DNA from: Escherichia phage vB_EcoM_EC001
Direction: 5' to 3' (one strand)
Sequence record: MN445185.1
DNA length: 64,000 bases
The notes beneath the pieces were generated by a model. That model was not told where the DNA came from. It searched no databases and saw only the letters and a list, made by a program, of their open reading frames with translations. The translations under genes and the position numbers were made by a program. Of the stretch, positions 1 through 64,000 are shown piece after piece (within the stretch, counting starts at the first letter, position 1; the number at the start of each line of letters is the position of its first letter).

Positions 1-1
1 C

Positions 2-643
2 GATCGCTATAACCCACGCTGGACATTCTATCTCAATGCCAGTCACCCGGATACTGGGTCACGTCTGGAACTCTTTAAAGAGATTTACGACTTCACGATT
101 CGTATCTGGCTTCCCCACGAATTGAATGCTACCCAGGTAGAAATCTGCCGTGCTCTAGGCGAGTATGCACCACGCAAGTCTAAGCTACTGATTACTAACT
201 ATCAGGGTGAGAAAGAGTGGACGAAGAACCAGTTCTACGTCGGCATGGTAGAGACTCTGCGCCTGGATAAAACCGGTCGTGAGTTCTCCAGTATCTCGTC
301 GATGTACACGAACTATTTGGGTTGTATTGATGCATCCAACCAAGGACGTGGTTCATATCCGATTAACCTGAAAGGGTTGAAGTGGGGTGGTCCTTCCGAG
401 CAGCGTCTTACCGACGGCTTTGGTCCGGGCAACTTCCCCGAAACTCATGACCGCGCTAATAACCCTGCGGTACACCGTGCGATCGTAACGGGGTTGTATA
501 ACTCGCCAACACCAACCAATCCGGGGGTGCTGGTCGATCGTAAGAAACTGCCAATGGGAGATTCGCAGATTGACAGGATGATACGTAACATCCATCGCTG
601 TGAAGGTTTTGAATTAGTGCGTCCAATTCGGGAGGATAAATAA
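2..643 (+). CDS. hypothetical protein, 5'-truncated by window edge
   Basis: Frame open from nt 2 to TAA 641-643 with no stop; stop overlaps next start (TAATG). Confidence 0.6.
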   Translation, partial: DRYNPRWTFYLNASHPDTGSRLELFKEIYDFTIRIWLPHELNATQVEICRALGEYAPRKSKLLITNYQGEKEWTKNQFYVGMVETLRLDKTGREFSSISSMYTNYLGCIDASNQGRGSYPINLKGLKWGGPSEQRLTDGFGPGNFPETHDRANNPAVHRAIVTGLYNSPTPTNPGVLVDRKKLPMGDSQIDRMIRNIHRCEGFELVRPIREDK

Positions 644-2748
644 TGGCGGGTCGTTCTGTACACGTGCGTGATTTGCGTATGCTTAACTCTGATCAGGTGT
701 GGAAACTACGCGGGCGTTATTACGTGACATTCGACGATGGTAAGTCGTTGGAAATGTCTAGTCGCCACATCAAACTCAGCTGGCCGTATTGGGGTGTGTC
801 GCGTCTGTATCCGCAGGTGCCCACTCCATCGACCATGGCGTATCGTCCAGGTCAGGTAGCAACAGATGACCTGCATCTGGACTTTATGTCGGAAGCAGCG
901 GTACTGGCCCGTAAAGCAGGTGTCGACCTTGCTGAAACGCGTTATATCCTGAGTCAACATGTCTACGCCGATGCGTTCAACATGACAGTGAAGAACCTGC
1001 TGTCCTATTGCACGACAATCGACTTTGATACGATGATGGAGATCTACGACCATCCGAACTTCGAACTCATCCGTCAGTGGGAAGTGCAATATCCTACTGG
1101 CTACGATGAAGATGGTCGGGATATGGTTGAAGAAGCGTACAAGCTTATCGAGAAAATCTTCAAAGACCCTGCGCTACGGTATAACCCGGTCGTGATGTCG
1201 GTACTGGATGGTACTGTGAAGATGAACCAGGTACTGCAAGCCTTCGTGCGTGGTAAAACGTCAGAAATTGACTCACGTGTATACACCAATCAGGTGTGGG
1301 AAGGCTTCTTTACCGGAATGCATTCGGTTATTTCGCGTTTGAAAGAATCTGGTGCAACTTCACGTTCCCACTTGTACAACACTGACAAGATTGCCGAAGC
1401 AGAATACGCCTCACGTAAACTGCAGCTGGCAGCAAACGTACTGATGTATTTCACGTACGACGACTGCGGTACAACTCACGCACACCGCTACACGTTTAAG
1501 GATACGCAGCTGGATGAGCGTGCCTATAAAGCGATGGTGGGGATGCGTTATCGTTTAGAAGGTGATAATGGTCCGTGGTTGAGATTTGAGAAAGGTGGAT
1601 ACGCAGACCTGGTTGGCAAACCGCTGGTCTTCCGTAGTGCCATGACCTGTAAAGAGATGGCGAATCAGTCCATCTGTGCGACCTGTATGGGGGATTTGAT
1701 TTATAACCTCTCTGAAGGTACGTCACCAGGTCATCTGGCATCCACGTCCATCTCGGAAAAGGGTACACAGGGAATTCTCTCTACCAAGCACCTTGACTTC
1801 TTGCGTTATCTGCTCAACCTGGTACTCACCCCACGTATGCGTGAGTATATGACCGAATACAAACATAACTCTCTGAAAGGGTTGTGCTTGCTGCCAAAAC
1901 CACAGCGTGGGAATTGGTCAGAATACGAGTTGGTTGTTACCGACAAAGTTTATTCGGAGCTGAGCCAGATTGCGTATCATGAAGATCTCGATGCAATTGA
2001 TGAAACGGCATTACCAGAAATCACCGACTTAACTTTCCAACGTCGTTTAGAAGATGGGCAGATAATCGCTGCGGATTCTATCGATGTGCGAATGGGTGTT
2101 TGTGGGAACTTCTCTAAACCGTTCCTGCACTACTTCTTGAAACAACGAGCGAACATTCGTATCGAGAAGAAGACGGTTCAGATTCCTTTGAAAGGATGGA
2201 ACCCGAAACACCCGGTCCTGGTCTACACCAACCGTTCTGAATCGATGGCGGAGTTCGTAGCCGGCTTAGAAACCAAGCTCCGTTCGATTGCTGCCGATAA
2301 GAACGAAGACATTGTGGAAATCATCAACACAGCCTCGACTGTGAAGCTGAACAAGAAACAAGGTCGTGTGAAACCGGTGACGTTGGTTGAAATGGGTGGT
2401 GCTACAGAGAAACAGTGTACTTATGCGTTGATGGACACGTTTAAGTATATCCAGCGTAAGCTGAGTGGTATACCGATGACGCACATTGCGATTATGTTGG
2501 CGATATCTCGTGTAGAGTCGCCAACCAATCCGTTCCCGGCAGTAGGATTTGACAGTGAGGATTCTACTAATGCCACCGGGAAACGGTTTGTCGATCACAA
2601 CACGCTCATTAGTTTGCGCTCGGCAATTCCGATGTTGTTGTTTGAAGGACAGCAGGGGAATATCGATCGCGTTGGTTTTTATACCGAGTACAAAATCCCG
2701 GCATCGTTGTACGATGACCTAGGAGCCGCTGTGGTAATTGAGTTGTAA
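643..2748 (+). CDS. hypothetical protein (701 aa)
   Basis: Long ORF, GGAGGA SD at 631-636, translationally coupled to upstream ORF, followed by intrinsic terminator; no motif recognised. Confidence 0.8.
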   Translation: MAGRSVHVRDLRMLNSDQVWKLRGRYYVTFDDGKSLEMSSRHIKLSWPYWGVSRLYPQVPTPSTMAYRPGQVATDDLHLDFMSEAAVLARKAGVDLAETRYILSQHVYADAFNMTVKNLLSYCTTIDFDTMMEIYDHPNFELIRQWEVQYPTGYDEDGRDMVEEAYKLIEKIFKDPALRYNPVVMSVLDGTVKMNQVLQAFVRGKTSEIDSRVYTNQVWEGFFTGMHSVISRLKESGATSRSHLYNTDKIAEAEYASRKLQLAANVLMYFTYDDCGTTHAHRYTFKDTQLDERAYKAMVGMRYRLEGDNGPWLRFEKGGYADLVGKPLVFRSAMTCKEMANQSICATCMGDLIYNLSEGTSPGHLASTSISEKGTQGILSTKHLDFLRYLLNLVLTPRMREYMTEYKHNSLKGLCLLPKPQRGNWSEYELVVTDKVYSELSQIAYHEDLDAIDETALPEITDLTFQRRLEDGQIIAADSIDVRMGVCGNFSKPFLHYFLKQRANIRIEKKTVQIPLKGWNPKHPVLVYTNRSESMAEFVAGLETKLRSIAADKNEDIVEIINTASTVKLNKKQGRVKPVTLVEMGGATEKQCTYALMDTFKYIQRKLSGIPMTHIAIMLAISRVESPTNPFPAVGFDSEDSTNATGKRFVDHNTLISLRSAIPMLLFEGQQGNIDRVGFYTEYKIPASLYDDLGAAVVIEL

Positions 2749-2751
2749 ACC

Positions 2752-2777
2752 GAGGGGCCTTGCGCCCCTCTTTTTTT
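2752..2777 (+). terminator. rho-independent terminator
   Basis: GC stem GAGGGGC/GCCCCTC followed by T7 run, directly after stop 2746-2748. Confidence 0.8.
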
Positions 2778-2794
2778 GTGCGAAGAGGGGCAGC

Positions 2795-5539
2795 ATGGTA
2801 GAAATTCAAATGACTTACACGAGTATGGGGGTACGGGTTGAAGTCCCTATCCGCCAGGCTGAAAGGGCCATACTCGCGTGGGCCGAAGAGAATATGCACG
2901 CCCCAAAGATGGGCAAGCAACATGGACGAATAACTACGGAACGCGGTGACGCGTACTACGCCCACATTCCGTCTTTAAGGACGTTCATTTTCCATAAAGT
3001 GTTCGCTGAGAAGATTAAACATATCCTCCAACGAGCAGCAATTGAATATGCTTTTCAGTACAAGCTTACAGAGCACCATCCTGAGCGAGGAACACCTTAC
3101 TGCTGTACATTTGATAACTACGGCTTCTCGATGGTAGAAAGCGATCCGGAGTCGCGTTTCTACTATCAGAACGAGGTTGTGGATGCAGCGTCCGATCCAA
3201 ACCGACCACAGACAATCTTTGCCATTCAGACAGGGAGAGGAAAATGCTGTGCTCATGGTACGCGTGTGCGTGTACCGGGTGGTTGGAAGAACATTGAGGA
3301 TATACAGCTAGGTGATTACGTTACGGGGCGTGACGGAAAACCAGCAATGGTCTCTGGAGTGTTCCCACAGGGTGTGGTTGACCTGTATCAGGTGACGTTT
3401 TGGGATGGTAGGAGTGTTGACGTATGTGGCGAGCACTTGTGGCAAAGCTACTACGTTAATACCACCGAGAATCGTCGCTGGGGTGTACGTGATACCCTAG
3501 AGATGAAACGTTTAATTTCGATGCCTAATCCACGGGTATACATCCCATTACCAGAACCAGAGGAAATGCCAGCTAAGGATTTTGTCATTCATCCGTATTT
3601 ACTCGGTATCCTCTTGGGTGATGGCTCCCTATCGATGCCTGGTGTTTTATACACCAAAGGCGATGTGGAGATTCGTGACCGTGTTGCTGAGGTCATGCCC
3701 GCTGGACATGCAATCCATGATTCATCGTACAGCGATGGGATAACGAAGTGCATCTCTTGTCCCGGCGGTGTTAACCTTGTCCGCAGAGAGCTTGAGCGGT
3801 TAGGGTTAATTGGCTGCAGGTCTTGGGAAAAGTTCATACCTGGAGATTACTTCGAAACGTCCATCGAACAACGGTGGGAGTTGTTGCGTGGCTTGATGGA
3901 TACTGACGGTACTGTGGATAAGGATGGTGGTACGCCTTCTTTCTGTTCCACCAGTAAAGAATTGGCTTTAGGTGTTCAGGAACTTGTGCGGTCTTTAGGA
4001 GGGATTGCAACACTACGCGAGAAACGTCCGTTCTTCACACACAACGGCGAACGTCGTGAAGGTCGTTTGGCTTATAACGTCTCCATCCGCCACAAAACAC
4101 CATCGAAACTGTTCCACCTTCCAAGGAAGAAAGAACTGTGTCGTGATAACGGACAATACACCGATATACTGAAACTCCGTGTTAAGTCTATCGAACCCAT
4201 TGGTCGTGATCTTGCCACGTGTATTCGTGTCGAGAACGACGATGCGTTGTTTGTGGTGGACAAGTGGATCGTTACGCACAACACCAAGACCTGTATGAAG
4301 TCGATGGTTAAACGGGGAACCCGTACCGCATTGATTCACCGTCCGTCGTACGTTCCCAAATGGCTGTTTGACGTCTGTGATGATGAAACAGGACTTCGTA
4401 TACTTCGTGACGAGGTGTTAGTTTGTACAGGCGTACAGGCGATTTACGACGCGCTGGAGATGGGTAAGTCGGGAGAGCTAGATAGTCGTGGTATTAAGGT
4501 AATAATCCTCCCCACGGTCTCTCTACAGCGTTTCCTGAAGGAGTACATTAACACTGCTGCGACTAACCCTGTGGACCTGGATACGTTTTATGATGTTCTG
4601 GGTGTGGGTCTGGTGGCGATGGATGAGGTGCACGAGCATTTTCACCTCGTTTACATGGCTGGTATAATGTTGAACCCTCCGGCATCGATAGAGATGTCTG
4701 CAACCCTTAAGCCGGGTAGCAGTAAAGCCTTTATCGCGGAGCGGTATTTAGAACGTTTCCCAATGGAGTACCGAATCAGTATTCCAATCATTCCGGTGGT
4801 TGACGTGAAGGCGTTGTACTATCGACTGGATGATAAGAAGTTTGCGTGGTGGGCGTCGAAGATGACGCCGTATAACCACAAGCTCTTCGAAGGGAAGCTG
4901 ATTAAAGAGAACTTGCATTTAGAATACGCGAACATGATCTGGGATGTGGTTGAGAAATCGTTCCTTAAACGGTATCAACCTGGCCAAAAATGTTTGATAC
5001 TCTTTGCTACGGTAGCGATGTGTGAGTTCTTTACCGAGTATGTGAAAGATAAGTTATCGCGTGACCCTGTATTCCATCCGTTGATGGTGGCGAAATATAA
5101 TGCAGGCGATTCGTATGACGACTTTATCCAAGCAGACTTCTCTATCTCCACACCGGGGAAAGCGGGGACTGCGGTCGATAAACCTGGGTTGGTACACATG
5201 TACATTTCAACCCCGGTAGAAGACCAGCAACTGAACGAACAGATGGCCGGTCGTCCACGTAAGATTCTCCACAACGAATGGGGTGAAATAGACCCAACGG
5301 TGTGGTTATTCCATGCGTATAACGTACCGAAGCATTGCAATTACCTGAATGCCCGCCAGAAATCACTCAAGGATGTCGTATTGTCGTTCCGTATCGCGAC
5401 ATCCCCCTACGTTGTAAGGAAATCACATGCTCACTCCGCCGCGTCCAGCAGAGCCGCTGCCACCCTACATCGGAATGACTTTAGCAAGTTTTCTCGAAAA
5501 CGTTCTAAAGGCGTATCCCGGCGTAGAAGACGTCGCTAA
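2795..5539 (+). CDS. SF2 DExH-box helicase interrupted by an intein (914 codons, about 568 aa after splicing)
   Basis: Motif I AIQTGRGK|T restored after intein removal, motif II VAMDEVHE, motif III MSATL, motif VI QMAGRPRK; ATG 2795 with GAGGGG SD; the track start 2738 is a TTG inside the upstream gene. Confidence 0.75.
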   Translation: MVEIQMTYTSMGVRVEVPIRQAERAILAWAEENMHAPKMGKQHGRITTERGDAYYAHIPSLRTFIFHKVFAEKIKHILQRAAIEYAFQYKLTEHHPERGTPYCCTFDNYGFSMVESDPESRFYYQNEVVDAASDPNRPQTIFAIQTGRGKCCAHGTRVRVPGGWKNIEDIQLGDYVTGRDGKPAMVSGVFPQGVVDLYQVTFWDGRSVDVCGEHLWQSYYVNTTENRRWGVRDTLEMKRLISMPNPRVYIPLPEPEEMPAKDFVIHPYLLGILLGDGSLSMPGVLYTKGDVEIRDRVAEVMPAGHAIHDSSYSDGITKCISCPGGVNLVRRELERLGLIGCRSWEKFIPGDYFETSIEQRWELLRGLMDTDGTVDKDGGTPSFCSTSKELALGVQELVRSLGGIATLREKRPFFTHNGERREGRLAYNVSIRHKTPSKLFHLPRKKELCRDNGQYTDILKLRVKSIEPIGRDLATCIRVENDDALFVVDKWIVTHNTKTCMKSMVKRGTRTALIHRPSYVPKWLFDVCDDETGLRILRDEVLVCTGVQAIYDALEMGKSGELDSRGIKVIILPTVSLQRFLKEYINTAATNPVDLDTFYDVLGVGLVAMDEVHEHFHLVYMAGIMLNPPASIEMSATLKPGSSKAFIAERYLERFPMEYRISIPIIPVVDVKALYYRLDDKKFAWWASKMTPYNHKLFEGKLIKENLHLEYANMIWDVVEKSFLKRYQPGQKCLILFATVAMCEFFTEYVKDKLSRDPVFHPLMVAKYNAGDSYDDFIQADFSISTPGKAGTAVDKPGLVHMYISTPVEDQQLNEQMAGRPRKILHNEWGEIDPTVWLFHAYNVPKHCNYLNARQKSLKDVVLSFRIATSPYVVRKSHAHSAASSRAAATLHRNDFSKFSRKRSKGVSRRRRRR
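3245..4282 (+). mobile_element. intein with LAGLIDADG homing-endonuclease domain (346 aa)
   Basis: In-frame insert begins with Cys right after GRGK, ends VTHN followed by Thr; two LAGLIDADG-type motifs LLGILLGDGSL and LLRGLMDTDGTV. Confidence 0.75.
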
Positions 5540-5810
5540 GAAACTCTGCACCGACGCCACTATCAACCAAGCGTTTCATTACTACATGGTCACTGAACAT
5601 TACAGTGGCCTGTTCCTTAACCAACGCGGGTTGACGTATTACGTCACCCGCACGTCAAGTATCCGTAACACTTCGTCGTACGAGCTTTATACGTACGTGT
5701 TGTGGAATGAGAACCCGGCCGGTAGTGTCGATCAGAATCCAAAGATGGCTTATCGTCTTTACTCTGAAAAATGGCACGATTGGGTGACTGTTCCACACGA
5801 TGCAAGTTAA
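5427..5810 (+). CDS. hypothetical protein (127 aa)
   Basis: ATG 5427 with AAGGA SD 6 nt upstream; overlaps helicase 3' end by 113 nt in another frame; alternative start ATG 5475. Confidence 0.55.
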   Translation: MLTPPRPAEPLPPYIGMTLASFLENVLKAYPGVEDVAKKLCTDATINQAFHYYMVTEHYSGLFLNQRGLTYYVTRTSSIRNTSSYELYTYVLWNENPAGSVDQNPKMAYRLYSEKWHDWVTVPHDAS

Positions 5811-5818
5811 TCACGTTT

Positions 5819-5843
5819 TGGGTGTATATTGTGTATACACCCA
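5819..5843. other. perfect 10-bp-stem inverted repeat (TGGGTGTATA/TATACACCCA), loop TTGTG
   Basis: Read directly; intergenic, no U-tract after it. Confidence 0.6.
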
Positions 5844-5870
5844 ACCCCTAATTTCAAAAGGATTATTACG

Positions 5871-6491
5871 ATGAGTCGTCGCAAAAAGAAACCCGCTTAT
5901 AACCCACGTAAAGACGCCCGCGATTTCGTCAAGGCGATGATGCAGTCTGTGTTGAAAAAACAAGCTGTGTTTATCGAAAGTACCGAATTCCTGTCAGGCA
6001 GAATTGATCGGGAGCGTGAAGTAACTGAAGCCATTACGCACGAAGAGCTGAAAGCCTTTACGTTGAAAGCGCTGGATGAAGCACAGGCGGCTTTCCTTGG
6101 CATGTGTCAGCAAGGCAAAGAGCTGTTCGGTAAACTGATTGTTGAGGCAGATGCTAAGGCTGTGCCGGTGTTTGACATGCTGAACGATAACAGCAAAACG
6201 TGGAAAGAAATCAAAGACCAGTTCCACGTCGACCACACCGAACTGTCCCTGATTGACCAGCGGGCAAACATGCTTGCGATGGATATTCAGGGCACCAGTA
6301 TCGAAATCTTCTCCACGTATAACGCGAAAGTGAAGTTCGTGAAGCAGGCGCTGAATAACGGGCATACCGTGGAACAAGCCGAAGTTCTGTTGGCTGAAGC
6401 TCTGGCTAATAATTCGAAGGAACTCCCTAAAAACGCCATCGTCGATCACAACGACGTTGTAGTAGAAACCGAGGAAGCGGCACATGTCTGA
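5871..6491 (+). CDS. hypothetical protein (206 aa)
   Basis: ATG 5871 preceded by AAAGGA; the track start 5829 is a TTG inside the palindrome. Confidence 0.7.
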   Translation: MSRRKKKPAYNPRKDARDFVKAMMQSVLKKQAVFIESTEFLSGRIDREREVTEAITHEELKAFTLKALDEAQAAFLGMCQQGKELFGKLIVEADAKAVPVFDMLNDNSKTWKEIKDQFHVDHTELSLIDQRANMLAMDIQGTSIEIFSTYNAKVKFVKQALNNGHTVEQAEVLLAEALANNSKELPKNAIVDHNDVVVETEEAAHV

Positions 6492-8454
6492 GATCCAAGA
6501 TCAGCGTCCGGGTAATGCCCGTCGCCCTAATCCCGACCAGCCAGCCCCTGTGGCGGCTGCTACCCAACAAGAGATGATTCTTCCGACCGTGCCTGATGAC
6601 GCGACCTCGGATGCAATCATCATGGCTATTAAACAAGCCAATCCCGATTTTTCTTTTGCCCGTGCAGAAGAAGTTTATCACCAACACTATCATCGTCCGG
6701 AGCCTAAGCTTGAGCGTCCGACGTTTGTAGAAGAGGCGTTGCCTGAACCTGCTGCACCTGTACCACCGGCACCTCAGACTTTTGCTGAACAGGTGCAGGA
6801 GCACCTACATCGTGCCCCGGAACCGGTAGTAGAGAAAGCGCCTACGGTAGAACCTGCTCCGCAGCCAAAAGCTCCGGAAGCGGTTGCACCGGCACAGCCG
6901 GCTGTAAAAGAAATGGAAGATGCAGCACCGAAGGTTCCGGAACAACAACAGATGCGTGAGATTGACTTCGGTAATACCCATTTAGCTGAAACCGCCGAAA
7001 TGGGTGAAGATGAAGCCGATCGTATTCTGACACAGTCGAAGATGTTGATTGGTCTGAAACAAGACCCTAACATCATTGCAGACTCCCTGCAAAAGTTCCT
7101 CGGTAATATTAAACGTTCACCGAAAGACGGCCGGCTGCTATTCGAAAGCCCTGAACAGCAACAGGTTTACGACGACATCTATCGTGCTTTGAACATGACC
7201 CCGCCACGTCTACAGGACGGCGTACCGGCATTCGCGGGTGCACTGGACCGTGGTGATACCGCTTGGGAACAGCGTGTGATGTTGCCGGACGGCAAGGCAT
7301 CTGGTGCTATTGCACCGCGTGACAATATGCACACTGGCGCGCTGGCTGCCTTACGTCGTGTACGTAAGTCGGGTATTCCGAACATGGTTTGGTTGCCGGC
7401 CACAGGTATCTACGTGGGCTTCCGCGCACCGCACGAACGTGACCTTTGTGACTTCGACATGCGTCTAACGCTGGAAACTGCGACCATCGGTATGCAGACC
7501 TACGGATTGATGCTGTCGTCGTCTTCTGGCGTGTACATGCGCCACATGGTTGAATTCGCACTTCAGTTTGTTACCGAAGCAACCATCGATTGTGCGGGTA
7601 ACGATCTGCGTACGGTGCTGTTGGATACCATTGATCTGGCTGACTACTGGCTGGTTATTCTGGGTCCGTTGCAGGCGAAGTGGCCGTCTGGTATTCCATG
7701 GACGCTGATGTGTGGCGAAGACGGTTGCAACCAGCAGGAAGATGTGAAGCTGAACATCGCGCGTTGTATCCGTTTCGGTTCCGGACTGTTTAGCGACCTG
7801 CAGAAACAACTGTGGGCACGTCAACGCGGTACTGAGCGTCCAGTGATTTCTATTGCAGAACAGCGCGAATATATCGCGGCGCATCAGGTTGATCCGTCCT
7901 CGGTATTTGAATACCACGACGTGCGTGTTGAATTTGGCCGTTCCACCCTGGGTAGCTTCTTTGACTCCACCGAGAAGTGGATTGAAGACGTTAACGCGTC
8001 AACTACGGCAGCGCTGTCTGAATTTGCTACCGAGCGTGAACGTGAATCCCATATGCGTTTAACTGCGGAAGCCCGTCGCTTAACGCGTTACGCTCACATG
8101 GTGAAGTCTATCACTGTTAATGAGCAACGTGAAGTAAACGGTGAAATGCAGGTTATCCCACAAACTGAAACCGACACAGCGAAAATCGTTGAGATGCTGG
8201 AAGAGCTGTCTTCCGACCGTATCTACGTTGGTCAGTTTGAAAACGCGATTGCTGAATACAACGAACGTACACGTTTAGCGGTATTCGGTTACATGGGTAA
8301 ACGCTGCCCGGCGTGTGGTAAAACACACGGCGAGAAAGACGGTCTGTATCGCGGTATTGTTACCATCAGTCCGGACAGGGTTTTTTTCGTGCTCTCTCGA
8401 GTGGTGTCCGAGATTCAGAAATTCTTGCTGGATCAATACGCCGATATTGGCTAG
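6484..8454 (+). CDS. hypothetical protein with Pro/Ala-rich N-terminal low-complexity region (656 aa)
   Basis: Long ORF, start overlaps upstream stop (ATGTCTGA); C-terminal CPACGK motif. Confidence 0.8.
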   Translation: MSEIQDQRPGNARRPNPDQPAPVAAATQQEMILPTVPDDATSDAIIMAIKQANPDFSFARAEEVYHQHYHRPEPKLERPTFVEEALPEPAAPVPPAPQTFAEQVQEHLHRAPEPVVEKAPTVEPAPQPKAPEAVAPAQPAVKEMEDAAPKVPEQQQMREIDFGNTHLAETAEMGEDEADRILTQSKMLIGLKQDPNIIADSLQKFLGNIKRSPKDGRLLFESPEQQQVYDDIYRALNMTPPRLQDGVPAFAGALDRGDTAWEQRVMLPDGKASGAIAPRDNMHTGALAALRRVRKSGIPNMVWLPATGIYVGFRAPHERDLCDFDMRLTLETATIGMQTYGLMLSSSSGVYMRHMVEFALQFVTEATIDCAGNDLRTVLLDTIDLADYWLVILGPLQAKWPSGIPWTLMCGEDGCNQQEDVKLNIARCIRFGSGLFSDLQKQLWARQRGTERPVISIAEQREYIAAHQVDPSSVFEYHDVRVEFGRSTLGSFFDSTEKWIEDVNASTTAALSEFATERERESHMRLTAEARRLTRYAHMVKSITVNEQREVNGEMQVIPQTETDTAKIVEMLEELSSDRIYVGQFENAIAEYNERTRLAVFGYMGKRCPACGKTHGEKDGLYRGIVTISPDRVFFVLSRVVSEIQKFLLDQYADIG

Positions 8455-8498
8455 ACCAGGAAGACGTTCCGTCCGAGCAAATCATTACAACGCTCAAG

Positions 8499-8870
8499 AT
8501 GGATACCACCTCTCTCTTCAAGCAGCGTAGCACACGTCCTATTACGTATCAGGAAGCCCATAACGAGCTTCTGGAAGCGTATGACCGTACACTGGCTCTT
8601 AATACCGGCGACCATCAGGTAGGGTTGTCGGATTTTGAAAACCCGGTATACGGTAGTCTTTACGATATCTGGTACGCCACTTACTTACGTGAAGAGGTCG
8701 GTGAAAACTACCGGATGTCGATAGACGAGTTCCTCGACCGTCCCCGCTGGCAGATACTGCTGATGCTCGACAATATCCGTCGTCGCAAAGCGATTATCGC
8801 CAAAGCCGGCGAACAGGTGGCAGGTGAACGTGCGCTAAAGGAGCTGGAGAAAGATCTGACGGGACATTAA
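8499..8870 (+). CDS. hypothetical protein (123 aa)
   Basis: ORF followed by strong terminator; weak SD. Confidence 0.65.
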   Translation: MDTTSLFKQRSTRPITYQEAHNELLEAYDRTLALNTGDHQVGLSDFENPVYGSLYDIWYATYLREEVGENYRMSIDEFLDRPRWQILLMLDNIRRRKAIIAKAGEQVAGERALKELEKDLTGH

Positions 8871-8878
8871 TAGAAATT

Positions 8879-8908
8879 CGGGGCTTCGGCCCCGTTTTCT
8901 TTTTTTTA
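8879..8908 (+). terminator. rho-independent terminator
   Basis: CGGGGC-TTCG-GCCCCG hairpin then T-rich run. Confidence 0.8.
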
Positions 8909-8923
8909 TTCGCCTTGGTATGA

Positions 8924-9808
8924 ATGCCCTTTTCACTATGGAACAGAGCCATGATTGATATTTATACCGACTATGCGGCTGTATTGACAGTCAACCGTCA
9001 CGAAGGTCGTGCAGCACCGATGCTAGATTTAGTGACGCTCGGTATGGATTACGGTTACGATGTGGCGTTATCCGATGTTTATAGCAACCCGTTGTCTGAC
9101 CCCGCGGACGAAACTGTCCGTCTGGAATCCATTATCGTGAAGGTAGCGGTTGGATTAGGCAACCGCCTCGGTATCGGACTTAATCCACAAATCGTCTTCC
9201 AGAAACCGAAAGAAACCGTACGTATCCTTCACGGTGTGTTGGAAGCCTTCGAGGAGTTCGAAGACAGTGATGCCCTTTACGGGATTGTCTCCTCTGGTGA
9301 GACACCAGAGTATATCCTGGAGAACATGTGTCGTTATGTTTACGGTGACGAAAACCTGCACTTCGAAGACCTGATTACTGTTGTCAGCCCACGCGTGCTT
9401 ACCGTGATGGAGAACTTCTTAGCAGCAGAGTCGTTGGAAAGCCAGAAACGAAACGGCGACGACGAGCGTCAACAGCGTATCGTCGCTTACTTGCGGTTGT
9501 TCCCTGAGAACCCGTCAGCGTTTGTCTTTATGAATCTGCCTGCTGAGCCAGACTTAACGGTGGTGCAGCAGTCGTTAGAGTTTCGCGTAGAGGACATTAG
9601 CGAAATTGATTTGCTGACGATGTATGCGGTGGGCTTATCGATTATTCCTCATGCGGAGTTTGATGGGGCTTACGGTGACTTAGAAAAGAACCTTGCCCTG
9701 TTGAACGTCGACAACGTCCCGCCTGGAGAAATCTTGCGGAAAGGATTGGAAGCGTTGAAAGTCATATACGCTAGTGGGGACGCGGAGGTAGATGATGAAC
9801 AAGATTGA
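8924..9808 (+). CDS. hypothetical protein (294 aa)
   Basis: Long ORF; start uncertain (ATG 8924 or 8951), neither with a strong SD. Confidence 0.7.
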   Translation: MPFSLWNRAMIDIYTDYAAVLTVNRHEGRAAPMLDLVTLGMDYGYDVALSDVYSNPLSDPADETVRLESIIVKVAVGLGNRLGIGLNPQIVFQKPKETVRILHGVLEAFEEFEDSDALYGIVSSGETPEYILENMCRYVYGDENLHFEDLITVVSPRVLTVMENFLAAESLESQKRNGDDERQQRIVAYLRLFPENPSAFVFMNLPAEPDLTVVQQSLEFRVEDISEIDLLTMYAVGLSIIPHAEFDGAYGDLEKNLALLNVDNVPPGEILRKGLEALKVIYASGDAEVDDEQD

Positions 9809-11090
9809 CTATCTGGTCGCTGCGTGTAAAGCAGAAGCTTGGCGTAGACTGGTGTGGCGTATTGCGGTTTTCAACGTGGCAATCTTTAATGAAAAAGGTG
9901 AGCCACCTGAGCAATACGACCTGAACTATATTGACGGCTTGCCCCACTACTGGGAAAACGAAGAAATTAAATGGGTGCCGATTGAAGGGTGCAAAAAAGA
10001 TGAAGAGCTGTTCGTGCCAGAAGAGCAGTTTGAATTGCGTCCTGAGATGTACCCAGGTTTAGCTGGTCCCATTCCGACTACCGTGGGTCGCTATGTCTTT
10101 AACTGGATTGCTATCTATTACGCTTTCGGTACCCGTCTCCCGTATCTGGCAGAGTCTCGTGACCCACTAGCCTACCGTAAAGAGATGTATGAGCGTTGTG
10201 TGGAATATGATGACAGCGATCCAGACAACGAAGACGCGATTCGACCGTACATGATAGGACGCTTTGTAGGGGGTCTACACGAGCTTGCTCCGTTGTGTCG
10301 TGGGATTGCCCCAACAGGAACTATTAGAAGCCTTACAACGCATCCTGACGCGTATAAGGTACGAGATGCGTTGCTGTTGAAGCACAAAGACGAACTGGAT
10401 AACCCTGCGGTTATCGTTATGATTGAAAAAGCTCTCGATGAACTTGATAAAGAGTGGTTGAGTGGCGACCAGTCCGTTGAGTTCTACAGCTCTCCTAAAG
10501 CGCGTATGCGTCGCCGTAAGCTGATGCTGATGTACGGTATTCAGACCGCTTTTAAAGAAGGTGCAGATTTTACCTTAATCCCAACGAGCCTGATGGAAGT
10601 TGATCAGACCGGGATGAAGTATCTGGTAGAGAAATTCAATGATACGCGAGAAGGTTCCTTCATGCGTGGTGCAGAAACTGCCAAGGGCGGGGAGCAAGTA
10701 CGTATCATCCAGATGATCTTCCAGAACCACAAAATCGTGCCTGGTGATTGCGGGACAAAACTGACACATGCAGTTGTAATTAACCAGTATAACTACAAGC
10801 GTTATGTTGGCATGAACGCGATGGTTAACGGTAAAGTTACCCAACTCACCGAAGAGTATTTGAAAACGCAATTTGGTAAAGTTGTTCGACTCCGCCGACC
10901 CATCTTATGTCAGCAAGGTCACGTAGACTGTTGTGCGGCGTGCTCCTCTGCACACAAAGCAGAAGAGCCACGGGCAATCGCTGCGGATATCTCTTCCGGC
11001 TTCTCGAACGTTATGACCACTGCAATGGGTGCGATGCACGGTCGTGAAACCGTGGTTAAAGAGTACATCCCTAAATTCCACATCACCTAA
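9792..11090 (+). CDS. hypothetical protein (432 aa)
   Basis: GGAGG SD at 9784-9788; overlaps upstream gene end; Cys-rich C-terminus. Confidence 0.75.
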   Translation: MMNKIDYLVAACKAEAWRRLVWRIAVFNVAIFNEKGEPPEQYDLNYIDGLPHYWENEEIKWVPIEGCKKDEELFVPEEQFELRPEMYPGLAGPIPTTVGRYVFNWIAIYYAFGTRLPYLAESRDPLAYRKEMYERCVEYDDSDPDNEDAIRPYMIGRFVGGLHELAPLCRGIAPTGTIRSLTTHPDAYKVRDALLLKHKDELDNPAVIVMIEKALDELDKEWLSGDQSVEFYSSPKARMRRRKLMLMYGIQTAFKEGADFTLIPTSLMEVDQTGMKYLVEKFNDTREGSFMRGAETAKGGEQVRIIQMIFQNHKIVPGDCGTKLTHAVVINQYNYKRYVGMNAMVNGKVTQLTEEYLKTQFGKVVRLRRPILCQQGHVDCCAACSSAHKAEEPRAIAADISSGFSNVMTTAMGAMHGRETVVKEYIPKFHIT

Positions 11091-11103
11091 GGATTGTTTC
11101 CTC

Positions 11104-11604
11104 ATGACTAAGAAAGACACTACTACCCTTGACCCGCGTACAGAAGGCGTGGTCCGTGATAGCGCTTCTTACAGCAACGACGACCAATATCGTGTTAAAC
11201 TGATCACCACGATGCTCGATGAAGCAGGTAACAATGCCGGTCCACGCAAAGCATCTGGTACCCAGGCTGAGAAAGATGCGTATAATAAGCTGCATCACTC
11301 TTTCCGTGAGCTGTTTAAACTGCGCGGTCAGGCCTTCCTGGACGGTTTCTACGCCTTCGTAGAAGCGGCTAATAAGCATCGTAACGGTATTTTCTACGCA
11401 CCGGCTGCTAATAACCGTATCAGTGAGAACTTCCCGAATCGCGACGAGCGTGAAGTCTTCGTTATCTTTATTAACATGCTGATTCGTTACGCACGTTGCG
11501 CCGACAAAGGCCGTTTCCGTGATACCAACGATGTTGACCGTCTGGCTCGTCGCTTGAACGACCCGGACCTGCGTTCGCTGGTTATGCACGCCTTTGGCGG
11601 TTAA
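11104..11604 (+). CDS. hypothetical protein (166 aa)
   Basis: ATG 11104 just after upstream stop (the track start 11029 would overlap it); followed by terminator. Confidence 0.65.
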   Translation: MTKKDTTTLDPRTEGVVRDSASYSNDDQYRVKLITTMLDEAGNNAGPRKASGTQAEKDAYNKLHHSFRELFKLRGQAFLDGFYAFVEAANKHRNGIFYAPAANNRISENFPNRDEREVFVIFINMLIRYARCADKGRFRDTNDVDRLARRLNDPDLRSLVMHAFGG

Positions 11605-11613
11605 ATAAAAGTA

Positions 11614-11650
11614 CCTCTCTACCCTAGGGTAGAGAGGCCTTTCTTTTTTT
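11614..11650. terminator. bidirectional rho-independent terminator between convergent genes
   Basis: CCTCTCTACCC/GGGTAGAGAGG hairpin flanked by A-run upstream and T-run downstream. Confidence 0.75.
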
Positions 11651-11653
11651 GTT

Positions 11654-13438
11654 TTAGAACCCGCAGATGTACTCCATAGGCTCTGTCACTACTTCCCCTT
11701 GCTTACGTAAGAACGTAGACAGGACAGTGTCTTTGTCCGGTAAGCAGAAGAAGTCTGTCGCTATTTCCATGGCATTAACTCGCCCAGCAGTTAAGTTGAC
11801 GCCCGTGCGACGTCGAATCTCTTCACTAACCCCATTGATGGACAGTAGTTCGATGAGTGTGGTCTCACGAGACTGGTTCATCATGTTTGTGGCCGAAGGG
11901 TAGGCCTGGGTTAAGTCCGCATCCGCAGTTTGTCCACGGAACGCAGAGTAATATTCGTCAATCTCCTCCAGAATGTTATTCAGACCGTTCTCAGCATTCA
12001 TACATGCTGTCAGGGTAACAATCCAACCGTCTGTACCGATAACCTCTTCATCGTAATCGTTACGCATTGCAGACCCTACGGAACCGATGACGTATCCTTT
12101 GTCATACAGATAATAGGTAAAGGCCACACAGATACGTTTTGGTAACGACGGGAAGATATCGTACATCGAGAAACCTGCCAGAATGGATATTGCTGAAGAC
12201 AAGTCGTTCGTCTTCTTATCCAACAACACGATTAACAAGTTATCCATCATGTTGTATACGGCATATTCGGCAGGGTAGTCCCGTTGTGCTTTTATGTGCC
12301 ATTGCAGGTTATCTTCATACGGCAGTCCAGGAATGTCGAGTTTGTGTAAACCGAGTTCGGTGTACAGTATGGCAGATAACTTGTACGAAGGACGTTGCCC
12401 TTCGTGGACACGCAACGAACGGAATAACACCATGGCATCCACACAGTAGAAAGACGCAGTACAGTAGAGTACGTGCCACTGTTGAGACGGTGCTTTGGTG
12501 AGTGACTTGGATTCCGTCTTTTTGTTCGCCTGGTCTTCTTTAAACCACAGACGACGGTATTTCTCCGGAACATCCGGATGGTTAAAGACGCCCAGTGGAT
12601 CGATACCTTCTTTCTGCAAGGTTTCCAACATGCGTGAAATATCGAACTGGTGGTTCCATGCGACCAGCAAATCAGGAAGACGTGGATGAATTTCTTCGAA
12701 CATCCTGACGATGCACTGCCCTGCCGTAGCGCAGGTATAGGTGAATATTTTATAACCGCTGATAATGTCTTTGGTCTTTGTCACCTTTTCGCCAGTCTTT
12801 TTGTCTTTCTCATCGAATTCGATTTTGCTTAAGAGTTCCTGCGCTTTTTTGAGAATGACTTCTTCCGCGTTTTTACCGATGCGGTCCATGTAGTTCTTAG
12901 CACCAAAGAAATGGATTTCGTCGTCTAAGATAAACGACACGATCCACGGTTCCTTCGTGCCGTCCATTTCGTTGGTCTCCACGTCGTATACGCAAAGACG
13001 GTTAGGGCTGATGTTGTTCGGCCAGCGCTTTAAGTATTTCTGTTTAATCCAGCTGGTAATCGGTAAGTCGGCCCAATAAACGTACGGGCTAGTACAGACT
13101 CGGCGCAGGTTCTTTTTCGGGTCAGGGAAACGTGCACCTAAACCCATCTGCAACGTCTTCGCCATCTGCGCATCAGTAGTCCAGAGTTCTTGACATTTTC
13201 CTTTTTCTTCGAACTCTTTTTTCTCCTGGTGGTTACGATATTCTTCACGGGTAACGTACACCGGACGCTTTAAATTCTCACGCATTACCAAGCGCGGGAT
13301 AAGCCTGCCATCCTTAGTATGGATGACCTCTTTGATGAGGACAAAGTCATTTTCTTTTTCTTCGTCCGTCGCATAAGCGACGTGCTTGCACTCTTTAGCG
13401 ATGACATCCTCGGGTGCGTAATAGGTATTGATTTCCAT
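11654..13438 (-). CDS. family-B DNA polymerase N-terminal fragment: 3'-5' exonuclease domain plus polymerase motif A (594 aa)
   Basis: Exo I YDVETNEMDG, Exo II VAWNHQFDISRML, Exo III YAVYNMMDNL, motif A-like DADLTQAYPS; no motif C (YGDTDS) before the stop. Confidence 0.7.
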   Translation of the reverse strand: MEINTYYAPEDVIAKECKHVAYATDEEKENDFVLIKEVIHTKDGRLIPRLVMRENLKRPVYVTREEYRNHQEKKEFEEKGKCQELWTTDAQMAKTLQMGLGARFPDPKKNLRRVCTSPYVYWADLPITSWIKQKYLKRWPNNISPNRLCVYDVETNEMDGTKEPWIVSFILDDEIHFFGAKNYMDRIGKNAEEVILKKAQELLSKIEFDEKDKKTGEKVTKTKDIISGYKIFTYTCATAGQCIVRMFEEIHPRLPDLLVAWNHQFDISRMLETLQKEGIDPLGVFNHPDVPEKYRRLWFKEDQANKKTESKSLTKAPSQQWHVLYCTASFYCVDAMVLFRSLRVHEGQRPSYKLSAILYTELGLHKLDIPGLPYEDNLQWHIKAQRDYPAEYAVYNMMDNLLIVLLDKKTNDLSSAISILAGFSMYDIFPSLPKRICVAFTYYLYDKGYVIGSVGSAMRNDYDEEVIGTDGWIVTLTACMNAENGLNNILEEIDEYYSAFRGQTADADLTQAYPSATNMMNQSRETTLIELLSINGVSEEIRRRTGVNLTAGRVNAMEIATDFFCLPDKDTVLSTFLRKQGEVVTEPMEYICGF

Positions 13439-13461
13439 GGTCTACTCTCAAATATGGTGTC

Positions 13462-13470
13462 TGCTATACT
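13462..13470 (+). promoter_or_regulatory. possible host sigma70 extended -10 element (TGcTATACT)
   Basis: TGnTATACT about 40 nt upstream of ATG 13509 in a divergent intergenic region; no clear -35. Confidence 0.3.
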
Positions 13471-13508
13471 GATTTGTGGGTAACGTATTTTCTAAAAGGA
13501 ACGTCTAA

Positions 13509-14861
13509 ATGGGACACTGGCAAAAGCACATAACCTCGTTGGCCGACGCGAAAGCCGTGGCCTCGGAATCCATCGGATTCCAAGATAAAAAGAAACTCGC
13601 CTCTTTGGCGGAAGTGGTACGTAAGTTCCGTGATGCGGGCGACTTCTCGCCAGCGGGTTATCAGAGTTCTGGTATTGCTGCCTGGGTCTTTGACAACAAC
13701 GGTATTACAGTCCTGCCTCGTAACGGGTCCGACTTAGGTGTGGCGGACGTTGTGTTTGCGGGTGTGGAGCCGCCGAAGCTCGACGCGAACAACCCAATCA
13801 TCGCCGACCTGCAACGCAAGATGGTGCAGGGTAACATCGACCTGGATGTCTACAGTAAGTTCTTAAAAGAGAACGAGCTGAACGGCGAGTTCGACGATAA
13901 AAATGCGAAGCTTTCAGGCGAACTCAGCAAGGTGCCGTCCCCACTTTGGCTGACCCCGAAACTACTGACCGGTATCGAGTTAACGGATTTAGAAGTCGCG
14001 GCGATAATTCTGCATGAAGTCGGCCACGTCTATTACTATTTCCGTACCTTGATGCGTACGGTGGTAACGAACCTGATTGCGGATGCTGCAGCGAACCGCA
14101 TGATGCAAACCGAAGACCCGACAGTGCGTTTAAAAGTCGTAAAAGACGTTGAACGTATGCTGAACACCAAAGTGAATCAGCCGGAAACTATCTGCAAAGA
14201 GATGTCTAAAGAGAACATCTACATGCATCTGGTGACAGACATTCTGCTTGAGCGTCCGTTTGTTACCGGTTCGGAAGGGTTCGCTAACCGTACCTGGGAA
14301 CGTGCTGCGGATGACTTCGCAGCTCGCTTTGGTGCAGCCCCGTACCTGGCGTCAGCCTTGTACAAAATCGAAACGTCCCAATTCTATCTCTGCCGGAACG
14401 CGTCGTACATGAACTACGGTGTGCATCTGATGCTGGAAATGCTTAACGTTTCGCTGCTGATTGTGGCTTCGACTAATCCAGTTGGCCTGTTCTTCACGAC
14501 TATCTCGGTGGCGTTCGGTCTGATTGTGAACGACCCACGCAACACCATCTACGATCCGCCGCAGGAACGTTTTGAGACGATGCGTCGTAACTTAGTGGAG
14601 GAGCTGAACACCTTAAAAGGCAGCACCACGAAAGAAGCGAACGAACACCGTAAACGTATTCTGCAGGGCATTGCGTCTATCGACGAATTACTGAAAACCG
14701 TGAAAGACAAAGACAACGTCTTTAGCTTCATCATGAAAACGCTGACCCCTGGCGGTCGCCGTGAGCGTGCTGGGGTGGATTATCAGCGTACGATGGAGCG
14801 CTATCTTTCTAATGACCTGCGTGTGGCTTCTGCGAAGCTTAGTCAGGCGACTTCTTCCTAA
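13509..14861 (+). CDS. putative zinc metallopeptidase-like protein (HExxH motif) (450 aa)
   Basis: AAIILHEVGHVYYYF contains HEVGH in a hydrophobic context; AAAGGA SD. Confidence 0.65.
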   Translation: MGHWQKHITSLADAKAVASESIGFQDKKKLASLAEVVRKFRDAGDFSPAGYQSSGIAAWVFDNNGITVLPRNGSDLGVADVVFAGVEPPKLDANNPIIADLQRKMVQGNIDLDVYSKFLKENELNGEFDDKNAKLSGELSKVPSPLWLTPKLLTGIELTDLEVAAIILHEVGHVYYYFRTLMRTVVTNLIADAAANRMMQTEDPTVRLKVVKDVERMLNTKVNQPETICKEMSKENIYMHLVTDILLERPFVTGSEGFANRTWERAADDFAARFGAAPYLASALYKIETSQFYLCRNASYMNYGVHLMLEMLNVSLLIVASTNPVGLFFTTISVAFGLIVNDPRNTIYDPPQERFETMRRNLVEELNTLKGSTTKEANEHRKRILQGIASIDELLKTVKDKDNVFSFIMKTLTPGGRRERAGVDYQRTMERYLSNDLRVASAKLSQATSS

Positions 14862-14876
14862 GTAAGGGTACTTAAC

Positions 14877-15320
14877 ATGACGCATAAAGTTTCTTTAAAT
14901 AACCTGGTACTGGATTTCAAACGTACCAACGAAGGGAAAGGTGTACACGCCCAGCGTGCTTTGACCGGCCTGGTTGCTTTCTCACTGGCGTATAACGCGG
15001 TACTGGCTGATAATGGTCAATATGGCGCTGCAGAGGCCGCTGGGACGTTTTTACGTCCGGTAATGCGTAATATCGTCTCTGACGTTAACGAGCTGTACTG
15101 TGTTGATTTGGGCGTGATTGAGGACATGACCGTGGGTCTGTACTGCAATCGTTACTGCAACGTGTATGGCGGCGCTAAAGCTCTGGAAAGTTTCTCAGTT
15201 CGTGAGATTTTCAACCAGGCACTCGGGGAAGATATCTGGGAAACCGTTGGTCTGTGGATTAGCCGCTTTATGGAAGTGGTTGGTTTCTACATGGCAGAAC
15301 TGAAAGGGCAAATTTCATGA
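14877..15320 (+). CDS. hypothetical protein (147 aa)
   Basis: TAAGGG SD; downstream gene start overlaps its stop (ATGA). Confidence 0.65.
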   Translation: MTHKVSLNNLVLDFKRTNEGKGVHAQRALTGLVAFSLAYNAVLADNGQYGAAEAAGTFLRPVMRNIVSDVNELYCVDLGVIEDMTVGLYCNRYCNVYGGAKALESFSVREIFNQALGEDIWETVGLWISRFMEVVGFYMAELKGQIS

Positions 15321-17050
15321 GCATGGAAATGACAGGTAACGCCACCCACCCCAAATGGCGTTTGGGGGAGATCGGTGAAGTCCTGCGTTCACGTATGGCC
15401 GAGCGTATTGATTCTGTCAACCAGCTCAATCTGTACATGCAACGCAACGAAGCCGACCTAATCTACGGCTCTCGACTGATTCTGCAAATTGACGCGATTC
15501 TTGACGAAGTGCGTCGCGCAGGTCTGTCGAAAGATGTCGCTGTCGCTGTTGAATCTTCTCGCCCAGGTACAATTCCCGAAGCCGTTCGCAAAATCCTGAC
15601 TTCGAACTATACCCGCACGCACCAGAAAGAGACTATTGTTGCGCTCGAATCCTGGGCAAATGCAGGTAAAGTGGGATTGGTTGTGCTGATCATGACCGCG
15701 ATTATCAAAATCATCGGTTGGATTATCAGCAACGGTAACGGGTTTGCTGGTAATGGCGAATTCGATGGCGAAGGTTACGCTGAGAAAGTCGGCGAAAAAG
15801 CAGAGAGTTTCTCCCAGACCGAAAATACTATCATCGGTCAGCTGAAAATCAGCGCAGTGAAAGATGCATACATCGAAGCCTCTAAGGGTCTGAAAGGTCG
15901 TGACCTGGAAAACCTGAACTTGGCTATCGCGATGGCCGACGAAGTGTTTACGAACATGAACGCGGAAGAGTATCTGAACGACTTGAGCAGCGCGCTGGGT
16001 CGTTCGCCGTTCACTGAGTTGTTCAAAGGTTACACTAAGAAACGTCAGTCAAGCCAGCAGGTTATTCACGATCTGTTAGATACCCTGTTACAACACAACG
16101 TGACGTACGGTATCTACCCGATTGAAGTGGGTAAGAAAGCCTGGCAGGCGTTACCGAAGTCTGCTCGCGAAGCCGGTGTGCGTATTCCGAACCTGTTGAA
16201 CTTCCATCAGATGTCGAATGTTGCCAGCGAACTTATCGGTTACTTTGGCTCGCTCCAGAGTGCCTTTAAAGCGATGATTGACCCAAGCGTCGCCGAAGGT
16301 TTTAAGAATCAGCAAGGTTCAACCACCACGCACAACGGTAAGCAGGTTAACAAAGCAGCACACGACACCGCGCTTATTTTCGGTCAGGCGTTAGCGCAGC
16401 TGAACACCACGATGAACTTCATCATCAGCGACGTTTCCCGCAAAGGATTCGAATACGCCACTGCACCTTTGGTCGTTATCCCAGAAAACAAAGTTCGTGG
16501 TTTAGTGGGTTATGATGATGGTGTGGACTTCGTGCCTGGTAAGGTATTGGTCAACGCACAAGCATCTGCGTTCTTGGGACGCGAGTGCTTAGAGCAAATG
16601 CGCCAGGCAGGCACGTTATCGGTTGGTGACGAACGTGAGTTGCTGGCTGTAGTGGTAACGTTAGGTAAACAAGGCTTTACCAACGACACCGCTGCGACTA
16701 ACCTGAATCGTTACAGTGCGCTGGATAAGGCGGTTAACAACACGATTAAAGTGTTGGAGCAGTTCCAGAAAGCAACCAAGGATAACGTTGAATACGTTAA
16801 CCTGATTAGCGAAGTCATCATGAATGAGCTTAATCAGCCTTCTGGCCTGCGTACCGATGGTCGTGAACTCTCGATGGTGTTATTCTCCCCAGACGGGGAT
16901 GAAGACCTCTTCGTCGGCTTGCGACGTAACCTGTCGTTGGTGCGTCGTTGTTGCAGTGCTGCCGCTACATTGCAGACGATACTGAACCTGGCCAAACGTA
17001 ACCCGTTGGTGAAAGGCAATAATCGCAAAAACATGCTTGACGGCGAATAA
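15317..17050 (+). CDS. hypothetical protein with one predicted TM helix (577 aa)
   Basis: Long ORF, ATGA overlap with upstream gene; hydrophobic segment VGLVVLIMTAIIKIIGWII. Confidence 0.75.
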   Translation: MSMEMTGNATHPKWRLGEIGEVLRSRMAERIDSVNQLNLYMQRNEADLIYGSRLILQIDAILDEVRRAGLSKDVAVAVESSRPGTIPEAVRKILTSNYTRTHQKETIVALESWANAGKVGLVVLIMTAIIKIIGWIISNGNGFAGNGEFDGEGYAEKVGEKAESFSQTENTIIGQLKISAVKDAYIEASKGLKGRDLENLNLAIAMADEVFTNMNAEEYLNDLSSALGRSPFTELFKGYTKKRQSSQQVIHDLLDTLLQHNVTYGIYPIEVGKKAWQALPKSAREAGVRIPNLLNFHQMSNVASELIGYFGSLQSAFKAMIDPSVAEGFKNQQGSTTTHNGKQVNKAAHDTALIFGQALAQLNTTMNFIISDVSRKGFEYATAPLVVIPENKVRGLVGYDDGVDFVPGKVLVNAQASAFLGRECLEQMRQAGTLSVGDERELLAVVVTLGKQGFTNDTAATNLNRYSALDKAVNNTIKVLEQFQKATKDNVEYVNLISEVIMNELNQPSGLRTDGRELSMVLFSPDGDEDLFVGLRRNLSLVRRCCSAAATLQTILNLAKRNPLVKGNNRKNMLDGE

Positions 17051-17059
17051 AATAAAAGG

Positions 17060-17096
17060 CTACCCTCTCCTTCGGGAGAGGGTAGTGCTTTTTTTA
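17060..17096. terminator. bidirectional rho-independent terminator between convergent genes
   Basis: CTACCCTCTCC-TTCG-GGAGAGGGTAG hairpin flanked by A-run and T-run. Confidence 0.8.
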
Positions 17097-20054
17097 TTCT
17101 TTTTCGGTATCGTGACGGTTGTACGACAGTACGATGTCATCTTTCAAACCGATGTCGCCATTGGCTTCAATATCGAGCTTCTTACCAATTGTAGCTCGCG
17201 CTGCTTCGGTAATGACAGTGAACAGCCGCAGGTCTTTATCTGGCCCCATATCGTCGAGTTCAACACCGATAATGGCATCGTTAAGCGTATTGCGTAACGC
17301 ATTACCGATCTCGGTTGCTGAAACGGTCAGATGTGTTGACAGATAGTCGTTAATGACTTGCGAAGTCCGTTTCCGGATTTGTGCCAGAAGCTCGCTGTTT
17401 GCACGGTTCGCTGCAGTGAGGTAATATTTGACAGTGAACTGGTTTTCAGCAGGCAACGGTGACACAACCCCGTCTTCGGTACGTACGTCGATATAACCCA
17501 TCGTGGTGATAGGAACAAAGAAGCCTTCAGTTTGCTCCAACAGCAGCGGTTTCAGATTAGGCAGTACCACCGTAACATAGTTGATGATGTTGTCAATTAC
17601 GCTATCAAGGTACGTTTTAACCGCCTTCGAGGTTGCGAACTTATAACGGGCATCAAAGACAGCCATTTCACTACGGAACTTAATACTGCGCGGTTTCGCA
17701 ATAATAGGCTGACCGTTCCCGTCGAAGATTTGCTCCCCAACGTGGTGTGCGATTTCTTGTTCACCGGTGGCCGGGTCTATTTTCGGATCGCCTTTACGAT
17801 GCAGGTACGTGATTTGCAACGGTGGAACAGCATTAGGGTCGTACGTATACTCAGGCGTTACACCGTCGTCTTTGGTTTTAATAACATCCTTTTCCCAATA
17901 CGCCAGAACGTCCTTCTGGTAGTATTCGTAGTTTATGCTGTCCGTTACTGCACGTGCTTTTCGCCAGTAATAGGACATGGCTTTACCCAGCTCGATTTTG
18001 AAAATCTCATGAGTAATCCCAATACCATCGCGCGCAGGTGGTACAATCATTGTATCCATTTCAGCGCGTTCGTAATTACCGGGGTAGTAACCCGTACAGC
18101 CGTAGAACACGTTATACTCGGTTAACAACGGTACCGGAGTATCCACGTCCGCTTCGGTGGTGATTCGGGTGTTGTTGATAATCAGCTCATCGTTACGGTC
18201 AACATCGAGATTGGTTTTCAACAAGAATTCCCATACACGCTCCGAACCTTGACGACCCACTAAGGTGCCGTTGATGTACGCCAACTTACCGTCTGCGTTA
18301 CGCGGCGAGAAGGAAATCTGCGCAAAGACTTGGTCATCACTTAACGCCTGGTACGGCGGTTCTGACTTAGTCACAGTGCGCAGGATATAACCTTCGCTCG
18401 TTTTCTCAATCTGATAATCTGCAGTGACAACACTCAGCTCCGTTGTCACGTTGGTGCTAACGAAACGTTTTGAGTTCAACTGCGGTTTATCGAGTTGGTA
18501 AATACGAACATCGCAAGATTTGTTGTTAATGTCCACCACGTAATGGAACGGCGTGAACAGGTAACGGTTAGTGTTACCCGCGTTAACCAAATCTTCTTTA
18601 CGCATGGTCTTCGCAAGAATGGTCATCTCCGCATCGATTTGCAGACTGGTATCCGTAAAGCGATACAGCGTATCTGGCTCAATTGTCAAACGGTTGCCGT
18701 TAATACGGACCGTCGGCAGTTTCACCAGTTCATCCCAGCTAAAGTACAGCGGGGCGGTGATGGTCCCGATAGGGGAACTCACTTTAGATAACGTGGATTC
18801 CGGCATCGGCGCGGTCAGGAAGTAAGTACGCCCAGTTACGTAATCGTTCGGCTTAGACAAGGTCAGGCCGTAATCCGATACCGTGGCTTCTAACTGCTTC
18901 TCTGTTACTGGCAGTTTGCGAATCCCCACTGCATTGTTTACCACACGGTCACGCAACTCATCAAACGAAAGTTGTGTACGCCCCCCAGTGGCGTAACTGC
19001 CTTCTTCCGCAACCAACATTTTGATGGAGAATGATTTCAACGGGTTGATGTATCCCGCATCGTATTCACCGTTCAAGTCTCGCAATGAGAAGGTGTACTC
19101 GTCCGCCGGAAATGCAGAAACGTCGAGGTCGAGTGGGCCGATGGTCGTATATACGTCCATGCGGATTTCACCACTTACCAGGTTCTTCGCCATGTAGATA
19201 GACGGTATCGTACAGCGAATGGACTGGTTAACGACTTGAATCAGCGCCGTAGGTGTGTTTGGATCGTAAACGTCACGACTGTGCGTGTGGTGGATTTCTG
19301 TCCAGGTGTTTGAATTGGACGGTTTATTCCACACCCGTGCGTAGAAGAACTTGTTGGTGAACGTGCGCGTCATCACAAACGTGTTCTGCCCCAACAACGT
19401 ATCGTTCTCGTCCTTTACACTGTACTGCATCACCGGAATACGGATAGCCAGTATCTGCGACGGTGTGCTAGGAACACTTGTCAGTTCCCAGTCCAACGCG
19501 TTAGTGGTTACGGGCGATATCGGTGACTGGGTTTCGGTAATCCACAAGACCTGGAAGGCTGGATTATCAACGGTACCATACGGCAGCACTCGAATTTCGA
19601 TGGGATACTGAATGGCAAAGTTGTAACCTGAAACAGTAAAGACGGTATCCCGTGGAATCACGACTTTACGAATACCTGCCACGTTTAACGGCATCGCCTT
19701 CGCTAATAGAGAGTCGACATCTAGAAGCAGCAGTAAGGTCGCTTGTGATGGCTGGGCAAAAACATCGACATAATCCACGTCAGACATGTGGCGGAACAGA
19801 TCATCGTGAGTTTGTGCCATAGAGGGGAACATTTTCGGAATGGTGTCCCGATCGCCCTGGATAATCGTGTGGCCCATCGTAATTCCGACTTCGGTCATGT
19901 AGACCACCGGGTCGGTCGGGTCACGTAGCAGGATTTGCCCGTCGGCGTCCTGCACGTCTTGGAGCTGGTTCAGCATTAATGACTGCATTGCTGATGGGTT
20001 ATGTGCCATCAGCAGCAAGTCTTTCGATAATGCGTCGTACGTTTTCGTAGTCAT
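17094..20054 (-). CDS. hypothetical large protein, possibly virion structural (986 aa)
   Basis: Long ORF on minus strand, start overlaps upstream stop. Confidence 0.8.
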   Translation of the reverse strand: MTTKTYDALSKDLLLMAHNPSAMQSLMLNQLQDVQDADGQILLRDPTDPVVYMTEVGITMGHTIIQGDRDTIPKMFPSMAQTHDDLFRHMSDVDYVDVFAQPSQATLLLLLDVDSLLAKAMPLNVAGIRKVVIPRDTVFTVSGYNFAIQYPIEIRVLPYGTVDNPAFQVLWITETQSPISPVTTNALDWELTSVPSTPSQILAIRIPVMQYSVKDENDTLLGQNTFVMTRTFTNKFFYARVWNKPSNSNTWTEIHHTHSRDVYDPNTPTALIQVVNQSIRCTIPSIYMAKNLVSGEIRMDVYTTIGPLDLDVSAFPADEYTFSLRDLNGEYDAGYINPLKSFSIKMLVAEEGSYATGGRTQLSFDELRDRVVNNAVGIRKLPVTEKQLEATVSDYGLTLSKPNDYVTGRTYFLTAPMPESTLSKVSSPIGTITAPLYFSWDELVKLPTVRINGNRLTIEPDTLYRFTDTSLQIDAEMTILAKTMRKEDLVNAGNTNRYLFTPFHYVVDINNKSCDVRIYQLDKPQLNSKRFVSTNVTTELSVVTADYQIEKTSEGYILRTVTKSEPPYQALSDDQVFAQISFSPRNADGKLAYINGTLVGRQGSERVWEFLLKTNLDVDRNDELIINNTRITTEADVDTPVPLLTEYNVFYGCTGYYPGNYERAEMDTMIVPPARDGIGITHEIFKIELGKAMSYYWRKARAVTDSINYEYYQKDVLAYWEKDVIKTKDDGVTPEYTYDPNAVPPLQITYLHRKGDPKIDPATGEQEIAHHVGEQIFDGNGQPIIAKPRSIKFRSEMAVFDARYKFATSKAVKTYLDSVIDNIINYVTVVLPNLKPLLLEQTEGFFVPITTMGYIDVRTEDGVVSPLPAENQFTVKYYLTAANRANSELLAQIRKRTSQVINDYLSTHLTVSATEIGNALRNTLNDAIIGVELDDMGPDKDLRLFTVITEAARATIGKKLDIEANGDIGLKDDIVLSYNRHDTEKE

Positions 20055-21316
20055 TACAGTAAGCCCGCTCGTTTAAGGATGAATTGGTAATCTGCCTGAT
20101 AAACATACCAGGTCAGTTTACGACGCAGGGAGTCGATGTGCGGATAGCCGTAGTAGTTGAACAGCGGTAGTAGCTGTGGTGCAATCGGCACAAGCTGGTC
20201 TTCAGCAATCGGGATAAAGTTGCCCGCTGCAACACTCCCTGGTTGCGGCATCATATCCGGGTTAAACATAGACACCGTCAAGTTGAACATCTCCATGTAC
20301 AATGGGTCATCGAAGCGCGCCCCGATGCATTGCCAGTTGAGGTTAATTGTGGTGTCGTCATTTAATTGAGGCTTGGTGTTATCGACATTCGCCATTTGAC
20401 CGGCGTTATCGTTCATCGGCCAACAAACACACGCTGTCCAGAAACGGGTAATGTTTCCGAGCGCGTCGTATTTAAACCCGTACATCCTTGACTGGTAGTC
20501 GATACGACGTTGGATGGAGTTACGCATCTTCGGTTTGAACTTACCCATTTTAATGCCGGACATATACTCCAGCCACACGCCCATCATTCGCATGATTGGG
20601 TTGCCGTATGGGTTGTTCAGCGACATCGACATGCTGTACTGGTTATTGATTTCATGTGTGGAGTCAACCATACCCCATTGTTCGCGCATTAAACCTTCTT
20701 CAGACATCCAGTTATCGACAGACTGGTCAGGCATCCCCGAGAGGCTCAGCATCTGCGTACTCAGCAATGGTATGAATGCCTGAAGATTGTCAAACATAAT
20801 GTCCTTCATGAATGGCGTGCCCAAACGGTTCTTTCTTCGCCCATCTTCCATCGGTGAATCAGAGAACCCCAATTCAAAATCTGGGTCTAACGCTGCCAGA
20901 ATGGAATAGTCGAGTGACGATTTCGGCTGAGAAGCCATGTTCGACATCTTGCGCGAGTTGGCAATGTTGTCAAAGCACAAGTTGAAGTCAGGGCGGGTAA
21001 TGAAGGTTAGGCCACCGTACTCACGGTTAACAGGCGTCGGGTTCGACGCCATCATATGGTTGAACCCCATGTAGGGGTTGGTCACACGCTGCGCAGCCAG
21101 ACCCAAACCTAACGTAAGACGGATACGGTCATTCCAACCCGATAACTCATCATTAACGTTGTACGCCGTGGTGGGTTTCGCATCGGACAGTCGACGGTCA
21201 AAGTAGTCGGCGACCGATGGTACTGCATCGATATTATTCGGGTTTTGATACGAATTGTCGTAGTCGGTATTCGGGTCATACCCCGGATCGTTCTTATCGG
21301 TCTCGTTACTCATCAT
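20054..21316 (-). CDS. hypothetical protein (420 aa)
   Basis: GGAG SD; first gene of minus-strand operon. Confidence 0.75.
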   Translation of the reverse strand: MMSNETDKNDPGYDPNTDYDNSYQNPNNIDAVPSVADYFDRRLSDAKPTTAYNVNDELSGWNDRIRLTLGLGLAAQRVTNPYMGFNHMMASNPTPVNREYGGLTFITRPDFNLCFDNIANSRKMSNMASQPKSSLDYSILAALDPDFELGFSDSPMEDGRRKNRLGTPFMKDIMFDNLQAFIPLLSTQMLSLSGMPDQSVDNWMSEEGLMREQWGMVDSTHEINNQYSMSMSLNNPYGNPIMRMMGVWLEYMSGIKMGKFKPKMRNSIQRRIDYQSRMYGFKYDALGNITRFWTACVCWPMNDNAGQMANVDNTKPQLNDDTTINLNWQCIGARFDDPLYMEMFNLTVSMFNPDMMPQPGSVAAGNFIPIAEDQLVPIAPQLLPLFNYYGYPHIDSLRRKLTWYVYQADYQFILKRAGLL

Positions 21317-21338
21317 TAACTCCGGAGTTTAGTTAAAA

Positions 21339-22457
21339 ATGGCAGAAAAAACATTTGAGACATCGCTCGTCTCCTTTCTTTCTAAGTTTCCCATGCTGCT
21401 TCGCCAGCGGGCGGAATCGACGGAAGAATTCAACTCTGTGCTGTACAACGAGCACACCACGCTGGTTGAACAAAGTCTGTTGGGCTTAGATTACCTGCCA
21501 GGTATTCTGGAGAAAATCCAAATCCTGCTCGCGGGCAACCAACTTACCGCCATCTCAATTCTGGTAGGTGTTCCTGAGGTTGATATCCTTGGTACGCTTG
21601 ACCAGGTTAGCACCCGTCGTAATGCCCTCGATGCGGCTGCACGTTCGGGTTCTCGCTTAGCGTCTTTCGCAATCGGCGAGTCCTCCCGTCACACGCTGCC
21701 GTCATACGATAAAATCGGGCTTGCGGTCGGTGAATCCCGTCGCCAGAAATCCGATAACAAAGTAGCGACTGAATCATCCGCAGGTTCTGTGCTGCCGAAC
21801 AACACGCTGAAGCTCCTGCACGATCAGGAAGGTCTGTCCAACGGTAAAGTGTTCTCTGTTACCTTCGAACGCGACGGTAATAAAGTCGAGCTGCCGATGC
21901 GTCTGCGTCTTGATGTGAAGTCTCTGCCAACCGATGAAATGAAGACGCTGATTGCGTTCAGCGATCAAACCAAAACCTTCTGGGAACGTGTGCTGCGGGC
22001 GAAGGTCGGTTCTCTCAGCTACGCGAAAGATATCGCGCTGTGTAATGACCTCATTGAAGAATACCGTAAGAACCGCTTCCGTGATAAGTCCGGTTATTAC
22101 CGTAAGATGATGGAAAAGAAAAACGCCAACTGGCTGTCTGGCCTGCTGACGCTGAGCCCATCCATCAACAACGCGTCTTCGGTTATGGTGGTTTCTCAAG
22201 AAACTATCGACGATCTGACTGCTCAGCTGGGCGGAGACTTCGATGATTACAATATCCGCCAGCGTGTGTTCAAAGACACCCTGACTGTTTACTACGTGGT
22301 TGTCGACCAGACCTGGAACCGTGTAACCATTTATACGCGTGGTCAGACCGGGTCTCAGGAACTCGACAAATCAGACTTTAGCAAGGCGAAGTCCGGTAGC
22401 GGCGATGTAAACAAAATCATCGATGCCTATCGCGTCGGCGCGAATCCGGTACTGTAA
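21339..22457 (+). CDS. hypothetical protein (372 aa)
   Basis: Long ORF diverging from the minus operon with only 22 bp between start codons. Confidence 0.7.
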   Translation: MAEKTFETSLVSFLSKFPMLLRQRAESTEEFNSVLYNEHTTLVEQSLLGLDYLPGILEKIQILLAGNQLTAISILVGVPEVDILGTLDQVSTRRNALDAAARSGSRLASFAIGESSRHTLPSYDKIGLAVGESRRQKSDNKVATESSAGSVLPNNTLKLLHDQEGLSNGKVFSVTFERDGNKVELPMRLRLDVKSLPTDEMKTLIAFSDQTKTFWERVLRAKVGSLSYAKDIALCNDLIEEYRKNRFRDKSGYYRKMMEKKNANWLSGLLTLSPSINNASSVMVVSQETIDDLTAQLGGDFDDYNIRQRVFKDTLTVYYVVVDQTWNRVTIYTRGQTGSQELDKSDFSKAKSGSGDVNKIIDAYRVGANPVL

Positions 22458-22467
22458 GGGGAAAAGA

Positions 22468-23400
22468 ATGCCGATTCCGAATATGTTGGCGATGTTGCTG
22501 CCGAGCTTCGAAGCCACCAACTTAAAAAATCAACTGTCATCTAACTGCGACTCGATTGCTGCGTTAGAGCCACAGTTCCAGAACCTCCAGGAACTGGTAG
22601 GAAGTATCCAGGGTAAGCCATTTAAAGCGAAGCCTGTTGCAGACCTTTCTACTGAAATCGTTAAGTACCTGCATAGCTCCGGTTTGGAAGTTAAAGGGTT
22701 ACGTAACGCAAGTATGCTGGAGTACGTCATCGCGTCTATGCAGAACGTACAGGCGCTGCGACCTTTCCTGGAGCAGTGTATCGACCGTGACATCGGGAAA
22801 ACGTTGGTGACATCATCTCTAACGTTCAACAAACAAACCGTGTTGCAGTTGCTGGATATGATCGAATTCTTCGTCGGTTACGCTAGCACCCTGATTAACT
22901 ACATCACGGCCGAAGAGATTGCCGCTGTACAAGACTCGAACATTGCAGTGAAGGGAATCGGTCCGAAAGACCTTCAGTATCTGCAAACCCGTAAGACGTC
23001 TTTCTGTATTGCGGTGCGCGTCCTGGCAACCCCCATTACCAAACTGAAAGCAGACTACGCTGAGATACCCGAAGCGGTGTTTGACGAAGAGACATATAGC
23101 CAATTGGTTCAGCAGTTCGGTTCGAACACCACTGACCCGCTGGGTATGTCCTCCGTTCCGTTCCCGCTGTCGATCGTCTACCGCGTGCGTCTGAATATTG
23201 CAGAATGGCAAATGGATCGTTATGACGAGTGCGTGGAAGCCGCGAAAGCGACTGAGCTGCGTATTCTGTTGTACAAGAAACAACAGGCTGCCGGTGAAGG
23301 GGACGTGCACATTGAGAAACTCATCGAAGCACACGAAAAGCGCTTGATGGAACTCAAGTACAAACGTGAACGTCTGGAGAAAAAATACGGTCTGGTCTAA
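22468..23400 (+). CDS. hypothetical protein (310 aa)
   Basis: ATG 22468 with AAGGGG SD just after upstream stop (the track start 22423 lies inside the upstream gene). Confidence 0.7.
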   Translation: MPIPNMLAMLLPSFEATNLKNQLSSNCDSIAALEPQFQNLQELVGSIQGKPFKAKPVADLSTEIVKYLHSSGLEVKGLRNASMLEYVIASMQNVQALRPFLEQCIDRDIGKTLVTSSLTFNKQTVLQLLDMIEFFVGYASTLINYITAEEIAAVQDSNIAVKGIGPKDLQYLQTRKTSFCIAVRVLATPITKLKADYAEIPEAVFDEETYSQLVQQFGSNTTDPLGMSSVPFPLSIVYRVRLNIAEWQMDRYDECVEAAKATELRILLYKKQQAAGEGDVHIEKLIEAHEKRLMELKYKRERLEKKYGLV

Positions 23401-23423
23401 GACCGTATTATCAGGAGAGTCTC

Positions 23424-23981
23424 ATGTTTGACAATGACCAGAATTTTAACCTCGCCGAGAAGTTGATTAAAAACTACATGGCGAAACTGACCCAAAACCC
23501 CGTGCTGGTTCATGACGACGAACTGATACATGAAACCCTGGAAGCTGCAGCCGTTGTGCTGCCGTATTTCCGCATGATGGGCGCTGACTCTGTCCAACAA
23601 GTATTATATGACGAATATCCGCAGGTCGGTTTTACGTTTAATACGTTTTATAACGAATCTGCATCGTTCATACTTGACGGTAAACGCCGTACAGTGTCAA
23701 CAGGACAGTGGTCCGTTCTTCTGGTATCGTACATGAACGATATCCACTCTACTAAGCAAGTAGAGCGAACCGGTTCCCTGGGCTCACGACTTCTTGCTGC
23801 GGCTTACGGTCGTAGTGGGCAAGTTCGCCGTATGGGAACTGCGCATCAGACGTACACGCCTGACCGGCGTCTATTATCTTATGCAGACCACGAACTGCTG
23901 GCACGTTGGTTGACACGTCCGAACGGGTTATCCGATATGATCTCGTCGTTAGCAGTGTTTTTAAAAATCGCACGTCCCTAA
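23424..23981 (+). CDS. hypothetical protein (185 aa)
   Basis: AGGAG SD at 23413-23417. Confidence 0.65.
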   Translation: MFDNDQNFNLAEKLIKNYMAKLTQNPVLVHDDELIHETLEAAAVVLPYFRMMGADSVQQVLYDEYPQVGFTFNTFYNESASFILDGKRRTVSTGQWSVLLVSYMNDIHSTKQVERTGSLGSRLLAAAYGRSGQVRRMGTAHQTYTPDRRLLSYADHELLARWLTRPNGLSDMISSLAVFLKIARP

Positions 23982-24037
23982 GGGGGCCCCTTATCTAGGG
24001 GCGTGTAATTGGGTTATAACCAAAGGAACCGAAACAA

Positions 24038-24082
24038 ATGGCAAACTTTGTAAAAAGTAAACTCGCCCGCGAGTCCGTTGAA
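24038..24082 (+). repeat. direct repeat, copy 1 (5' ends of the paralogous genes)
   Basis: First 29 nt identical to 25393..25421, then synonymous differences. Confidence 0.8.
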
Positions 24083-25315
24083 GCTACCGGCGACGTAATC
24101 GACGGTCTGAGCAACGTTGAACCGGCAGAAGAGAACATCGACGTTCAGCTGGCAGAAGTTGCGTCTATCGACGGTCAGCTGGAACAGCTCGATGGTGACC
24201 AGGAAACCCTGGCTGCTGATACCGAGCGTACCGAAGCTGCTATCGACGCTGCTGACGAAAAAATCGAAAACGGTGAAGAGATGCCTGAAGAAGCCATCGC
24301 TCACACCGAAGTGGCGCAGGAATCTATCCGTAAGCGTTGGGCTATCGATCGTACCAAACTGGCACGCGAATCTTATCGCCGCGGCCGTGGCATGACCAAA
24401 GCAGCTCAGGAAGGCTGGAAAGAAACCCTGAAAGATCTGTTCAAGCGCTTCGTTGAACTGTGTAAAGCAGTTATCGCGAAAGCGAAAGAGCTGAAGCTGA
24501 AATACATCAACGTTGGTAAGTCTGCACAGAAACGTGCGAAAGCTTACCAAGAGATGCTGCGTAAGCTCGGTAAGCAGAAGAAAGAAAACATCTCTGGCGG
24601 CTTTATTAGCAAACTGTCTATCGAAGGCGACTTCGATGTGGCCAACTCCATCGCTATCGCGAAAGAGCTGACCGGCGGTAAAGCGAAAGATGCTATCAAC
24701 AAGCTGTCCTCTCAGGCGGCTGACTCTGCCGTAGCGATCACCAAAACTGCAGAAGGTACTGCAACGGCTGCTAAAGGCGCCGTTGATGTTGCCCTGTTCG
24801 GTACCGCTGCTAAGAAACTGCGCACCCTGCCGCAGTTCGAAGATGGCGAAGGCGGTCAGAAAGTTCTGGCACTGCCAGGCAACGCCTATGTGCAGATCGG
24901 TAGCAAAACTCTGGCCGGCGGCCAGGAGTACACTGCGGTGGCGTTCCTGTCAACTGGCGACTCTACCGACACGAAAGAGATTGCTACCCCGGCAATTACC
25001 GCACTGGCGTCTGCAGCAACCGCTCTTGATGCGATCGGTAAAGGTTTCGAGAAAGTGCTGCAGGACTTCCGCTCCTATGACGCCGAAGTTGAGAAACTGG
25101 AGCAGGCTGCTAGCAAAGCTGCTGCTGCCCTGGATAAATCCAACGACGAAGGCGAGTGGGAAGCACTGCGTAATGCACGTACTGCAGCCGACCAGGCTGT
25201 GCGTAACTACCAGACTCTGAACCGTGCCGTGGCGCATGTTGGTAACACTGTTATCAGCGGCCTGAACGGTTACATCGGTGCTGGTATCGGCGCGTACGAA
25301 AAGTCTAAAGCTTAA
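24038..25315 (+). CDS. abundant virion protein candidate, paralog A (425 aa)
   Basis: Strong codon bias; acidic N-terminal region; repeated A-Q-E motifs; paralogous to 25393..26652. Confidence 0.8.
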   Translation: MANFVKSKLARESVEATGDVIDGLSNVEPAEENIDVQLAEVASIDGQLEQLDGDQETLAADTERTEAAIDAADEKIENGEEMPEEAIAHTEVAQESIRKRWAIDRTKLARESYRRGRGMTKAAQEGWKETLKDLFKRFVELCKAVIAKAKELKLKYINVGKSAQKRAKAYQEMLRKLGKQKKENISGGFISKLSIEGDFDVANSIAIAKELTGGKAKDAINKLSSQAADSAVAITKTAEGTATAAKGAVDVALFGTAAKKLRTLPQFEDGEGGQKVLALPGNAYVQIGSKTLAGGQEYTAVAFLSTGDSTDTKEIATPAITALASAATALDAIGKGFEKVLQDFRSYDAEVEKLEQAASKAAAALDKSNDEGEWEALRNARTAADQAVRNYQTLNRAVAHVGNTVISGLNGYIGAGIGAYEKSKA

Positions 25316-25355
25316 TCCGCTTTACGTACCAAACGTCGGTTGACAAATCATTAAT

Positions 25356-25376
25356 GGCGGTACACGGCGTACCGCC
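25356..25376 (+). other. intergenic hairpin between the paralogs (GGCGGTAC/GTACCGCC, loop ACGGC)
   Basis: Read directly; no U-tract, so not a canonical terminator. Confidence 0.5.
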
Positions 25377-25392
25377 TAGAGGATAGAAAAAG

Positions 25393-25437
25393 ATGGCAAA
25401 CTTTGTAAAAAGTAAACTCGCTCGTGAATCTGTCGAA
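25393..25437 (+). repeat. direct repeat, copy 2
   Basis: See copy 1. Confidence 0.8.
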
Positions 25438-26652
25438 GGCGCAGGCACTGTCGTTCCAGATGGTATCGAGCTGCCGGCTGAGTCCGTGGAAGGTACTCTG
25501 GCTGACATCGAGCATGACACCAAACCGATCGACCAGCTGGACGCAGAAGCAGACGTGCTGGCAGAAGACGGTGACGAAACTGATGCACAGCTGGATGCAG
25601 TTGATGCTGCTGAAGCTGCCGCTGACGGTGAAGGTGAAGATGGCGAAGAGCCAATGGAAGTGGAAGAAGATATGCCTGACGATGCTGCTGAGCAGCTGGA
25701 CGTTGCGCAGGAATCTATCCGTAAACGTTGGGCATTCGACCACCGCGTAAGCGTTGCGCAGGAATCTTACGGTGCACGTAAGCGTCGTCAGGTTGCTCGT
25801 GAAAGCCTGTGGGAAGATATCAAAGCCTTCCTGAAGCGCATCTACGAGTGGCTGAAAGAGCAGGGCCGTAAAATCAAAGATCGCTGGCTCAAGTTCAGCA
25901 ACCAGGGTAAATCCATTCAGGCGCGTGCTAAGAAATATGACGCTGCGCTGTCTGGCCTGGGCAAGCAGAAGAAAGACACCGTTTCCGGTGGCTTCATCAA
26001 GAACCTGACCTCTAACGGCAAGTTCCTGGGTGACAACCTGCAGGTGCTGAAAGAGCTGCTGGCTAACATCGGTGGCGTTTACAGCATGCAAGAAGACGTC
26101 GTTCGTGAAGCAACTGTAATGGTAACTTCTATTGAGTCTGGCAAACACGTTGGCGGTTTCGCTGCAGCGGTTAATAAAGCAGTTTCTGGTAAGTCCGGCG
26201 ATCTGCAGCTGCTGGGCAACCAGATCGGTAAAGCTGACGTTAAAGTCAACGGTGACGACCTGGAAGCATCCTTCACTGTTATCGATGCAGAAGGCAGCGT
26301 AGAGCAGTCCGTAGCGACTCCTTCTCTGACCACCCTGAGTGGTCTGGTGGCGTTCTTCAATCAGCTGGGTAAAGCTGTGGAAGAAAACGTGAAAGCGTAC
26401 CACAAGAACAACCAGGCGCAAGAGAAGTACGAGCAGGCTATTGACAAGCTGCTGAAGCGTATCGACAGCGTGAAGATCGACGACAACGCCGAGCTGACCA
26501 ACAACGTACGTGTTGCTCGCCGTGCTATCACCATCGCGAACCAGTTCGTTTCCTGGACCGAACGTTGCGTTGCAACTGGCCAGAAAAACCTGATCGCCGG
26601 TGTTAACGGCTACATCAGCGCCGGTATCGGTGCTTATGAAAAGGCTAAGTAA
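25393..26652 (+). CDS. abundant virion protein candidate, paralog B (419 aa)
   Basis: Same N-terminus MANFVKSKLARESVE, shared VAQESIRKRW and C-terminal GYIxAGIGAYEK; AGAGGA SD. Confidence 0.8.
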   Translation: MANFVKSKLARESVEGAGTVVPDGIELPAESVEGTLADIEHDTKPIDQLDAEADVLAEDGDETDAQLDAVDAAEAAADGEGEDGEEPMEVEEDMPDDAAEQLDVAQESIRKRWAFDHRVSVAQESYGARKRRQVARESLWEDIKAFLKRIYEWLKEQGRKIKDRWLKFSNQGKSIQARAKKYDAALSGLGKQKKDTVSGGFIKNLTSNGKFLGDNLQVLKELLANIGGVYSMQEDVVREATVMVTSIESGKHVGGFAAAVNKAVSGKSGDLQLLGNQIGKADVKVNGDDLEASFTVIDAEGSVEQSVATPSLTTLSGLVAFFNQLGKAVEENVKAYHKNNQAQEKYEQAIDKLLKRIDSVKIDDNAELTNNVRVARRAITIANQFVSWTERCVATGQKNLIAGVNGYISAGIGAYEKAK

Positions 26653-26663
26653 TTAGTCTGGCG

Positions 26664-26703
26664 AATCCCCCACTTCGGTGGGGGATTTACCCTTTCTTTT
26701 TTT
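26664..26703 (+). terminator. rho-independent terminator
   Basis: AATCCCCCAC-TTCG-GTGGGGGATT hairpin, T-run after a 5-nt gap. Confidence 0.65.
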
Positions 26704-26720
26704 GTCTCGGATTAGAAAAG

Positions 26721-26746
26721 ATTTCAGATATATATTACCTAGGTGA
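26721..26746 (+). promoter_or_regulatory. phage promoter-like motif, class I (ATTTCAGATATATATTACCTAGGTGA)
   Basis: 26/26 identical to 35839..35864; just downstream of a terminator, 43 nt before ATG 26789. Confidence 0.6.
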
Positions 26747-26788
26747 GATTGCATTGGTAATCTTTTAACCGACTATCACTTAAGGAAT

Positions 26789-27550
26789 ATGAAAATGAAA
26801 ACTATCAATCTGCTCACTCTGGCTAATGGCTCTATCGAACGTAACGAAGACGACGGTGCTATCCTGCAAGCAACCAACGGCTTTAAAGTTATACTGTCCC
26901 CAATTCAATTCACAGGCTTACAAGTCTGGCTGCGCGAAATCAACAAACGCAAACTGCCGCGTCGTATGGCGGTTGGCGACCTGCTCTTTACACTGGATAA
27001 CGTTGACGGTGTTAAACCGGAACTGTACGAAGTTCAGTACAAAGCCGCAGTCGATACACTGCGACTGAAGAAAGGGGAAGAAATCAAATTCATTCCGGTG
27101 ACCTATAATGGTAACACTTACCTGCAGATGGAAGACACTCCGTTCGCTGCGCACGTCACTGACACTGCTGTTGAACTGGTCATTGCCATTGGTCTGGTTG
27201 CGACTCCGGCGGTACTGGAAGTCAGCGAAGATCCACTGCAGGATTTCGGTACGCTGTTCGAAACCATACTGGGTGGCACGAAGCTCGGGAACATCACCAA
27301 GGTCATCCGCCGTATTCCGATTCGGAATGCGCAGCCGAAAGTGATGACGCTGGCAGAAAGCATGACGGAACACCCGGAGCTGACTGCTGAAGAAATTCAG
27401 GCGCAAGAAGAAGCAATTGAAGAAGAACGTCAGAACGCCCAGCGTGAAGCCATGAAGCCGTTCCGTGGTTTCCTGGATGCTATCTTCGACTGTGCGAACT
27501 CGCTGATGAAACCGGTTGAAGTGAAAACCGCTGAAGAACCAGCAGCGTAA
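26789..27550 (+). CDS. hypothetical protein (253 aa)
   Basis: First gene after the promoter motif; TAAGGAA SD. Confidence 0.7.
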   Translation: MKMKTINLLTLANGSIERNEDDGAILQATNGFKVILSPIQFTGLQVWLREINKRKLPRRMAVGDLLFTLDNVDGVKPELYEVQYKAAVDTLRLKKGEEIKFIPVTYNGNTYLQMEDTPFAAHVTDTAVELVIAIGLVATPAVLEVSEDPLQDFGTLFETILGGTKLGNITKVIRRIPIRNAQPKVMTLAESMTEHPELTAEEIQAQEEAIEEERQNAQREAMKPFRGFLDAIFDCANSLMKPVEVKTAEEPAA

Positions 27551-27608
27551 ATATTACGTTAGCCCGAAACCGTATGTAATCGACCATTAATCTTAAGGAG
27601 TATTTATA

Positions 27609-28154
27609 ATGAAACGTGTCAATCTTAAAGATATTATTAGCGTAAGTAACGATAAATCATCACCCCTTTGGGATGAGGTTACTACGCTGCAATTTAGTAC
27701 CAGTGTCATGACAATTCCACGTCCAGTTATGATTGGTCTAGGTGTGTTTATTTTAGAATGTGACCGTCGCTCAGCAGGCACGCACATTCTAACGTACGGT
27801 GGGTACGAGTTTGTCGTCGAAAGCGAACTTAACAAACATTGCTCAGAGGGCATCATCGGTCTTTGGAAATACTTAATCGATGCGGGATTGTCCGACATGT
27901 CTAAAGTCTGTAGTCACGATTACGGTAAGTTGGAGCATTTTGTTCGTCGTAACGGTGAGCGTGTTCCGGTGACGATTGATGGTTACCAGACCAAAATGGT
28001 CACCGCGCCTTACAGCGCTGAGGGGATACGTGCAACGCTTTACATTCGCCAGACGCTCGTACGCGATGACCTGTTAGACGAAGCAGAGCAAACTCTACAT
28101 GGTCGTGTTGTGAACCTCGCACCGTCTTACGACGCGCAGCGTATGGTTCAATGA
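27609..28154 (+). CDS. hypothetical protein (181 aa)
   Basis: CTTAAGGAGTATT SD context; followed by terminator. Confidence 0.7.
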   Translation: MKRVNLKDIISVSNDKSSPLWDEVTTLQFSTSVMTIPRPVMIGLGVFILECDRRSAGTHILTYGGYEFVVESELNKHCSEGIIGLWKYLIDAGLSDMSKVCSHDYGKLEHFVRRNGERVPVTIDGYQTKMVTAPYSAEGIRATLYIRQTLVRDDLLDEAEQTLHGRVVNLAPSYDAQRMVQ

Positions 28155-28160
28155 TTTAAT

Positions 28161-28190
28161 AAGGTGGCCTAACAAGCCACCTTCTTTTTT
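28161..28190 (+). terminator. rho-independent terminator
   Basis: AAGGTGGC/GCCACCTT hairpin then T6. Confidence 0.7.
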
Positions 28191-28201
28191 GGGATTGTGT
28201 G

Positions 28202-28573
28202 ATGACTGATAAATTTAAATTTGAGATGACGCCAGAAACCGCAAACGTAGAACCGCAGATTCGCCTCCGTGTACGAGATGACGAATACTGTCTAGCGATA
28301 GTTGAAGAAGACCTGGCAGAGGCCTTGTTGCTGCTCGGCGACAGAGAATGGCTTGGCACGCTAACTATTAGGCTTAAGAGGCCGTTGGTTGGTAGTGGGA
28401 TGTTTGCAGGTTGCTGTACGAACAGTCTGTTGGTCGATGTGGATGCCAGAACGGTATCACTGTCGGTGATTCTGGACTATCCGGTGACATTCTCGTATAG
28501 CCGTCTTGAATTTAGTCGCCATTTACGCCACGCAATGAAAGAATTATCTAAAGCCCGTAGGAGCAAACCGTGA
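28202..28573 (+). CDS. hypothetical protein (123 aa)
   Basis: ATG 28202 (GTG 28199 also possible); stop overlaps DHFR start. Confidence 0.6.
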   Translation: MTDKFKFEMTPETANVEPQIRLRVRDDEYCLAIVEEDLAEALLLLGDREWLGTLTIRLKRPLVGSGMFAGCCTNSLLVDVDARTVSLSVILDYPVTFSYSRLEFSRHLRHAMKELSKARRSKP

Positions 28574-29121
28574 AACTCTCTATTATCGTCGCGATGGACC
28601 GCAACAATGCCATCGGTAAAAACAATGAACTGCCGTGGCGTCTGCCTGCCGACCTGGCTAACTTTAAGGCAATTACCACAGGGAAGAACGTTATCATGGG
28701 TAGTAGGACCTGGGAATCGTTAGGTTGTCGTCCTTTGCCTAACCGCGGCAACTTAATTGTTACTCGTAACCCAGAAGGGTACATCAATGGCCGGGAAGAA
28801 CACACGGACATGCGTTTGGTGACGTTTCACACGAGTATTGATTTAGCCATCAAAGCTCTGGAACGTATCGAGAAAGATACCGGAAAAGAGCAAGAGGTGA
28901 TGATTATTGGTGGCGCATCAGTTTATCAACAAACCCTCGCTCGTGCGGATCGTATTTATCTATCGCGTATTGACATCGCTGTTGAAGGTGCCGATGCTTT
29001 CTTCCCAGAAATTGACAGAGATGTTTTTCAAGTCGATTACACCATGACCCATTTACCCGACGGCCAGAAACACACGCACCGTTGGACGTATCAAATTTTA
29101 AATCGTATCGCTGGAGTTTAA
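28570..29121 (+). CDS. folA: dihydrofolate reductase (183 aa)
   Basis: Matches DHFR family signatures (NAIGKNNELPW, LPADLANFK, VIMGSRTWES, PLPNRGNLIVT, MIIGGASVY, IDIAVEGADAFFPE); GTG start with AGGAG SD. Confidence 0.9.
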   Translation: MKLSIIVAMDRNNAIGKNNELPWRLPADLANFKAITTGKNVIMGSRTWESLGCRPLPNRGNLIVTRNPEGYINGREEHTDMRLVTFHTSIDLAIKALERIEKDTGKEQEVMIIGGASVYQQTLARADRIYLSRIDIAVEGADAFFPEIDRDVFQVDYTMTHLPDGQKHTHRWTYQILNRIAGV

Positions 29122-29122
29122 A

Positions 29123-29452
29123 GTGGAAAAGAAATCTGTTAAAGGTTACGTGATGGAAGTAACCCCAAAAGCGGCTGAACTGGCGAGAGAATATACCGGA
29201 TGTATCGTGCCACTGACCTCAATCGTGGTGTGTGAGGGTTCCTTCTATCTCATCTTCGGCAGTAATGAGCCGGTCTATGCGTACATCGATGACCCTGATC
29301 AAGTTACAGCCCTCTCTATTGCGATGGGTAAAATGGTATCAGACAAGATGATTGAATTCGTTGTCGGGAAAACGATGGACATTATCCGCAATCCGGTTGG
29401 ACACAGCGGAATAAAATGTAAGAAGTGGCAGCTAGCTTGGCTGGCACATTAA
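29123..29452 (+). CDS. hypothetical protein (109 aa)
   Basis: GTG 29123 with GGAG SD right after the DHFR stop; alternative ATG 29153. Confidence 0.55.
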   Translation: MEKKSVKGYVMEVTPKAAELAREYTGCIVPLTSIVVCEGSFYLIFGSNEPVYAYIDDPDQVTALSIAMGKMVSDKMIEFVVGKTMDIIRNPVGHSGIKCKKWQLAWLAH

Positions 29453-29479
29453 ACGGTTATCTTCTTAAGGAGTATTAAA

Positions 29480-30070
29480 ATGCTTAGTGAACGTGCGCCC
29501 CGTTTAGAAGCGGCGGTATTGAAAATTGAACGTGTGAATATCAAATTGTTATCGAACGATGTTGGTCGGGCATCGTACAGTGACTTATGGAGTATCCCCG
29601 CACCACCGCGTACGTTGGTGGTGAACTGGTTAACGAATCGTTTGGGCTCATGCGATGTTAAAGCCAAGGATGTCGTACTAACGCTACCTGACGGCAAAAC
29701 AACTACCGGCGATGTGTTGATTGCCAGTGGTTCTAAATTGCGTATGGGCGATATTCGCTTGGGTGAGTCCTATCTTCCGGACGGTATGCGACCTATGCCG
29801 ATTGGCGAGGTAGAAAACCGAATTCTGGAAAAAGAAAGAGTGCTGGCGTTCATACGCCGCCCGCCGGATAGCACGGTGTCGTTTAAGCAACGTAAACCGG
29901 CTGCAGACAACACACCCGTTGTCGAGTGGCTCGAAAAGTATTTTGGCGAATATGGCATCAGTCCTGATGAGGTCATTCTCATCAACGGCCACGCCATGAT
30001 GCCGTTTAAGCCCAGCCCGTATTACACGATGGGACAACTGCGCGCTTCCTTCAAAGGGAAAGCACGCTAA
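29480..30070 (+). CDS. hypothetical protein (196 aa)
   Basis: CTTAAGGAGTATT SD context; followed by terminator. Confidence 0.7.
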   Translation: MLSERAPRLEAAVLKIERVNIKLLSNDVGRASYSDLWSIPAPPRTLVVNWLTNRLGSCDVKAKDVVLTLPDGKTTTGDVLIASGSKLRMGDIRLGESYLPDGMRPMPIGEVENRILEKERVLAFIRRPPDSTVSFKQRKPAADNTPVVEWLEKYFGEYGISPDEVILINGHAMMPFKPSPYYTMGQLRASFKGKAR

Positions 30071-30076
30071 AGTGTG

Positions 30077-30104
30077 GGGGACTTCGGTCCCCTTTCTTTT
30101 TTTG
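30077..30104 (+). terminator. rho-independent terminator
   Basis: GGGGAC-TTCG-GTCCCC hairpin then T-run. Confidence 0.8.
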
Positions 30105-30144
30105 CGTTTTAGGCCAGTGATATGACTACAACGAGGGACAGCTA

Positions 30145-31647
30145 ATGCAACAGTATTTTGAAATTCCATCGTTGGACAAGACCATGCGCAAAGCTGTGGT
30201 CGACGGCGTCGTAGAACGTGTGCTAAACGAATCTGGTATTGAACGTGCCAGTGTTGTTTTCACGGATAGCTTCAACACCGCCCATCAGCCAGGCTCTACG
30301 CTCGGCGATGAGACACCGGTGGACTATTCAGCACCGAACCGTGTCTACGTCGAAGTGGAAGAAGAACGTGATGAACGCGCACGCATTAACCGTCAAGTTG
30401 GGTTAGCGGCAGAGATTCCATTCTTCCATAACCCCGAAGACCAAGTACGCGCCGCTCCTGTCCGCGTAATGTATAACGTGACTATCACGCTACGGCGTGT
30501 CGGCCCATCGCGTGACGAATTGTTACGTTGGGCGAACCGCCTGGATTCACTTATCGACATGGGTCGCTATTCAACCATGACGGAATCCGAAGCGTACTAC
30601 TTGATTCCAAAACCTGCGCTTAAGCTATTGAACGAATGCTATATCGCCGCAGGGACCCGTGTGCCGAAATACGATGACTTTAAAGATTATCTAAAGGCGC
30701 ACTTCACACCCGACGTTTTCACCACAGGTAATGTTGCCGGTGGTCAGAATGTCTTAGCGGTACGCTACGCACCAACCCGTATCGAGACGGTTTACGATGT
30801 TATCTCTCCTACCTGGGATAACGACGAAAACCGTTACGAGACCAGCTTCGTTATACGCTTCTCATATCAGCGACCCGAAGAGGTGGTGATTACCTACCCG
30901 TACATTATCAACCAGACACCGTTGCCTGATGAATGGTGGCCTGAGATAGACCCACCGTTTGTGAGTAATGAAGAGGGTGTGCAACGTCACCAACAGCAAA
31001 AGAACCTCGACGGCACTTGGTGGATTAATGAATCTCGCCAGTTCTTACGCCTACCGTATCTGCTGTCACCGACAGAACAGTTTGAACGTACACACTCGCC
31101 GCTAAAAGCAAAGCTTCTGCATGTGTTCGGCACCGATGTAGCCTTCGGTGAAGAAAACATGATCGACCCTGAGGTTTGTAGTATCGATGATTTACCGTAT
31201 GTCTGGAATGCCGACGTGGTTCCTTATATCGAACACTGTCGCACGATAGACCCGACAGGTCAGACTGGCATTATCCGTATGGAATTGTTCGAGAATGGTC
31301 AAATCATTGAACCACGTTTCTACCATTGGGAAAACGGCGTCTTCTCGCTACGTAACCGTGAAGTTCATGTCGAGAAAGCGTACTACTTAACAGAGTCGGC
31401 AATACACGACTGGCGTAATATGGACTTATGGCCACTGCATCTTTATCCAAAAGCGGCAAAAGTGCTTATTGAGTGGTTATTCCCAGATTGGGATTGCCCG
31501 GATTGGTGGTGGGATAAACCTGTGTTACCACCAAGTGTGATTGATGAAATCACGAAGTTCTATCGCCGTGTCCTGTTGACGCAATTTAATACCACGATTA
31601 TAGCCATCAGAGGAGCCGATAATGCTCAAGGCGAACAAGAGGGGTGA
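30145..31647 (+). CDS. hypothetical protein, first of a five-gene operon (500 aa)
   Basis: GAGGGA SD; long ORF. Confidence 0.75.
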   Translation: MQQYFEIPSLDKTMRKAVVDGVVERVLNESGIERASVVFTDSFNTAHQPGSTLGDETPVDYSAPNRVYVEVEEERDERARINRQVGLAAEIPFFHNPEDQVRAAPVRVMYNVTITLRRVGPSRDELLRWANRLDSLIDMGRYSTMTESEAYYLIPKPALKLLNECYIAAGTRVPKYDDFKDYLKAHFTPDVFTTGNVAGGQNVLAVRYAPTRIETVYDVISPTWDNDENRYETSFVIRFSYQRPEEVVITYPYIINQTPLPDEWWPEIDPPFVSNEEGVQRHQQQKNLDGTWWINESRQFLRLPYLLSPTEQFERTHSPLKAKLLHVFGTDVAFGEENMIDPEVCSIDDLPYVWNADVVPYIEHCRTIDPTGQTGIIRMELFENGQIIEPRFYHWENGVFSLRNREVHVEKAYYLTESAIHDWRNMDLWPLHLYPKAAKVLIEWLFPDWDCPDWWWDKPVLPPSVIDEITKFYRRVLLTQFNTTIIAIRGADNAQGEQEG

Positions 31648-32977
31648 TACTAAATTCGTTCCTGTTGAACCTGAAATTCCGATTATCAATAAACCGCAGG
31701 ACGGGGTGAAAGAAGCCAGCAACTTGGTAACGATTCCAACCCGCACCACGGTAACGGACTTCGACAGGATTCCGAAACAGTATCTCCTGCAATACAACGA
31801 AGGTTCTGAATGGCCGGTTGATTTTTATCACGCGTTGTCGGGTCGCAACGATCCGAAGACGATGTTCGATACTCAGAATGACAGCCCTACGCAACAGCTG
31901 CTTAAGATTGTTAATCTGTCATTACGTGTTAACGCACCGCTCGACCGTACGCAGGACGAACAACGTAAGACTTTCGAACTGACCGGGACGTCGACCCTGG
32001 TAGCATCGATTACACCGAACGAGGGTGACTTCTTTGTTGCGCCGATAGGCGACCATCGCCACGGTCTGTTTAACATCACTGCCGTTACCCGAATGTCGAA
32101 CAACAAAATTGCAACGTACCAGATACGTTACACGATGTTGTACGAGATTACACCGCAGATTGCAGAGACGATTCGTCTGTGCACTGTGAGAACGCTCCAT
32201 TACGTCCGTGAGCGCGCGTGGACCGGTGGTGATACCTTACTGACCCCCAACGAGTATCGTACGTTCCTGGAGCTGGGAGACCGCATTAAGGACATTGAGA
32301 CGACGTTTGTTCGCCGTTTCTACGATACCAGTTTAGAAACCCTCGCCTATCCACGTGACTGGAAACTCGACGGGTTAAAGGCGGGGGGTTATTACGACGT
32401 TTTCTTGGCGATGTTTGTGAAGGCTATTGGTCTTCGAACCGTTGGTAAAGATATCCGTATTTACCCGCACCCGCCGAAACCCGTGCAAGATATCGAAACG
32501 CTGTTCACGGTGTTGTTAAATCAACAGCCAGAACTGCTACCTTACGTCGAGAAAGAATGCAGCGCAGTTAACCCGCGCACGTTCAGAACGATGCAGACCC
32601 GCAACACTATTGCATGGTCACAGTTCAGTTCGACGCGTTACTTTACATCACAGATTCGTCAGTTGGCAACGTACGATGGGGAGTGGCCAGAGTTCGAAGC
32701 ATTCGAACCGGTTATGTTCCCTGAGTATCATGGCAACGCAGGCGAGGATATGGTGGCTTTTCTGCCGTTGACGTATAAACCCTACCTGTTAAGCGAAACG
32801 TTCTATAGCGGCTCGTACAGCTCGGTTCTGGAGCATTGTTTGTACCTGTATCTGAACAAACAACCAGTACCTAGTGAAGTGGCTGCGCGTTTAGCAGAAT
32901 TGGTGCTGGCTTTACCGAAGGACAGTCAGTTCTATTACGTCCCGATGGTCTACGTGATTTTGAAATACGCGAGGTAG
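31622..32977 (+). CDS. hypothetical protein (451 aa)
   Basis: AGGAG SD; overlaps upstream gene end. Confidence 0.75.
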   Translation: MLKANKRGDTKFVPVEPEIPIINKPQDGVKEASNLVTIPTRTTVTDFDRIPKQYLLQYNEGSEWPVDFYHALSGRNDPKTMFDTQNDSPTQQLLKIVNLSLRVNAPLDRTQDEQRKTFELTGTSTLVASITPNEGDFFVAPIGDHRHGLFNITAVTRMSNNKIATYQIRYTMLYEITPQIAETIRLCTVRTLHYVRERAWTGGDTLLTPNEYRTFLELGDRIKDIETTFVRRFYDTSLETLAYPRDWKLDGLKAGGYYDVFLAMFVKAIGLRTVGKDIRIYPHPPKPVQDIETLFTVLLNQQPELLPYVEKECSAVNPRTFRTMQTRNTIAWSQFSSTRYFTSQIRQLATYDGEWPEFEAFEPVMFPEYHGNAGEDMVAFLPLTYKPYLLSETFYSGSYSSVLEHCLYLYLNKQPVPSEVAARLAELVLALPKDSQFYYVPMVYVILKYAR

Positions 32978-32979
32978 TA

Positions 32980-33519
32980 ATGTCGGAGAAGAAGCGCAGT
33001 GCAGCATTTATGCTGTTTAAAGCGTGGGTGTTCTTCCGGGTACCGGAATACGCAACCATCACAACCTACGCCAGTCAGGAACACGGATTGTTCTTGCCAG
33101 AAGACCCGAAGAAACGACAAGCGTTGTTACTGAACATGAAGCCTATCTATCTGCACCCCTCAGAAGCTGCCGAGTATTTAGCGACCGGTGGTGCGTTAGA
33201 TGTACACGACCCGCATGACGGGATTAAAGTGTACGGGTGGATTATGGAACACCTTGCGGACTGGCTGAACTATCTGGAGAACCCGACGCTGATTTACCGG
33301 GAAGTCCCTATCGAAGGGTTGCGTCAGTTCAATGTGCTGGCTTCGAAACTGTTTCCTGTGGCTAACCGCTACGGGTATTTCAAGAAACCCACTGCAACGA
33401 TGGCGGACTGTGTTCAGTCGTTATTTGGGCAGGTCCGCCTGGAGTCTAAACTCCACCGTTTTAATGATACGATTATGAAACGTATTGAGTACGCTTATAG
33501 AGCCCGAGGAGGTCGCTAA
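32980..33519 (+). CDS. hypothetical protein (179 aa)
   Basis: GAGG SD; starts 3 nt after upstream stop. Confidence 0.7.
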   Translation: MSEKKRSAAFMLFKAWVFFRVPEYATITTYASQEHGLFLPEDPKKRQALLLNMKPIYLHPSEAAEYLATGGALDVHDPHDGIKVYGWIMEHLADWLNYLENPTLIYREVPIEGLRQFNVLASKLFPVANRYGYFKKPTATMADCVQSLFGQVRLESKLHRFNDTIMKRIEYAYRARGGR

Positions 33520-34832
33520 TGTCGTTTGGTCGGTTACAACAGATGGCGAACGGTCACATCGCTAATGCTCGGGGGTTACCGGCTATCGACTACGGGATAT
33601 TCCTCACGGTACACGGTGCCCCAGTGACGGTGTTGAAGATGCTGTCTATCATTCACACCGGTCACTTTACGCGTGATATCTGTTTATTGACACATCTCAC
33701 CTTGGCTATACCCTACAGCCACATGCGAATGATCACGTCGTCCGCAGAAGGGGATTTGAAGGTAAAGCTGTTATTGCGTCGTGGACAGAAAATCGCGGGG
33801 GTCTTTAACTACCGCGGCATCGTGATAAATAACCGCGACCACAACGCGGAAACACCGACGATGTTCTTGAGTCAGTCTGATGAGAAATCTATCGCTTTGG
33901 TAACATTGGAGCTGATGGATGAGTCGATGTGGTTCCTGCGTAATCGTCAAGTGGGCGGCATCTACCACGAAACAGATGGGTTAACAGTGGCACGCTCGAT
34001 ACTGGCGGATACGTTGCCGGAAGGGGTGGCTGCAGAGGGGCAGTTGAAAGGGATTGAATACGATGAAGAAGAACAGCAGGCATATCGGGACATCGTTATA
34101 CCAGACTCCGAAGACTTCTTAAGCGTGTTTGATTATCTGCAGAACCATTACGGTGTTTACAGCAAAGGTATTGGGGTCTTCCAATACCTACAACGTTGGT
34201 ATCTGTATCGACCTTGGGACTCGTTGAAGTTTAATAACACAACGAAGCCTAAACTGGTCATTTATAACTTGCCTCGTGAACAGGCTGCTCACATTGACCG
34301 CACCACCGATATCGCGGGTAATGTTATCTATCTGATTTGTGGCGGCGACACCAGTAGTTTGGAATACCGTGACCAGACCGCGCTTAACCAGGGTACGGGT
34401 TACCGGGTAGGGTCTGTACGTGTGTTGGATGGGCGTAGTAGTTCATTTACGCCTGGCGACATCAGTATGACCACACCTGATAAATTTGTGGCACAGGCCG
34501 ACCCTGCTGCGTATCCAGGTGGTGTGGTTAACGCACCAATCGATCCTGATAAGCACTTTAGCGATACCGATAAGCCGCAGCGGTCTAAACTGGAGATGGG
34601 TCTGGGTACGATTGTGCAAACAACCTGGAACCGTTCAACGCACGGCATCCTATATCCTGGTATGCCAGTAAAATACGTTTTTGCCAACGAGTATGGGGTC
34701 TATACCCGCTACGGCACGTTGGTGGGGGAGGTGTTCCAGTCTGCTATCGACGGTCAAACGATGGCGTCCGGGCGCTATAACACCCAATCTCAACTGAGCC
34801 TTTGGCTCAAAGATGAAAAATTTACAGCTTAG
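33519..34832 (+). CDS. hypothetical protein (437 aa)
   Basis: GGAGG SD; TAATG overlap with upstream gene. Confidence 0.75.
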   Translation: MSFGRLQQMANGHIANARGLPAIDYGIFLTVHGAPVTVLKMLSIIHTGHFTRDICLLTHLTLAIPYSHMRMITSSAEGDLKVKLLLRRGQKIAGVFNYRGIVINNRDHNAETPTMFLSQSDEKSIALVTLELMDESMWFLRNRQVGGIYHETDGLTVARSILADTLPEGVAAEGQLKGIEYDEEEQQAYRDIVIPDSEDFLSVFDYLQNHYGVYSKGIGVFQYLQRWYLYRPWDSLKFNNTTKPKLVIYNLPREQAAHIDRTTDIAGNVIYLICGGDTSSLEYRDQTALNQGTGYRVGSVRVLDGRSSSFTPGDISMTTPDKFVAQADPAAYPGGVVNAPIDPDKHFSDTDKPQRSKLEMGLGTIVQTTWNRSTHGILYPGMPVKYVFANEYGVYTRYGTLVGEVFQSAIDGQTMASGRYNTQSQLSLWLKDEKFTA

Positions 34833-34875
34833 TCATCTAGTATGACCCGTAAGTAACCTTAAGGAAAATATTGCA

Positions 34876-35673
34876 ATGAAAGCGATTCACACCTTTCGCA
34901 TGACCGGCCAAACTGTTCTCGACATTGATGCGTATGAAGCCGCTAACTTCACCAAACCGACCAAGCTCTGGGATCGCTTGGTTAAGGTACTGCCGCAAAG
35001 CGGTGAGGTGCAGTTGGATTTTGTCATGGCATCGACGTTGGATAAAACAGTGGCAGTTATTTATACTGCTGACGGTGTGCAGAGTAAGAAGGACCTGGCA
35101 ATCGAAGATAAAGGCGGGCTGGGTTATCACTTGTTCCTGCACTGCGTAACCACTGCACCGATTTCAGCTGCGCTGGCGGGACAGTACGGTTTCGCGAATG
35201 CGTATTTCCTGGCACAGAAACTCGCCGTGAATGTTATTCCGGGTGACGTGACCACTTACCCTGAATACGTACAGCGTATCCTGCCAGAGCACTTCGCTGC
35301 AGACGACTACGATTTCAACGTGTTCCGTTTCGCATTGATCGGCGAATCGCGCGATCCAGAATACACCGTTGGCTTGCGTGCCTGTCTGCGTCACTCCGTT
35401 ATCTCTTCGGATGAAGGGATGTCGAATAACGTGAACGAAGTGTTCCCGATGATGCAAGTCGGTCCGTATATCACTTTCAACTCGTACATTCCGTTCCCGG
35501 CACAGATTCTGCCGCCGCAGAACGATAACAGTGTACTGCCAATCGCCGACAAGTATTCACTGCGTGCGAGCGAAGCAGTTGAAGTGATTAACGATCGTCG
35601 CTTTACATTGTCAGTGACCAGCGGCATCAGTGAACCGGAAGTTGCGGTCTCTCAGAGCCTGGATTTGATGTAA
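34876..35673 (+). CDS. hypothetical protein, possibly structural (265 aa)
   Basis: CTTAAGGA SD; moderately biased codon usage; followed by terminator. Confidence 0.75.
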   Translation: MKAIHTFRMTGQTVLDIDAYEAANFTKPTKLWDRLVKVLPQSGEVQLDFVMASTLDKTVAVIYTADGVQSKKDLAIEDKGGLGYHLFLHCVTTAPISAALAGQYGFANAYFLAQKLAVNVIPGDVTTYPEYVQRILPEHFAADDYDFNVFRFALIGESRDPEYTVGLRACLRHSVISSDEGMSNNVNEVFPMMQVGPYITFNSYIPFPAQILPPQNDNSVLPIADKYSLRASEAVEVINDRRFTLSVTSGISEPEVAVSQSLDLM

Positions 35674-35680
35674 AAGTGTG

Positions 35681-35715
35681 CCTGGTCTCCTTGTGAGACC
35701 AGGTCTCTTTATTTT
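35681..35715 (+). terminator. rho-independent terminator
   Basis: CCTGGTCTC/GAGACCAGG hairpin then T-rich run. Confidence 0.75.
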
Positions 35716-35717
35716 AG

Positions 35718-35828
35718 CCCTCTAAACGCACTCACAACCTTCTAAAGCCTCTCTAACGGTAGAACGACCCTCTAAAGTGATAAAAGCTCTCAAAACGCGT
35801 TTGAGAGCGTTATAGAGGGTATACTCTG
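35718..35828 (+). repeat. array of CCCTCTAAA(G)-like direct repeats plus near-palindrome CTCTCAAAACGCGTTTGAGAG
   Basis: Copies at 35718, 35738, 35748, 35768; palindrome 35787..35807; inverted TATAGAGGGTATA at 35811. Confidence 0.6.
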
Positions 35829-35838
35829 AATAAAAATA

Positions 35839-35864
35839 ATTTCAGATATATATTACCTAGGTGA
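35839..35864 (+). promoter_or_regulatory. phage promoter-like motif, class I (ATTTCAGATATATATTACCTAGGTGA)
   Basis: Identical to 26721..26746; 52 nt upstream of ATG 35916. Confidence 0.6.
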
Positions 35865-35915
35865 TAGAAGACAATCTATCAACTCAATCGACTATTAATC
35901 TAAAGGAGTATTGCC

Positions 35916-36059
35916 ATGTTAACTCGTAACCATAAACGTGCCATCTTCGCCATCGTTGCTGTTGTTGCTTTCGCGGTATTGTCTATCACTGTAACTCAAG
36001 ATTACAACAAATGCATCGATAACGGTAACTCTGTTGCCATGTGTACAGGTCGCGGCTAA
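35916..36059 (+). CDS. small membrane protein (47 aa, one TM helix)
   Basis: TAAAGGAGT SD 6 nt upstream; hydrophobic core AIFAIVAVVAFAVLSITV; below the ORF-track size cutoff. Confidence 0.5.
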   Translation: MLTRNHKRAIFAIVAVVAFAVLSITVTQDYNKCIDNGNSVAMCTGRG

Positions 36060-36241
36060 TGGACTTTTCTGATACGCAGTTTGCCGAGTTCTTATCTCAC
36101 CCGCGTGTTAAACGTGAGTGGGATAATCTCACTAACGGTGTTCGTCATCAGGACGAAGAAGAAATTGTTCACGTTACCGCGCAAGTCTTACTCGTCTCAC
36201 CGACAGGTAATGTGTTTCCAATGCAGCAGGAGATTTACTAA
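36059..36241 (+). CDS. small hypothetical protein (60 aa)
   Basis: ATG overlaps upstream stop (TAATG); the track start 36041 is a GTG inside the upstream ORF. Confidence 0.5.
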   Translation: MDFSDTQFAEFLSHPRVKREWDNLTNGVRHQDEEEIVHVTAQVLLVSPTGNVFPMQQEIY

Positions 36242-36429
36242 TGGGCGTTTTAGTTAATTACGATGGTAAAAACGGAATCGTGCTTCGCGAAGTGGAAGAT
36301 AACGAAACAGTAGAGGTGAATCCGCAAACCTCAGAACGTACGTTTATCGTGGGGCCGAAAAGCGCATTACCGAAGCCGGACTGGAAAGAAGAGCTGGCGA
36401 AGTTCCGTGGGGAACTCGGGAAGAAGTAG
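36241..36429 (+). CDS. small hypothetical protein (62 aa)
   Basis: TAATG coupling; followed by terminator. Confidence 0.5.
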   Translation: MGVLVNYDGKNGIVLREVEDNETVEVNPQTSERTFIVGPKSALPKPDWKEELAKFRGELGKK

Positions 36430-36442
36430 TATAGATAATTTA

Positions 36443-36470
36443 ATACCACCTACGGGTGGTATTATTTTTT
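36443..36470 (+). terminator. rho-independent terminator
   Basis: ATACCACC-TACG-GGTGGTAT hairpin then T6. Confidence 0.75.
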
Positions 36471-36481
36471 GCCTAAGGAAC

Positions 36482-36904
36482 ATGAAAATGATTAATGAGA
36501 AGCTCCAAAAGTATTTAAAGAACGACACTGACTGGATGGTTCTTGACCAGTACGGACGATTTGTTCCGCTATCCAAGGATTCCCCTATACCCCGTGACAA
36601 GGCGATTTATATTCCTGACGGTAAGGGTGGCTATCGTTTCTGGGAAGGCCAGGAAGTAAAAGAGGAAATGTTCTACATGGAGCCGAAGTTCCGTGCAGCG
36701 TTCCCATCGAAAAATATTAACGGATATGTTTACAACGCAATTCCGCCAATCACGCATCCTAACTTTGAGGTTGTGAACTACCCCGCAACTGTTCTGGATT
36801 GGCAACGTGCCATTAGTGAACACTACACGATTCCGCTTGAAGGTGTTTACTTCCCATTCCGTGATATTAGTTTAGATGACTTTATTAACTCTCTTAAGGA
36901 CTAA
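36482..36904 (+). CDS. hypothetical protein (140 aa)
   Basis: CTAAGGAA SD then ATG 36482; the track start 36407 is a GTG inside the upstream gene and terminator. Confidence 0.65.
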   Translation: MKMINEKLQKYLKNDTDWMVLDQYGRFVPLSKDSPIPRDKAIYIPDGKGGYRFWEGQEVKEEMFYMEPKFRAAFPSKNINGYVYNAIPPITHPNFEVVNYPATVLDWQRAISEHYTIPLEGVYFPFRDISLDDFINSLKD

Positions 36905-36908
36905 AAAA

Positions 36909-37769
36909 ATGTACAGCATTACTGATTTTATCAAAAGTTCAGATTTCCCCCTACCTCCAGACCACGAAGTATTGGCTAGCGATCCGTTAACCGATGCGGC
37001 CATTGTCCAGCTGGACCGTGACAAACGTCGTACTTACGTCGTGTTGGTCGAAGGAAAGAGCTACGGCCTGTCTTCTTACGACCTGGAGCAGCAAGAGCGC
37101 TTCCTCGATGAAAACCGCAAAACGTCAATGTATAGCGCTATCTCGCGCGCGTTGTGCAAGGTAATGGCGACGATCACGGACAGCAAAAAGCGCGTCGCCG
37201 TGCTACAGGGTATCAATGCGCTAACGACCAAAATCCAACAACTTGAAGGTTTCCATTGCCCACGATTGGAAGCCGCACAGAAGGATGCTAAGGGTGATGA
37301 GGCCATGGTGCTGTTTGGAGGCAATACTGTCTTTGCAACAGCTGAAGCTTGTTATCTCACCTATCCAACCTTTAACTATACGCCAATCAGCGACACCGTA
37401 GACGGGATTAAAGTAGAGAACGTCGTGCAATGGGGTCGCGCAAATCTCAAGTTTGTGATGTCCCATGAAGAAGAAAATCAAGACGGCCTTGGCCAGAAGA
37501 TTCAACGTTGGTTCACGGCACGTTTGGACGCCGACTGGGAAGCGCATGTTAACGCACAGCTTCGTAAATTTCACGCGGTGGTCGCATTGTTAAAAGAAAA
37601 TACTCCTGCCCCGAAACAATCGAAGGCACCGGTGGTTGGCTGGACGTGTTCCGGCTGTAACCGCAACCATGTCGCCACAGTACCGAGAACCCATCGCTAC
37701 ACTTCGCAGACGATGAACATTGCTTGTCCGGCTTGCGGCAAGATCAACGAAGTTGATTATAAACCGTAG
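36909..37769 (+). CDS. hypothetical protein with C-terminal zinc-ribbon-like CxxC...CxxC (286 aa)
   Basis: AAGGA SD; motifs CSGCN and CPACGK near the C-terminus. Confidence 0.7.
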   Translation: MYSITDFIKSSDFPLPPDHEVLASDPLTDAAIVQLDRDKRRTYVVLVEGKSYGLSSYDLEQQERFLDENRKTSMYSAISRALCKVMATITDSKKRVAVLQGINALTTKIQQLEGFHCPRLEAAQKDAKGDEAMVLFGGNTVFATAEACYLTYPTFNYTPISDTVDGIKVENVVQWGRANLKFVMSHEEENQDGLGQKIQRWFTARLDADWEAHVNAQLRKFHAVVALLKENTPAPKQSKAPVVGWTCSGCNRNHVATVPRTHRYTSQTMNIACPACGKINEVDYKP

Positions 37770-37776
37770 TAGTACC

Positions 37777-37815
37777 CCCTCTTACCTTCGGGTAAGAGGG
37801 TTTTATATTTATTTT
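37777..37815 (+). terminator. rho-independent terminator
   Basis: CCCTCTTACC-TTCG-GGTAAGAGGG hairpin then T-rich run. Confidence 0.8.
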
Positions 37816-37857
37816 CCGAAAAGAAAATAAAAGGCGCTCTCTCCCGAAGGAGAGAGC
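37816..37857 (-). terminator. probable minus-strand rho-independent terminator
   Basis: GCTCTCTCC/GGAGAGAGC hairpin whose loop reads UUCG and whose U-run follows only on the minus strand. Confidence 0.55.
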
Positions 37858-37883
37858 TTATTCACATCCACTTAGAGGTTAAC

Positions 37884-38030
37884 ATGAATACCTTTATGCA
37901 ACAACTGCGTCAGCAACAGCTGAAACAAGTCGCTTTTCAACAACGTCTGCAAGAGGTTACCCGCCAACCGCAGACTTCCACCCGTACCATTAAAGGACTA
38001 GGAGGTGAGATAATACTCAACAAGAGATAA
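37884..38030 (+). CDS. possible small Gln-rich protein (48 aa)
   Basis: AGAGG SD 5 nt upstream; lies between convergent terminators, so possibly non-coding. Confidence 0.3.
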   Translation: MNTFMQQLRQQQLKQVAFQQRLQEVTRQPQTSTRTIKGLGGEIILNKR

Positions 38031-38175
38031 CATGAATATTTGCATGGACTAACTGTACCCGAGTGTTCACAGCACTCGGGTTATTCCATGCATATAAATA
38101 GTTCGTCGTATTTTTTTTTGATCTTGGCAGGACGCATAAACTGCCCGTAGGGGAGCTTAGGCTCCCCAGTGTTCG

Positions 38176-39738
38176 TTAGAACAAATCATCACCCATTCCA
38201 CCGGTGAAGAAGTTGATAGACGACGCTGTTACGGTTTCTTCTTTATCACAATCCCAAGGCAGGATGCCAACATCCTGGAAAGGTATCACTGTGTAGTGAT
38301 AAGATTCTTTAGTATCGATAATGGTGCGGTGCTTACCGCGTTGAACTTCTAAGAAGCTATGGCCGTTGACCACACGCTTGTTAAAATACATTTCACCATC
38401 GGCCTCGTTATCAAGGCTCGAACAACTATCGTAAAGACCACGACCAGGTAAGTTCTTACAGAAACCTACCGGGTCTAACGCTTTTAAGCGCTTACCTTCT
38501 GGGGAAATCTGGTGTGGGGCAATTAAGAACCCACGGTTGCGTACCACTTGGATGTTACGAGCAATACGATAAATTTCTTTGATATCACTCCCGGCAATAC
38601 CGTTGCCGTGTCCTGCTTTGCTGATTGTGCCTAAGTAGTCTGCGCGAATGCCAACAACATGATAACCGCGACGACGTAAGTCGAGAATAAGGTCGTTGAT
38701 GTAGTGCACTTTAAAATCGGAGTTGGTGTGCTTTTGGAAAACGTAGTCCCAACCGTTTGCGCGAATCTTACCACAGAGGTAATCAGACATTGCTGTTGTG
38801 TGTGCTAACTTCTCTTCAGCGGTTGCATCCTGTGCAATGGTCATCTGTGGAACTTGTCCTTCAAAATGACCGTACAGTGCTTGATAGCCGTAAGCTAAGT
38901 TAACGTCGAGTTCGTTTTCTAAACTCAAGTCAAGAATAATTGGTTGCAGTGTGCCCTTCACATCCGCCATTACTTTCTCAGGCGTGTTGAAGATAGGAAT
39001 CGACAAGCTCAGTAAGAGACTGAACAAAGACTTACAGTTAAAAGGTAACGCCGGCATTAGCCACAGTTCTTCGGTAATCCCTTTGTTACAACCGAGCATT
39101 TGGTTAATGGCTTTCCAGCCCGTCTGCAAACCATTACCTGCTGCTTTCTTGTTAATCGAGTCGAACACTTTAACAAACGGAGCCCGATTATCTGTAACCA
39201 GCTCACCGACCAGCGATGGAATCTTATTATGAGAGCGTTCACCGAACGTAGATAGCGCCTCTTTGAGTTCGAGCACTGCGGTGTTCAGATCAACACGTGT
39301 CTCAGTTCCATTCAATGCTCCGAACGCGCGACCCATTTTTGTTTTGAGTTCGACGCTCTGTAAACATTGACGTAATTGGAAATAATATTGAGACAGTTGT
39401 CGATTAAGATGCTCGGTACGTTTGTCTTCTTCCTCGGGCAAATCGTCTTCGAGGAATTTGGTAATCGTATCGTATAGAGGACGTACTTGAGTGGTGGCCA
39501 GCTTCAAGCGCTTCATAACGCTCGCGTGGTCGTATTCCATGCCGCCGTCTATGATAGATGTGATAATGTCCTTGATCTCGATGAGTGCAAAGCGCTCTTC
39601 GCCATCTTCCGCATATTCCGGAAGCTTGATCTGCATCAGAACTTTTCTTATGACATCATGATCCTTGCTAGGGTCCGTCAGCATAGATTCTGTATACAGT
39701 GCGGCTAAGGCGGTTATCAACATCATTTTACTATTCAT
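38176..39738 (-). CDS. hypothetical protein (520 aa)
   Basis: Long ORF; AAGGA SD on minus strand; hydrophobic N-terminus. Confidence 0.75.
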   Translation of the reverse strand: MNSKMMLITALAALYTESMLTDPSKDHDVIRKVLMQIKLPEYAEDGEERFALIEIKDIITSIIDGGMEYDHASVMKRLKLATTQVRPLYDTITKFLEDDLPEEEDKRTEHLNRQLSQYYFQLRQCLQSVELKTKMGRAFGALNGTETRVDLNTAVLELKEALSTFGERSHNKIPSLVGELVTDNRAPFVKVFDSINKKAAGNGLQTGWKAINQMLGCNKGITEELWLMPALPFNCKSLFSLLLSLSIPIFNTPEKVMADVKGTLQPIILDLSLENELDVNLAYGYQALYGHFEGQVPQMTIAQDATAEEKLAHTTAMSDYLCGKIRANGWDYVFQKHTNSDFKVHYINDLILDLRRRGYHVVGIRADYLGTISKAGHGNGIAGSDIKEIYRIARNIQVVRNRGFLIAPHQISPEGKRLKALDPVGFCKNLPGRGLYDSCSSLDNEADGEMYFNKRVVNGHSFLEVQRGKHRTIIDTKESYHYTVIPFQDVGILPWDCDKEETVTASSINFFTGGMGDDLF

Positions 39739-39752
39739 GGAGCATCCTTAAA

Positions 39753-40277
39753 ATGCAAATTCGTTTTAGTCCACCGTGGGAAGTTCAATCTAACATAGAT
39801 AAAGGGGCTGGCGTTAAAAAGTTGGAGGAACTCCAAGCAAGCTTCTTTAACTGGTTATATGACTGCTCGTCGGGCTTTAGTTCCATCATACTGCCAGTGA
39901 GTGACCCTATTTCGATTTATAAATCGATTATGGCACCACCTGCACTTCCGACTCTTTATTATGACCAGGTCTTAAACCTGGTTGAGAAAGGTACGAATGA
40001 AACCCTTGCTGATTTATATGGGGAATCATTCGACGGTCGTTTACGTTGGGTGTTCTCACAACGTGGCGATGTTGTTGTGGCGTCTTTTGCAGAAGCTAAA
40101 TCCGGACCGGGTTTTTCTTTAAGTGAAGACCACGCTGCGAAAAAGATGTTCTGCGCAGAACTTTTTAAATATATGCGTCCCAAGACTCGTGTCGTGGATG
40201 ATACGTTCAGTACGTCGACGCAGTTTGCTGCGCACGAAGTGCTGACGCAGTTGTACGCATGTCATTTATCTAAATAA
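39753..40277 (+). CDS. hypothetical protein (174 aa)
   Basis: ATG 39753 is 14 bp from the divergent minus-strand start; the track start 39699 overlaps that gene. Confidence 0.65.
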   Translation: MQIRFSPPWEVQSNIDKGAGVKKLEELQASFFNWLYDCSSGFSSIILPVSDPISIYKSIMAPPALPTLYYDQVLNLVEKGTNETLADLYGESFDGRLRWVFSQRGDVVVASFAEAKSGPGFSLSEDHAAKKMFCAELFKYMRPKTRVVDDTFSTSTQFAAHEVLTQLYACHLSK

Positions 40278-40289
40278 GGTAAACTTGAA

Positions 40290-42590
40290 ATGAAAGATAC
40301 CCGTATCGCTAGTCTGGACCAGCTGGTTCAGCAGGGCAATGCTCTGGTCGCTGCTGCCAAGGCAGGCTCTTCCGCTAATGACGTATGGCAAACCGTAGCC
40401 GTTGGCGAATCTGTACGTAAAAATGCTGCCGGCTTCACCAACCTGCGTGACACTGCTCAGCAGCACTACGAAGCTGTAAACCCTGGCAAAACCATGAGCC
40501 ACGCTGCTCAGGTTGCTTCTGCGATGATTCTGGCTGCTGCCGGTCACGAAGACGACTTCATGACCCGTGTTGCTGCCGAGAGCGCGAAGCCGGAATACGC
40601 CAGCTACATGCCGATCGCTATTTCTGGTGCAGCATCTCTGGCTGCTGACTACGGTAAAACTCCGCTGGTCGCAACTGAATACTACACCAACAAAGACCTG
40701 GACAAAAACCTGGGTCTGACCTGGACGCTGAACGTGCGTGCTCTGGAAACTCAATCCAAGTTTGCAGAAACCCTGTTCCCGACCATCACTGTGGACACCA
40801 ACGACGTCGGCATCACCGTTCGTACCAAAGTTACTACTGTATCTCGTGGTATCCTGAACGCCCTGCTGACCAAAGACGTGGTTGAAGACAACCGTCAGCC
40901 GCTGCATAACGCGCTGTCTAACCACAAAGTCCTGCAGGACGATGCTATCCGTATCGTACCTTACGTGATGGAAACCGGTGAGAACGCGAAGTTCTTCGTA
41001 TCCGAAGACATCATCGAAAACGAAAACGTTCAGCTGGGTCGTGTGCCGGCGTATCCGACCAACTACCTGAGCTTCTCTGAACGTCGTCTGAACCTGTTCC
41101 AGCTGTCTGCCCATCCGGGTATCGTGCAGGAAGGTTACGATGAAACCGACGAAATCGCACCGGGTGCAGCGCTGGGTAGCCTGCTGCTGTCTGTGCGTAA
41201 GCCGACTGAAGAAGCGAAAGATGGCGCGCTGATCAAACTGAACGTACGCGACATGCAGTTCGCTACCTTCCAGCGTCCTCCTGAAGGTGATGGCCGTGAG
41301 CTGGTCCTGCAGTTCCGTCGCACTGTGTTCTCCCTGAACGCCAAGTCTCTGGACTGGAAAGGTGCTGAAATCCCGGCACTGGCCGCTCTGGCACAGAACG
41401 ATTACACCATTCGTTATTCCATGAACATCAGCATGTCTCTGTTCACCAACGGTCAGTTCTCTGGTCGTGTTGACGTGACTGCACCGTCTCTGGAAATCGA
41501 AGGTCTGTACGACGCAACTGGTACTGCTGTTGATATCGAAAGCGGCACCGGTAAAGTTATCATCGACAACCTGAAACTGGAGCTGCTGGGCTGGCGCTTC
41601 GACGGTACTCGTACCAACGAGAACCGGAGAACCCAGGGCCTTCTGCTCGACCCGATTTGGGAACAAGAGAACTACAAACTGCAGTACGGTTCTCCGATCA
41701 TGACCAAATCTCCGGTTGGCGTTGAATACGACGACACCGAACGTCTGGACGACCTCGTTTCTGCGGTTAACATCCGTAACGAAATGCTGGCTATCACTCA
41801 GACTCTGTCTTACACCGAAGCGGTTAAGAACGCAGCTGCGTCCATGATCACTCCGTGGGACAAACCTGCTATCCGCGGCCTGGGCCGTCACTGGGTTGCT
41901 CCGTGGTACAGCGAAAGCGACTACGAAGTGGACAAAGTGATCCAGTCTCTGGATACCAAAGATGCGCTCATCAACGCCCGTCAGGGTCTGGTACAGCGTA
42001 TCGGCGACCAGGTAACTCGTGCTATCCAGGATTCTCGTTTCATGCCGGCTCTGCGCCTGCTGACTGCGGACCCGAACGCACTGCCGAAAGTTGTTATCGC
42101 AACTGACGAACCGACTGCTGCAATGCTGCTGCTGGTTCAGGGTGACCAGCGTCTGCTGGGCGATCGCTACGAGTACGAAGTTATCACCACCAACGATGAC
42201 CGCTGGCGTGTGAAGAACGAAGCTGACGGCAGCTGGACTCGCCGCCTGCAGTGGGTTCTGAAAGTTCCAACCGCTGATGACGGTTCTTACTGTGTTCTGA
42301 ACTGGGGTAACCACTTCTGGTCTCCGATCATGGTAACCAACATCAACATCCAGCGTAACGGCGCTACCAGCAAAGAGCTGGCAGTACAGCCTCGTAACGC
42401 GCACATCTGCCACTGCCCGATCACTGGTCTGATCTGGATTAAAGGTATCACCAAGTTCGTGGAAGAGAAACTGGCGTTCAACGTCACTACTACTTCCAAC
42501 GGTACTGGCGGTACTAATGGCGGTAATGCGGGTGATGTTGGCGGCGGCGCTACCCAGCCAGGTACTGGCGGTGAAGGCGCTGGCGGCTAA
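40290..42590 (+). CDS. abundant virion structural protein, candidate major capsid protein (766 aa)
   Basis: Strongest codon bias in the window; size typical of jumbo-phage capsid proteins; Gly-rich C-terminal tail; strong terminator downstream. Confidence 0.6.
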   Translation: MKDTRIASLDQLVQQGNALVAAAKAGSSANDVWQTVAVGESVRKNAAGFTNLRDTAQQHYEAVNPGKTMSHAAQVASAMILAAAGHEDDFMTRVAAESAKPEYASYMPIAISGAASLAADYGKTPLVATEYYTNKDLDKNLGLTWTLNVRALETQSKFAETLFPTITVDTNDVGITVRTKVTTVSRGILNALLTKDVVEDNRQPLHNALSNHKVLQDDAIRIVPYVMETGENAKFFVSEDIIENENVQLGRVPAYPTNYLSFSERRLNLFQLSAHPGIVQEGYDETDEIAPGAALGSLLLSVRKPTEEAKDGALIKLNVRDMQFATFQRPPEGDGRELVLQFRRTVFSLNAKSLDWKGAEIPALAALAQNDYTIRYSMNISMSLFTNGQFSGRVDVTAPSLEIEGLYDATGTAVDIESGTGKVIIDNLKLELLGWRFDGTRTNENRRTQGLLLDPIWEQENYKLQYGSPIMTKSPVGVEYDDTERLDDLVSAVNIRNEMLAITQTLSYTEAVKNAAASMITPWDKPAIRGLGRHWVAPWYSESDYEVDKVIQSLDTKDALINARQGLVQRIGDQVTRAIQDSRFMPALRLLTADPNALPKVVIATDEPTAAMLLLVQGDQRLLGDRYEYEVITTNDDRWRVKNEADGSWTRRLQWVLKVPTADDGSYCVLNWGNHFWSPIMVTNINIQRNGATSKELAVQPRNAHICHCPITGLIWIKGITKFVEEKLAFNVTTTSNGTGGTNGGNAGDVGGGATQPGTGGEGAGG

Positions 42591-42620
42591 TAATCCGTAA
42601 GGATTACGTTGCCTAAGATT

Positions 42621-42659
42621 AGCTTACTCCCTTCGGGGAGTAAGCTTTTTCTTTTTTTC
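42621..42659 (+). terminator. rho-independent terminator
   Basis: AGCTTACTCCC-TTCG-GGGAGTAAGCT hairpin then long T-run. Confidence 0.85.
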
Positions 42660-42670
42660 TAAAAATTTAT

Positions 42671-42693
42671 AGATAGATATTATCTTAGGGAGA
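42671..42693 (+). promoter_or_regulatory. phage promoter-like motif, class II (AGATAGATATTATCTTAGGGAGA)
   Basis: Related copies at 42869 and 63176; directly downstream of a terminator. Confidence 0.6.
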
Positions 42694-42725
42694 GAGTCAT
42701 TCGGTTTTAACTTAAGGAGACAGTA

Positions 42726-42809
42726 ATGGAAGTCAATTTAGAGAGATCAAGACTAGTTGCACCGATGTTTGATGGGCGCGGTTTTATGGCGAACGGTCAC
42801 CACGTTTGA
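42726..42809 (+). CDS. possible leader peptide (27 aa)
   Basis: TAAGGAGA SD 6 nt upstream; sits between two promoter motifs and is followed by a hairpin. Confidence 0.3.
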   Translation: MEVNLERSRLVAPMFDGRGFMANGHHV

Positions 42810-42832
42810 TACCCTAAAGTTTTTTACGTTAA

Positions 42833-42857
42833 GGGCACTGGGTATGAACCCGTGCCC
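42833..42857 (+). other. stable hairpin without U-tract (GGGCAC...GTGCCC)
   Basis: 10-bp stem with one bulge, loop ATGA; between the small ORF and the second promoter motif. Confidence 0.5.
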
Positions 42858-42868
42858 AAAGTAATCTG

Positions 42869-42889
42869 AGATAGATATTATCTACGTGA
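42869..42889 (+). promoter_or_regulatory. phage promoter-like motif, class II variant (AGATAGATATTATCTACGTGA)
   Basis: 15/15 identical core with 42671; 33 nt upstream of ATG 42923. Confidence 0.55.
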
Positions 42890-42922
42890 ATAATTCTTTT
42901 GGTATTATTACTGGGATGTTCA

Positions 42923-43927
42923 ATGAACCGTTATGATTTAGACGTTCAGCCAACGCTAACCCAGCGGCCCATGCACCGTGGTGCCGTGTCGAAGACTATC
43001 ACGTACGAAAATAATACCGGGTTTCCCATATACGTCACTGAACTCAGTGGCGGGCATTTTGTTTTAGCCCCGTCGTCCACCACAGCGGCGGAATTTGGGA
43101 TTGTGATTTACGTGACCTATACGGTGTTTGCGAACGGTGCTAACCTATCTGGTTTGCGCGACGCACATTCGCCAAAGCAGTATGCGCAGATATGTAAGGA
43201 ATTAACTACGAACGGCGAAACAACGCTGATGTATGTAGTTGATGATATCGGAGCGTTAATGCGAGGCGACTTGGTGGTGTTGAAGAAGCTAGGAATGGCT
43301 TTCTCTACCCAACCAGTAAAACTCGATTCTGAGGTTATTGGTAAGCCAGGAGGGGATCGTAAAGAATTTGCCTTGGGCGTGGTAGTTGTACAGAAGTACG
43401 AAGACCCAGCACCTTTAAAGTGGCTGAGGTTCTATACAACGATGTTGGAAGTCGAACCGATTCGATCGAAGTATTACGACGAGGGTATATACATGGTAAT
43501 CGGTGGTGCGGAGTGCGTCGAAGGGGGTAAGATGATAATGTACTCTTTCGATGACCCGATGTCCCCGTTCCGGGCGTTTGCATCTGAAGATGAAGCGAGG
43601 CGTTATCGGTGGCTCGATAACATTCCAGAGTTGCGAGATGTTCGTGCGAAGCTGGAAGCCACGTATCAGGCCAAGTTGCAAGATCTCGATGAGAAAAAGA
43701 ATCGGCAAGACCTCGATTATCGTACACAACTTAATAATCTGGCGCTAGAGAAGGAGAGGATTAACACCCTTAACACAATCCAGACGAATGAGCTTAAGTT
43801 GCGTTCCGATGTTCGTAAAGACCAATACGAGTCCCGAGCTTATCAGCGAAAAGATAGCTCGGAGTTCTTGAAATCCATTCCCGCGTATTTGGCTGCAGGG
43901 GTAGCACTCGTTGGGATGATTCTCTGA
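42923..43927 (+). CDS. hypothetical protein with C-terminal coiled coil and hydrophobic anchor (334 aa)
   Basis: First in-frame ATG (the track start 42899 is a TTG); C-terminus IPAYLAAGVALVGMIL. Confidence 0.7.
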   Translation: MNRYDLDVQPTLTQRPMHRGAVSKTITYENNTGFPIYVTELSGGHFVLAPSSTTAAEFGIVIYVTYTVFANGANLSGLRDAHSPKQYAQICKELTTNGETTLMYVVDDIGALMRGDLVVLKKLGMAFSTQPVKLDSEVIGKPGGDRKEFALGVVVVQKYEDPAPLKWLRFYTTMLEVEPIRSKYYDEGIYMVIGGAECVEGGKMIMYSFDDPMSPFRAFASEDEARRYRWLDNIPELRDVRAKLEATYQAKLQDLDEKKNRQDLDYRTQLNNLALEKERINTLNTIQTNELKLRSDVRKDQYESRAYQRKDSSEFLKSIPAYLAAGVALVGMIL

Positions 43928-43938
43928 GGGAGGCCGGT

Positions 43939-45717
43939 GTGTTTAAAGATGCGATTAGGAAGATTAAAGAGGCAGGCGAAATAGTGCCTTTTAATCGTGC
44001 AATTGCAGAAGGAGTTGGGTACACACAAGCTAAAGACGGGATACATGATCGTGTGGCAACCATTCTACGTCGTGAGTTGACGTATGATGAAATCGATAAC
44101 CCGAAATTACCAGAAGGGTTAACGGTATTAGGTTGTCGCCAAATGTCGCCGTTTGAAGCTTTTATCTTTAAGTTATCGAAGTCGGATAACAATTCACGAA
44201 ATAATCGTGGCCGGTCAATTATTAACATCTCATCCACTGATACGTATATGGTAATGGCCTCGTTCCGAGTTCCAGGCGATCCTCGCCCGGTGCAACGACC
44301 AATGAGCTTACCATTTATTCGTCGTGGCGGCTTAATGAACTACTACGGTACAACGTACCACGTAGCACCTGTAATCCACCAACCTGGTATTTGTCGTGAG
44401 CACGGTGGTATCTTTATTAACTTTGACTTCACCCGCAAGGTGTCTATCAAGTTCTGTAAGAAACCAACGAAGATTCTGGTGAATGGTCGCCCTGAGCAGC
44501 TGTTCTTGCCAGGTACATCGAATCTGTTTGTCTCAACCGGACAGATTGGACACGACACCGATGAGAAGCCGTTGATGTATTGGCTCTTCGGGCGCTACGG
44601 CTTTAAACAAGCTGTGAAGCGTTATGCGGGTGTTGATGTGGCGATTTGGCCAGCGATTAAAGTACGTGATGTGGACTTAACGAAGTATGTGGTGATTCAG
44701 TCCGGTGAGCCACAACTCGCGAAGACCATCCAGTACGTACTGTTGGTTAAACGTGAAGATATGCCTAACACCGATGCAGGGCGTTGGGATCAGAATGAAC
44801 ATCTGTTGCTGGTAGCGACTGCCGCATTCTTCAAAGCAGCGCACTACTACGCAGGTAAACAGAACAGTAAGAACGGTCGTGCACCAACACTGCCGGGGCT
44901 GTTTACACAGATTAACGAAATGGCAATGGACGAAGATATTGCGAACCTCAATTCTGCAGCCTCCTGGCGCGAAGTGTTGGGTCGTAGTATTCGCGGACTG
45001 AAGCCTTCGGATATCGAACTGAGTCGCAGTATGGACAGCCACTTCCAGGAATGTGAACGCTATGTCAACAGCACCTTCCGTGGTGAGCTGATGGCAAACG
45101 ATCCGTCCATCCCTGATGATTTGGATATGTTTGATTTCCTCTGGTACACCACGCAGCTGATGGTGCGTACTCGTCTTACCAAACAAGATGATATTCCGTC
45201 TATGTACGGAAAACGTCTCACGGTAACCGATTACTTACTGTTGGGCCAACGTGGCTTTACCACAACGATCTCGAAAATACGTTGGAAGCTGGGGCAGTTG
45301 GAACATCGGACTCCAGAGACAGCGGCGAAGTCTATTCGAGACGCACTGAACAAACAGATCGTGCTCAATCTGGTGATGCGCACCATTACGAGCAACGGCG
45401 GTATCAGTTTCTTCAATGCCTCTACAGAATCAATGGTATTGGCAGTGTCTACGCACGCCATCGGTCAAACCGAAACCGATGCTAAGCGTTCGAAGAAAGG
45501 AGGCAAGACCGTTAACTTGAACGACCGTACTAAGCACGCATCTGCGTCGCATCTGGAATGTGGTAACGTCTACTATATTCCTAAGTCGGCACCGTTTAAG
45601 GCAAACATCCTCAACCCGTACATGAAGACCAACCCAAGTTTGGTAATGATGCGGAACCCTAAACTGGACCCGTACATCAGACCGACCGAAGAAGACATTG
45701 CTAAAATCGGCCGCTAA
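43939..45717 (+). CDS. hypothetical protein (592 aa)
   Basis: GTG start with GAGGGAGG SD 5 nt upstream. Confidence 0.75.
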   Translation: MFKDAIRKIKEAGEIVPFNRAIAEGVGYTQAKDGIHDRVATILRRELTYDEIDNPKLPEGLTVLGCRQMSPFEAFIFKLSKSDNNSRNNRGRSIINISSTDTYMVMASFRVPGDPRPVQRPMSLPFIRRGGLMNYYGTTYHVAPVIHQPGICREHGGIFINFDFTRKVSIKFCKKPTKILVNGRPEQLFLPGTSNLFVSTGQIGHDTDEKPLMYWLFGRYGFKQAVKRYAGVDVAIWPAIKVRDVDLTKYVVIQSGEPQLAKTIQYVLLVKREDMPNTDAGRWDQNEHLLLVATAAFFKAAHYYAGKQNSKNGRAPTLPGLFTQINEMAMDEDIANLNSAASWREVLGRSIRGLKPSDIELSRSMDSHFQECERYVNSTFRGELMANDPSIPDDLDMFDFLWYTTQLMVRTRLTKQDDIPSMYGKRLTVTDYLLLGQRGFTTTISKIRWKLGQLEHRTPETAAKSIRDALNKQIVLNLVMRTITSNGGISFFNASTESMVLAVSTHAIGQTETDAKRSKKGGKTVNLNDRTKHASASHLECGNVYYIPKSAPFKANILNPYMKTNPSLVMMRNPKLDPYIRPTEEDIAKIGR

Positions 45718-45748
45718 TTATTACATCTCTTAAGGAGTATTATTTACA

Positions 45749-47419
45749 ATGAGCATTACTGTTGAACAAATCAAAAACGTCATCGTTAAACACCTCGATC
45801 AGGACGCGGTACTGTCGCAGCTGAATAATGTGATGCGCAGCCGTAGCATTCCGCCAGATCAGGCGTTAAAGATTGCGACGTATGTTGCGGCATGGGCAGC
45901 ATCCAAAGGGGGTAGTGAAGCACAGGTTATCGCATATGCGGTCGATGCGTATAAAGCAGCTGCCTATCAGCAGGTGCATAACGCAGGCGACGCGTATAAC
46001 GACGATCGTCACACCAAACTGGTTAATGCTTGGGAACAAGTCGGTAAGATTCTTGCCGAAATTCGTTCTCAGCAGTCTGGCGGTTTGGGTGGCAGTGGTG
46101 GTTTAGGTGGTGGTAGCAACGCAGGTGGGTTACTGGGCGGTAACAGTTCTGGCGGTGTTCGTGTTACTGATGGCCTGACCATGTCTTCTGCGCCATCTGG
46201 TGGTGTTAAGATTGGTAACACAGATGCGGCACTAACCGTGATTGCTGGCGGTGAAGGTCTTAACCTGGTCAATGATCCTATTCTGAACCCACAACCGGCG
46301 CAAGTAGCCCCAGCACAACAGCCCCGGCCTGAACCAGCACCGGTGCCTGTACAACCAATGCCGGTGTCTAATGCTACAGTTAATAACCCAGTGCTTTCCC
46401 CACTCGGCGCAACAGAAGAAACCGAGAAGGACACTATCAATGGCCCAATTAACAACATTCTGCAGGAGATTGATTTGATGGAAGACTACGCACTTCACGA
46501 GCTGAAAACCCCCGAGCTTAAAATGTCGATTCCAGCGAAGGAAGCTAACAGTCGCATTAAGCAATCTGTTTACGCGGAAACTCGTGATTGGGCTACACCG
46601 TTGCAAGATATCTTTAACGGTAATGAAGAGGTTGTTTTCTACGACGGGGCTGACCTGATTGTGCGTGCACGTGATAGCTATCGCGCGTATCTGGTCGGTG
46701 TTAACACTGACATGTGCGAACGCATGAAACAATTCGTTGCTAAGCACGATGCGCTGAAATCCGATCTCGACAACCTGGCACTGGTAGAAGATGTTGAAAC
46801 TATCATGGCTAAGGTGAAGCGTACGATCGATGAACTGCGTAAGAACACGAAAGAACTGCACGAATATGCGATTGCGAACAGCAGCGAAGCAGAAGTGGTT
46901 ATCAGTGAAATTTCTCGCTTTGCTAATGCGTACCTGGCGAATATCACTTTCCTGGTACACAACGCGCTGTCGCTGGGCACTAAGCGTGGTAAAGATGTGC
47001 CGAAGTTCAAAGCTATCGATTTCGAACGGAAAATCAGCGATATTGATTTCTTCGTAAAAGATCTGTTCACAGCAACCGCTGGCGACAACGGTGTAAGTGA
47101 ATATGAAGACTGGTTCCGTGACCTGTTCCTGATGGTAGCAAACTCTCTGCGCAAACTGACTATCAAGCTGAGCGATTCTGGCAAGGTGGTTAATCTGATT
47201 CAGAGCCAGTTCACCATCGTGATTCCAGGCATGTACCATTCTGTTGATAAACACGACGTAGTTACGGTAGCGTCTCTGGGCAATACCGCAGACCCAGTTG
47301 TGTCTATCTACGAAGCAGTACAGGAAAACGTGCCACATGCAATTGTGTTAATGCAGCTGCCGCAGCGCACCTACCTGCTTCTGAGCAATGGTGAGAAAAC
47401 TGCACCAGTGTTGTACTAA
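45749..47419 (+). CDS. hypothetical protein with Gly-rich and Pro-rich linker segments (556 aa)
   Basis: CTTAAGGAGTATT SD context; followed by terminator. Confidence 0.8.
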   Translation: MSITVEQIKNVIVKHLDQDAVLSQLNNVMRSRSIPPDQALKIATYVAAWAASKGGSEAQVIAYAVDAYKAAAYQQVHNAGDAYNDDRHTKLVNAWEQVGKILAEIRSQQSGGLGGSGGLGGGSNAGGLLGGNSSGGVRVTDGLTMSSAPSGGVKIGNTDAALTVIAGGEGLNLVNDPILNPQPAQVAPAQQPRPEPAPVPVQPMPVSNATVNNPVLSPLGATEETEKDTINGPINNILQEIDLMEDYALHELKTPELKMSIPAKEANSRIKQSVYAETRDWATPLQDIFNGNEEVVFYDGADLIVRARDSYRAYLVGVNTDMCERMKQFVAKHDALKSDLDNLALVEDVETIMAKVKRTIDELRKNTKELHEYAIANSSEAEVVISEISRFANAYLANITFLVHNALSLGTKRGKDVPKFKAIDFERKISDIDFFVKDLFTATAGDNGVSEYEDWFRDLFLMVANSLRKLTIKLSDSGKVVNLIQSQFTIVIPGMYHSVDKHDVVTVASLGNTADPVVSIYEAVQENVPHAIVLMQLPQRTYLLLSNGEKTAPVLY

Positions 47420-47426
47420 GTAATAC

Positions 47427-47460
47427 GGAGACCTTCGGGTCTCCTATTATTATTTTTTAT
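47427..47460 (+). terminator. rho-independent terminator
   Basis: GGAGACC-TTCG-GGTCTCC hairpin then T-rich run. Confidence 0.8.
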
Positions 47461-47484
47461 TCTATCATGAAAAGGAGTATTAAA

Positions 47485-47751
47485 ATGTCTAGTGTTGAAG
47501 CAGTAATCTATTTTGAAAACGATGGGGTCGCAGGGTGTGGCTTCCCGAAGACAACAGGGGTTAAATCTCTGTTGGCAAAGTATAAAGAAGAGCTTAAGAA
47601 AACGGCAGGGCAGAACCCTGGCGTGCCACTGCGTAGTGTTTTTCCTGAGATGGAGAAGGCCGCAAAAACTGATCCGGTGTTGGATATGTTCTGCGGGATG
47701 ATCAAAGAGCGATTCCCTGACATTGATAAGTACCACATTACGCTGGCGTAA
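47485..47751 (+). CDS. hypothetical protein (88 aa)
   Basis: ATG 47485 preceded by AAAGGAGTATT; the track start 47467 has no SD. Confidence 0.6.
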   Translation: MSSVEAVIYFENDGVAGCGFPKTTGVKSLLAKYKEELKKTAGQNPGVPLRSVFPEMEKAAKTDPVLDMFCGMIKERFPDIDKYHITLA

Positions 47752-47754
47752 TTA

Positions 47755-47773
47755 TTATAGAGTAGCTCTATAA
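47755..47773. other. intergenic inverted repeat TTATAGAG/CTCTATAA
   Basis: Read directly; 8-bp arms, 3-nt spacer, no U-tract. Confidence 0.5.
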
Positions 47774-47785
47774 TGAGGTTCGAGC

Positions 47786-48088
47786 ATGGTAAAGTTCATT
47801 GTTGTCAACATGGATTTTGAGCGTAGTGTGCGTTTTCGCTTTGAGTTACCTGAAAACAAAGCGACTGAAGCTTTCTTAGCCGACTTCCACAAAGCCAAAA
47901 CAGCGATCAGTCATGGACGTCGCTGGCAAATCTTCTATAACGCCCGTAAAGGCCTCCTGAAGGCGTTAAAAGCAGCAAAGGATACAAAGGTATTGGAAAA
48001 GCTAGAACCTTTCCAGAACGACCCTCTGGCGATTGGTATCATGCTCGACGAACTGGTTAATAAACCCAAAGCTGCTACAGAAGATTAA
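47786..48088 (+). CDS. hypothetical protein (100 aa)
   Basis: GAGG SD; followed by bidirectional terminator. Confidence 0.6.
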   Translation: MVKFIVVNMDFERSVRFRFELPENKATEAFLADFHKAKTAISHGRRWQIFYNARKGLLKALKAAKDTKVLEKLEPFQNDPLAIGIMLDELVNKPKAATED

Positions 48089-48148
48089 AAAAAGAAAAGG
48101 TACCTCTCCCCGAAGGGAGAGGTAAACCTTATTTCTTTTTCTTTTTTT
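48089..48148. terminator. bidirectional rho-independent terminator between convergent genes
   Basis: TACCTCTCCC/GGGAGAGGTA hairpin flanked by A-run and T-run. Confidence 0.85.
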
Positions 48149-48150
48149 GT

Positions 48151-50895
48151 TTAGAGGACGTTGTCTGGGTTGTCGTCGGTAGTTCCTTCACCACCTTCTG
48201 TGCCTTCCGTTCCCTCGGTAGTTGTTTCCGTGGTTTCGGTCGACTCAGTCGTTTCCCCTGTACTATCCCCGTCGGTTCCGTTATCCGTATCGAAATCGAG
48301 GTCTAAATCATCGTCACCCCCACCACCGAGATCTCCTTCGCCACCACCGGTGTCACCGCCCGCATCAAAACCACCGCTGAATCCGCCAGCAGATTCGTTA
48401 GGGTCAAGGTCAGCATTTTTCGCCAACGTTTCCAGACGACCTGTAAAACGTTTCGCCAACTGAATCAGCGTCTTCGAAGCAGCCATCGCTTCATCAGTCA
48501 TCATGGTGATGTTGTCTTGACGAGATTTATCGTCGTAAACCAGATCGAAGAAGTCAGTTTCAATGCCTTGTTTACGCAGCCAGTTGCGCGTATAGAAGGA
48601 TTTGATCATCGTCTTCAGATCGTTCGGGTCCATCGAGATGCCTTCTTGCTGGAGTTGCGCAGCAATGTCATCCGTTACAACCAGATCAGCCAGCTTCTCA
48701 AAGAACTCCGTACGTTTATCGAACAGCTCCATCTGCGAAGCTGCTGCAGAGGTGTCTGGCGGTGGTAAGGTTACTTTCATACCGTTGATAAACGCAGCCA
48801 GGTACTCAGAGACCTTTTTCGTAATCTGGTCAGTAGTCATCCCATTGCCGTTAGCATTGATATACTCTGCAATGATTTTAATCATCGCTGATTGCAACGA
48901 CGGGGAGGCCAACATCCCATTAACTACGTAACGTGTCAGTGGCTTAGAGAGAATCTCTTGCTTCTTAACAACTTGTTGCGTGACCAGCAACGATTTAGAG
49001 AAAATCTGTGAAGCGAATTCGATGTTCTCGGGGGTCATTACCAGGTCGGGGTCAACGCCAGCGATGTGACAAGTGCGACGTAACAGACCTTCGTCGAAAT
49101 CCTTATCCGGGTATTTATAATCCGGCGTAGTATCCGACACAGACACTTTGGTACTACCGTAGTAGTCGTTACCAATAACGTTAAACGCAATACCTGCGTT
49201 TGTCGTCATTGCCCAGGTGTCGTTCATGTCCCCCCACATCGGTTGACGACGGTTATAGGAGTTCATGATGTCTGTTTTCAGCTGGTCAATTGTTTTCTGA
49301 CCGTTCATGTCGTCTGGTGCCAACTCAATGTCGTACTGCATGTGACGTGCAGAGTTCAACACCGCAGAGTTCATGGTAGCGAACAACAGCGCCATACGGA
49401 CAGTAGAGATAACGAACGAGCGTTCGGTAATAGACACACCGATACCATCTTCATCAAAGTCCGTGGCAAAATAGCAAAGGTTTTCCGCAGGAATATAGAT
49501 AACCTGCGTGTGGCGTTTTGCCAGATGGCGCGCCAGCATGATACGGCTGAACGTTTCGGTTACCGTCATGCTAATCTCAGCACCACCCAACGCCTCACCC
49601 AACGCTTTTGTCAGCTGGTCTTCAGCAATCTCACCATAACGCGCTGTTAAGCGGTTAGCAATGTCTGGTGTGATTCGGGTTGTGTTGCCCATCCCCAGAT
49701 TCGCGCGGTTGATTGTCGAATCTACCATACCGTCGTTGTTCAGGTAGTTCATGAAGTTCGCATCCCCGTAAAGTGTGGAACGCGAGTTAATGAAGTTACC
49801 CATTTCGTCAACGATGGCCAGATAACCTATGGGGTTACGAACATCGTCACCGATAACGAGTGGGAGTGTGGACTCTGCTGGCAGTAATCGTTCCGTGTAT
49901 TCGATTTTGTTGGCATCGGAGAAACTCATCTTCGGTACTTCGCCGTAAAGCTTTTGCTCAGGCGTTTTCTGGTACGCTTCGTTGAGGTCGCCGATGTTGA
50001 TTAAACCGAGTTTTGCCTTCTCTTGTTCACTGTCTGTGAACTGGTCAGCGTTATACTCTGACGCACCTGTCGGCGTAGAAGGTTGTTCATATGCGTACTG
50101 CTCTAACTGACCGAACAGGCCGGTGCGAGCATTCTCCTGTGCTACACGGCGATAAGCCTCCGGTAGCAGGGTAATACGCGGGTTGTCGGTGATAACGATA
50201 TCCAGGGAAGCTAACATACCGTCTGCTTTAAACGGACTGTTAGGGGCTGCTGCAAAGTTAAGTTTAATGGTTTGTGGCTTGGTGGGCTTGTCAGCTCCAC
50301 GTGCACGACCCAGAATACTTTCTACACCAACCTTCGGTTTGTTCTCACCACCAATCTTGCCTAAAATACCCAACTGACGTTCAAAGAAGTCAGATTGGCT
50401 ACGGCGCAACGATTCGGTTGCAACAGACGGCTTTAAGCCGAAGAGTTCATCGAATCCGGTATCTGAAATCAGCAACACCGGGCTCGCGCCTTTGGATTTC
50501 AGTGCATCGTAAATCCACTGATACAGTTTGTTGGGTAACTGGCGCGTGTGGTCATGGAATTCACGCACAGGTTCCAACAACTGTTGACGCAGGTCGATCG
50601 GGATATCAGCCACGTTGTCGTAAATCAGCGTGGTGTTAATCAAATCTTTTGTGGACAGGAGTGAGGAGGTCGCGATGGTAACAATGACCTCTAACTCAGG
50701 GAGCGCATCAAAGATACGTTCGGCATTTTTAACGGTGCGAATGCGGCTACTCGCAATGCCCGTGAGTTCTGTACGGGTTGGTGTAACGCCACCATCTTCA
50801 CGCTTACCGCGTTGCTGCTGAGCCGACGGGCTCGTGGACTTACGCAGTATGGCAGCTACCGCGGGGTCGCCCGTTAATTTACTAATATCTTCCAT
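48151..50895 (-). CDS. hypothetical large protein with acidic Gly/Asp/Thr/Glu-rich C-terminal tail, possibly virion structural (914 aa)
   Basis: Long ORF; GGAG SD on minus strand. Confidence 0.8.
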   Translation of the reverse strand: MEDISKLTGDPAVAAILRKSTSPSAQQQRGKREDGGVTPTRTELTGIASSRIRTVKNAERIFDALPELEVIVTIATSSLLSTKDLINTTLIYDNVADIPIDLRQQLLEPVREFHDHTRQLPNKLYQWIYDALKSKGASPVLLISDTGFDELFGLKPSVATESLRRSQSDFFERQLGILGKIGGENKPKVGVESILGRARGADKPTKPQTIKLNFAAAPNSPFKADGMLASLDIVITDNPRITLLPEAYRRVAQENARTGLFGQLEQYAYEQPSTPTGASEYNADQFTDSEQEKAKLGLINIGDLNEAYQKTPEQKLYGEVPKMSFSDANKIEYTERLLPAESTLPLVIGDDVRNPIGYLAIVDEMGNFINSRSTLYGDANFMNYLNNDGMVDSTINRANLGMGNTTRITPDIANRLTARYGEIAEDQLTKALGEALGGAEISMTVTETFSRIMLARHLAKRHTQVIYIPAENLCYFATDFDEDGIGVSITERSFVISTVRMALLFATMNSAVLNSARHMQYDIELAPDDMNGQKTIDQLKTDIMNSYNRRQPMWGDMNDTWAMTTNAGIAFNVIGNDYYGSTKVSVSDTTPDYKYPDKDFDEGLLRRTCHIAGVDPDLVMTPENIEFASQIFSKSLLVTQQVVKKQEILSKPLTRYVVNGMLASPSLQSAMIKIIAEYINANGNGMTTDQITKKVSEYLAAFINGMKVTLPPPDTSAAASQMELFDKRTEFFEKLADLVVTDDIAAQLQQEGISMDPNDLKTMIKSFYTRNWLRKQGIETDFFDLVYDDKSRQDNITMMTDEAMAASKTLIQLAKRFTGRLETLAKNADLDPNESAGGFSGGFDAGGDTGGGEGDLGGGGDDDLDLDFDTDNGTDGDSTGETTESTETTETTTEGTEGTEGGEGTTDDNPDNVL

Positions 50896-50906
50896 TGGGG
50901 TCTCCG

Positions 50907-53090
50907 ATGCAGAGATTTAACATTTTTCGTGACCAGGCTATCCAGTTAGCGAAATCCCTGATTGTCAAATCAGAGAGCATCGCACAACAGATGAACCTGG
51001 CAATAACCAAAAACGGCGGTTTCGTTTCCGAGAACCGTGAGACGTGGCGGTATTACCTACACTTAGCAGGTAAACGACATGCAATCGACAAGCCGATATA
51101 CATTACGTCACTCGACACGCAAGAGCAGATAGAGTTAACGACGCAGAACCTCTCCCGTCATAAAAAGACCTCAAACGTATATCGTTCTAACCCGGAGTAT
51201 ATCGACGACTTAATCGCCGAGTATCCGGACTACGCAGTATATATTCGAGGCACTTTCAATCCGATTGATATTGCATACGCGATACGTGTCGATGACTGCT
51301 CAATTTTGTATTACGATCCTGCTTTAGTTGAACCGCAGGAGACGTCGTTAATTACACATATTGAGAACTTTATTCGTGCGGCACATGTGCGGTTCATGGC
51401 CGATGGCTGGAAAGTTCACAACGACTGTTTCGTACTGGCCTTTTACATGCAACAGTACCCGGTGTGGCCGGGGCTTATCATGTACATCCGCAAACGGTTA
51501 CAGTTTACGACCGAAACGCACTCCTACTACGTGACCGAGTTCTTGGCTTCACACCAAGAACTGCACGAGTTCATGCCGTACCTGACCCTCAAGCAGAAAT
51601 TCACACTGTATCGCAATATCCGTTACTGGGAACGTAACTCTGGTAAGGAAGAAATCTTTACCTGGATGATTGACACCCTGCTGACGGGTTGGGGTATGCC
51701 TGCTGTTGGATATAAGGTCGCCCAGCAGATTCACGACCCGACGACGGGCAGTGATGATGACCTGACACCACTCCCGATCGGCTACCAGTCATCGCTTAAC
51801 TATACTGAACGTGACTCGGGTCGTGACCTGGACATTGTTAGCACAACTGACATCATCCGGAAAGAAATCAATCTGGCGTACAATAACCCAGTGCACGAAC
51901 CTGACTATCAGGAAGACCTCGATCGGCGTTTGAGCTTGACGCAGTATCCGAACCTGCCAACGAAGTTAGTTGAGGTAACGGCGATTGACCCAGAGGCCAT
52001 CGAACGTTGGGAATTTATGCATGGCTTGTTCAACGAGTGGATGCATATCGTGGCACGTGGACAGTACAACATTTACCACGAAATTCTTAACCCAACGAAC
52101 GGGGATACGCTAAAGCTCACTTCAAAAGAGCTGCTGGCACTGTTCTTGTATGCGAGCTTCAAAGGTTATTCTGGCGTAGCACTGGATAAGATCCCGGTGT
52201 GGAACGTGTTTGGTGTGTTAATCAAACGCTGGGTTGGTTTTGATGAGATGGAGCAGTATCTGCCAAGCTCATGGCCCGGTCGTTTTAATGCGTTGATTAA
52301 CTATTACACGGACACGCATCATGAAGTTATCGGTAATTTGACGTCTGCAGATGAGTTGTACGATGAAATCAGCGAAATCATGGTGCAGAAGCGTCGTCGT
52401 TACCGTTACTCGTATAATCGACACAAGCTAGCCGACCGTGCTGCCGGCACAATGTTGTTTACCTACCACTACCGTGACTATAAGTGCGATCTTGACCTAC
52501 CTTACCGCGATTACGACGAGTTCTTCAAAACGTTTGGTTTTGATTACAAGTTAGTCTCCGCGGAAACCTGGCAGGACATCGCCACCGACGCTTTAAACGT
52601 GGCCACTAATCTGGAAACACGTGCGTCTGTCTCACAAGCTGAAATACAACGCGCGATGGTGCGGTTAATGACGAAACTCTCGTCGTATACTGTCCATTTT
52701 GCCGCACGTATGGGTTCTGACACCTACGATGTCACCGACCCAGTCATCCCGATTCTGGATGATATTCTCGCAGAGGCTGCCGATACAACAAATATCATTT
52801 ACCCTCTGACAGACGTGCAGCGTGTGAGCCGTAGTTCATTCATGACGACGGATAAGCCCATCCCTGTCGCTCCCGTGATAAAGGAAATGGCAATCCCGCA
52901 ACGTATTAAGTTGCGGATGAATGTCTACCCTGGTATCCGCGTGAAGGTCGAGCAGGATGTTGTGGTCGATATGGTACAGCCGCCTATTGATATTATCCGT
53001 GTGCGGACGTCATTTGAGGAGTGGACGCTTGCCGAGCGCGTGGCCGACCGTGACATGGATGGCTTCCGGTTAGACCAATTACCAAAGTGA
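50907..53090 (+). CDS. hypothetical protein (727 aa)
   Basis: First in-frame ATG (the track start 50895 is a TTG that overlaps the divergent start codon). Confidence 0.8.
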   Translation: MQRFNIFRDQAIQLAKSLIVKSESIAQQMNLAITKNGGFVSENRETWRYYLHLAGKRHAIDKPIYITSLDTQEQIELTTQNLSRHKKTSNVYRSNPEYIDDLIAEYPDYAVYIRGTFNPIDIAYAIRVDDCSILYYDPALVEPQETSLITHIENFIRAAHVRFMADGWKVHNDCFVLAFYMQQYPVWPGLIMYIRKRLQFTTETHSYYVTEFLASHQELHEFMPYLTLKQKFTLYRNIRYWERNSGKEEIFTWMIDTLLTGWGMPAVGYKVAQQIHDPTTGSDDDLTPLPIGYQSSLNYTERDSGRDLDIVSTTDIIRKEINLAYNNPVHEPDYQEDLDRRLSLTQYPNLPTKLVEVTAIDPEAIERWEFMHGLFNEWMHIVARGQYNIYHEILNPTNGDTLKLTSKELLALFLYASFKGYSGVALDKIPVWNVFGVLIKRWVGFDEMEQYLPSSWPGRFNALINYYTDTHHEVIGNLTSADELYDEISEIMVQKRRRYRYSYNRHKLADRAAGTMLFTYHYRDYKCDLDLPYRDYDEFFKTFGFDYKLVSAETWQDIATDALNVATNLETRASVSQAEIQRAMVRLMTKLSSYTVHFAARMGSDTYDVTDPVIPILDDILAEAADTTNIIYPLTDVQRVSRSSFMTTDKPIPVAPVIKEMAIPQRIKLRMNVYPGIRVKVEQDVVVDMVQPPIDIIRVRTSFEEWTLAERVADRDMDGFRLDQLPK

Positions 53091-53097
53091 GAGACTT

Positions 53098-53625
53098 ATG
53101 GGATACCGTATAGATTTATCAAAAACCCCGAAACAGATTCTGGTTGAGAGAATCAATTACGTTTTTAAGTTATCGTATAGTGAAAATAACTACGAGTTTA
53201 ACCCACGTGGGGTGTGGCCGTTAACCCAAGCAGAGCGACGCGCTAAAGGTGTGGAGTCTAAAGTTGCGGCGCGCTTTGTAAATGGGGTACACGGCACTCA
53301 AGAGTTTTACCTGACTCGTGCGGACTTAAACAAGTTACTTAAAGACGTAACGGTTGAAGTCCCGAAGGGTGCGGCAGAATGGAGCCATGAATTAGTTCCG
53401 TATATTGTCGATGAGCTGGGTCTCCAGCTTGACACCTACGATATCATGGTTGAACCGATTACCCCGGAAATGGAATCGTATGAGGCGCGCTTAATCCCGC
53501 ACCATCTATCTTTCAAAGGCACGATTGCGATTACTTTTGTTGACCCAACTCCCCGTAAGCTGGCGCAGCTGGTAACTAAACGGGCACTCGACGGGTTTCG
53601 CCCAGGAGAATTTTTAAATGGCTAA
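53098..53625 (+). CDS. hypothetical protein (175 aa)
   Basis: Tightly packed operon member. Confidence 0.65.
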   Translation: MGYRIDLSKTPKQILVERINYVFKLSYSENNYEFNPRGVWPLTQAERRAKGVESKVAARFVNGVHGTQEFYLTRADLNKLLKDVTVEVPKGAAEWSHELVPYIVDELGLQLDTYDIMVEPITPEMESYEARLIPHHLSFKGTIAITFVDPTPRKLAQLVTKRALDGFRPGEFLNG

Positions 53626-54505
53626 CACCAAAGTTTACGACGGTAAACTGTCAACAGTGACTCTTAACGCGATGCGACTTACGACCGCGCTATTGACAGG
53701 TGCTGACGTGCAGTACCCACAGAAATCCACGATGAATGAGTTTTATAAACTCATGACCGCGAAGGTTCCCGATGGCGCTACACGTCCGCATTTAGGATAC
53801 ATGTGCGTGGGTAACCGTGGTCACATCGTTGATCAGTCTGATGTTGTGGCAGACGTTGTTCCCGTCGCGAAATCCCCGATTGCGTCAGGGATGTTCTCGC
53901 GCGTTCCATTGGTACTGCGTACGTTGGATAATGACTTGTCTGATGAGCAACGTAAACAGTACGCTTTCCGTACTCGTGAAACTATCGGCGCGCGGGATTA
54001 CTGGGCGTATTATCTGAAACGTATCGACATGCGCGCAGTGAAGACCACTGACCTGGATATCACTCGCGAAAACGGTGTTGAAACCGTCAAAGATTTCGTC
54101 TATACCGATGCGGAACTGAACCCGGTACCGAAAGAACTCCCAGACTACGATTACGACGATGACGGCACTGTAGAGATCCCCGACGGTCGTTATGTTGAAT
54201 CGGGCGCAGACCTGGTGATTCCATGGACTGAGTTTGATGTTCAGGAATACATGAACGTGACGGCGATTCTACGTGGTACGCCACGCAGTTCGATTATCTC
54301 TGAAATTGCGCTGTGCTCTGGCGTTGATACCCCTGAAACGGGTGAGTCGGCTACCGGTTCACAGTTCAGCTACGACGAAGCTATCGGTGTGCAGGCGTTG
54401 TACTACATCTCCCTGTTCACTAACCTGGCACAGACCAACGATCGTCTGTCACTGACCATCCGTATCGGCCAGCCGGCACCGTGGTTCTTAGGGACAGCTA
54501 ACTGA
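53618..54505 (+). CDS. hypothetical protein (295 aa)
   Basis: AGGAGAA SD; overlaps upstream gene end. Confidence 0.7.
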   Translation: MANTKVYDGKLSTVTLNAMRLTTALLTGADVQYPQKSTMNEFYKLMTAKVPDGATRPHLGYMCVGNRGHIVDQSDVVADVVPVAKSPIASGMFSRVPLVLRTLDNDLSDEQRKQYAFRTRETIGARDYWAYYLKRIDMRAVKTTDLDITRENGVETVKDFVYTDAELNPVPKELPDYDYDDDGTVEIPDGRYVESGADLVIPWTEFDVQEYMNVTAILRGTPRSSIISEIALCSGVDTPETGESATGSQFSYDEAIGVQALYYISLFTNLAQTNDRLSLTIRIGQPAPWFLGTAN

Positions 54506-55155
54506 TGCTGATTCCTGAGCCGAGGTTACCCGACAGTATGGTGAGGATTGCGGCTGTTGACCCCGGTACTGCCCATCTTGGGATGGCGGTTATCGACTGG
54601 GAATTTGGCCAACCTCAAGGTGAAGTTGTCTGGGCGGGCACGGCTCATGTTGCGGACCCTACGCACAATGGCTCTTTTGGTGAGTGCGTAGGGAAACGCG
54701 ATGCGCGTTTGGTAGAATTAGAAGAACGCTTTCGTGAGTTTTTAAAACTGGCAAGGCCGACTTTTGTCGCTACCGAAACTCCGTTCATGCGAAGAGCTAA
54801 GCTCTCAGCGTACGAGTCTGGGGTGGAGTTGCAACTGATGTTGCGGCGAACGCTTTGGGACGTGTTTCCCGAAAAATATCTCCATGGGTTTAATCCTATT
54901 ATTGTGAAGTCGTACGTTGGTGTGGAAGCAAAGGGTACAGATAAATCGCATATGCAGCAAGCGGTTACCAAGCTCTACGCTAACCATACCCGGTGCGACT
55001 TATCGGTATTGGATGAACACAGTATCGATGCCGTGGCGGTGGGTAATATCTTCGTCAGGGTCAACTTATTAAACCTAAATAGTCTCCTTCCGCCCAAGGT
55101 TAAAGTTCCTAAAGCTAAGGCTGGTAAGCGGAAAGGAAGACGCCGGAGGAAATAG
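54505..55155 (+). CDS. RuvC-like Holliday junction resolvase (216 aa)
   Basis: N-terminal VRIAAVDPGTAHLGMAV resembles the RuvC catalytic strand; C-terminal DEHSIDAVAVG resembles the RuvC acidic helix; basic tail; alternative start 54538. Confidence 0.6.
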   Translation: MLIPEPRLPDSMVRIAAVDPGTAHLGMAVIDWEFGQPQGEVVWAGTAHVADPTHNGSFGECVGKRDARLVELEERFREFLKLARPTFVATETPFMRRAKLSAYESGVELQLMLRRTLWDVFPEKYLHGFNPIIVKSYVGVEAKGTDKSHMQQAVTKLYANHTRCDLSVLDEHSIDAVAVGNIFVRVNLLNLNSLLPPKVKVPKAKAGKRKGRRRRK

Positions 55156-55157
55156 CG

Positions 55158-55730
55158 ATGTCGCAGTCTTTGCAAGAAGCCTCGACGGATGTGTTGGATG
55201 TTCTTATCCAGGCGGGCACCAATAAATTAAGCCTGGAAGAGAGTAAACGACTAAAAACAGCCGCCCAGACCGCCTTGGGAAGTGATGTTGAAATTGATGT
55301 CACTAAACCTGCTAACGTGATTCTTACTTCTTTACGCCCCCTCATCCTTGAGCAGGTGGGGAACATGGCGAAAACGTTTGAATCGCAAGCAAAAGCCGCC
55401 GTAGAAAGCATGGATGAAAAGCTCGCCAAAGAAACGTTATTGACCCTGTGGCCAAATTTGAAAGGTCCGCAGAAAGTCCTTATCGTTTTGTTGGTGCTGA
55501 CCACTGTGGTGATTACTGGCGTGATGGCCTGGGACACACACCTGCATTATCCACAAGAGTTAACGGATGTGCTGGTTGTGGCGCTCTTACCTTTGTTTGC
55601 TCAGGCCGTGTTCTTTACATGGCCGATTAAGACGCTTGCTTATAACTCGATGGCCATTGGTGCCAAAGTTGTTGAATACAAGCTGAATAAGAGCAACGCG
55701 AAGCAACAGACTACCGCACCTAAAGTGTAA
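55158..55730 (+). CDS. putative membrane protein with two C-terminal TM helices (190 aa)
   Basis: GGAGGA SD; hydrophobic segments KVLIVLLVLTTVVITGVMAW and LVVALLPLFAQAVFF. Confidence 0.65.
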   Translation: MSQSLQEASTDVLDVLIQAGTNKLSLEESKRLKTAAQTALGSDVEIDVTKPANVILTSLRPLILEQVGNMAKTFESQAKAAVESMDEKLAKETLLTLWPNLKGPQKVLIVLLVLTTVVITGVMAWDTHLHYPQELTDVLVVALLPLFAQAVFFTWPIKTLAYNSMAIGAKVVEYKLNKSNAKQQTTAPKV

Positions 55731-55736
55731 TTAAGC

Positions 55737-55777
55737 CCTCTTCTCCTCCGGGGGAAGAGGCTTCTTATTTTTTTTAT
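55737..55777 (+). terminator. rho-independent terminator
   Basis: 10-bp GC-rich stem with UCCG loop then T-rich run. Confidence 0.75.
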
Positions 55778-55827
55778 TACGTCTACGTAAATTACTGTGT
55801 AAGCACGACCCAAAAGGAATATAAAAA

Positions 55828-56466
55828 ATGCAATTACAATTTCGTCAACGGTCTGTACTACTACCGTTTAGCGCTATATTAGGTTCGTTTACCAAAATGC
55901 TGTCTGTGGATTTTACTGCAGCTGAGAAAGAAGCGCTGTTATTGGCGGCAGTCGAAGAAGTATTGTGGGAGGCATTTTACGTAGTGCCGTTTCGTAGCTG
56001 CTTAAACGCCCCGTATGTTGAAGGGCAGTTTGTCAGCGCGCTTTCCGCCGCGATTACCAAACGTAAACTAAATGCCATGGCGCATGTCAAAGAGATCACC
56101 GCGCAACGAGGACGGATATTCGCTGCCGTCAGAAATGTGTTAATTAAAGAAGGGTTTCTTGCAGATGCGTTAGGTCCCGAAGTTCCTTGGGAACCAGGCC
56201 ATCCGCCGCGTCAGTTTGACCACGGGTACAAGTTAAATATAATTATGCCACGCGGTAAGCGTGACGTCTCATTGGGGAAATGGTTACAGATAAGTTGGGT
56301 TCGTCCTACTATCGATTGGCAAGAAATGTCGGTCAATCGCTATCTGGAACACCTGGCAAAAACACCGGCACAGTTTCACCGTTCAACAATCCTGCCGCTA
56401 CACATGCTGTTAAAACCGTCCCTGTCATTGGCAGAAGCCAGATACCTGCTTAGTGGAGAGAAGTGA
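55828..56466 (+). CDS. hypothetical protein (212 aa)
   Basis: AAAGGAA SD. Confidence 0.65.
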   Translation: MQLQFRQRSVLLPFSAILGSFTKMLSVDFTAAEKEALLLAAVEEVLWEAFYVVPFRSCLNAPYVEGQFVSALSAAITKRKLNAMAHVKEITAQRGRIFAAVRNVLIKEGFLADALGPEVPWEPGHPPRQFDHGYKLNIIMPRGKRDVSLGKWLQISWVRPTIDWQEMSVNRYLEHLAKTPAQFHRSTILPLHMLLKPSLSLAEARYLLSGEK

Positions 56467-56948
56467 TGCTTGTTATTAATGTGGTCGAGGATAAGATTCC
56501 CGCGAATGTTTATCCTGAACTGGTTGAATGGGTGCGCGACTTAAACAGTATCCGCGAGGAGCCTATTAAACTCACGATGTTTGTTGAGGATGATATCGTG
56601 CGTGGAATCATGGCATGGGAACCTGGCCATTTGGTCTATATGGTAGTGCCCGAAGAATCGCGGCGGGGCGGTGTCGGCAGATTTATGCTTAAGTATCTTC
56701 AGCAGAACTCCGATCGTAAACACATCAGCTGTCGTGTTCACCCGACCAACATTCCCGCGCTAGGATTCTTTCACCAACAAGGCTTCCAGATTGACCGATG
56801 GTATATTGCTGCTGACGGCCAACGGTATTTTCGTATGACGAACTACAATGTTATTTCGTCACACACGCCACCGGAGGAAAAGCTTTTAACTCATTACGCT
56901 GAAAGCGTTCCCATTTTTCTCTCGATGGCAGAAGGTCATTTCGTCTAA
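56466..56948 (+). CDS. GNAT family N-acetyltransferase (160 aa)
   Basis: Motif A RRGGVGRFMLKYL and motif B NIPALGFFHQQGF; ATG overlaps upstream stop (TGATG). Confidence 0.7.
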   Translation: MLVINVVEDKIPANVYPELVEWVRDLNSIREEPIKLTMFVEDDIVRGIMAWEPGHLVYMVVPEESRRGGVGRFMLKYLQQNSDRKHISCRVHPTNIPALGFFHQQGFQIDRWYIAADGQRYFRMTNYNVISSHTPPEEKLLTHYAESVPIFLSMAEGHFV

Positions 56949-56965
56949 ACGAGCGAGAGTGTATA

Positions 56966-57442
56966 ATGATACGTGTTGCTTACGAAACACGAGATACGGA
57001 TGGAACCCGTATAAACGTCATCCGCCGTGTGGAGCTTGTTCCTCAGCATGAACTGAATATTGCAGACAGTTCGCTTAGGGGCACTCCTGTTAAGATTCTG
57101 AATCTTACGAGACGTTCTTTTCATCACAGTAAGACTTCACCAGCAATACGGTCCAGTAAAAGAAAAAGTTATGCCGATTTAAAACATCGGTTGTCCCGGC
57201 ATTTTCGTCGGAGTGCCTGGAAGGCTTTAGTTGAGATTTTGGTTGACGAACACCTTATCCAGAAGTTGGAATGGGAAGAGGTTCTCAAGGAAGCGGGCTA
57301 TCCAACTAAACCTTTCTCTTATCACTGGCATCACTTCAAAAAACAGTTCCATGATACTTTACAGGTATCGCCAAACACTCGCAACATGATTCACCGTTTG
57401 GAGAAAATGGACTGGCTTCTACCCTATCTGGAAGAGGACTAG
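56966..57442 (+). CDS. hypothetical protein (158 aa)
   Basis: GAGAG SD. Confidence 0.6.
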   Translation: MIRVAYETRDTDGTRINVIRRVELVPQHELNIADSSLRGTPVKILNLTRRSFHHSKTSPAIRSSKRKSYADLKHRLSRHFRRSAWKALVEILVDEHLIQKLEWEEVLKEAGYPTKPFSYHWHHFKKQFHDTLQVSPNTRNMIHRLEKMDWLLPYLEED

Positions 57443-57444
57443 AT

Positions 57445-57834
57445 ATGATGCGTGCTGTATTAGCTGTGTTTATAATTTGCGTTACTACGTCAGTATACGC
57501 GTTTACTGTTCAGGACTTCCCGCAATACAAACCAATGTGGGAAACTGACGCACCTGTGAAATTCAGCGACAAAGATGAACCAGTCGTGTCGGTGGAGAAG
57601 GGTGAGTTTGCCGTGGTCAACTACGGACGTTCTGAACTGTGTCCAGGCGGTGGCTTTTATCTCATTAACACAAAGCGTAAGACGTACCAGCCGATAGATG
57701 CCGGTACGTGTTCGCCGAAAGTTAAAGCGACAATTGTCCCGTCAGTACGAACACATCGCAGCGTTAATACCCACCAGTTAACTTTTTGGGTAGGTAAAGA
57801 AATTTCCGCGCGGTATCCTTTGTACGATTACTAA
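57445..57834 (+). CDS. small secreted or periplasmic protein with N-terminal signal peptide (129 aa)
   Basis: MMRAVLAVFIICVTTSVYA then polar mature region. Confidence 0.6.
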   Translation: MMRAVLAVFIICVTTSVYAFTVQDFPQYKPMWETDAPVKFSDKDEPVVSVEKGEFAVVNYGRSELCPGGGFYLINTKRKTYQPIDAGTCSPKVKATIVPSVRTHRSVNTHQLTFWVGKEISARYPLYDY

Positions 57835-57842
57835 ACACAGCG

Positions 57843-57879
57843 TATAGGGGCTTCGGCCCCTATACTGTTTATTATTTTC
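57843..57879 (+). terminator. rho-independent terminator
   Basis: TATAGGGGC-TTCG-GCCCCTATA hairpin, T-rich tail interrupted. Confidence 0.6.
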
Positions 57880-57924
57880 CTGTGAAGTATTATGACCCCC
57901 TTAATCAAATACCAGGAGCGAGGC

Positions 57925-58542
57925 ATGTCTTTTGTTATTGACTTTAACCACCATCATAGTCAAACCTTGCTCGATTTAGTCAATGCTTTTAATGCTGAAA
58001 CCGTTTATACGCCCCTGACCACAGAACGTATCCGAGTGGAGAGTTATGGTCCACCGGAACCGGACGGTCGTGTAAGTGCTTTGCTGACTAATAAGAGTAA
58101 GCCAGATGACTATGTGGTTGTGCGTTACCGCAAATTGAGCTTAAATGATATAATCACGTTGAAGCCTGAACATCTCACATGGTTTGATTTGTCGAAAGGT
58201 AAACCGGCCGATTTGCGCGTATGGTCTGAACCTGCAATGGCCAGTTTTGAATCGGCGTGTGCAGAACGTGGCATCGTTGTAAGTAAGGCGTGGGAAAACC
58301 CCGCGCAATGCCACGTAGAGTACGACATCCCGACTGATCGATACGTCCTCGTCTATGAATGTGAATCATTTGTTTACGAATCGCGCACACGCATTACGCT
58401 ACCGTACCATATCGGCCAAGACTTAACCAAGACAACGTTGCCTGGTCTGGAATACGACTTGGCTGGTTTCTGGGGGCATAAGCTGTTAGAAGAAGTGACT
58501 ATCACGAAGCTTAACGGTTTTCGTTATCGTGAGTTTGTTTAA
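57925..58542 (+). CDS. hypothetical protein (205 aa)
   Basis: ATG 57925 has AGGAG 6 nt upstream; the track start 57892 has no SD. Confidence 0.65.
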   Translation: MSFVIDFNHHHSQTLLDLVNAFNAETVYTPLTTERIRVESYGPPEPDGRVSALLTNKSKPDDYVVVRYRKLSLNDIITLKPEHLTWFDLSKGKPADLRVWSEPAMASFESACAERGIVVSKAWENPAQCHVEYDIPTDRYVLVYECESFVYESRTRITLPYHIGQDLTKTTLPGLEYDLAGFWGHKLLEEVTITKLNGFRYREFV

Positions 58543-58546
58543 GACA

Positions 58547-58590
58547 CTACCCTCGCCCGTTTAGCGAGGGTAGGTATTTATTTTTTTCTT
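58547..58590 (+). terminator. rho-independent terminator
   Basis: CTACCCTCGC/GCGAGGGTAG hairpin then T-rich run. Confidence 0.75.
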
Positions 58591-58623
58591 ACGAATCGTC
58601 CACTCCGTATAGGAGGTAAGTCC

Positions 58624-59223
58624 ATGAAAAAGATTTATAAAATTGCGGTAATCGGTTCTCGGAAGACCGATGAAGATACCATGTCTGAAATGTACATGCG
58701 ATTGTTACGTGGGTTTAATGCGCTGCACGCCAAAGATTACACGATTCGTTTTTCTTCTGGCGGCTGCTGGTGTGGTCCAGACCAATTGCAATTCCGATTT
58801 GCCCGACAGTGGGCGAATACAATAGACCAAGATACCGGCAAGAAAGTGGCGTGGGATGATGAGTTCATTTGTTACCTACCCGATGAGAAAAAGCTCTGGC
58901 TCAGGAAACAGAATCCCAACGTAGAGTTCCGTGTAATCCCTCAGGATGACCGCTATCGTGAGATAGTAGGTAAGCTTCATCCCGCGCCAGAAAAGCTCCA
59001 GGAGTTCGCCTGGGCGCTTCACGGGCGTAATCTGAATATAATTATGGGCGATGATTTAGCAACGCCTGTAGACGCAGTCTATTACTCTGCGCCTTTAGAT
59101 AAACAAGGTAATCCGACCGGCGGTACTGCAATGGGCGTAAAATACGCTAAGCAGTGTGGTATTCCTTGTTACCACCATGCGCTTGAAGGACATCTGTGGC
59201 TTGAGAGCTTGTGCTTATTATGA
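58624..59223 (+). CDS. SLOG-superfamily Rossmann-fold protein (DprA/LOG-like) (199 aa)
   Basis: AGGAGG SD; IAVIGSR, SSGGCWCGPD and PTGGTAMG resemble SLOG glycine-rich loops. Confidence 0.5.
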   Translation: MKKIYKIAVIGSRKTDEDTMSEMYMRLLRGFNALHAKDYTIRFSSGGCWCGPDQLQFRFARQWANTIDQDTGKKVAWDDEFICYLPDEKKLWLRKQNPNVEFRVIPQDDRYREIVGKLHPAPEKLQEFAWALHGRNLNIIMGDDLATPVDAVYYSAPLDKQGNPTGGTAMGVKYAKQCGIPCYHHALEGHLWLESLCLL

Positions 59224-59253
59224 CCACGTTGCCTTTAATCAGAGGTCGCTATT

Positions 59254-59526
59254 ATGCAAACAACCGGTTTAGCTCGTCGTTTGTGGGAAGCCTTCTTCCC
59301 CACGCCATCAAAACCCATTAAGAAGGTGACTAGCCTTCGCTTGTTCCCAGGCACCGAGGATGAGTTCTTCGATTACCTGGAACGGCATGGTTTTGATTCG
59401 AAAGTTGCACCGCAGGAAAATGACCCAATTCAGACGGTCTACACTACACCGGATACGGGTGAAATATTTGCTTTGTGTGTTCGCTGGCCACATCGTAATT
59501 ATTACTACACTTTGACGCAGATATAA
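59254..59526 (+). CDS. hypothetical protein (90 aa)
   Basis: AGAGG SD. Confidence 0.55.
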   Translation: MQTTGLARRLWEAFFPTPSKPIKKVTSLRLFPGTEDEFFDYLERHGFDSKVAPQENDPIQTVYTTPDTGEIFALCVRWPHRNYYYTLTQI

Positions 59527-59536
59527 GGAGCAGGGG

Positions 59537-60670
59537 ATGTCGACGCTCGATTTAGATTTAGAAGTCCTGACTGACGACTACGATCGCCTGGTCGCACTCG
59601 AAGGTCTGGGAGTTAAGCCCGACTTCCCTGCGGTTTGCGCGATTCGTCAGCGTTGGTGCTTAACCGACGACGGTGAAGATATGTTGGTTGCTCGTGAATC
59701 GCGTGAAGCGATGGAGCGTGCTCAGTTTATGACTGATACCGACCCGCGAGCTGGTATCCATCGCGCAGCAGGGCGCATTACTGCGAAGGCTGTTAAAGGC
59801 GCTGGAAAGTTAGTGGGTGCTGGACTAGGTGCAACCGCAAAGGGTGCGGGTAAACTTTCGAAAAAGCTCGCATTACGCTTTTACGATTTCGCGGAAGCGC
59901 TAGCGAAAGAACAAGCCGACCGTTTGAAAGAAATAACTTCGAAAGCTGCTTTCATGGAACGTAAGCTCAATAAGCTTAAAACGCGAATGTCGCTGCTAGA
60001 TGAGCACAAAACACTCGCTGCAGTTGACGTTCACACTAGCAGCTGGACGTCTAAAATTTGTTTTGAAGATCGACCCGATTTTGAAGCGTGTGTTCGGTTT
60101 TCTAAACAAACAAATGCGTACGAAGGCGTCGTGCAAAAGTACACGGTTTACACACGCACTGCTCTGAAGAAAAGCAAAGCATTCGAAGGGCCGGGCTTAA
60201 AACAAATCAGCAAGTCCACAAACTGGGCAGTTAAGCGTGCCGCTGGATTGCTTGGCATCATCGATCCCTTTAAAAAGGTGGAAGCTTTTCCTGTTCCTGG
60301 AAATATCGTTGTGGTTGAGCACCATAGTGGTAAGATCAGTTGGGCAATTGCGCGTGACGGCGATTATGGTGAAACCATTAAATCGCTGGATATGCATCAG
60401 TGTGGGAAAGCAATAGAGGCTGTGGAAGCACTTATCAAATCTATTGCTGCGCGCGGAACAAAGAACCGTGTTGTAGGCTACACTGGTATCTACGAAGAAG
60501 TGGAAGCGATGAAGTCCGAGCTTAAGAACCTGGAAGGGGATGAGCTGAAAGAAGCCACTTTGCGCTACCGCAATGCAATGGCGATGGAAGACGCTTTTAC
60601 CACGGCATTGGTACGTGTGGCGGAGGGTCTAATGGAATGGACGAAGCAATCGCTGGCCGAGGTGAACTGA
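59537..60670 (+). CDS. hypothetical protein (377 aa)
   Basis: AAGGAG SD. Confidence 0.7.
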   Translation: MSTLDLDLEVLTDDYDRLVALEGLGVKPDFPAVCAIRQRWCLTDDGEDMLVARESREAMERAQFMTDTDPRAGIHRAAGRITAKAVKGAGKLVGAGLGATAKGAGKLSKKLALRFYDFAEALAKEQADRLKEITSKAAFMERKLNKLKTRMSLLDEHKTLAAVDVHTSSWTSKICFEDRPDFEACVRFSKQTNAYEGVVQKYTVYTRTALKKSKAFEGPGLKQISKSTNWAVKRAAGLLGIIDPFKKVEAFPVPGNIVVVEHHSGKISWAIARDGDYGETIKSLDMHQCGKAIEAVEALIKSIAARGTKNRVVGYTGIYEEVEAMKSELKNLEGDELKEATLRYRNAMAMEDAFTTALVRVAEGLMEWTKQSLAEVN

Positions 60671-61131
60671 TGAAGATTATTACCATAGTGGGGCCAGACA
60701 CGGCTAACGGCAGGAAATATTCCACAGATATCCTCGCGCTTTATAACGAGCTGGACAAAAGCGAAATAGAAAGCTATCGAAAAGAGACGGGTATTAATGT
60801 CCGTTTTACGCCGGCTAAATCGTTAGCCGAGCGCTTCCGGGGTCGTTTACTGGCGGTCGTGGACGACGGTGTCTTGTATGGCTTTGCGCAATACCGCACG
60901 ATGACTGAAGAGGGTGTGACGATGATGTCGGTATCCTCACTGGTCGTTAGCAGCAGCGCACGTGGTAAAGGTTACGGCACCGCGTTGATGGATGCGGTAA
61001 AGAAATCCGCAACGGAAAAAGGGTGTACAGTTGTTCACCTGTCCGTGAACGCCGGTAACGCTGCCGCGAAGTCGCTCTACGACAAAGCTGGCTTTAAGGT
61101 AGGTGCTTACCAGATGTATTGGAGGGTGTGA
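60670..61131 (+). CDS. GNAT family N-acetyltransferase, tandem paralog 1 (153 aa)
   Basis: Motif A ARGKGYGTALMDAV and motif B NAGNAAAKSLYDKAGF; TGATG coupling. Confidence 0.7.
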   Translation: MKIITIVGPDTANGRKYSTDILALYNELDKSEIESYRKETGINVRFTPAKSLAERFRGRLLAVVDDGVLYGFAQYRTMTEEGVTMMSVSSLVVSSSARGKGYGTALMDAVKKSATEKGCTVVHLSVNAGNAAAKSLYDKAGFKVGAYQMYWRV

Positions 61132-61595
61132 TGAAAATTGTTTTTGTCACCAAGCCCAACTCTCCGTATGGAAAGAAATACTACGCGGACTTGTTAGGAC
61201 TACACAACAAGTTATACGACGATCAGAAAATAAAACTTGCCGACTTAAACGGTCGTGAAGGGTTTAATCAAATCTCAAAACTGGAGGAGGTTTGGGGTGA
61301 AGGTACGCTGTGCGCTTGCGCCGTTGATGACCGTGGTGTGGCTGTTGGTTTCATCACCTTTGGCTACACCAAAAAGGGACAACGTTTCCTCTGGGTATAT
61401 AACTTTTTTGTAGATGAATCGGTTCGTTCACAAGGCGTTGGCCATGAACTGATCGAAGCCGTAGAGAACTATGGCAAATCAAAAGGCTGCGCATGGATGC
61501 AGCTTAACGTGCTCGGTAATAACGACCGTGCTATTGCGTTTTATGAACGTTTCGGATTCCGAACTGAATACCAGGATATGGTAAAGGAGCTTTAA
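61131..61595 (+). CDS. GNAT family N-acetyltransferase, tandem paralog 2 (154 aa)
   Basis: Motif A RSQGVGHELIEAV and motif B NNDRAIAFYERFGF; GGAGGG SD; N-terminus parallels paralog 1. Confidence 0.7.
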   Translation: MKIVFVTKPNSPYGKKYYADLLGLHNKLYDDQKIKLADLNGREGFNQISKLEEVWGEGTLCACAVDDRGVAVGFITFGYTKKGQRFLWVYNFFVDESVRSQGVGHELIEAVENYGKSKGCAWMQLNVLGNNDRAIAFYERFGFRTEYQDMVKEL

Positions 61596-61596
61596 C

Positions 61597-62205
61597 ATGG
61601 TGGCTGTCCGCAGCGTGCCACATCAGACTGGCTCGCGATATACTTTTTGTGTAAAGCGTTTCGGGGCAAGAAATCGCCCTGGTTGGAAGGTGGTACGTGC
61701 GATGGGACAGTTCTGGCAATTACCACCTGGCACGTTAAAATATTTTTCAGTAGACAGAATAACCCGGTTCTTAAACGCGGCTGACCCAAGTCAACGCTCC
61801 AGTTTTATGGCAGGGATCGTTTGTCGTCCCGATGGGAAAACACGCGATGCAACCACTCGTGGAATCTACTGGACAGGACAGAACGCGTTTCAGGTTGGCT
61901 TACCTTGCCTGAAGTGTGAAGTGACACCGTTTAATGGTCCCTACGCCGATGCGCACTTCACCGGTATCTTTGTGTCGTTCCCAGACGACCCGTCTTTAAA
62001 CTACTTTTTATCAGTGGACAAAGACGTCAGTATTGATACCTTTTACAAATACTTGTTGTTTTACAGCCGGTATATCCGCGTGACTCCTGTGCATGAAGAT
62101 TGGTATTATAAAAATCCCTTGAACTATGGGAGGGACAGGAGACTAGAAGGATGTTCTATCGAGAGCTTCAACTCTGTACCGCAGCGCTCCATGGCGCTAA
62201 TGTGA
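61597..62205 (+). CDS. hypothetical protein (202 aa)
   Basis: AAGGAG SD. Confidence 0.65.
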   Translation: MVAVRSVPHQTGSRYTFCVKRFGARNRPGWKVVRAMGQFWQLPPGTLKYFSVDRITRFLNAADPSQRSSFMAGIVCRPDGKTRDATTRGIYWTGQNAFQVGLPCLKCEVTPFNGPYADAHFTGIFVSFPDDPSLNYFLSVDKDVSIDTFYKYLLFYSRYIRVTPVHEDWYYKNPLNYGRDRRLEGCSIESFNSVPQRSMALM

Positions 62206-62522
62206 GCAAGAACGGGGACCTGGAAGACGTCGCGCAAGCCTTACGGGCTGTGTCGGAGGTTGACCAGGTCGACATCGACGCTAAGTATTTAGGCGGCGGT
62301 GTAAAGCGTATTCAGTTGACCGTGCGAGCCAAACATGGCAGCTGCTCGTTACATTTTCGAGTCAGTGCGGATTATTTCCTGGTACTGCGCTCCACATTCA
62401 GTCACGATGGTCGGACTCACCGGGTTCGGTGGATGCACGACATTACTAAATTTGGCTACCCGCTTGCAGAACAACGTAAAGTCGTACATGACTTTATGGC
62501 TGCAGTCGTTGCGGGGTTTTAA
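62151..62522 (+). CDS. hypothetical protein (123 aa)
   Basis: AGAAGG SD; overlaps upstream gene by 55 nt. Confidence 0.55.
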   Translation: MFYRELQLCTAALHGANVSKNGDLEDVAQALRAVSEVDQVDIDAKYLGGGVKRIQLTVRAKHGSCSLHFRVSADYFLVLRSTFSHDGRTHRVRWMHDITKFGYPLAEQRKVVHDFMAAVVAGF

Positions 62523-62534
62523 GGGGAGACTGTG

Positions 62535-63131
62535 ATGTCTGAGATGATTCTCGATTCGCTGTTTTTGATTACGGTTGCAAACATCAATAAAAACGGCAAT
62601 CTTCCAGAATACGTAGACATAAGTCGTCATGGCTTTAAGCGTCGTTATCAAATCGGTAAGGTACTAGAGATTGCCTGCTTAGTAACGAACATGCGTAGAC
62701 CGGTGGAAGGCTGTAGCGTTAAACATGCACAGATGATACTCGGGCGTGCTATTTCAGAAGTACGTCGTAAGCGTCGTCGTGCACCGTATCGCTTTTATCC
62801 TAACTCCACCAAACAGGTGGTCGGTGAGGGGGAAGGTGTGGTTGATTTGCGTGAGGCCAGTTGTAATGTAGGCGGTATTGCACGTGACTGGTTAATGAGC
62901 ATTATCAGTAAGCATCCACGTACACCTACGCCGCAAGAAGGACAGGCGGTACTCGCACTTATGCGTAAGACCCATTTGGTGATTACTGATACACCAAACC
63001 AGGCAGCACGAATGCAGCACTATTTGGCATGTCGTGGCTTCACCACACTTGCAGTACCTTCTGAATACACAGCTGATATTAAACTTCCGCCAGTCCCAGA
63101 TTGGTCTGAACCGACAGTTGATCATCAGTGA
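62535..63131 (+). CDS. hypothetical protein with basic RRKRRR segment (198 aa)
   Basis: AAGGGGA SD; followed by terminator. Confidence 0.65.
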   Translation: MSEMILDSLFLITVANINKNGNLPEYVDISRHGFKRRYQIGKVLEIACLVTNMRRPVEGCSVKHAQMILGRAISEVRRKRRRAPYRFYPNSTKQVVGEGEGVVDLREASCNVGGIARDWLMSIISKHPRTPTPQEGQAVLALMRKTHLVITDTPNQAARMQHYLACRGFTTLAVPSEYTADIKLPPVPDWSEPTVDHQ

Positions 63132-63137
63132 GTTATA

Positions 63138-63174
63138 CCCACTCCTTCGGGAGTGGGTCGACTCTATTTTTTTT
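63138..63174 (+). terminator. rho-independent terminator
   Basis: CCCACTCC-TTCG-GGAGTGGG hairpin, T8 run after an 8-nt gap. Confidence 0.55.
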
Positions 63175-63175
63175 G

Positions 63176-63197
63176 GATAGATGTTATCTTAGGGAGA
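63176..63197 (+). promoter_or_regulatory. phage promoter-like motif, class II (GATAGATGTTATCTTAGGGAGA)
   Basis: 21/23 identical to 42671..42693; abuts the terminator T-run; 95 nt upstream of ATG 63292. Confidence 0.55.
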
Positions 63198-63221
63198 CGT
63201 GCAAAAATTACGTTTCATCCT

Positions 63222-63233
63222 TAGCATATGCTA
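63222..63233. other. perfect 12-bp palindrome TAGCATATGCTA in the leader
   Basis: Read directly; between the promoter motif and ATG 63292. Confidence 0.5.
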
Positions 63234-63291
63234 GAAGCCGTTGTGAGTCGGTTAAAACTCACCAACTTAAACTTAAAAGCGAGTAAACAAA

Positions 63292-64000
63292 ATGTCAAAA
63301 CTCAATAAAGCAGCAACCAAAGAATGGCTTTCCGTACCTACCGCAGATGGTCAGTATCGCTACGTATTCACGTATGACGAAAATGACCTGACGGCAAAAG
63401 GTATTCCGCACATGTTAAGTCACAAACTGATTAACAGCGTGACCGGTGCCACCTTAGTAGGTTCCGGCGGAAGGACAATCTTTTGTGCCCCCAGTTGGGA
63501 TCAAACTGAACTGACCAAGAAAATGCTCGGTGAACTCCGGGCGGTTTCCGCACGTCTGTTCTTTAAGCTGATTGCCAGAAAACCGGCGCTATGGGATGCA
63601 TGGTCTCAACACAATCTCGAGGCATTGCGTGGGGAGTGTCTGAATTACGTATTGGTCGAAGAAGTGATTGATAACTTCTTCGCTAACGTGATGAAAACCG
63701 AACGACTGCGTAAGCCGAACACCGACGGTTATTCGTTTGTCTCCGTTAAGAGCAGCGAACTGATTCGGGGTGAGTTTGCAGGGCATGTCCTTTCGGTAAC
63801 TCGGAACCTGAGTTTCTTTGGCCAGCCTTTCAGTGAGCCAGTTGTTCAGGTAACTTATGATTTCCGTTTACCGTTTACTGTTCGGAATGAGTTTGACCCA
63901 GGTCAAGTTTCGTTGAAGTTTTTATATCCTCTCCAGTCATGGCCGTTATTGAAGAGGTTCTTAGCTGAGCCCCGTGTAGCTGCGGTGCTGCAAGCGTGGA
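63292..64000 (+). CDS. hypothetical protein, 3'-truncated by window edge (>=236 aa)
   Basis: ATG 63292; frame translated by hand to the window end with no stop; absent from the ORF track. Confidence 0.6.
   Translation, partial: MSKLNKAATKEWLSVPTADGQYRYVFTYDENDLTAKGIPHMLSHKLINSVTGATLVGSGGRTIFCAPSWDQTELTKKMLGELRAVSARLFFKLIARKPALWDAWSQHNLEALRGECLNYVLVEEVIDNFFANVMKTERLRKPNTDGYSFVSVKSSELIRGEFAGHVLSVTRNLSFFGQPFSEPVVQVTYDFRLPFTVRNEFDPGQVSLKFLYPLQSWPLLKRFLAEPRVAAVLQAW

Follow-up and report, generated by a model that had tools for sequence, protein, structure and literature searches.

The resolvase gene and its surroundings

The window analyzed here, 64,000 nucleotides from Escherichia phage vB_EcoM_EC001 (sequence record MN445185.1), carries a gene for a RuvC-like resolvase of Holliday junctions on the plus strand (positions 54505–55155). 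It encodes 216 amino acids followed by a TAG stop and is the ortholog of SPN3US gp85 (SPN3US_0085). The ATG start shares one base with the upstream stop codon (TGATG); 3 nt separate the resolvase stop from the following open reading frame. In the alignment, homologs down to ~42% identity span the protein from Met1, the short N-terminal extension included, which supports the annotated start. By these sequence features, the reading frame is a real gene. The 4 kb around it share 98–99% identity with Proteus phage 7 and with the Salmonella phages SPFM, SPLA, and SPN3US, and the window belongs, as its sequence identifies it, to a Seoulvirus, an SPN3US-like, nucleus-forming jumbo phage. Formation of a phage nucleus has been shown for jumbo phage SPN3US (review PMC13282480).

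The portal gene lies upstream on the opposite strand (48151–50895, minus strand) and is the ortholog of gp81, the SPN3US portal (PMC5105663). The plus strand then carries the orthologs of gp82 (50895–53090) and gp83 (53098–53625), both annotated as virion structural, and the gp84 ortholog (53618–54505), a DUF7208 gene (PF23838, E = 2.9e-99) that is likewise annotated as virion structural and overlaps the start of the resolvase gene. Directly after the resolvase gene comes the gp86 ortholog (55158–55730, plus strand), and 7 nt past its stop there is a terminator-like element consisting of a 10-bp, GC-rich hairpin and a T-run (55737–55760). With their packed or overlapping reading frames, terminator-like end, and divergence from the portal gene, gp82, gp83, gp84, RuvC, and gp86 form a probable transcription unit (50895–55760, plus strand). 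A scan for sigma-70 promoters returned 10 sites against 13.8 expected from shuffled sequence, a result that is uninformative because the phage uses its own RNA polymerases. The order DUF7208 then RuvC is also present in pVa-21, HPP-Temi, BONAISHI, and Noxifer (five of the seven sampled lineages have it); it is not found in Goslar or Moabite, where the resolvase gene sits beside or near that for thymidylate kinase. From the neighboring genes, we infer late synthesis of the resolvase, alongside the head proteins.

The same setting could mean that the resolvase is itself a virion component, its C-terminal tail binding the genome so that the nuclease is packaged and acts early in the next infection. 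Beside the portal gene, its gene is grouped in a single unit with three genes annotated as virion structural, and SPN3US heads are reported to contain many packaged ejection proteins. However, RefSeq marks gp82, gp83, and gp84 as virion structural and gp85 as hypothetical, and the neighbor of the Goslar and Moabite orthologs is thymidylate kinase rather than a virion gene. In addition, gp85 goes unmentioned in the text of the SPN3US proteomics and genetics papers searched, which is absence of evidence only. We regard a packaged resolvase as very unlikely.

A divergent member of the RuvC family

The initial annotation, made from motif similarity, had called this protein a RuvC-like resolvase. 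Scored as a single sequence, it reaches 14.4 bits (E = 0.035) against the Pfam RuvC family PF02075, below the gathering score of 22.2, and 23.9 bits against the NCBIfam RuvC equivalog NF000711, for which the cut-off is 163; in phmmer, Thermus RuvC from the PDB matches it with E ~0.01. Since these single-sequence Pfam and NCBIfam scores are sub-threshold, profile and fold methods are needed to settle the assignment. PF02075 matches 9 of the 23 aligned homologs at E ≤ 1, the best at 1.8e-7. PHROG 159 (RuvC-like Holliday junction resolvase) matches residues 1–215 with 133 bits and E = 1.9e-38. A family profile that we built from the 23 homologs (alignment A1) recovers the Thermus, Deinococcus, and Pseudomonas RuvC proteins from the PDB, with E-values from 1e-4 (Thermus) to 0.03. 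The family itself is large: an exhaustive profile search over 1.84 billion cluster representatives gave 1148 related clusters at 50% identity, 709 of them at E ≤ 1e-10.

The predicted structure points the same way. The AlphaFold2 model computed on A1 has a pLDDT of 86.3 and a pTM of 0.83, with a lower-confidence insert at approximately residues 49–66. In a Foldseek search of the PDB, bacterial RuvC takes the first 12 places (E = 6e-10 to 4e-8, target TM 0.68–0.80), a positive outcome for the search for an RNase H-like fold that had been suggested; Lactococcus phage bIL67 RuvC, chloroplast MOC1, RuvX, and poxvirus resolvases follow. In a library of viral structures (BFVD), the 'Holliday junction resolvase' of PhiEaH1, a jumbo phage of Erwinia, comes first, with numerous phage RuvC entries after it. 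The model supports an RNase H-like alpha/beta fold with RuvC topology, and together profile and fold support the RuvC assignment first proposed, the protein being a divergent member by sequence. It is not an equivalog of bacterial RuvC, and given its sequence 'RuvC-like' is the fitting term.

Two other identities within this fold were considered and rejected. RuvX/YqgF (7ess) appears only at ranks 19–20, with a query TM of 0.38 and an rmsd of 9–10 Å, and gives no Pfam hit. The split RuvC domains of TnpB, IscB, and Cas9/Cas12 are ruled out for a protein of 216 amino acids with a contiguous RuvC core; the IscB matches are marginal and cover the first strand motif only (profile E = 0.04; Foldseek ranks 29 and 39). 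Among other annotated nucleases, gp206 ('endodeoxyribonuclease') was examined as a second resolvase and falls instead into the exonuclease family PHROG 255. Those checked (gp206, gp207, and gp27) fall into exonuclease, RNase H-like, and SbcD families, none of which is a resolvase family.

The residues expected to carry out catalysis are present. The initial annotation had likened the N-terminal stretch VRIAAVDPGTAHLGMAV (residues 13–29) to the GIDPG-like first strand of RuvC, and Asp19 of its VDPG motif (codon gac, 54559–54561, plus strand) indeed aligns with the first catalytic Asp, in the DPG motif, of both Thermus and Deinococcus RuvC. A TETPF motif holds Glu91 (gaa, 54775–54777) and the aromatic Phe94 (54784–54786), which together span 54775–54786 on the plus strand. 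The residue aligned with Glu91 is the catalytic Glu of the Thermus enzyme, which carries the mutation in the substrate complex 4ld0. Phe94, three residues on, corresponds to the junction-stacking Phe of E. coli RuvC, which likewise stands at catalytic Glu+3. The segment DEHSIDAVAVG (residues 170–180), compared earlier with the C-terminal acidic helix, also holds up: in D170-E171-H172-S-I-D175 (55012–55029, plus strand), His172 and Asp175 align with the H-x-x-D of Deinococcus RuvC, with 'L.DehsiDaiava' set against 'LfNNHAADALALA' of the D. radiodurans structure 7w8d.

Conservation was assessed in a 160-member alignment comprising representatives from the profile search, 6 further homologs, the window protein, and 6 named phage homologs. 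Asp19 is kept in 159 of 160 sequences (the remaining one has a gap), His172 in 157, and Glu91 and Asp175 in all 160, and position 94 is Phe or Tyr throughout (160/160). Given that the catalytic residues and the aromatic residue at position 94 are essentially invariant, the enzyme looks catalytically competent.

Ahead of strand beta-1, the protein carries a Pro-rich N-terminal extension of ~12 residues, MLIPEPRLPDSM (54505–54540, plus strand). Solved bacterial RuvC chains align from their own first residues to residue 13–15 of the phage protein. The extension is conserved in homologs as M-IPEP--PD, and Goslar, pVa-21, Noxifer, and HPP-Temi have Pro-rich equivalents. In the AlphaFold2 model, the first 10 residues have a pLDDT of 86.

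The identity of this protein was in fact already known, as it is an annotated member of a large jumbo-phage RuvC-like family. SPN3US_0085 is a 'hypothetical protein' in both SPN3US records, RefSeq included, and in SPLA3, SPLA1a, SPLA5c, and SPFM2 the same gene goes by 'RuvC-like Holliday junction resolvase' or 'ruvC'; homologs in Kwan, pEa_SNUABM_43, pVa-21, Goslar, Noxifer, Moabite, and BONAISHI have similar names. A survey of jumbo phages reported RuvC-like resolvases in the majority of them, a RuvC-like resolvase lacking a RuvB partner in nearly all group 1 and group 3 phages, RusA in its place in phiKZ-like phages, and near mutual exclusivity of RuvC, endonuclease VII, and RusA (Iyer et al., 2021, PMC7824862). 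This survey and general reviews are all that we found on the RuvC and DUF7208 proteins of SPN3US, Chimalliviridae, or jumbo phages. The resolvase is not mentioned in the core-genome paper or the Annual Review, and the searchable literature yielded no biochemical, genetic, or localization data for gp85 or any jumbo-phage RuvC.

RuvC-fold nucleases are versatile, and their substrate specificity is unreadable from sequence. The enzyme could have a role away from junctions, such as degrading host DNA or attacking the DNA of competing phages; the fowlpox resolvase is reported to cut many branched substrates with little sequence specificity (PMC6962361). Against this, every one of the nearest structural matches is a dedicated junction resolvase, the position of the aromatic wedge is conserved, and the near mutual exclusivity of RuvC, endonuclease VII, and RusA argues that the three share a single resolvase role (Iyer et al.). 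We consider a non-junction function improbable.

The basic C-terminal tail

As the initial annotation had noted from KVPKAKAGKRKGRRRRK (residues 200–216), the protein ends in a strongly basic tail. It comprises residues 190–216, NLNSLLPPKVKVPKAKAGKRKGRRRRK (55072–55152, plus strand), which contain 12 Lys or Arg and no Asp or Glu, for a charge of +11.8 compared with −2.9 in the core. The AlphaFold2 model gives this segment a pLDDT of 52–57 and no secondary structure, consistent with disorder. All 23 aligned homologs, down to 42% identity, keep the basic composition while sequence and length vary; the tails of homologs down to 35–42% identity have 9–15 Lys or Arg and almost no acidic residues.

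The tail is nonetheless a genuine, conserved feature of sub-clades and not a trait of the RuvC-like family. Among the 150 best cluster representatives, only 17 (~11%) have a strongly basic end, defined as a net charge of +6 or more across the final 15 residues; the remaining 133 terminate 11–25 residues past the H-x-x-D helix with no basic tail, and the distribution of terminal charge is bimodal. Because most family members do without it, the tail is not needed for core function. Of the phages known by name, SPN3US-like phages, Erwinia phages, and Vibrio phage pVa-21 have the tail. The orthologs in Noxifer, HPP-Temi, Moabite, KpLz-2_45, and Vibrio phage 2 TSL-2019 lack it, and Goslar and BONAISHI retain a remnant of just 'KRR' or 'TRR'. 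In a rough neighbor-joining tree, the tail occurs in some 7 distinct lineages, with tailed proteins falling into two large groups and several scattered lineages. No fewer than 7 changes of state are required, suggesting that the tail was repeatedly gained or lost.

One could ask whether such a segment has any function as protein. The last three resolvase codons (cgg agg aaa) contain a GGAGGA Shine-Dalgarno sequence 8 nt 5' of the next ATG, so the tail might be a by-product of nucleotide constraints, for example the ribosome-binding site of the downstream gene or purine-rich sequence. However, the ribosome-binding site accounts for at most 2–3 of the 27 tail residues, the Lys/Arg-rich composition persists while sequence and length change, terminal charge is bimodal across the family, and a similar tail is kept in 107 of 110 homologs of the helicase described below. 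We give this explanation almost no weight.

To place the tail within the proteome, all open reading frames of at least 60 amino acids in the window and in the whole SPN3US genome were scanned for basic termini. The resolvase C-terminus is the most basic among 817 such frames in SPN3US, and only one other real gene comes near it in terminal charge, gp36, whose ortholog in the window (2738–5539) encodes a helicase with the C-terminus ...SRKRSKGVSRRRRRR. Of 110 full-length homologs, 107 retain this tail, down to 41% identity. PHROG 16 identifies the protein as a DNA helicase; Pfam gives weak DEAD/ResIII matches only, and a phmmer search of gp36 against the PDB returned nothing. The AlphaFold2 model of the SPN3US-type gp36 (pLDDT 85, last 36 residues disordered) best matches XPB/Ssl2 helicases and T4 UvsW (rank 2) at E ~1e-12. 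This model supports placing gp36 in the XPB/Ssl2–UvsW group of SF2 helicases at the superfamily level only, the low TM arising from domain orientation.

The scarcity of the tail bears on the idea that it directs the protein to the phage nucleus or retains it there, as a signal read by the import machinery or by an acidic chimallin shell. The tail resembles a monopartite eukaryotic NLS (KRKGRRRRK), a DNA enzyme of SPN3US must enter the nucleus, the shell has been described as negatively charged (PMC13282480), and the only two SPN3US proteins with such a tail are both DNA enzymes. But published import uses surface patches read by Imp1/PicA rather than terminal signals (PMC13282480), and polymerases, RNA polymerase subunits, and other nucleases would need import as well, yet the tail occurs in 2 of ~264 proteins. 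Furthermore, the orthologs in Goslar, Moabite, and Noxifer, which also form a nucleus, lack it. As a general import signal, the tail is rejected, with 2 of 817 open reading frames carrying it and import described as proceeding without terminal signals (PMC13282480); nuclear targeting or retention by the tail we think very unlikely.

The window phage, SPN3US, and Erwinia phage Derbicus carry the tail on both the resolvase and gp36; it is missing from both proteins in Goslar, TSL-2019, KpLz-2_45, and Moabite. Strict co-occurrence, when tested, holds only in part, pVa-21 being the exception with a tail on RuvC and none on the helicase. A second use of the tail may be envisaged here, as a lineage-specific tag that marks a branch-migration and resolution pair, resolvase plus gp36, and recruits both to the same place. 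Both tails are strongly conserved and co-occur in the Salmonella and Erwinia clade, which favors such a tag, while a branch-migration role for gp36 follows from fold similarity alone, which weakens it; on balance we find the tag unlikely. Candidate sites of recruitment are DNA itself, a common acidic partner (an SSB-like tail), the phage-nucleus shell, and the packaging site. Were the tag real, the repeated independent gains of the tail would reflect selection for recruitment.

Proposed function and relation to known resolvases

We propose that this gene encodes the phage's own RuvC-family resolvase, which debranches DNA before packaging and uses its tail as a DNA tether, and we assign this reading a probability of roughly 0.78. 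By analogy with RuvC, the enzyme would act as a metal-dependent homodimer in which Asp19, Glu91, His172, and Asp175 bind the catalytic metal ions and Phe94 helps to open the crossover. The dimer would make paired nicks across four-way and other branched DNA, so that the recombination-rich replicating genome could be debranched inside the phage nucleus and then packaged by terminase. Debranching of replicated phage DNA is the role of T4 endonuclease VII and T7 endonuclease I. Such a role, whether played ahead of packaging or in the course of it, fits the position of the gene in a head-gene unit beside the portal gene. The polybasic tail would serve as a non-specific electrostatic tether that holds the dimer on duplex DNA and allows a one-dimensional search for junctions, with no RuvAB expected as a delivery partner.

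The precedent for a tether comes from T7 endonuclease I, in which deletion of a disordered, mostly basic 16-amino acid N-terminal peptide shortens residence on duplex DNA at least 10-fold; the enzyme without it loses one-dimensional diffusion and finds junctions by collision only (PMC9547003). A resolvase that acts alone and has to locate rare junctions across a 240-kb genome, unaided by RuvAB, could gain likewise. The parallel is one of analogy. The T7 peptide spans 16 residues at the N-terminus, and the tail here spans 27 at the C-terminus. Moreover, T7 endonuclease I and T4 endonuclease VII share the proposed role but have folds unrelated to that of the window protein.

Comparison with bacterial RuvC (1hjr, 4ep4/4ld0/6s16, 6lw3, 7w8d) shows the same RNase H-like fold, predicted in the case of the phage protein, and the same catalytic tetrad in its Thermus/Deinococcus D-E-H-D version, with an aromatic residue at Glu+3 in both. 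Identity is ~20%, however, and the phage resolvase adds the 12-residue N-terminal extension, the insert at residues 49–66, and the 27-residue tail. According to Iyer et al. (2021), the RuvC of jumbo phages lacks coupling to a RuvB-like ATPase, which would also set the phage resolvase apart from the RuvABC resolvasome. Stand-alone viral resolvases of the RuvC fold that work without RuvAB are known from phage bIL67 (4ktw) and poxviruses (A22-type, 6p7a/6p7b and 5e6f); with structural E-values of 2e-5 to 4e-4 and 10–14% identity, they are farther from the window protein than bacterial RuvC. The window protein is a direct member of the jumbo-phage RuvC-like resolvases (Goslar gp010, Noxifer gp145, Moabite gp139, PhiEaH1, SPLA3). 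The SPLA3 protein WNT47899.1 ('RuvC-like Holliday junction resolvase') is 100% identical to it over residues 1–186. In contrast to most jumbo-phage resolvases of the PHROG 159 type, the window protein belongs to the tailed minority.

Taken as a whole, this is an ordinary, well-supported annotation that leaves current understanding unchanged, with the tail shared between resolvase and helicase as a modest lead. As far as sequence and structural model indicate, it assigns a probable enzyme class and a likely role to a gene that is 'hypothetical' in the SPN3US reference genome. For giant phages that build a nucleus, SPN3US is the genetic model, and the analysis names the exact residues predicted to be catalytic. 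If the tail acts like the peptide of T7 endonuclease I, it would represent a second, independent case of a disordered basic terminus used by a phage resolvase for searching long DNA.

Polybasic C-termini beyond the resolvase

We surveyed ORFs of at least 60 aa in the window and the SPN3US genome for polybasic C-terminal tails. Besides the resolvase, only the orthologue of SPN3US gp36 carries one. This plus-strand gene (2738-5539), whose true start is probably near 2795, is predicted by its fold to encode an SF2 helicase of the XPB/UvsW-like type. Its product terminates in ...SRKRSKGVSRRRRRR, and this polybasic tail is kept in 107 of the 110 full-length homologues. The same ORF is interrupted at approximately residues 170-520 by an intein of ~346 aa with Hint and LAGLIDADG homing-endonuclease domains. 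This insertion is absent from SPN3US gp36 (568 aa), and intein-plus (~910 aa) and intein-minus forms are both common among relatives.

Another basic C-terminus lies outside the window, in SPN3US gp112 (101 aa, PHROG 12339; SPN3US 100864-101169, corresponding to 2864-3169 of the SPN3US locus L012). The Lys-rich end of this protein, ...ASKKAAKATKKVVDKRKRAVA, ranked third for terminus basicity among real genes in a terminal-charge scan of SPN3US, and gp112 could be a small DNA-binding protein.

Genes and hairpins around the resolvase

A DUF7208 gene, the gp84 orthologue (53618-54505, plus strand; annotated as virion structural), overlaps the RuvC-like gene by 1 nt in the window. The two genes are directly adjacent, with DUF7208 upstream, in five distant jumbo-phage lineages, represented by the window and by loci L004, L005, L007 and L008 from pVa-21, HPP-Temi, BONAISHI and Noxifer. 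A literature search found no paper mentioning DUF7208. Directly downstream of the resolvase is the gp86 orthologue (55158-55730, plus strand; PHROG 8722), which returned no match in a Pfam search. Its product contains two hydrophobic stretches, VLIVLLVLTTVVITGVMAW and VLVVALLPLFAQAVFFTW, and the gene at the same position in Noxifer and HPP-Temi is annotated as an 'Rz-like spanin'.

Two sites resembling bidirectional terminators, at 48101-48124 and 57842-57865, each have a perfect, GC-rich 10-bp hairpin and a T-run on either strand, and similar one-directional hairpins were detected at 55737-55760 and 58547-58573. Overall, terminator-like sites were more common than expected, with 19 observed versus 12.5 predicted from shuffled sequence.

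Homologues in Salmonella phage and bacterial assemblies

The resolvase products of Salmonella phages SPFM1, 7, 8, 9, and 20 had good HMMER scores, but their best BLASTP local alignments covered only 11-12% of the query. This combination suggests that the resolvase gene calls in these assemblies are frameshifted or otherwise erroneous. Homologues of both the helicase and the resolvase were also located on ~240 kb contigs in many assemblies of Salmonella enterica and E. coli isolates. Whole SPN3US-like genomes are therefore present in those bacterial assemblies; a carrier state, pseudolysogeny or contamination could account for this.

Follow-up and report, generated by a model that had tools for sequence, protein, structure and literature searches.

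The stretch between positions 55828 and 63131 holds 13 short genes flanked by terminators, and the question raised by this locus is whether they form an accessory island, as had been proposed from the sequence, or a conserved part of the phage genome. The window analyzed here is a stretch of 64,000 nucleotides from Escherichia phage vB_EcoM_EC001 (MN445185.1).

Identity and conservation of the block

The window belongs to a Seoulvirus, displaying 97-98.5% nucleotide identity to SPN3US and Lh1B, and positions 55828-63131 correspond to the previously sequenced gp87-gp98 of SPN3US (JN641803 / NC_027402). Gene order is shared with both SPN3US and Escherichia phage vB_EcoM_Lh1B (OK428535), the proteins being 92-100% identical to their counterparts, with small differences between alleles such as those of gp90 and gp93. 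All 13 open reading frames are present on the + strand, and better start positions for gp91 (57925) and gp98 (62535) agree with the SPN3US annotation. In this conserved block, virion genes for head and tail are mixed with small enzymes, and its single variable part is an additional acetyltransferase gene, GNAT-A, carried on a 461-bp cassette that is absent from SPN3US and most Seoulviruses. Comparison of gene neighbourhoods in the Erwinia phages phiEaH2 and Caitlin, which represent two other genera, revealed that 12/12 and 11/12 of the SPN3US block genes, respectively, are collinear at 29-74% amino acid identity. A homolog of gp91 was sought in Caitlin and none was found. Purifying selection acts on all block genes.

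The first-pass annotation had read the gene content correctly, including three GNAT acetyltransferases, a SLOG/DprA-like protein and a protein with a signal peptide, whereas its interpretation as an undescribed accessory island did not hold. The block is ordinary and has largely been described before: a crystal structure of gp88 exists (7DQG), while gp95 and its orthologs have been assayed for spermidine acetylation. Nor are these genes set apart from structural ones. Homologs of established function, virion proteins among them, were found for part of the block, and the tail location of gp91 and the head location of gp94, gp95, and gp97 are shown through identity to SPN3US proteins detected by virion mass spectrometry. 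The region is probably explained as a conserved stretch, gp87-gp98, in the genome of an SPN3US-like, nucleus-forming jumbo phage, a mosaic of about four units.

Terminators and promoter-like motifs

Eight elements of potential regulatory relevance were located:

55737-55760, + strand: intrinsic terminator hairpin with T-run, left block boundary (scanner: 10 bp stem, 6 GC; -19.6 kcal/mol, z -3.1)
55771-55782, + strand: T-rich plus TTACG promoter-like element 5' of gp87 (motif; putative function)
57842-57865, both strands: bidirectional terminator hairpin closing the gp87-gp90 unit (scanner; -19.4 kcal/mol, z -4.7)
57888-57897, + strand: TATTATGACC, late-promoter-like element of phiKZ-type TATG, 31 nt 5' of the gp91 start codon (putative function)
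58547-58573, + strand: terminator hairpin 3' of gp91 (scanner; -19.8 kcal/mol, z -6.0)
58583-58594, + strand: T-run plus CTTACG promoter-like element 5' of gp92 (motif; putative function)
59216-59225, + strand: TATTATGACC, also late-promoter-like, 32 nt 5' of the gp93 start codon and sharing sequence with the stop codon of gp92 (putative function)
63137-63158, + strand: terminator hairpin, right block boundary (9-bp stem, TTCG loop; -17.2 kcal/mol, z -3.9)

Both boundary hairpins proposed earlier, at 55737 and 63137-63158, are real; the latter was overlooked by the scanner because its T-run begins at ~63167, about 8 nt past the stem. The terminators at 57842 and 58547, both strong and inside the block, had been overlooked by the first-pass annotation. 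Regarding the T-rich plus TTACG motif, 7/9 matches are intergenic, although intergenic sequence makes up only 6.3% of the window. The copy at 55771-55782 resembles the phiKZ middle-promoter motif AAanTTACc and is partly conserved in phiEaH2 and Caitlin, while that at 58583-58594 is kept in L011 and missing from the Erwinia phages. The second kind of motif, TATTATGACC, matches the late TATG motif of phiKZ and has 3 exact copies where about 0.12 would be expected; the shorter hexamer TATGAC displayed no enrichment in the window. Upstream of gp91, where the predicted +1 is G57894, TATGAC is conserved in L011 and phiEaH2. Upstream of gp93, the window shares the conserved TATGACC with L011, phiEaH2, and Caitlin, the non-coding CC included, and its TATGA coincides with the conserved Leu-Leu-stop codons of gp92.

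Divided by the two terminators in its interior and by promoter-like motifs of two kinds, the block would comprise about four transcription units, namely gp87-90, gp91 (late, tail), gp92, and gp93-98 (late-type), and not one module. The promoter assignments draw on phiKZ analogy and motif conservation and are putative.

The gp91 cassette and the non-virion genes

Six genes occupy the first three units:

55828-56466, + strand: gp87 homolog, 212 aa (phrog_8034)
56466-56948, + strand: gp88 GNAT acetyltransferase, 160 aa (Pfam Acetyltransf_1, 26.2 bits against a gathering cut-off of 20.7)
56966-57442, + strand: gp89 homolog, 158 aa (phrog_9187)
57445-57834, + strand: gp90 homolog, 129 aa, exported all-beta protein (conserved Sec-type signal peptide and Cys)
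57925-58542, + strand: gp91 homolog, 205 aa, tail protein (SPN3US virion mass spectrometry; monocistronic, a terminator on each side)
58624-59223, + strand: gp92 homolog, 199 aa, single-domain SLOG-superfamily Rossmann protein (phrog_768, E 3e-47)

The gp87-gp90 unit and gp92 lie downstream of the T-rich TTAC promoter-like elements and would encode non-virion proteins; gp87 is not in the SPN3US virion mass spectrometry tables. The gp88 product matches the SPN3US gp88 N-acetyltransferase structure (PDB 7DQG; Ki et al., J Microbiol 2022) at 158/160 residues, with no substantial difference. Its neighbour gp89 contains a strongly basic central stretch and has a dN/dS of 0.12 against L011. The study of the gp88 structure reportedly concluded that the enzyme has narrow specificity. 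The signal peptide of gp90 was borne out, its n-region, h-region, and A-x-A|F site being conserved in five orthologs, in which two Cys are also invariant; cleavage is predicted after VYA|F. Relatives of gp90 form only 12 clusters among 1.84e9 representatives, all of them small exported proteins, and a fold search with its model (pLDDT 70.5) gave no informative match.

Per replicate, whole SPN3US virions give about 41 PSM for gp91, and tailless heads give 0. The window protein is 99% identical, and gp91 may represent a self-contained late cassette for one tail protein.

The non-virion gene gp92 is the best conserved of the block, and its family was found in 627 phage records. Its motifs GSR / SGGCxxGPD / HGRN / GGT follow the order seen in DprA and SLOG proteins, GSR ... 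SGxxxGxD ... RN ... GG(T/S). The AF2 model (pLDDT 93.8) finds its best PDB matches in the H. pylori DprA Rossmann domain (E 2e-4, TM about 0.5, 14% identity), ShosA, YpsA, and LOG, in agreement with the earlier SLOG/DprA-like assignment, and the Rossmann-like fold is shared with the wider SLOG superfamily, including ThsA-SLOG. However, gp92 lacks the SAM and DML1/winged-helix domains of DprA and has no match to Pfam DNA_processg_A; the nucleus-localised "DprA" of RAY, gp153, is merely a distant relative. Judging from the model, the ligand is most likely ssDNA or nucleotide-derived, bound during replication or recombination.

The head-cargo unit and the GNAT pair

The last unit comprises seven genes:

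59254-59526, + strand: gp93 homolog, 90 aa (phrog_8146)
59537-60670, + strand: gp94 homolog, 377 aa, internal head protein (SPN3US virion mass spectrometry; phrog_2497, E 6e-88)
60670-61131, + strand: GNAT-A, 153 aa, strain-variable gp95 paralog (Acetyltransf_1; 34% identity to gp95)
61131-61595, + strand: GNAT-B, that is gp95, 154 aa (100% identity to SPN3US gp95; Acetyltransf_1)
61597-62205, + strand: gp96 homolog, 202 aa (phrog_9255; 55 nt overlap with gp97)
62151-62522, + strand: gp97 homolog, 123 aa, low-abundance head protein (SPN3US virion mass spectrometry; phrog_8535)
62535-63131, + strand: gp98 homolog, 198 aa (phrog_8075)

This late-type unit would supply cargo for the head interior, consisting of gp94, probably trimmed by protease, gp95, and gp97. 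gp96 was not detected in SPN3US virions, and gp98, present at trace level in virion preparations, was classed as non-virion. gp94, a head protein in SPN3US, is a probable substrate of the prohead protease gp245, since the candidate cleavage sites ALE-22 / ARE / AME-60 of the SPN3US protein are all found in the window protein. It resembles the phiKZ-like internal head proteins in its head location, its A-x-E protease motifs near the N-terminus, and its PHROG 2497 description as "internal head protein". Against PF12699 (phiKZ_IP), it scores 20.1 bits, under the gathering cut-off of 27, in comparison with 260 and 184 bits for SPN3US gp53 and gp54, to which gp94 has no significant pairwise similarity; a remote relationship to phiKZ_IP is suggested.

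All three GNATs exceed the Acetyltransf_1 gathering cut-off (26.2, 63.7, and 65.0 bits). The SPN3US counts for gp95 are about 41 PSM per replicate for virions and about 32 for tailless heads. Its N-terminus is intact with no protease motif, implying that there is no cleaved capsid-targeting sequence. GNAT motif A (R-x-x-G-x-G) and the catalytic-type Tyr (A-x-x-F-Y-E-x-x-G-F) are invariant across the gp95 family, and the dN/dS is 0.017; an intact AcCoA-binding GNAT fold is shown through identity to the SPN3US protein. The syntenic orthologs of phiEaH2 (YP_007237670) and Caitlin (YP_009292176), 72% and 53% identical and of equal length, likewise lie directly 3' of an internal head protein gene and were positive as spermidine N-acetyltransferases (SAT), while in the same assay (Li et al. 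PNAS 2023) E. coli delta-speG with SPN3US gp95, identical to GNAT-B, yielded no N-acetylspermidine, indicating that spermidine is perhaps not the substrate in the SPN3US lineage. The active Erwinia enzymes carry VLDNN where gp95 carries VLGNN, and GNAT-A shares only about 31% identity with these enzymes.

It may be proposed that gp95 enters the head by association with head-internal proteins and not by way of a cleaved targeting peptide, exits with the DNA into the newly infected cell, and there N-acetylates either a protein target or a small amine, for example spermidine, the substrate of the Erwinia orthologs. An analogy, of function only, is offered by Alt and the internal proteins of phage T4, which are packaged in the head and injected with DNA. 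Both Alt and gp95 are small transferases inside a myovirus head, beside protease-processed internal head proteins; however, Alt is an ADP-ribosyltransferase, gp95 is a GNAT without a cleaved targeting sequence, and its injection and target are putative.

Alternatively, the head GNAT or GNATs could act on their own particle during assembly or maturation, on N-termini or lysines of head proteins or on co-packaged polyamines, instead of being injected effectors. The abundance of gp95, at about the PSM level of gp94, and its position in a late-type unit with head proteins are consistent with such a role, as is the negative SAT assay, since a phage-specific substrate would be missing from uninfected E. 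coli, and a 2025 paper cites the structure paper of gp88, not gp95, on capsid-protein acetylation. Nevertheless, this is unlikely: the SPN3US mass spectrometry paper describes N-terminal processing by methionine aminopeptidase and gp245 only, with no acetylation reported, the supply of AcCoA within the prohead is doubtful, and the substrate of the Erwinia orthologs is a metabolite of the host.

Regarding the accessory island, a single dispensable expression unit for host takeover, toxin-like or anti-defence functions, most products are without assigned function, GNAT and SLOG folds are known in conflict systems (phiKMV Rac, ShosA), ORF83 is a DprA/Smf-annotated anti-Avs protein, and the gp95 family can acetylate spermidine, for which blunting of CRISPR and restriction was proposed (Li et al. 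PNAS 2023). The weaker codon bias noted earlier is also present in comparison with all other genes (CAI 0.666 vs 0.722, p = 0.001), but fades against genes of < 400 aa (p = 0.06). With 4/12 SPN3US orthologs being virion components, collinearity across three genera, two internal terminators with distinct promoter-like motifs, and no match of block proteins to PADLOC defence models, such an island is improbable, and as a single module it is already largely refuted.

Least probable is that gp95 is a catalytically idle structural head component with a GNAT fold and GNAT-A the sole active enzyme of the pair, for although SPN3US gp95 is SAT-negative, the chimallin C-terminal domain of the same phage family is a repurposed GNAT fold, and a D-to-G change adjoins the invariant Asn relative to active orthologs, the invariant motif A and Tyr and very low dN/dS argue against it, and the slot would mostly be without an active enzyme, since most Seoulviruses lack GNAT-A.

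In the favored reading of a conserved mosaic block, GNAT-A would represent a second, exchangeable copy of the putative cargo enzyme in the translationally coupled slot of gp95, gained, lost, or swapped through recombination at the TGATGAARATT stop/start repeats. These repeats lie on both sides of an exact 461-bp one-gene indel, which is present in 3 records among about 50 from related phages, in the identical slot in all carriers; Lh1B, JN03, and 1252 carry it as well as the window. GNAT-A is under purifying selection (dN/dS 0.12) and its alleles are swapped by recombination, its dS being 0.97 in comparison with 0.01-0.24 for the flanking genes.

Conservation and content of the block

The 13 plus-strand genes between 55828 and 63131, all of which are present as open reading frames in the window, are equivalent to gp87-gp98 of Salmonella phage SPN3US, whose numbering is followed here, with the addition of one variable acetyltransferase gene, GNAT-A. 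Nucleotide comparison of the 7.6-kb region provided matches in 48 phage records. The closest was Escherichia phage vB_EcoM_Lh1B (coverage 100%, identity 98.5%), followed by Salmonella phages 1252, JN03, SEGD1, and SPN3US (coverage 94-100%, identity 97-98%). All five are jumbo phages of the genus Seoulvirus, which belongs to the nucleus-forming group related to phiKZ. At the protein level the block is 92-100% identical to its SPN3US counterparts. Moreover, two Erwinia phages keep the SPN3US gene order, phiEaH2 (Erskinevirus) for 12 of 12 genes and Caitlin (Machinavirus) for 11 of 12, at amino acid identities of 29-74%, and the same collinearity can be observed in L011, a more distant metagenomic relative. 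For every gene tested dN/dS was between 0 and 0.37, mostly no higher than 0.15. The first-pass annotation had described an accessory island and a candidate for an undescribed functional module, with possible host-modifying, toxin-like or anti-defence roles. Collinearity in phiEaH2, Caitlin, and L011 together with the low dN/dS values argues against an island, and the module proved to be already annotated, partly characterised, and partly structural: GenBank already contains its genes at 97-100% identity, one crystal structure is available, one product has been assayed, and four products appear in published virion proteomes. The gene content was correctly described, but its interpretation is unsupported by comparative or published data. 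Mixed in content and structural in part, the conserved block is of little importance as a candidate for a new system. A weaker codon bias, also proposed previously, was borne out only marginally, with CAI 0.666 vs 0.722 against all other genes (p = 0.001) but p = 0.06 against other genes shorter than 400 aa. Within the block, searches for Rfam families and tRNAs gave no match, and no notable repeats were found.

Two further observations concern the records and the neighbouring sequence. In LR535901, LR535903-LR535905, LR535907, LR535908, LR535911, and LR535913 (SPFM1, 5, 6, 7, 9, 10, 12, and 15) the block was matched as approximately 40 short pieces, with 32% coverage at ~99% identity and chimeric annotated "proteins", for example P0030-P0037 and P0046-P0050; these records look like scrambled or low-quality assemblies, not real rearrangements. 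Just upstream of the block region, the gp85 gene (54505-55155) encodes a RuvC-like Holliday-junction resolvase (phrog_159, E 2e-38), for which the Pfam RuvC match is weak.

A head-located acetyltransferase and its variable neighbour

The three GNAT acetyltransferases reported for the block all score above the gathering cut-off of 20.7 bits for Pfam Acetyltransf_1 (PF00583): gp88 (from 56466) at 26.2 bits and a tandem pair, GNAT-A and GNAT-B, at 63.7 and 65.0 bits, the pair being located as follows.

60670-61131, plus strand: GNAT-A, the variable extra gene after gp94
61131-61595, plus strand: GNAT-B, equivalent to gp95
61513-61527, plus strand: codons of GNAT-B residues 128-132

The AcCoA-binding motif A (Q/R-x-x-G-x-G/A), whose positions are invariant in the family alignment, reads RRGGVG in gp88, RGKGYG in GNAT-A, and RSQGVG in GNAT-B. 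Two of the three have already been studied, namely gp95 and gp88, the latter sharing 158 of 160 residues with PDB 7DQG, a "putative acetyltransferase" whose structure was published by Ki et al. (J Microbiol 2022). In a search of curated spermidine N-acetyltransferase (SAT) families, the best model, PaiA (NF053587), reached 23.6 bits against a cut-off of 250, below family membership, and SpeG gave no match; PDB diamine acetyltransferases were matched weakly (E 5e-6 to 1e-2).

GNAT-B is 100% identical to SPN3US gp95, a head protein detected with ~41 PSM in whole virions and ~32 in tailless heads at a sequence coverage of 48-78% (Scheuch et al. 2023, PMC10052503, supplementary tables). Its N-terminus is intact and it has no protease motif (Table S6, PMC10052503), and the proteomics table lists no predicted function for it (PMC10052503). 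This identity shows that GNAT-B is packaged in the head; ejection, a substrate, and participation in host takeover are putative. The same protein has been assayed elsewhere. Candidate SATs were expressed in E. coli delta-speG (Li et al., PNAS 2023, PMC9992855), where N-acetylspermidine was made by phiEaH2 YP_007237670 and Caitlin YP_009292176 and none was made by SPN3US YP_009153389, which is gp95 (PMC9992855). The two active enzymes, 72% and 53% identical to GNAT-B, are its orthologs at the syntenic position, and both genes lie directly downstream of an internal-head-protein gene. In the alignment, no family member lacks motif A or the Tyr within A-x-x-F-Y-E-x-x-G-F. Residues 128-132 are VLGNN in SPN3US, the window, and L011 and VLDNN in both active Erwinia enzymes, and loss of the acidic residue beside the invariant Asn is a candidate reason for the negative SAT assay. 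The virion location of gp95 goes unmentioned in the polyamine paper (PMC9992855), and it is a link made by neither paper that the SAT-tested GNAT is the protein found inside the head. This link turns the idea of early spermidine depletion, put forward by Li et al., into a concrete and testable hypothesis of a pre-packaged effector, for which GNAT-A provides a natural presence/absence polymorphism. A pre-packaged acetyltransferase effector is the only open and testable idea left by the block.

In more distant jumbo phages, Moabite (Serratia) and FBKp24 (Klebsiella), a related GNAT adjoins a tRNA cluster and not head-protein genes, and the linkage between GNAT and head protein is therefore specific to the SPN3US/Erwinia clade.

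L006:7001-7477 and L007:7001-7477: related GNATs of Moabite and FBKp24
L006:12255-12899: DprA-like gene in Moabite, ~5 kb downstream of the GNAT

GNAT-A is 34% identical to GNAT-B and exceeds its neighbours in GC3 (0.58 vs ~0.48). Within the phage collection it was found, at 100% identity, in the three records of 1252, Lh1B, and JN03 only. Relative to SPN3US it forms an exact 461-bp indel with the junctions TGATGAAGATT and TGATGAAAATT, where the stop codon of one gene overlaps the start of the following one; the final ~25 nt of gp94 have also diverged between the window and SPN3US. Alleles at 85% and 76% identity were found in Salmonella-associated assemblies and a metagenome, always in the same slot. 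When the window was compared with L008, another comparison locus, dS was 0.97 for GNAT-A and 0.01-0.24 for the flanking genes. This value, with a GNAT-A dN/dS of 0.12, indicates that the gene is functional and old in the lineage of the window. Most sequenced Seoulviruses have lost GNAT-A, and recombination has moved its alleles. Variation is also found in a second slot, between gp93 and gp94, where phiEaH2 and L011 carry an extra internal-head-protein (phiKZ_IP-like) paralog and L011 additionally a 107-aa DUF6527 gene ("BubE", PF20137, E 3e-14).

L011:3529-4858: gp93-gp94 slot with extra paralog and DUF6527 gene
L005:4876-5865: gp93-gp94 slot with extra paralog

As indicated by identity to SPN3US virion proteins, virion genes are interleaved with the other genes of the block. 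According to the proteomes (PMC10052503), the tail includes gp91 (whole virions ~41 PSM per replicate, tailless heads 0), gp94 is a head protein (~48 PSM in whole virions, ~34 in tailless heads), gp97 likewise (~13 and ~11 PSM), and gp98 was present only in traces by virion mass spectrometry. Moreover, gp94 is a probable substrate of the prohead protease gp245 (Table S6, PMC10052503); the window protein is 99.5% identical to it and contains the A-x-E motifs ALE22, ARE54, and AME60. It matches PHROG 2497, "internal head protein" (E 6e-88), and scores 20.1 bits (E 4e-4) for the phiKZ-like internal head protein family PF12699, whose cut-off is 27. The possibility that gp94 is a paralog of gp53 or gp54 was rejected, the pairwise similarity not being significant.

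The best mechanistic reading is that gp93-gp98 would form a late unit from which cargo for the head interior is supplied, among it a packaged GNAT whose family contains proven spermidine acetyltransferases, with GNAT-A as an exchangeable second copy. Extended further, the slot after the internal-head-protein gene would be an exchangeable position for cargo enzymes. One or two GNATs would enter the capsid with no cleaved peptide to target them, be injected with the genome, and act before phage gene expression and before the phage nucleus, on targets such as spermidine or a host protein needed by early defences. Recombination would shuffle GNAT-A alleles between phages, changing the substrate range or restoring it where GNAT-B had lost spermidine activity. 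This extended reading as a whole is rather improbable.

The SLOG protein gp92 and the small genes

The product encoded from 58624, gp92, is the best-conserved of the block, with 68-74% identity to Erwinia phages, and its family is represented in 627 phage records covering many phage types. Its labelling as SLOG/DprA-like was borne out by PHROG 768 ("DprA-like") and by the structural matches of an AlphaFold model built from 19 homologs (pLDDT 93.8, pTM 0.90). The best solved structures were the H. pylori DprA Rossmann domain, ShosA, YpsA, LOG proteins, and the ThsA SLOG domain, the top PDB hits being HpDprA 5MLL and 4LJK (E 2e-4, prob 1.0, TM 0.46-0.53). The model thus predicts a Rossmann-like SLOG fold, and the GSR, SGxxxGxD, RN, and GG(S/T) motifs are present. 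Pfam DNA_processg_A (PF02481) was not matched, nor was any Pfam family at E <= 0.1, and sequence and profile searches against the PDB did not reach DprA. At 199 aa, gp92 consists of a single domain and lacks both the SAM domain and the C-terminal DML1/winged-helix domain of DprA. A role in ssDNA binding, related to recombination, was proposed by Iyer et al. (2021) from comparative genomics. Anti-Avs activity has been reported for ORF83, a phage protein annotated as DprA/Smf; ShosA, an antitoxin of DprA-like type, resembles gp92 at the level of the fold only. That gp92 mimics ShosA or counters Avs in the manner of ORF83 is accordingly only a lead, drawn from similarity of predicted fold. In a scan of the block products other than gp94, gp97, and gp98 with PADLOC defence models, none matched and one insignificant hit (13.4 bits) was returned. 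The nuclear localisation of the "DprA" of Erwinia phage RAY, gp153, is not transferable to gp92: gp153 is a distant, YAcAr-type SLOG protein that shares the first two motifs only (E 8e-6 over 57 aa; hhalign 57%).

The protein encoded from 57445, gp90, had been annotated with a signal peptide. Its n-, h-, and c-regions and an A-x-A-type signal peptidase I site are predicted from sequence, and five orthologs, at identities down to 44%, keep an A-x-A|F site (VYA|F, THA|F, AKA|F, and SAA|F) and two invariant Cys. Among 1.84 billion representatives the family has 12 clusters, each of small exported proteins, and distant relatives also have signal peptides; the structure model was moderate and a fold search with it gave no informative match. 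For gp87, gp89, gp93, gp96, and gp98, only clade-restricted PHROGs of unknown function were matched. The genes of gp96, undetected in virions, and of the head protein gp97 overlap by 55 nt (62151-62205), with gp97 in the -1 frame, and a similar overlap is present in Caitlin and phiEaH2. Since the overlap has no X_XXY_YYZ heptamer, a programmed -1 frameshift was rejected and the two were treated as ordinary overlapping genes.

Terminators, promoter-like motifs, and proposed transcription units

The block contains more terminator-like hairpins than had been recognised. Besides those bordering it, two equally strong hairpins lie inside.

55737: left terminator, found by terminator scan
57842: internal hairpin, scored on both strands
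58547: internal hairpin
63137-63158: right terminator, genuine 9-bp hairpin with TTCG loop

All four have -17 to -20 kcal/mol (z -3.1 to -6.0) and are followed by a T-run, which starts ~8 nt past the stem of the right hairpin, the reason for its absence from the scanner list. A TTACG element follows the hairpins at 55737, 58547, and, approximately, 63137. Nine copies of the pattern W5-N-TTAC(G/A) are present in the window, seven of them in intergenic DNA, which makes up 6.3% of it. Furthermore, the exact 10-mer TATTATGACC occurs three times in the window against ~0.12 expected, and places TATG 31 nt before the gp91 start and 32 nt before the gp93 start.

39957-39966: third copy of TATTATGACC, within the gp74 ORF; the start of the major capsid protein (40290) lies ~330 nt downstream

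In phiKZ (Yakunina et al. 2015), TATG defines late promoters, transcription starting at its G, while AAanTTACc, centred on no gene start but lying at about -24, defines middle promoters. Upstream of gp93, TATGAC(C) is kept at the same distance in the window, L011, phiEaH2, and Caitlin, including two non-coding bases past the gp92 stop codon, with the caveat for a promoter reading that the element overlaps conserved Leu-Leu-stop codons; upstream of gp91 it is kept in the three genomes that have this gene. The hexamer TATGAC alone is not enriched in the window, and only the 10-mer, with its cross-genome conservation, carries weight. A sigma-70 promoter scan gave fewer hits than in shuffled sequence, as expected because the phage uses its own RNA polymerases.

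Together, the hairpins, the TTAC and TATG motifs, their parallel in phiKZ, and the cross-genome conservation suggest that the block is transcribed as several units. After the left terminator, a TTAC-type unit would cover gp87-gp90 and end at a terminator; a late gp91 cassette with its own terminator would follow, then TTAC-type gp92, and a late-type start at the gp92 stop codon would drive gp93-gp98 as far as the right terminator. Predicted transcription starts are G57894 and G59222 for the late-type elements, and sites near 55800 and 58610 for the TTAC type. A longer gp91 ORF of 216 aa has as its ATG (57892-57894) the ATG within TATTATGACC. If this copy is a late promoter (+1 = G57894), the longer ORF would be untranslatable and the annotated start at 57925 right. 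Elsewhere in the window, a TTAC element was observed on both strands of one spacer.

47737-47785: 49-nt spacer of a divergent gene pair, with the palindrome ATTACGCTGGCGTAAT

This palindrome may be a bidirectional promoter or an operator.
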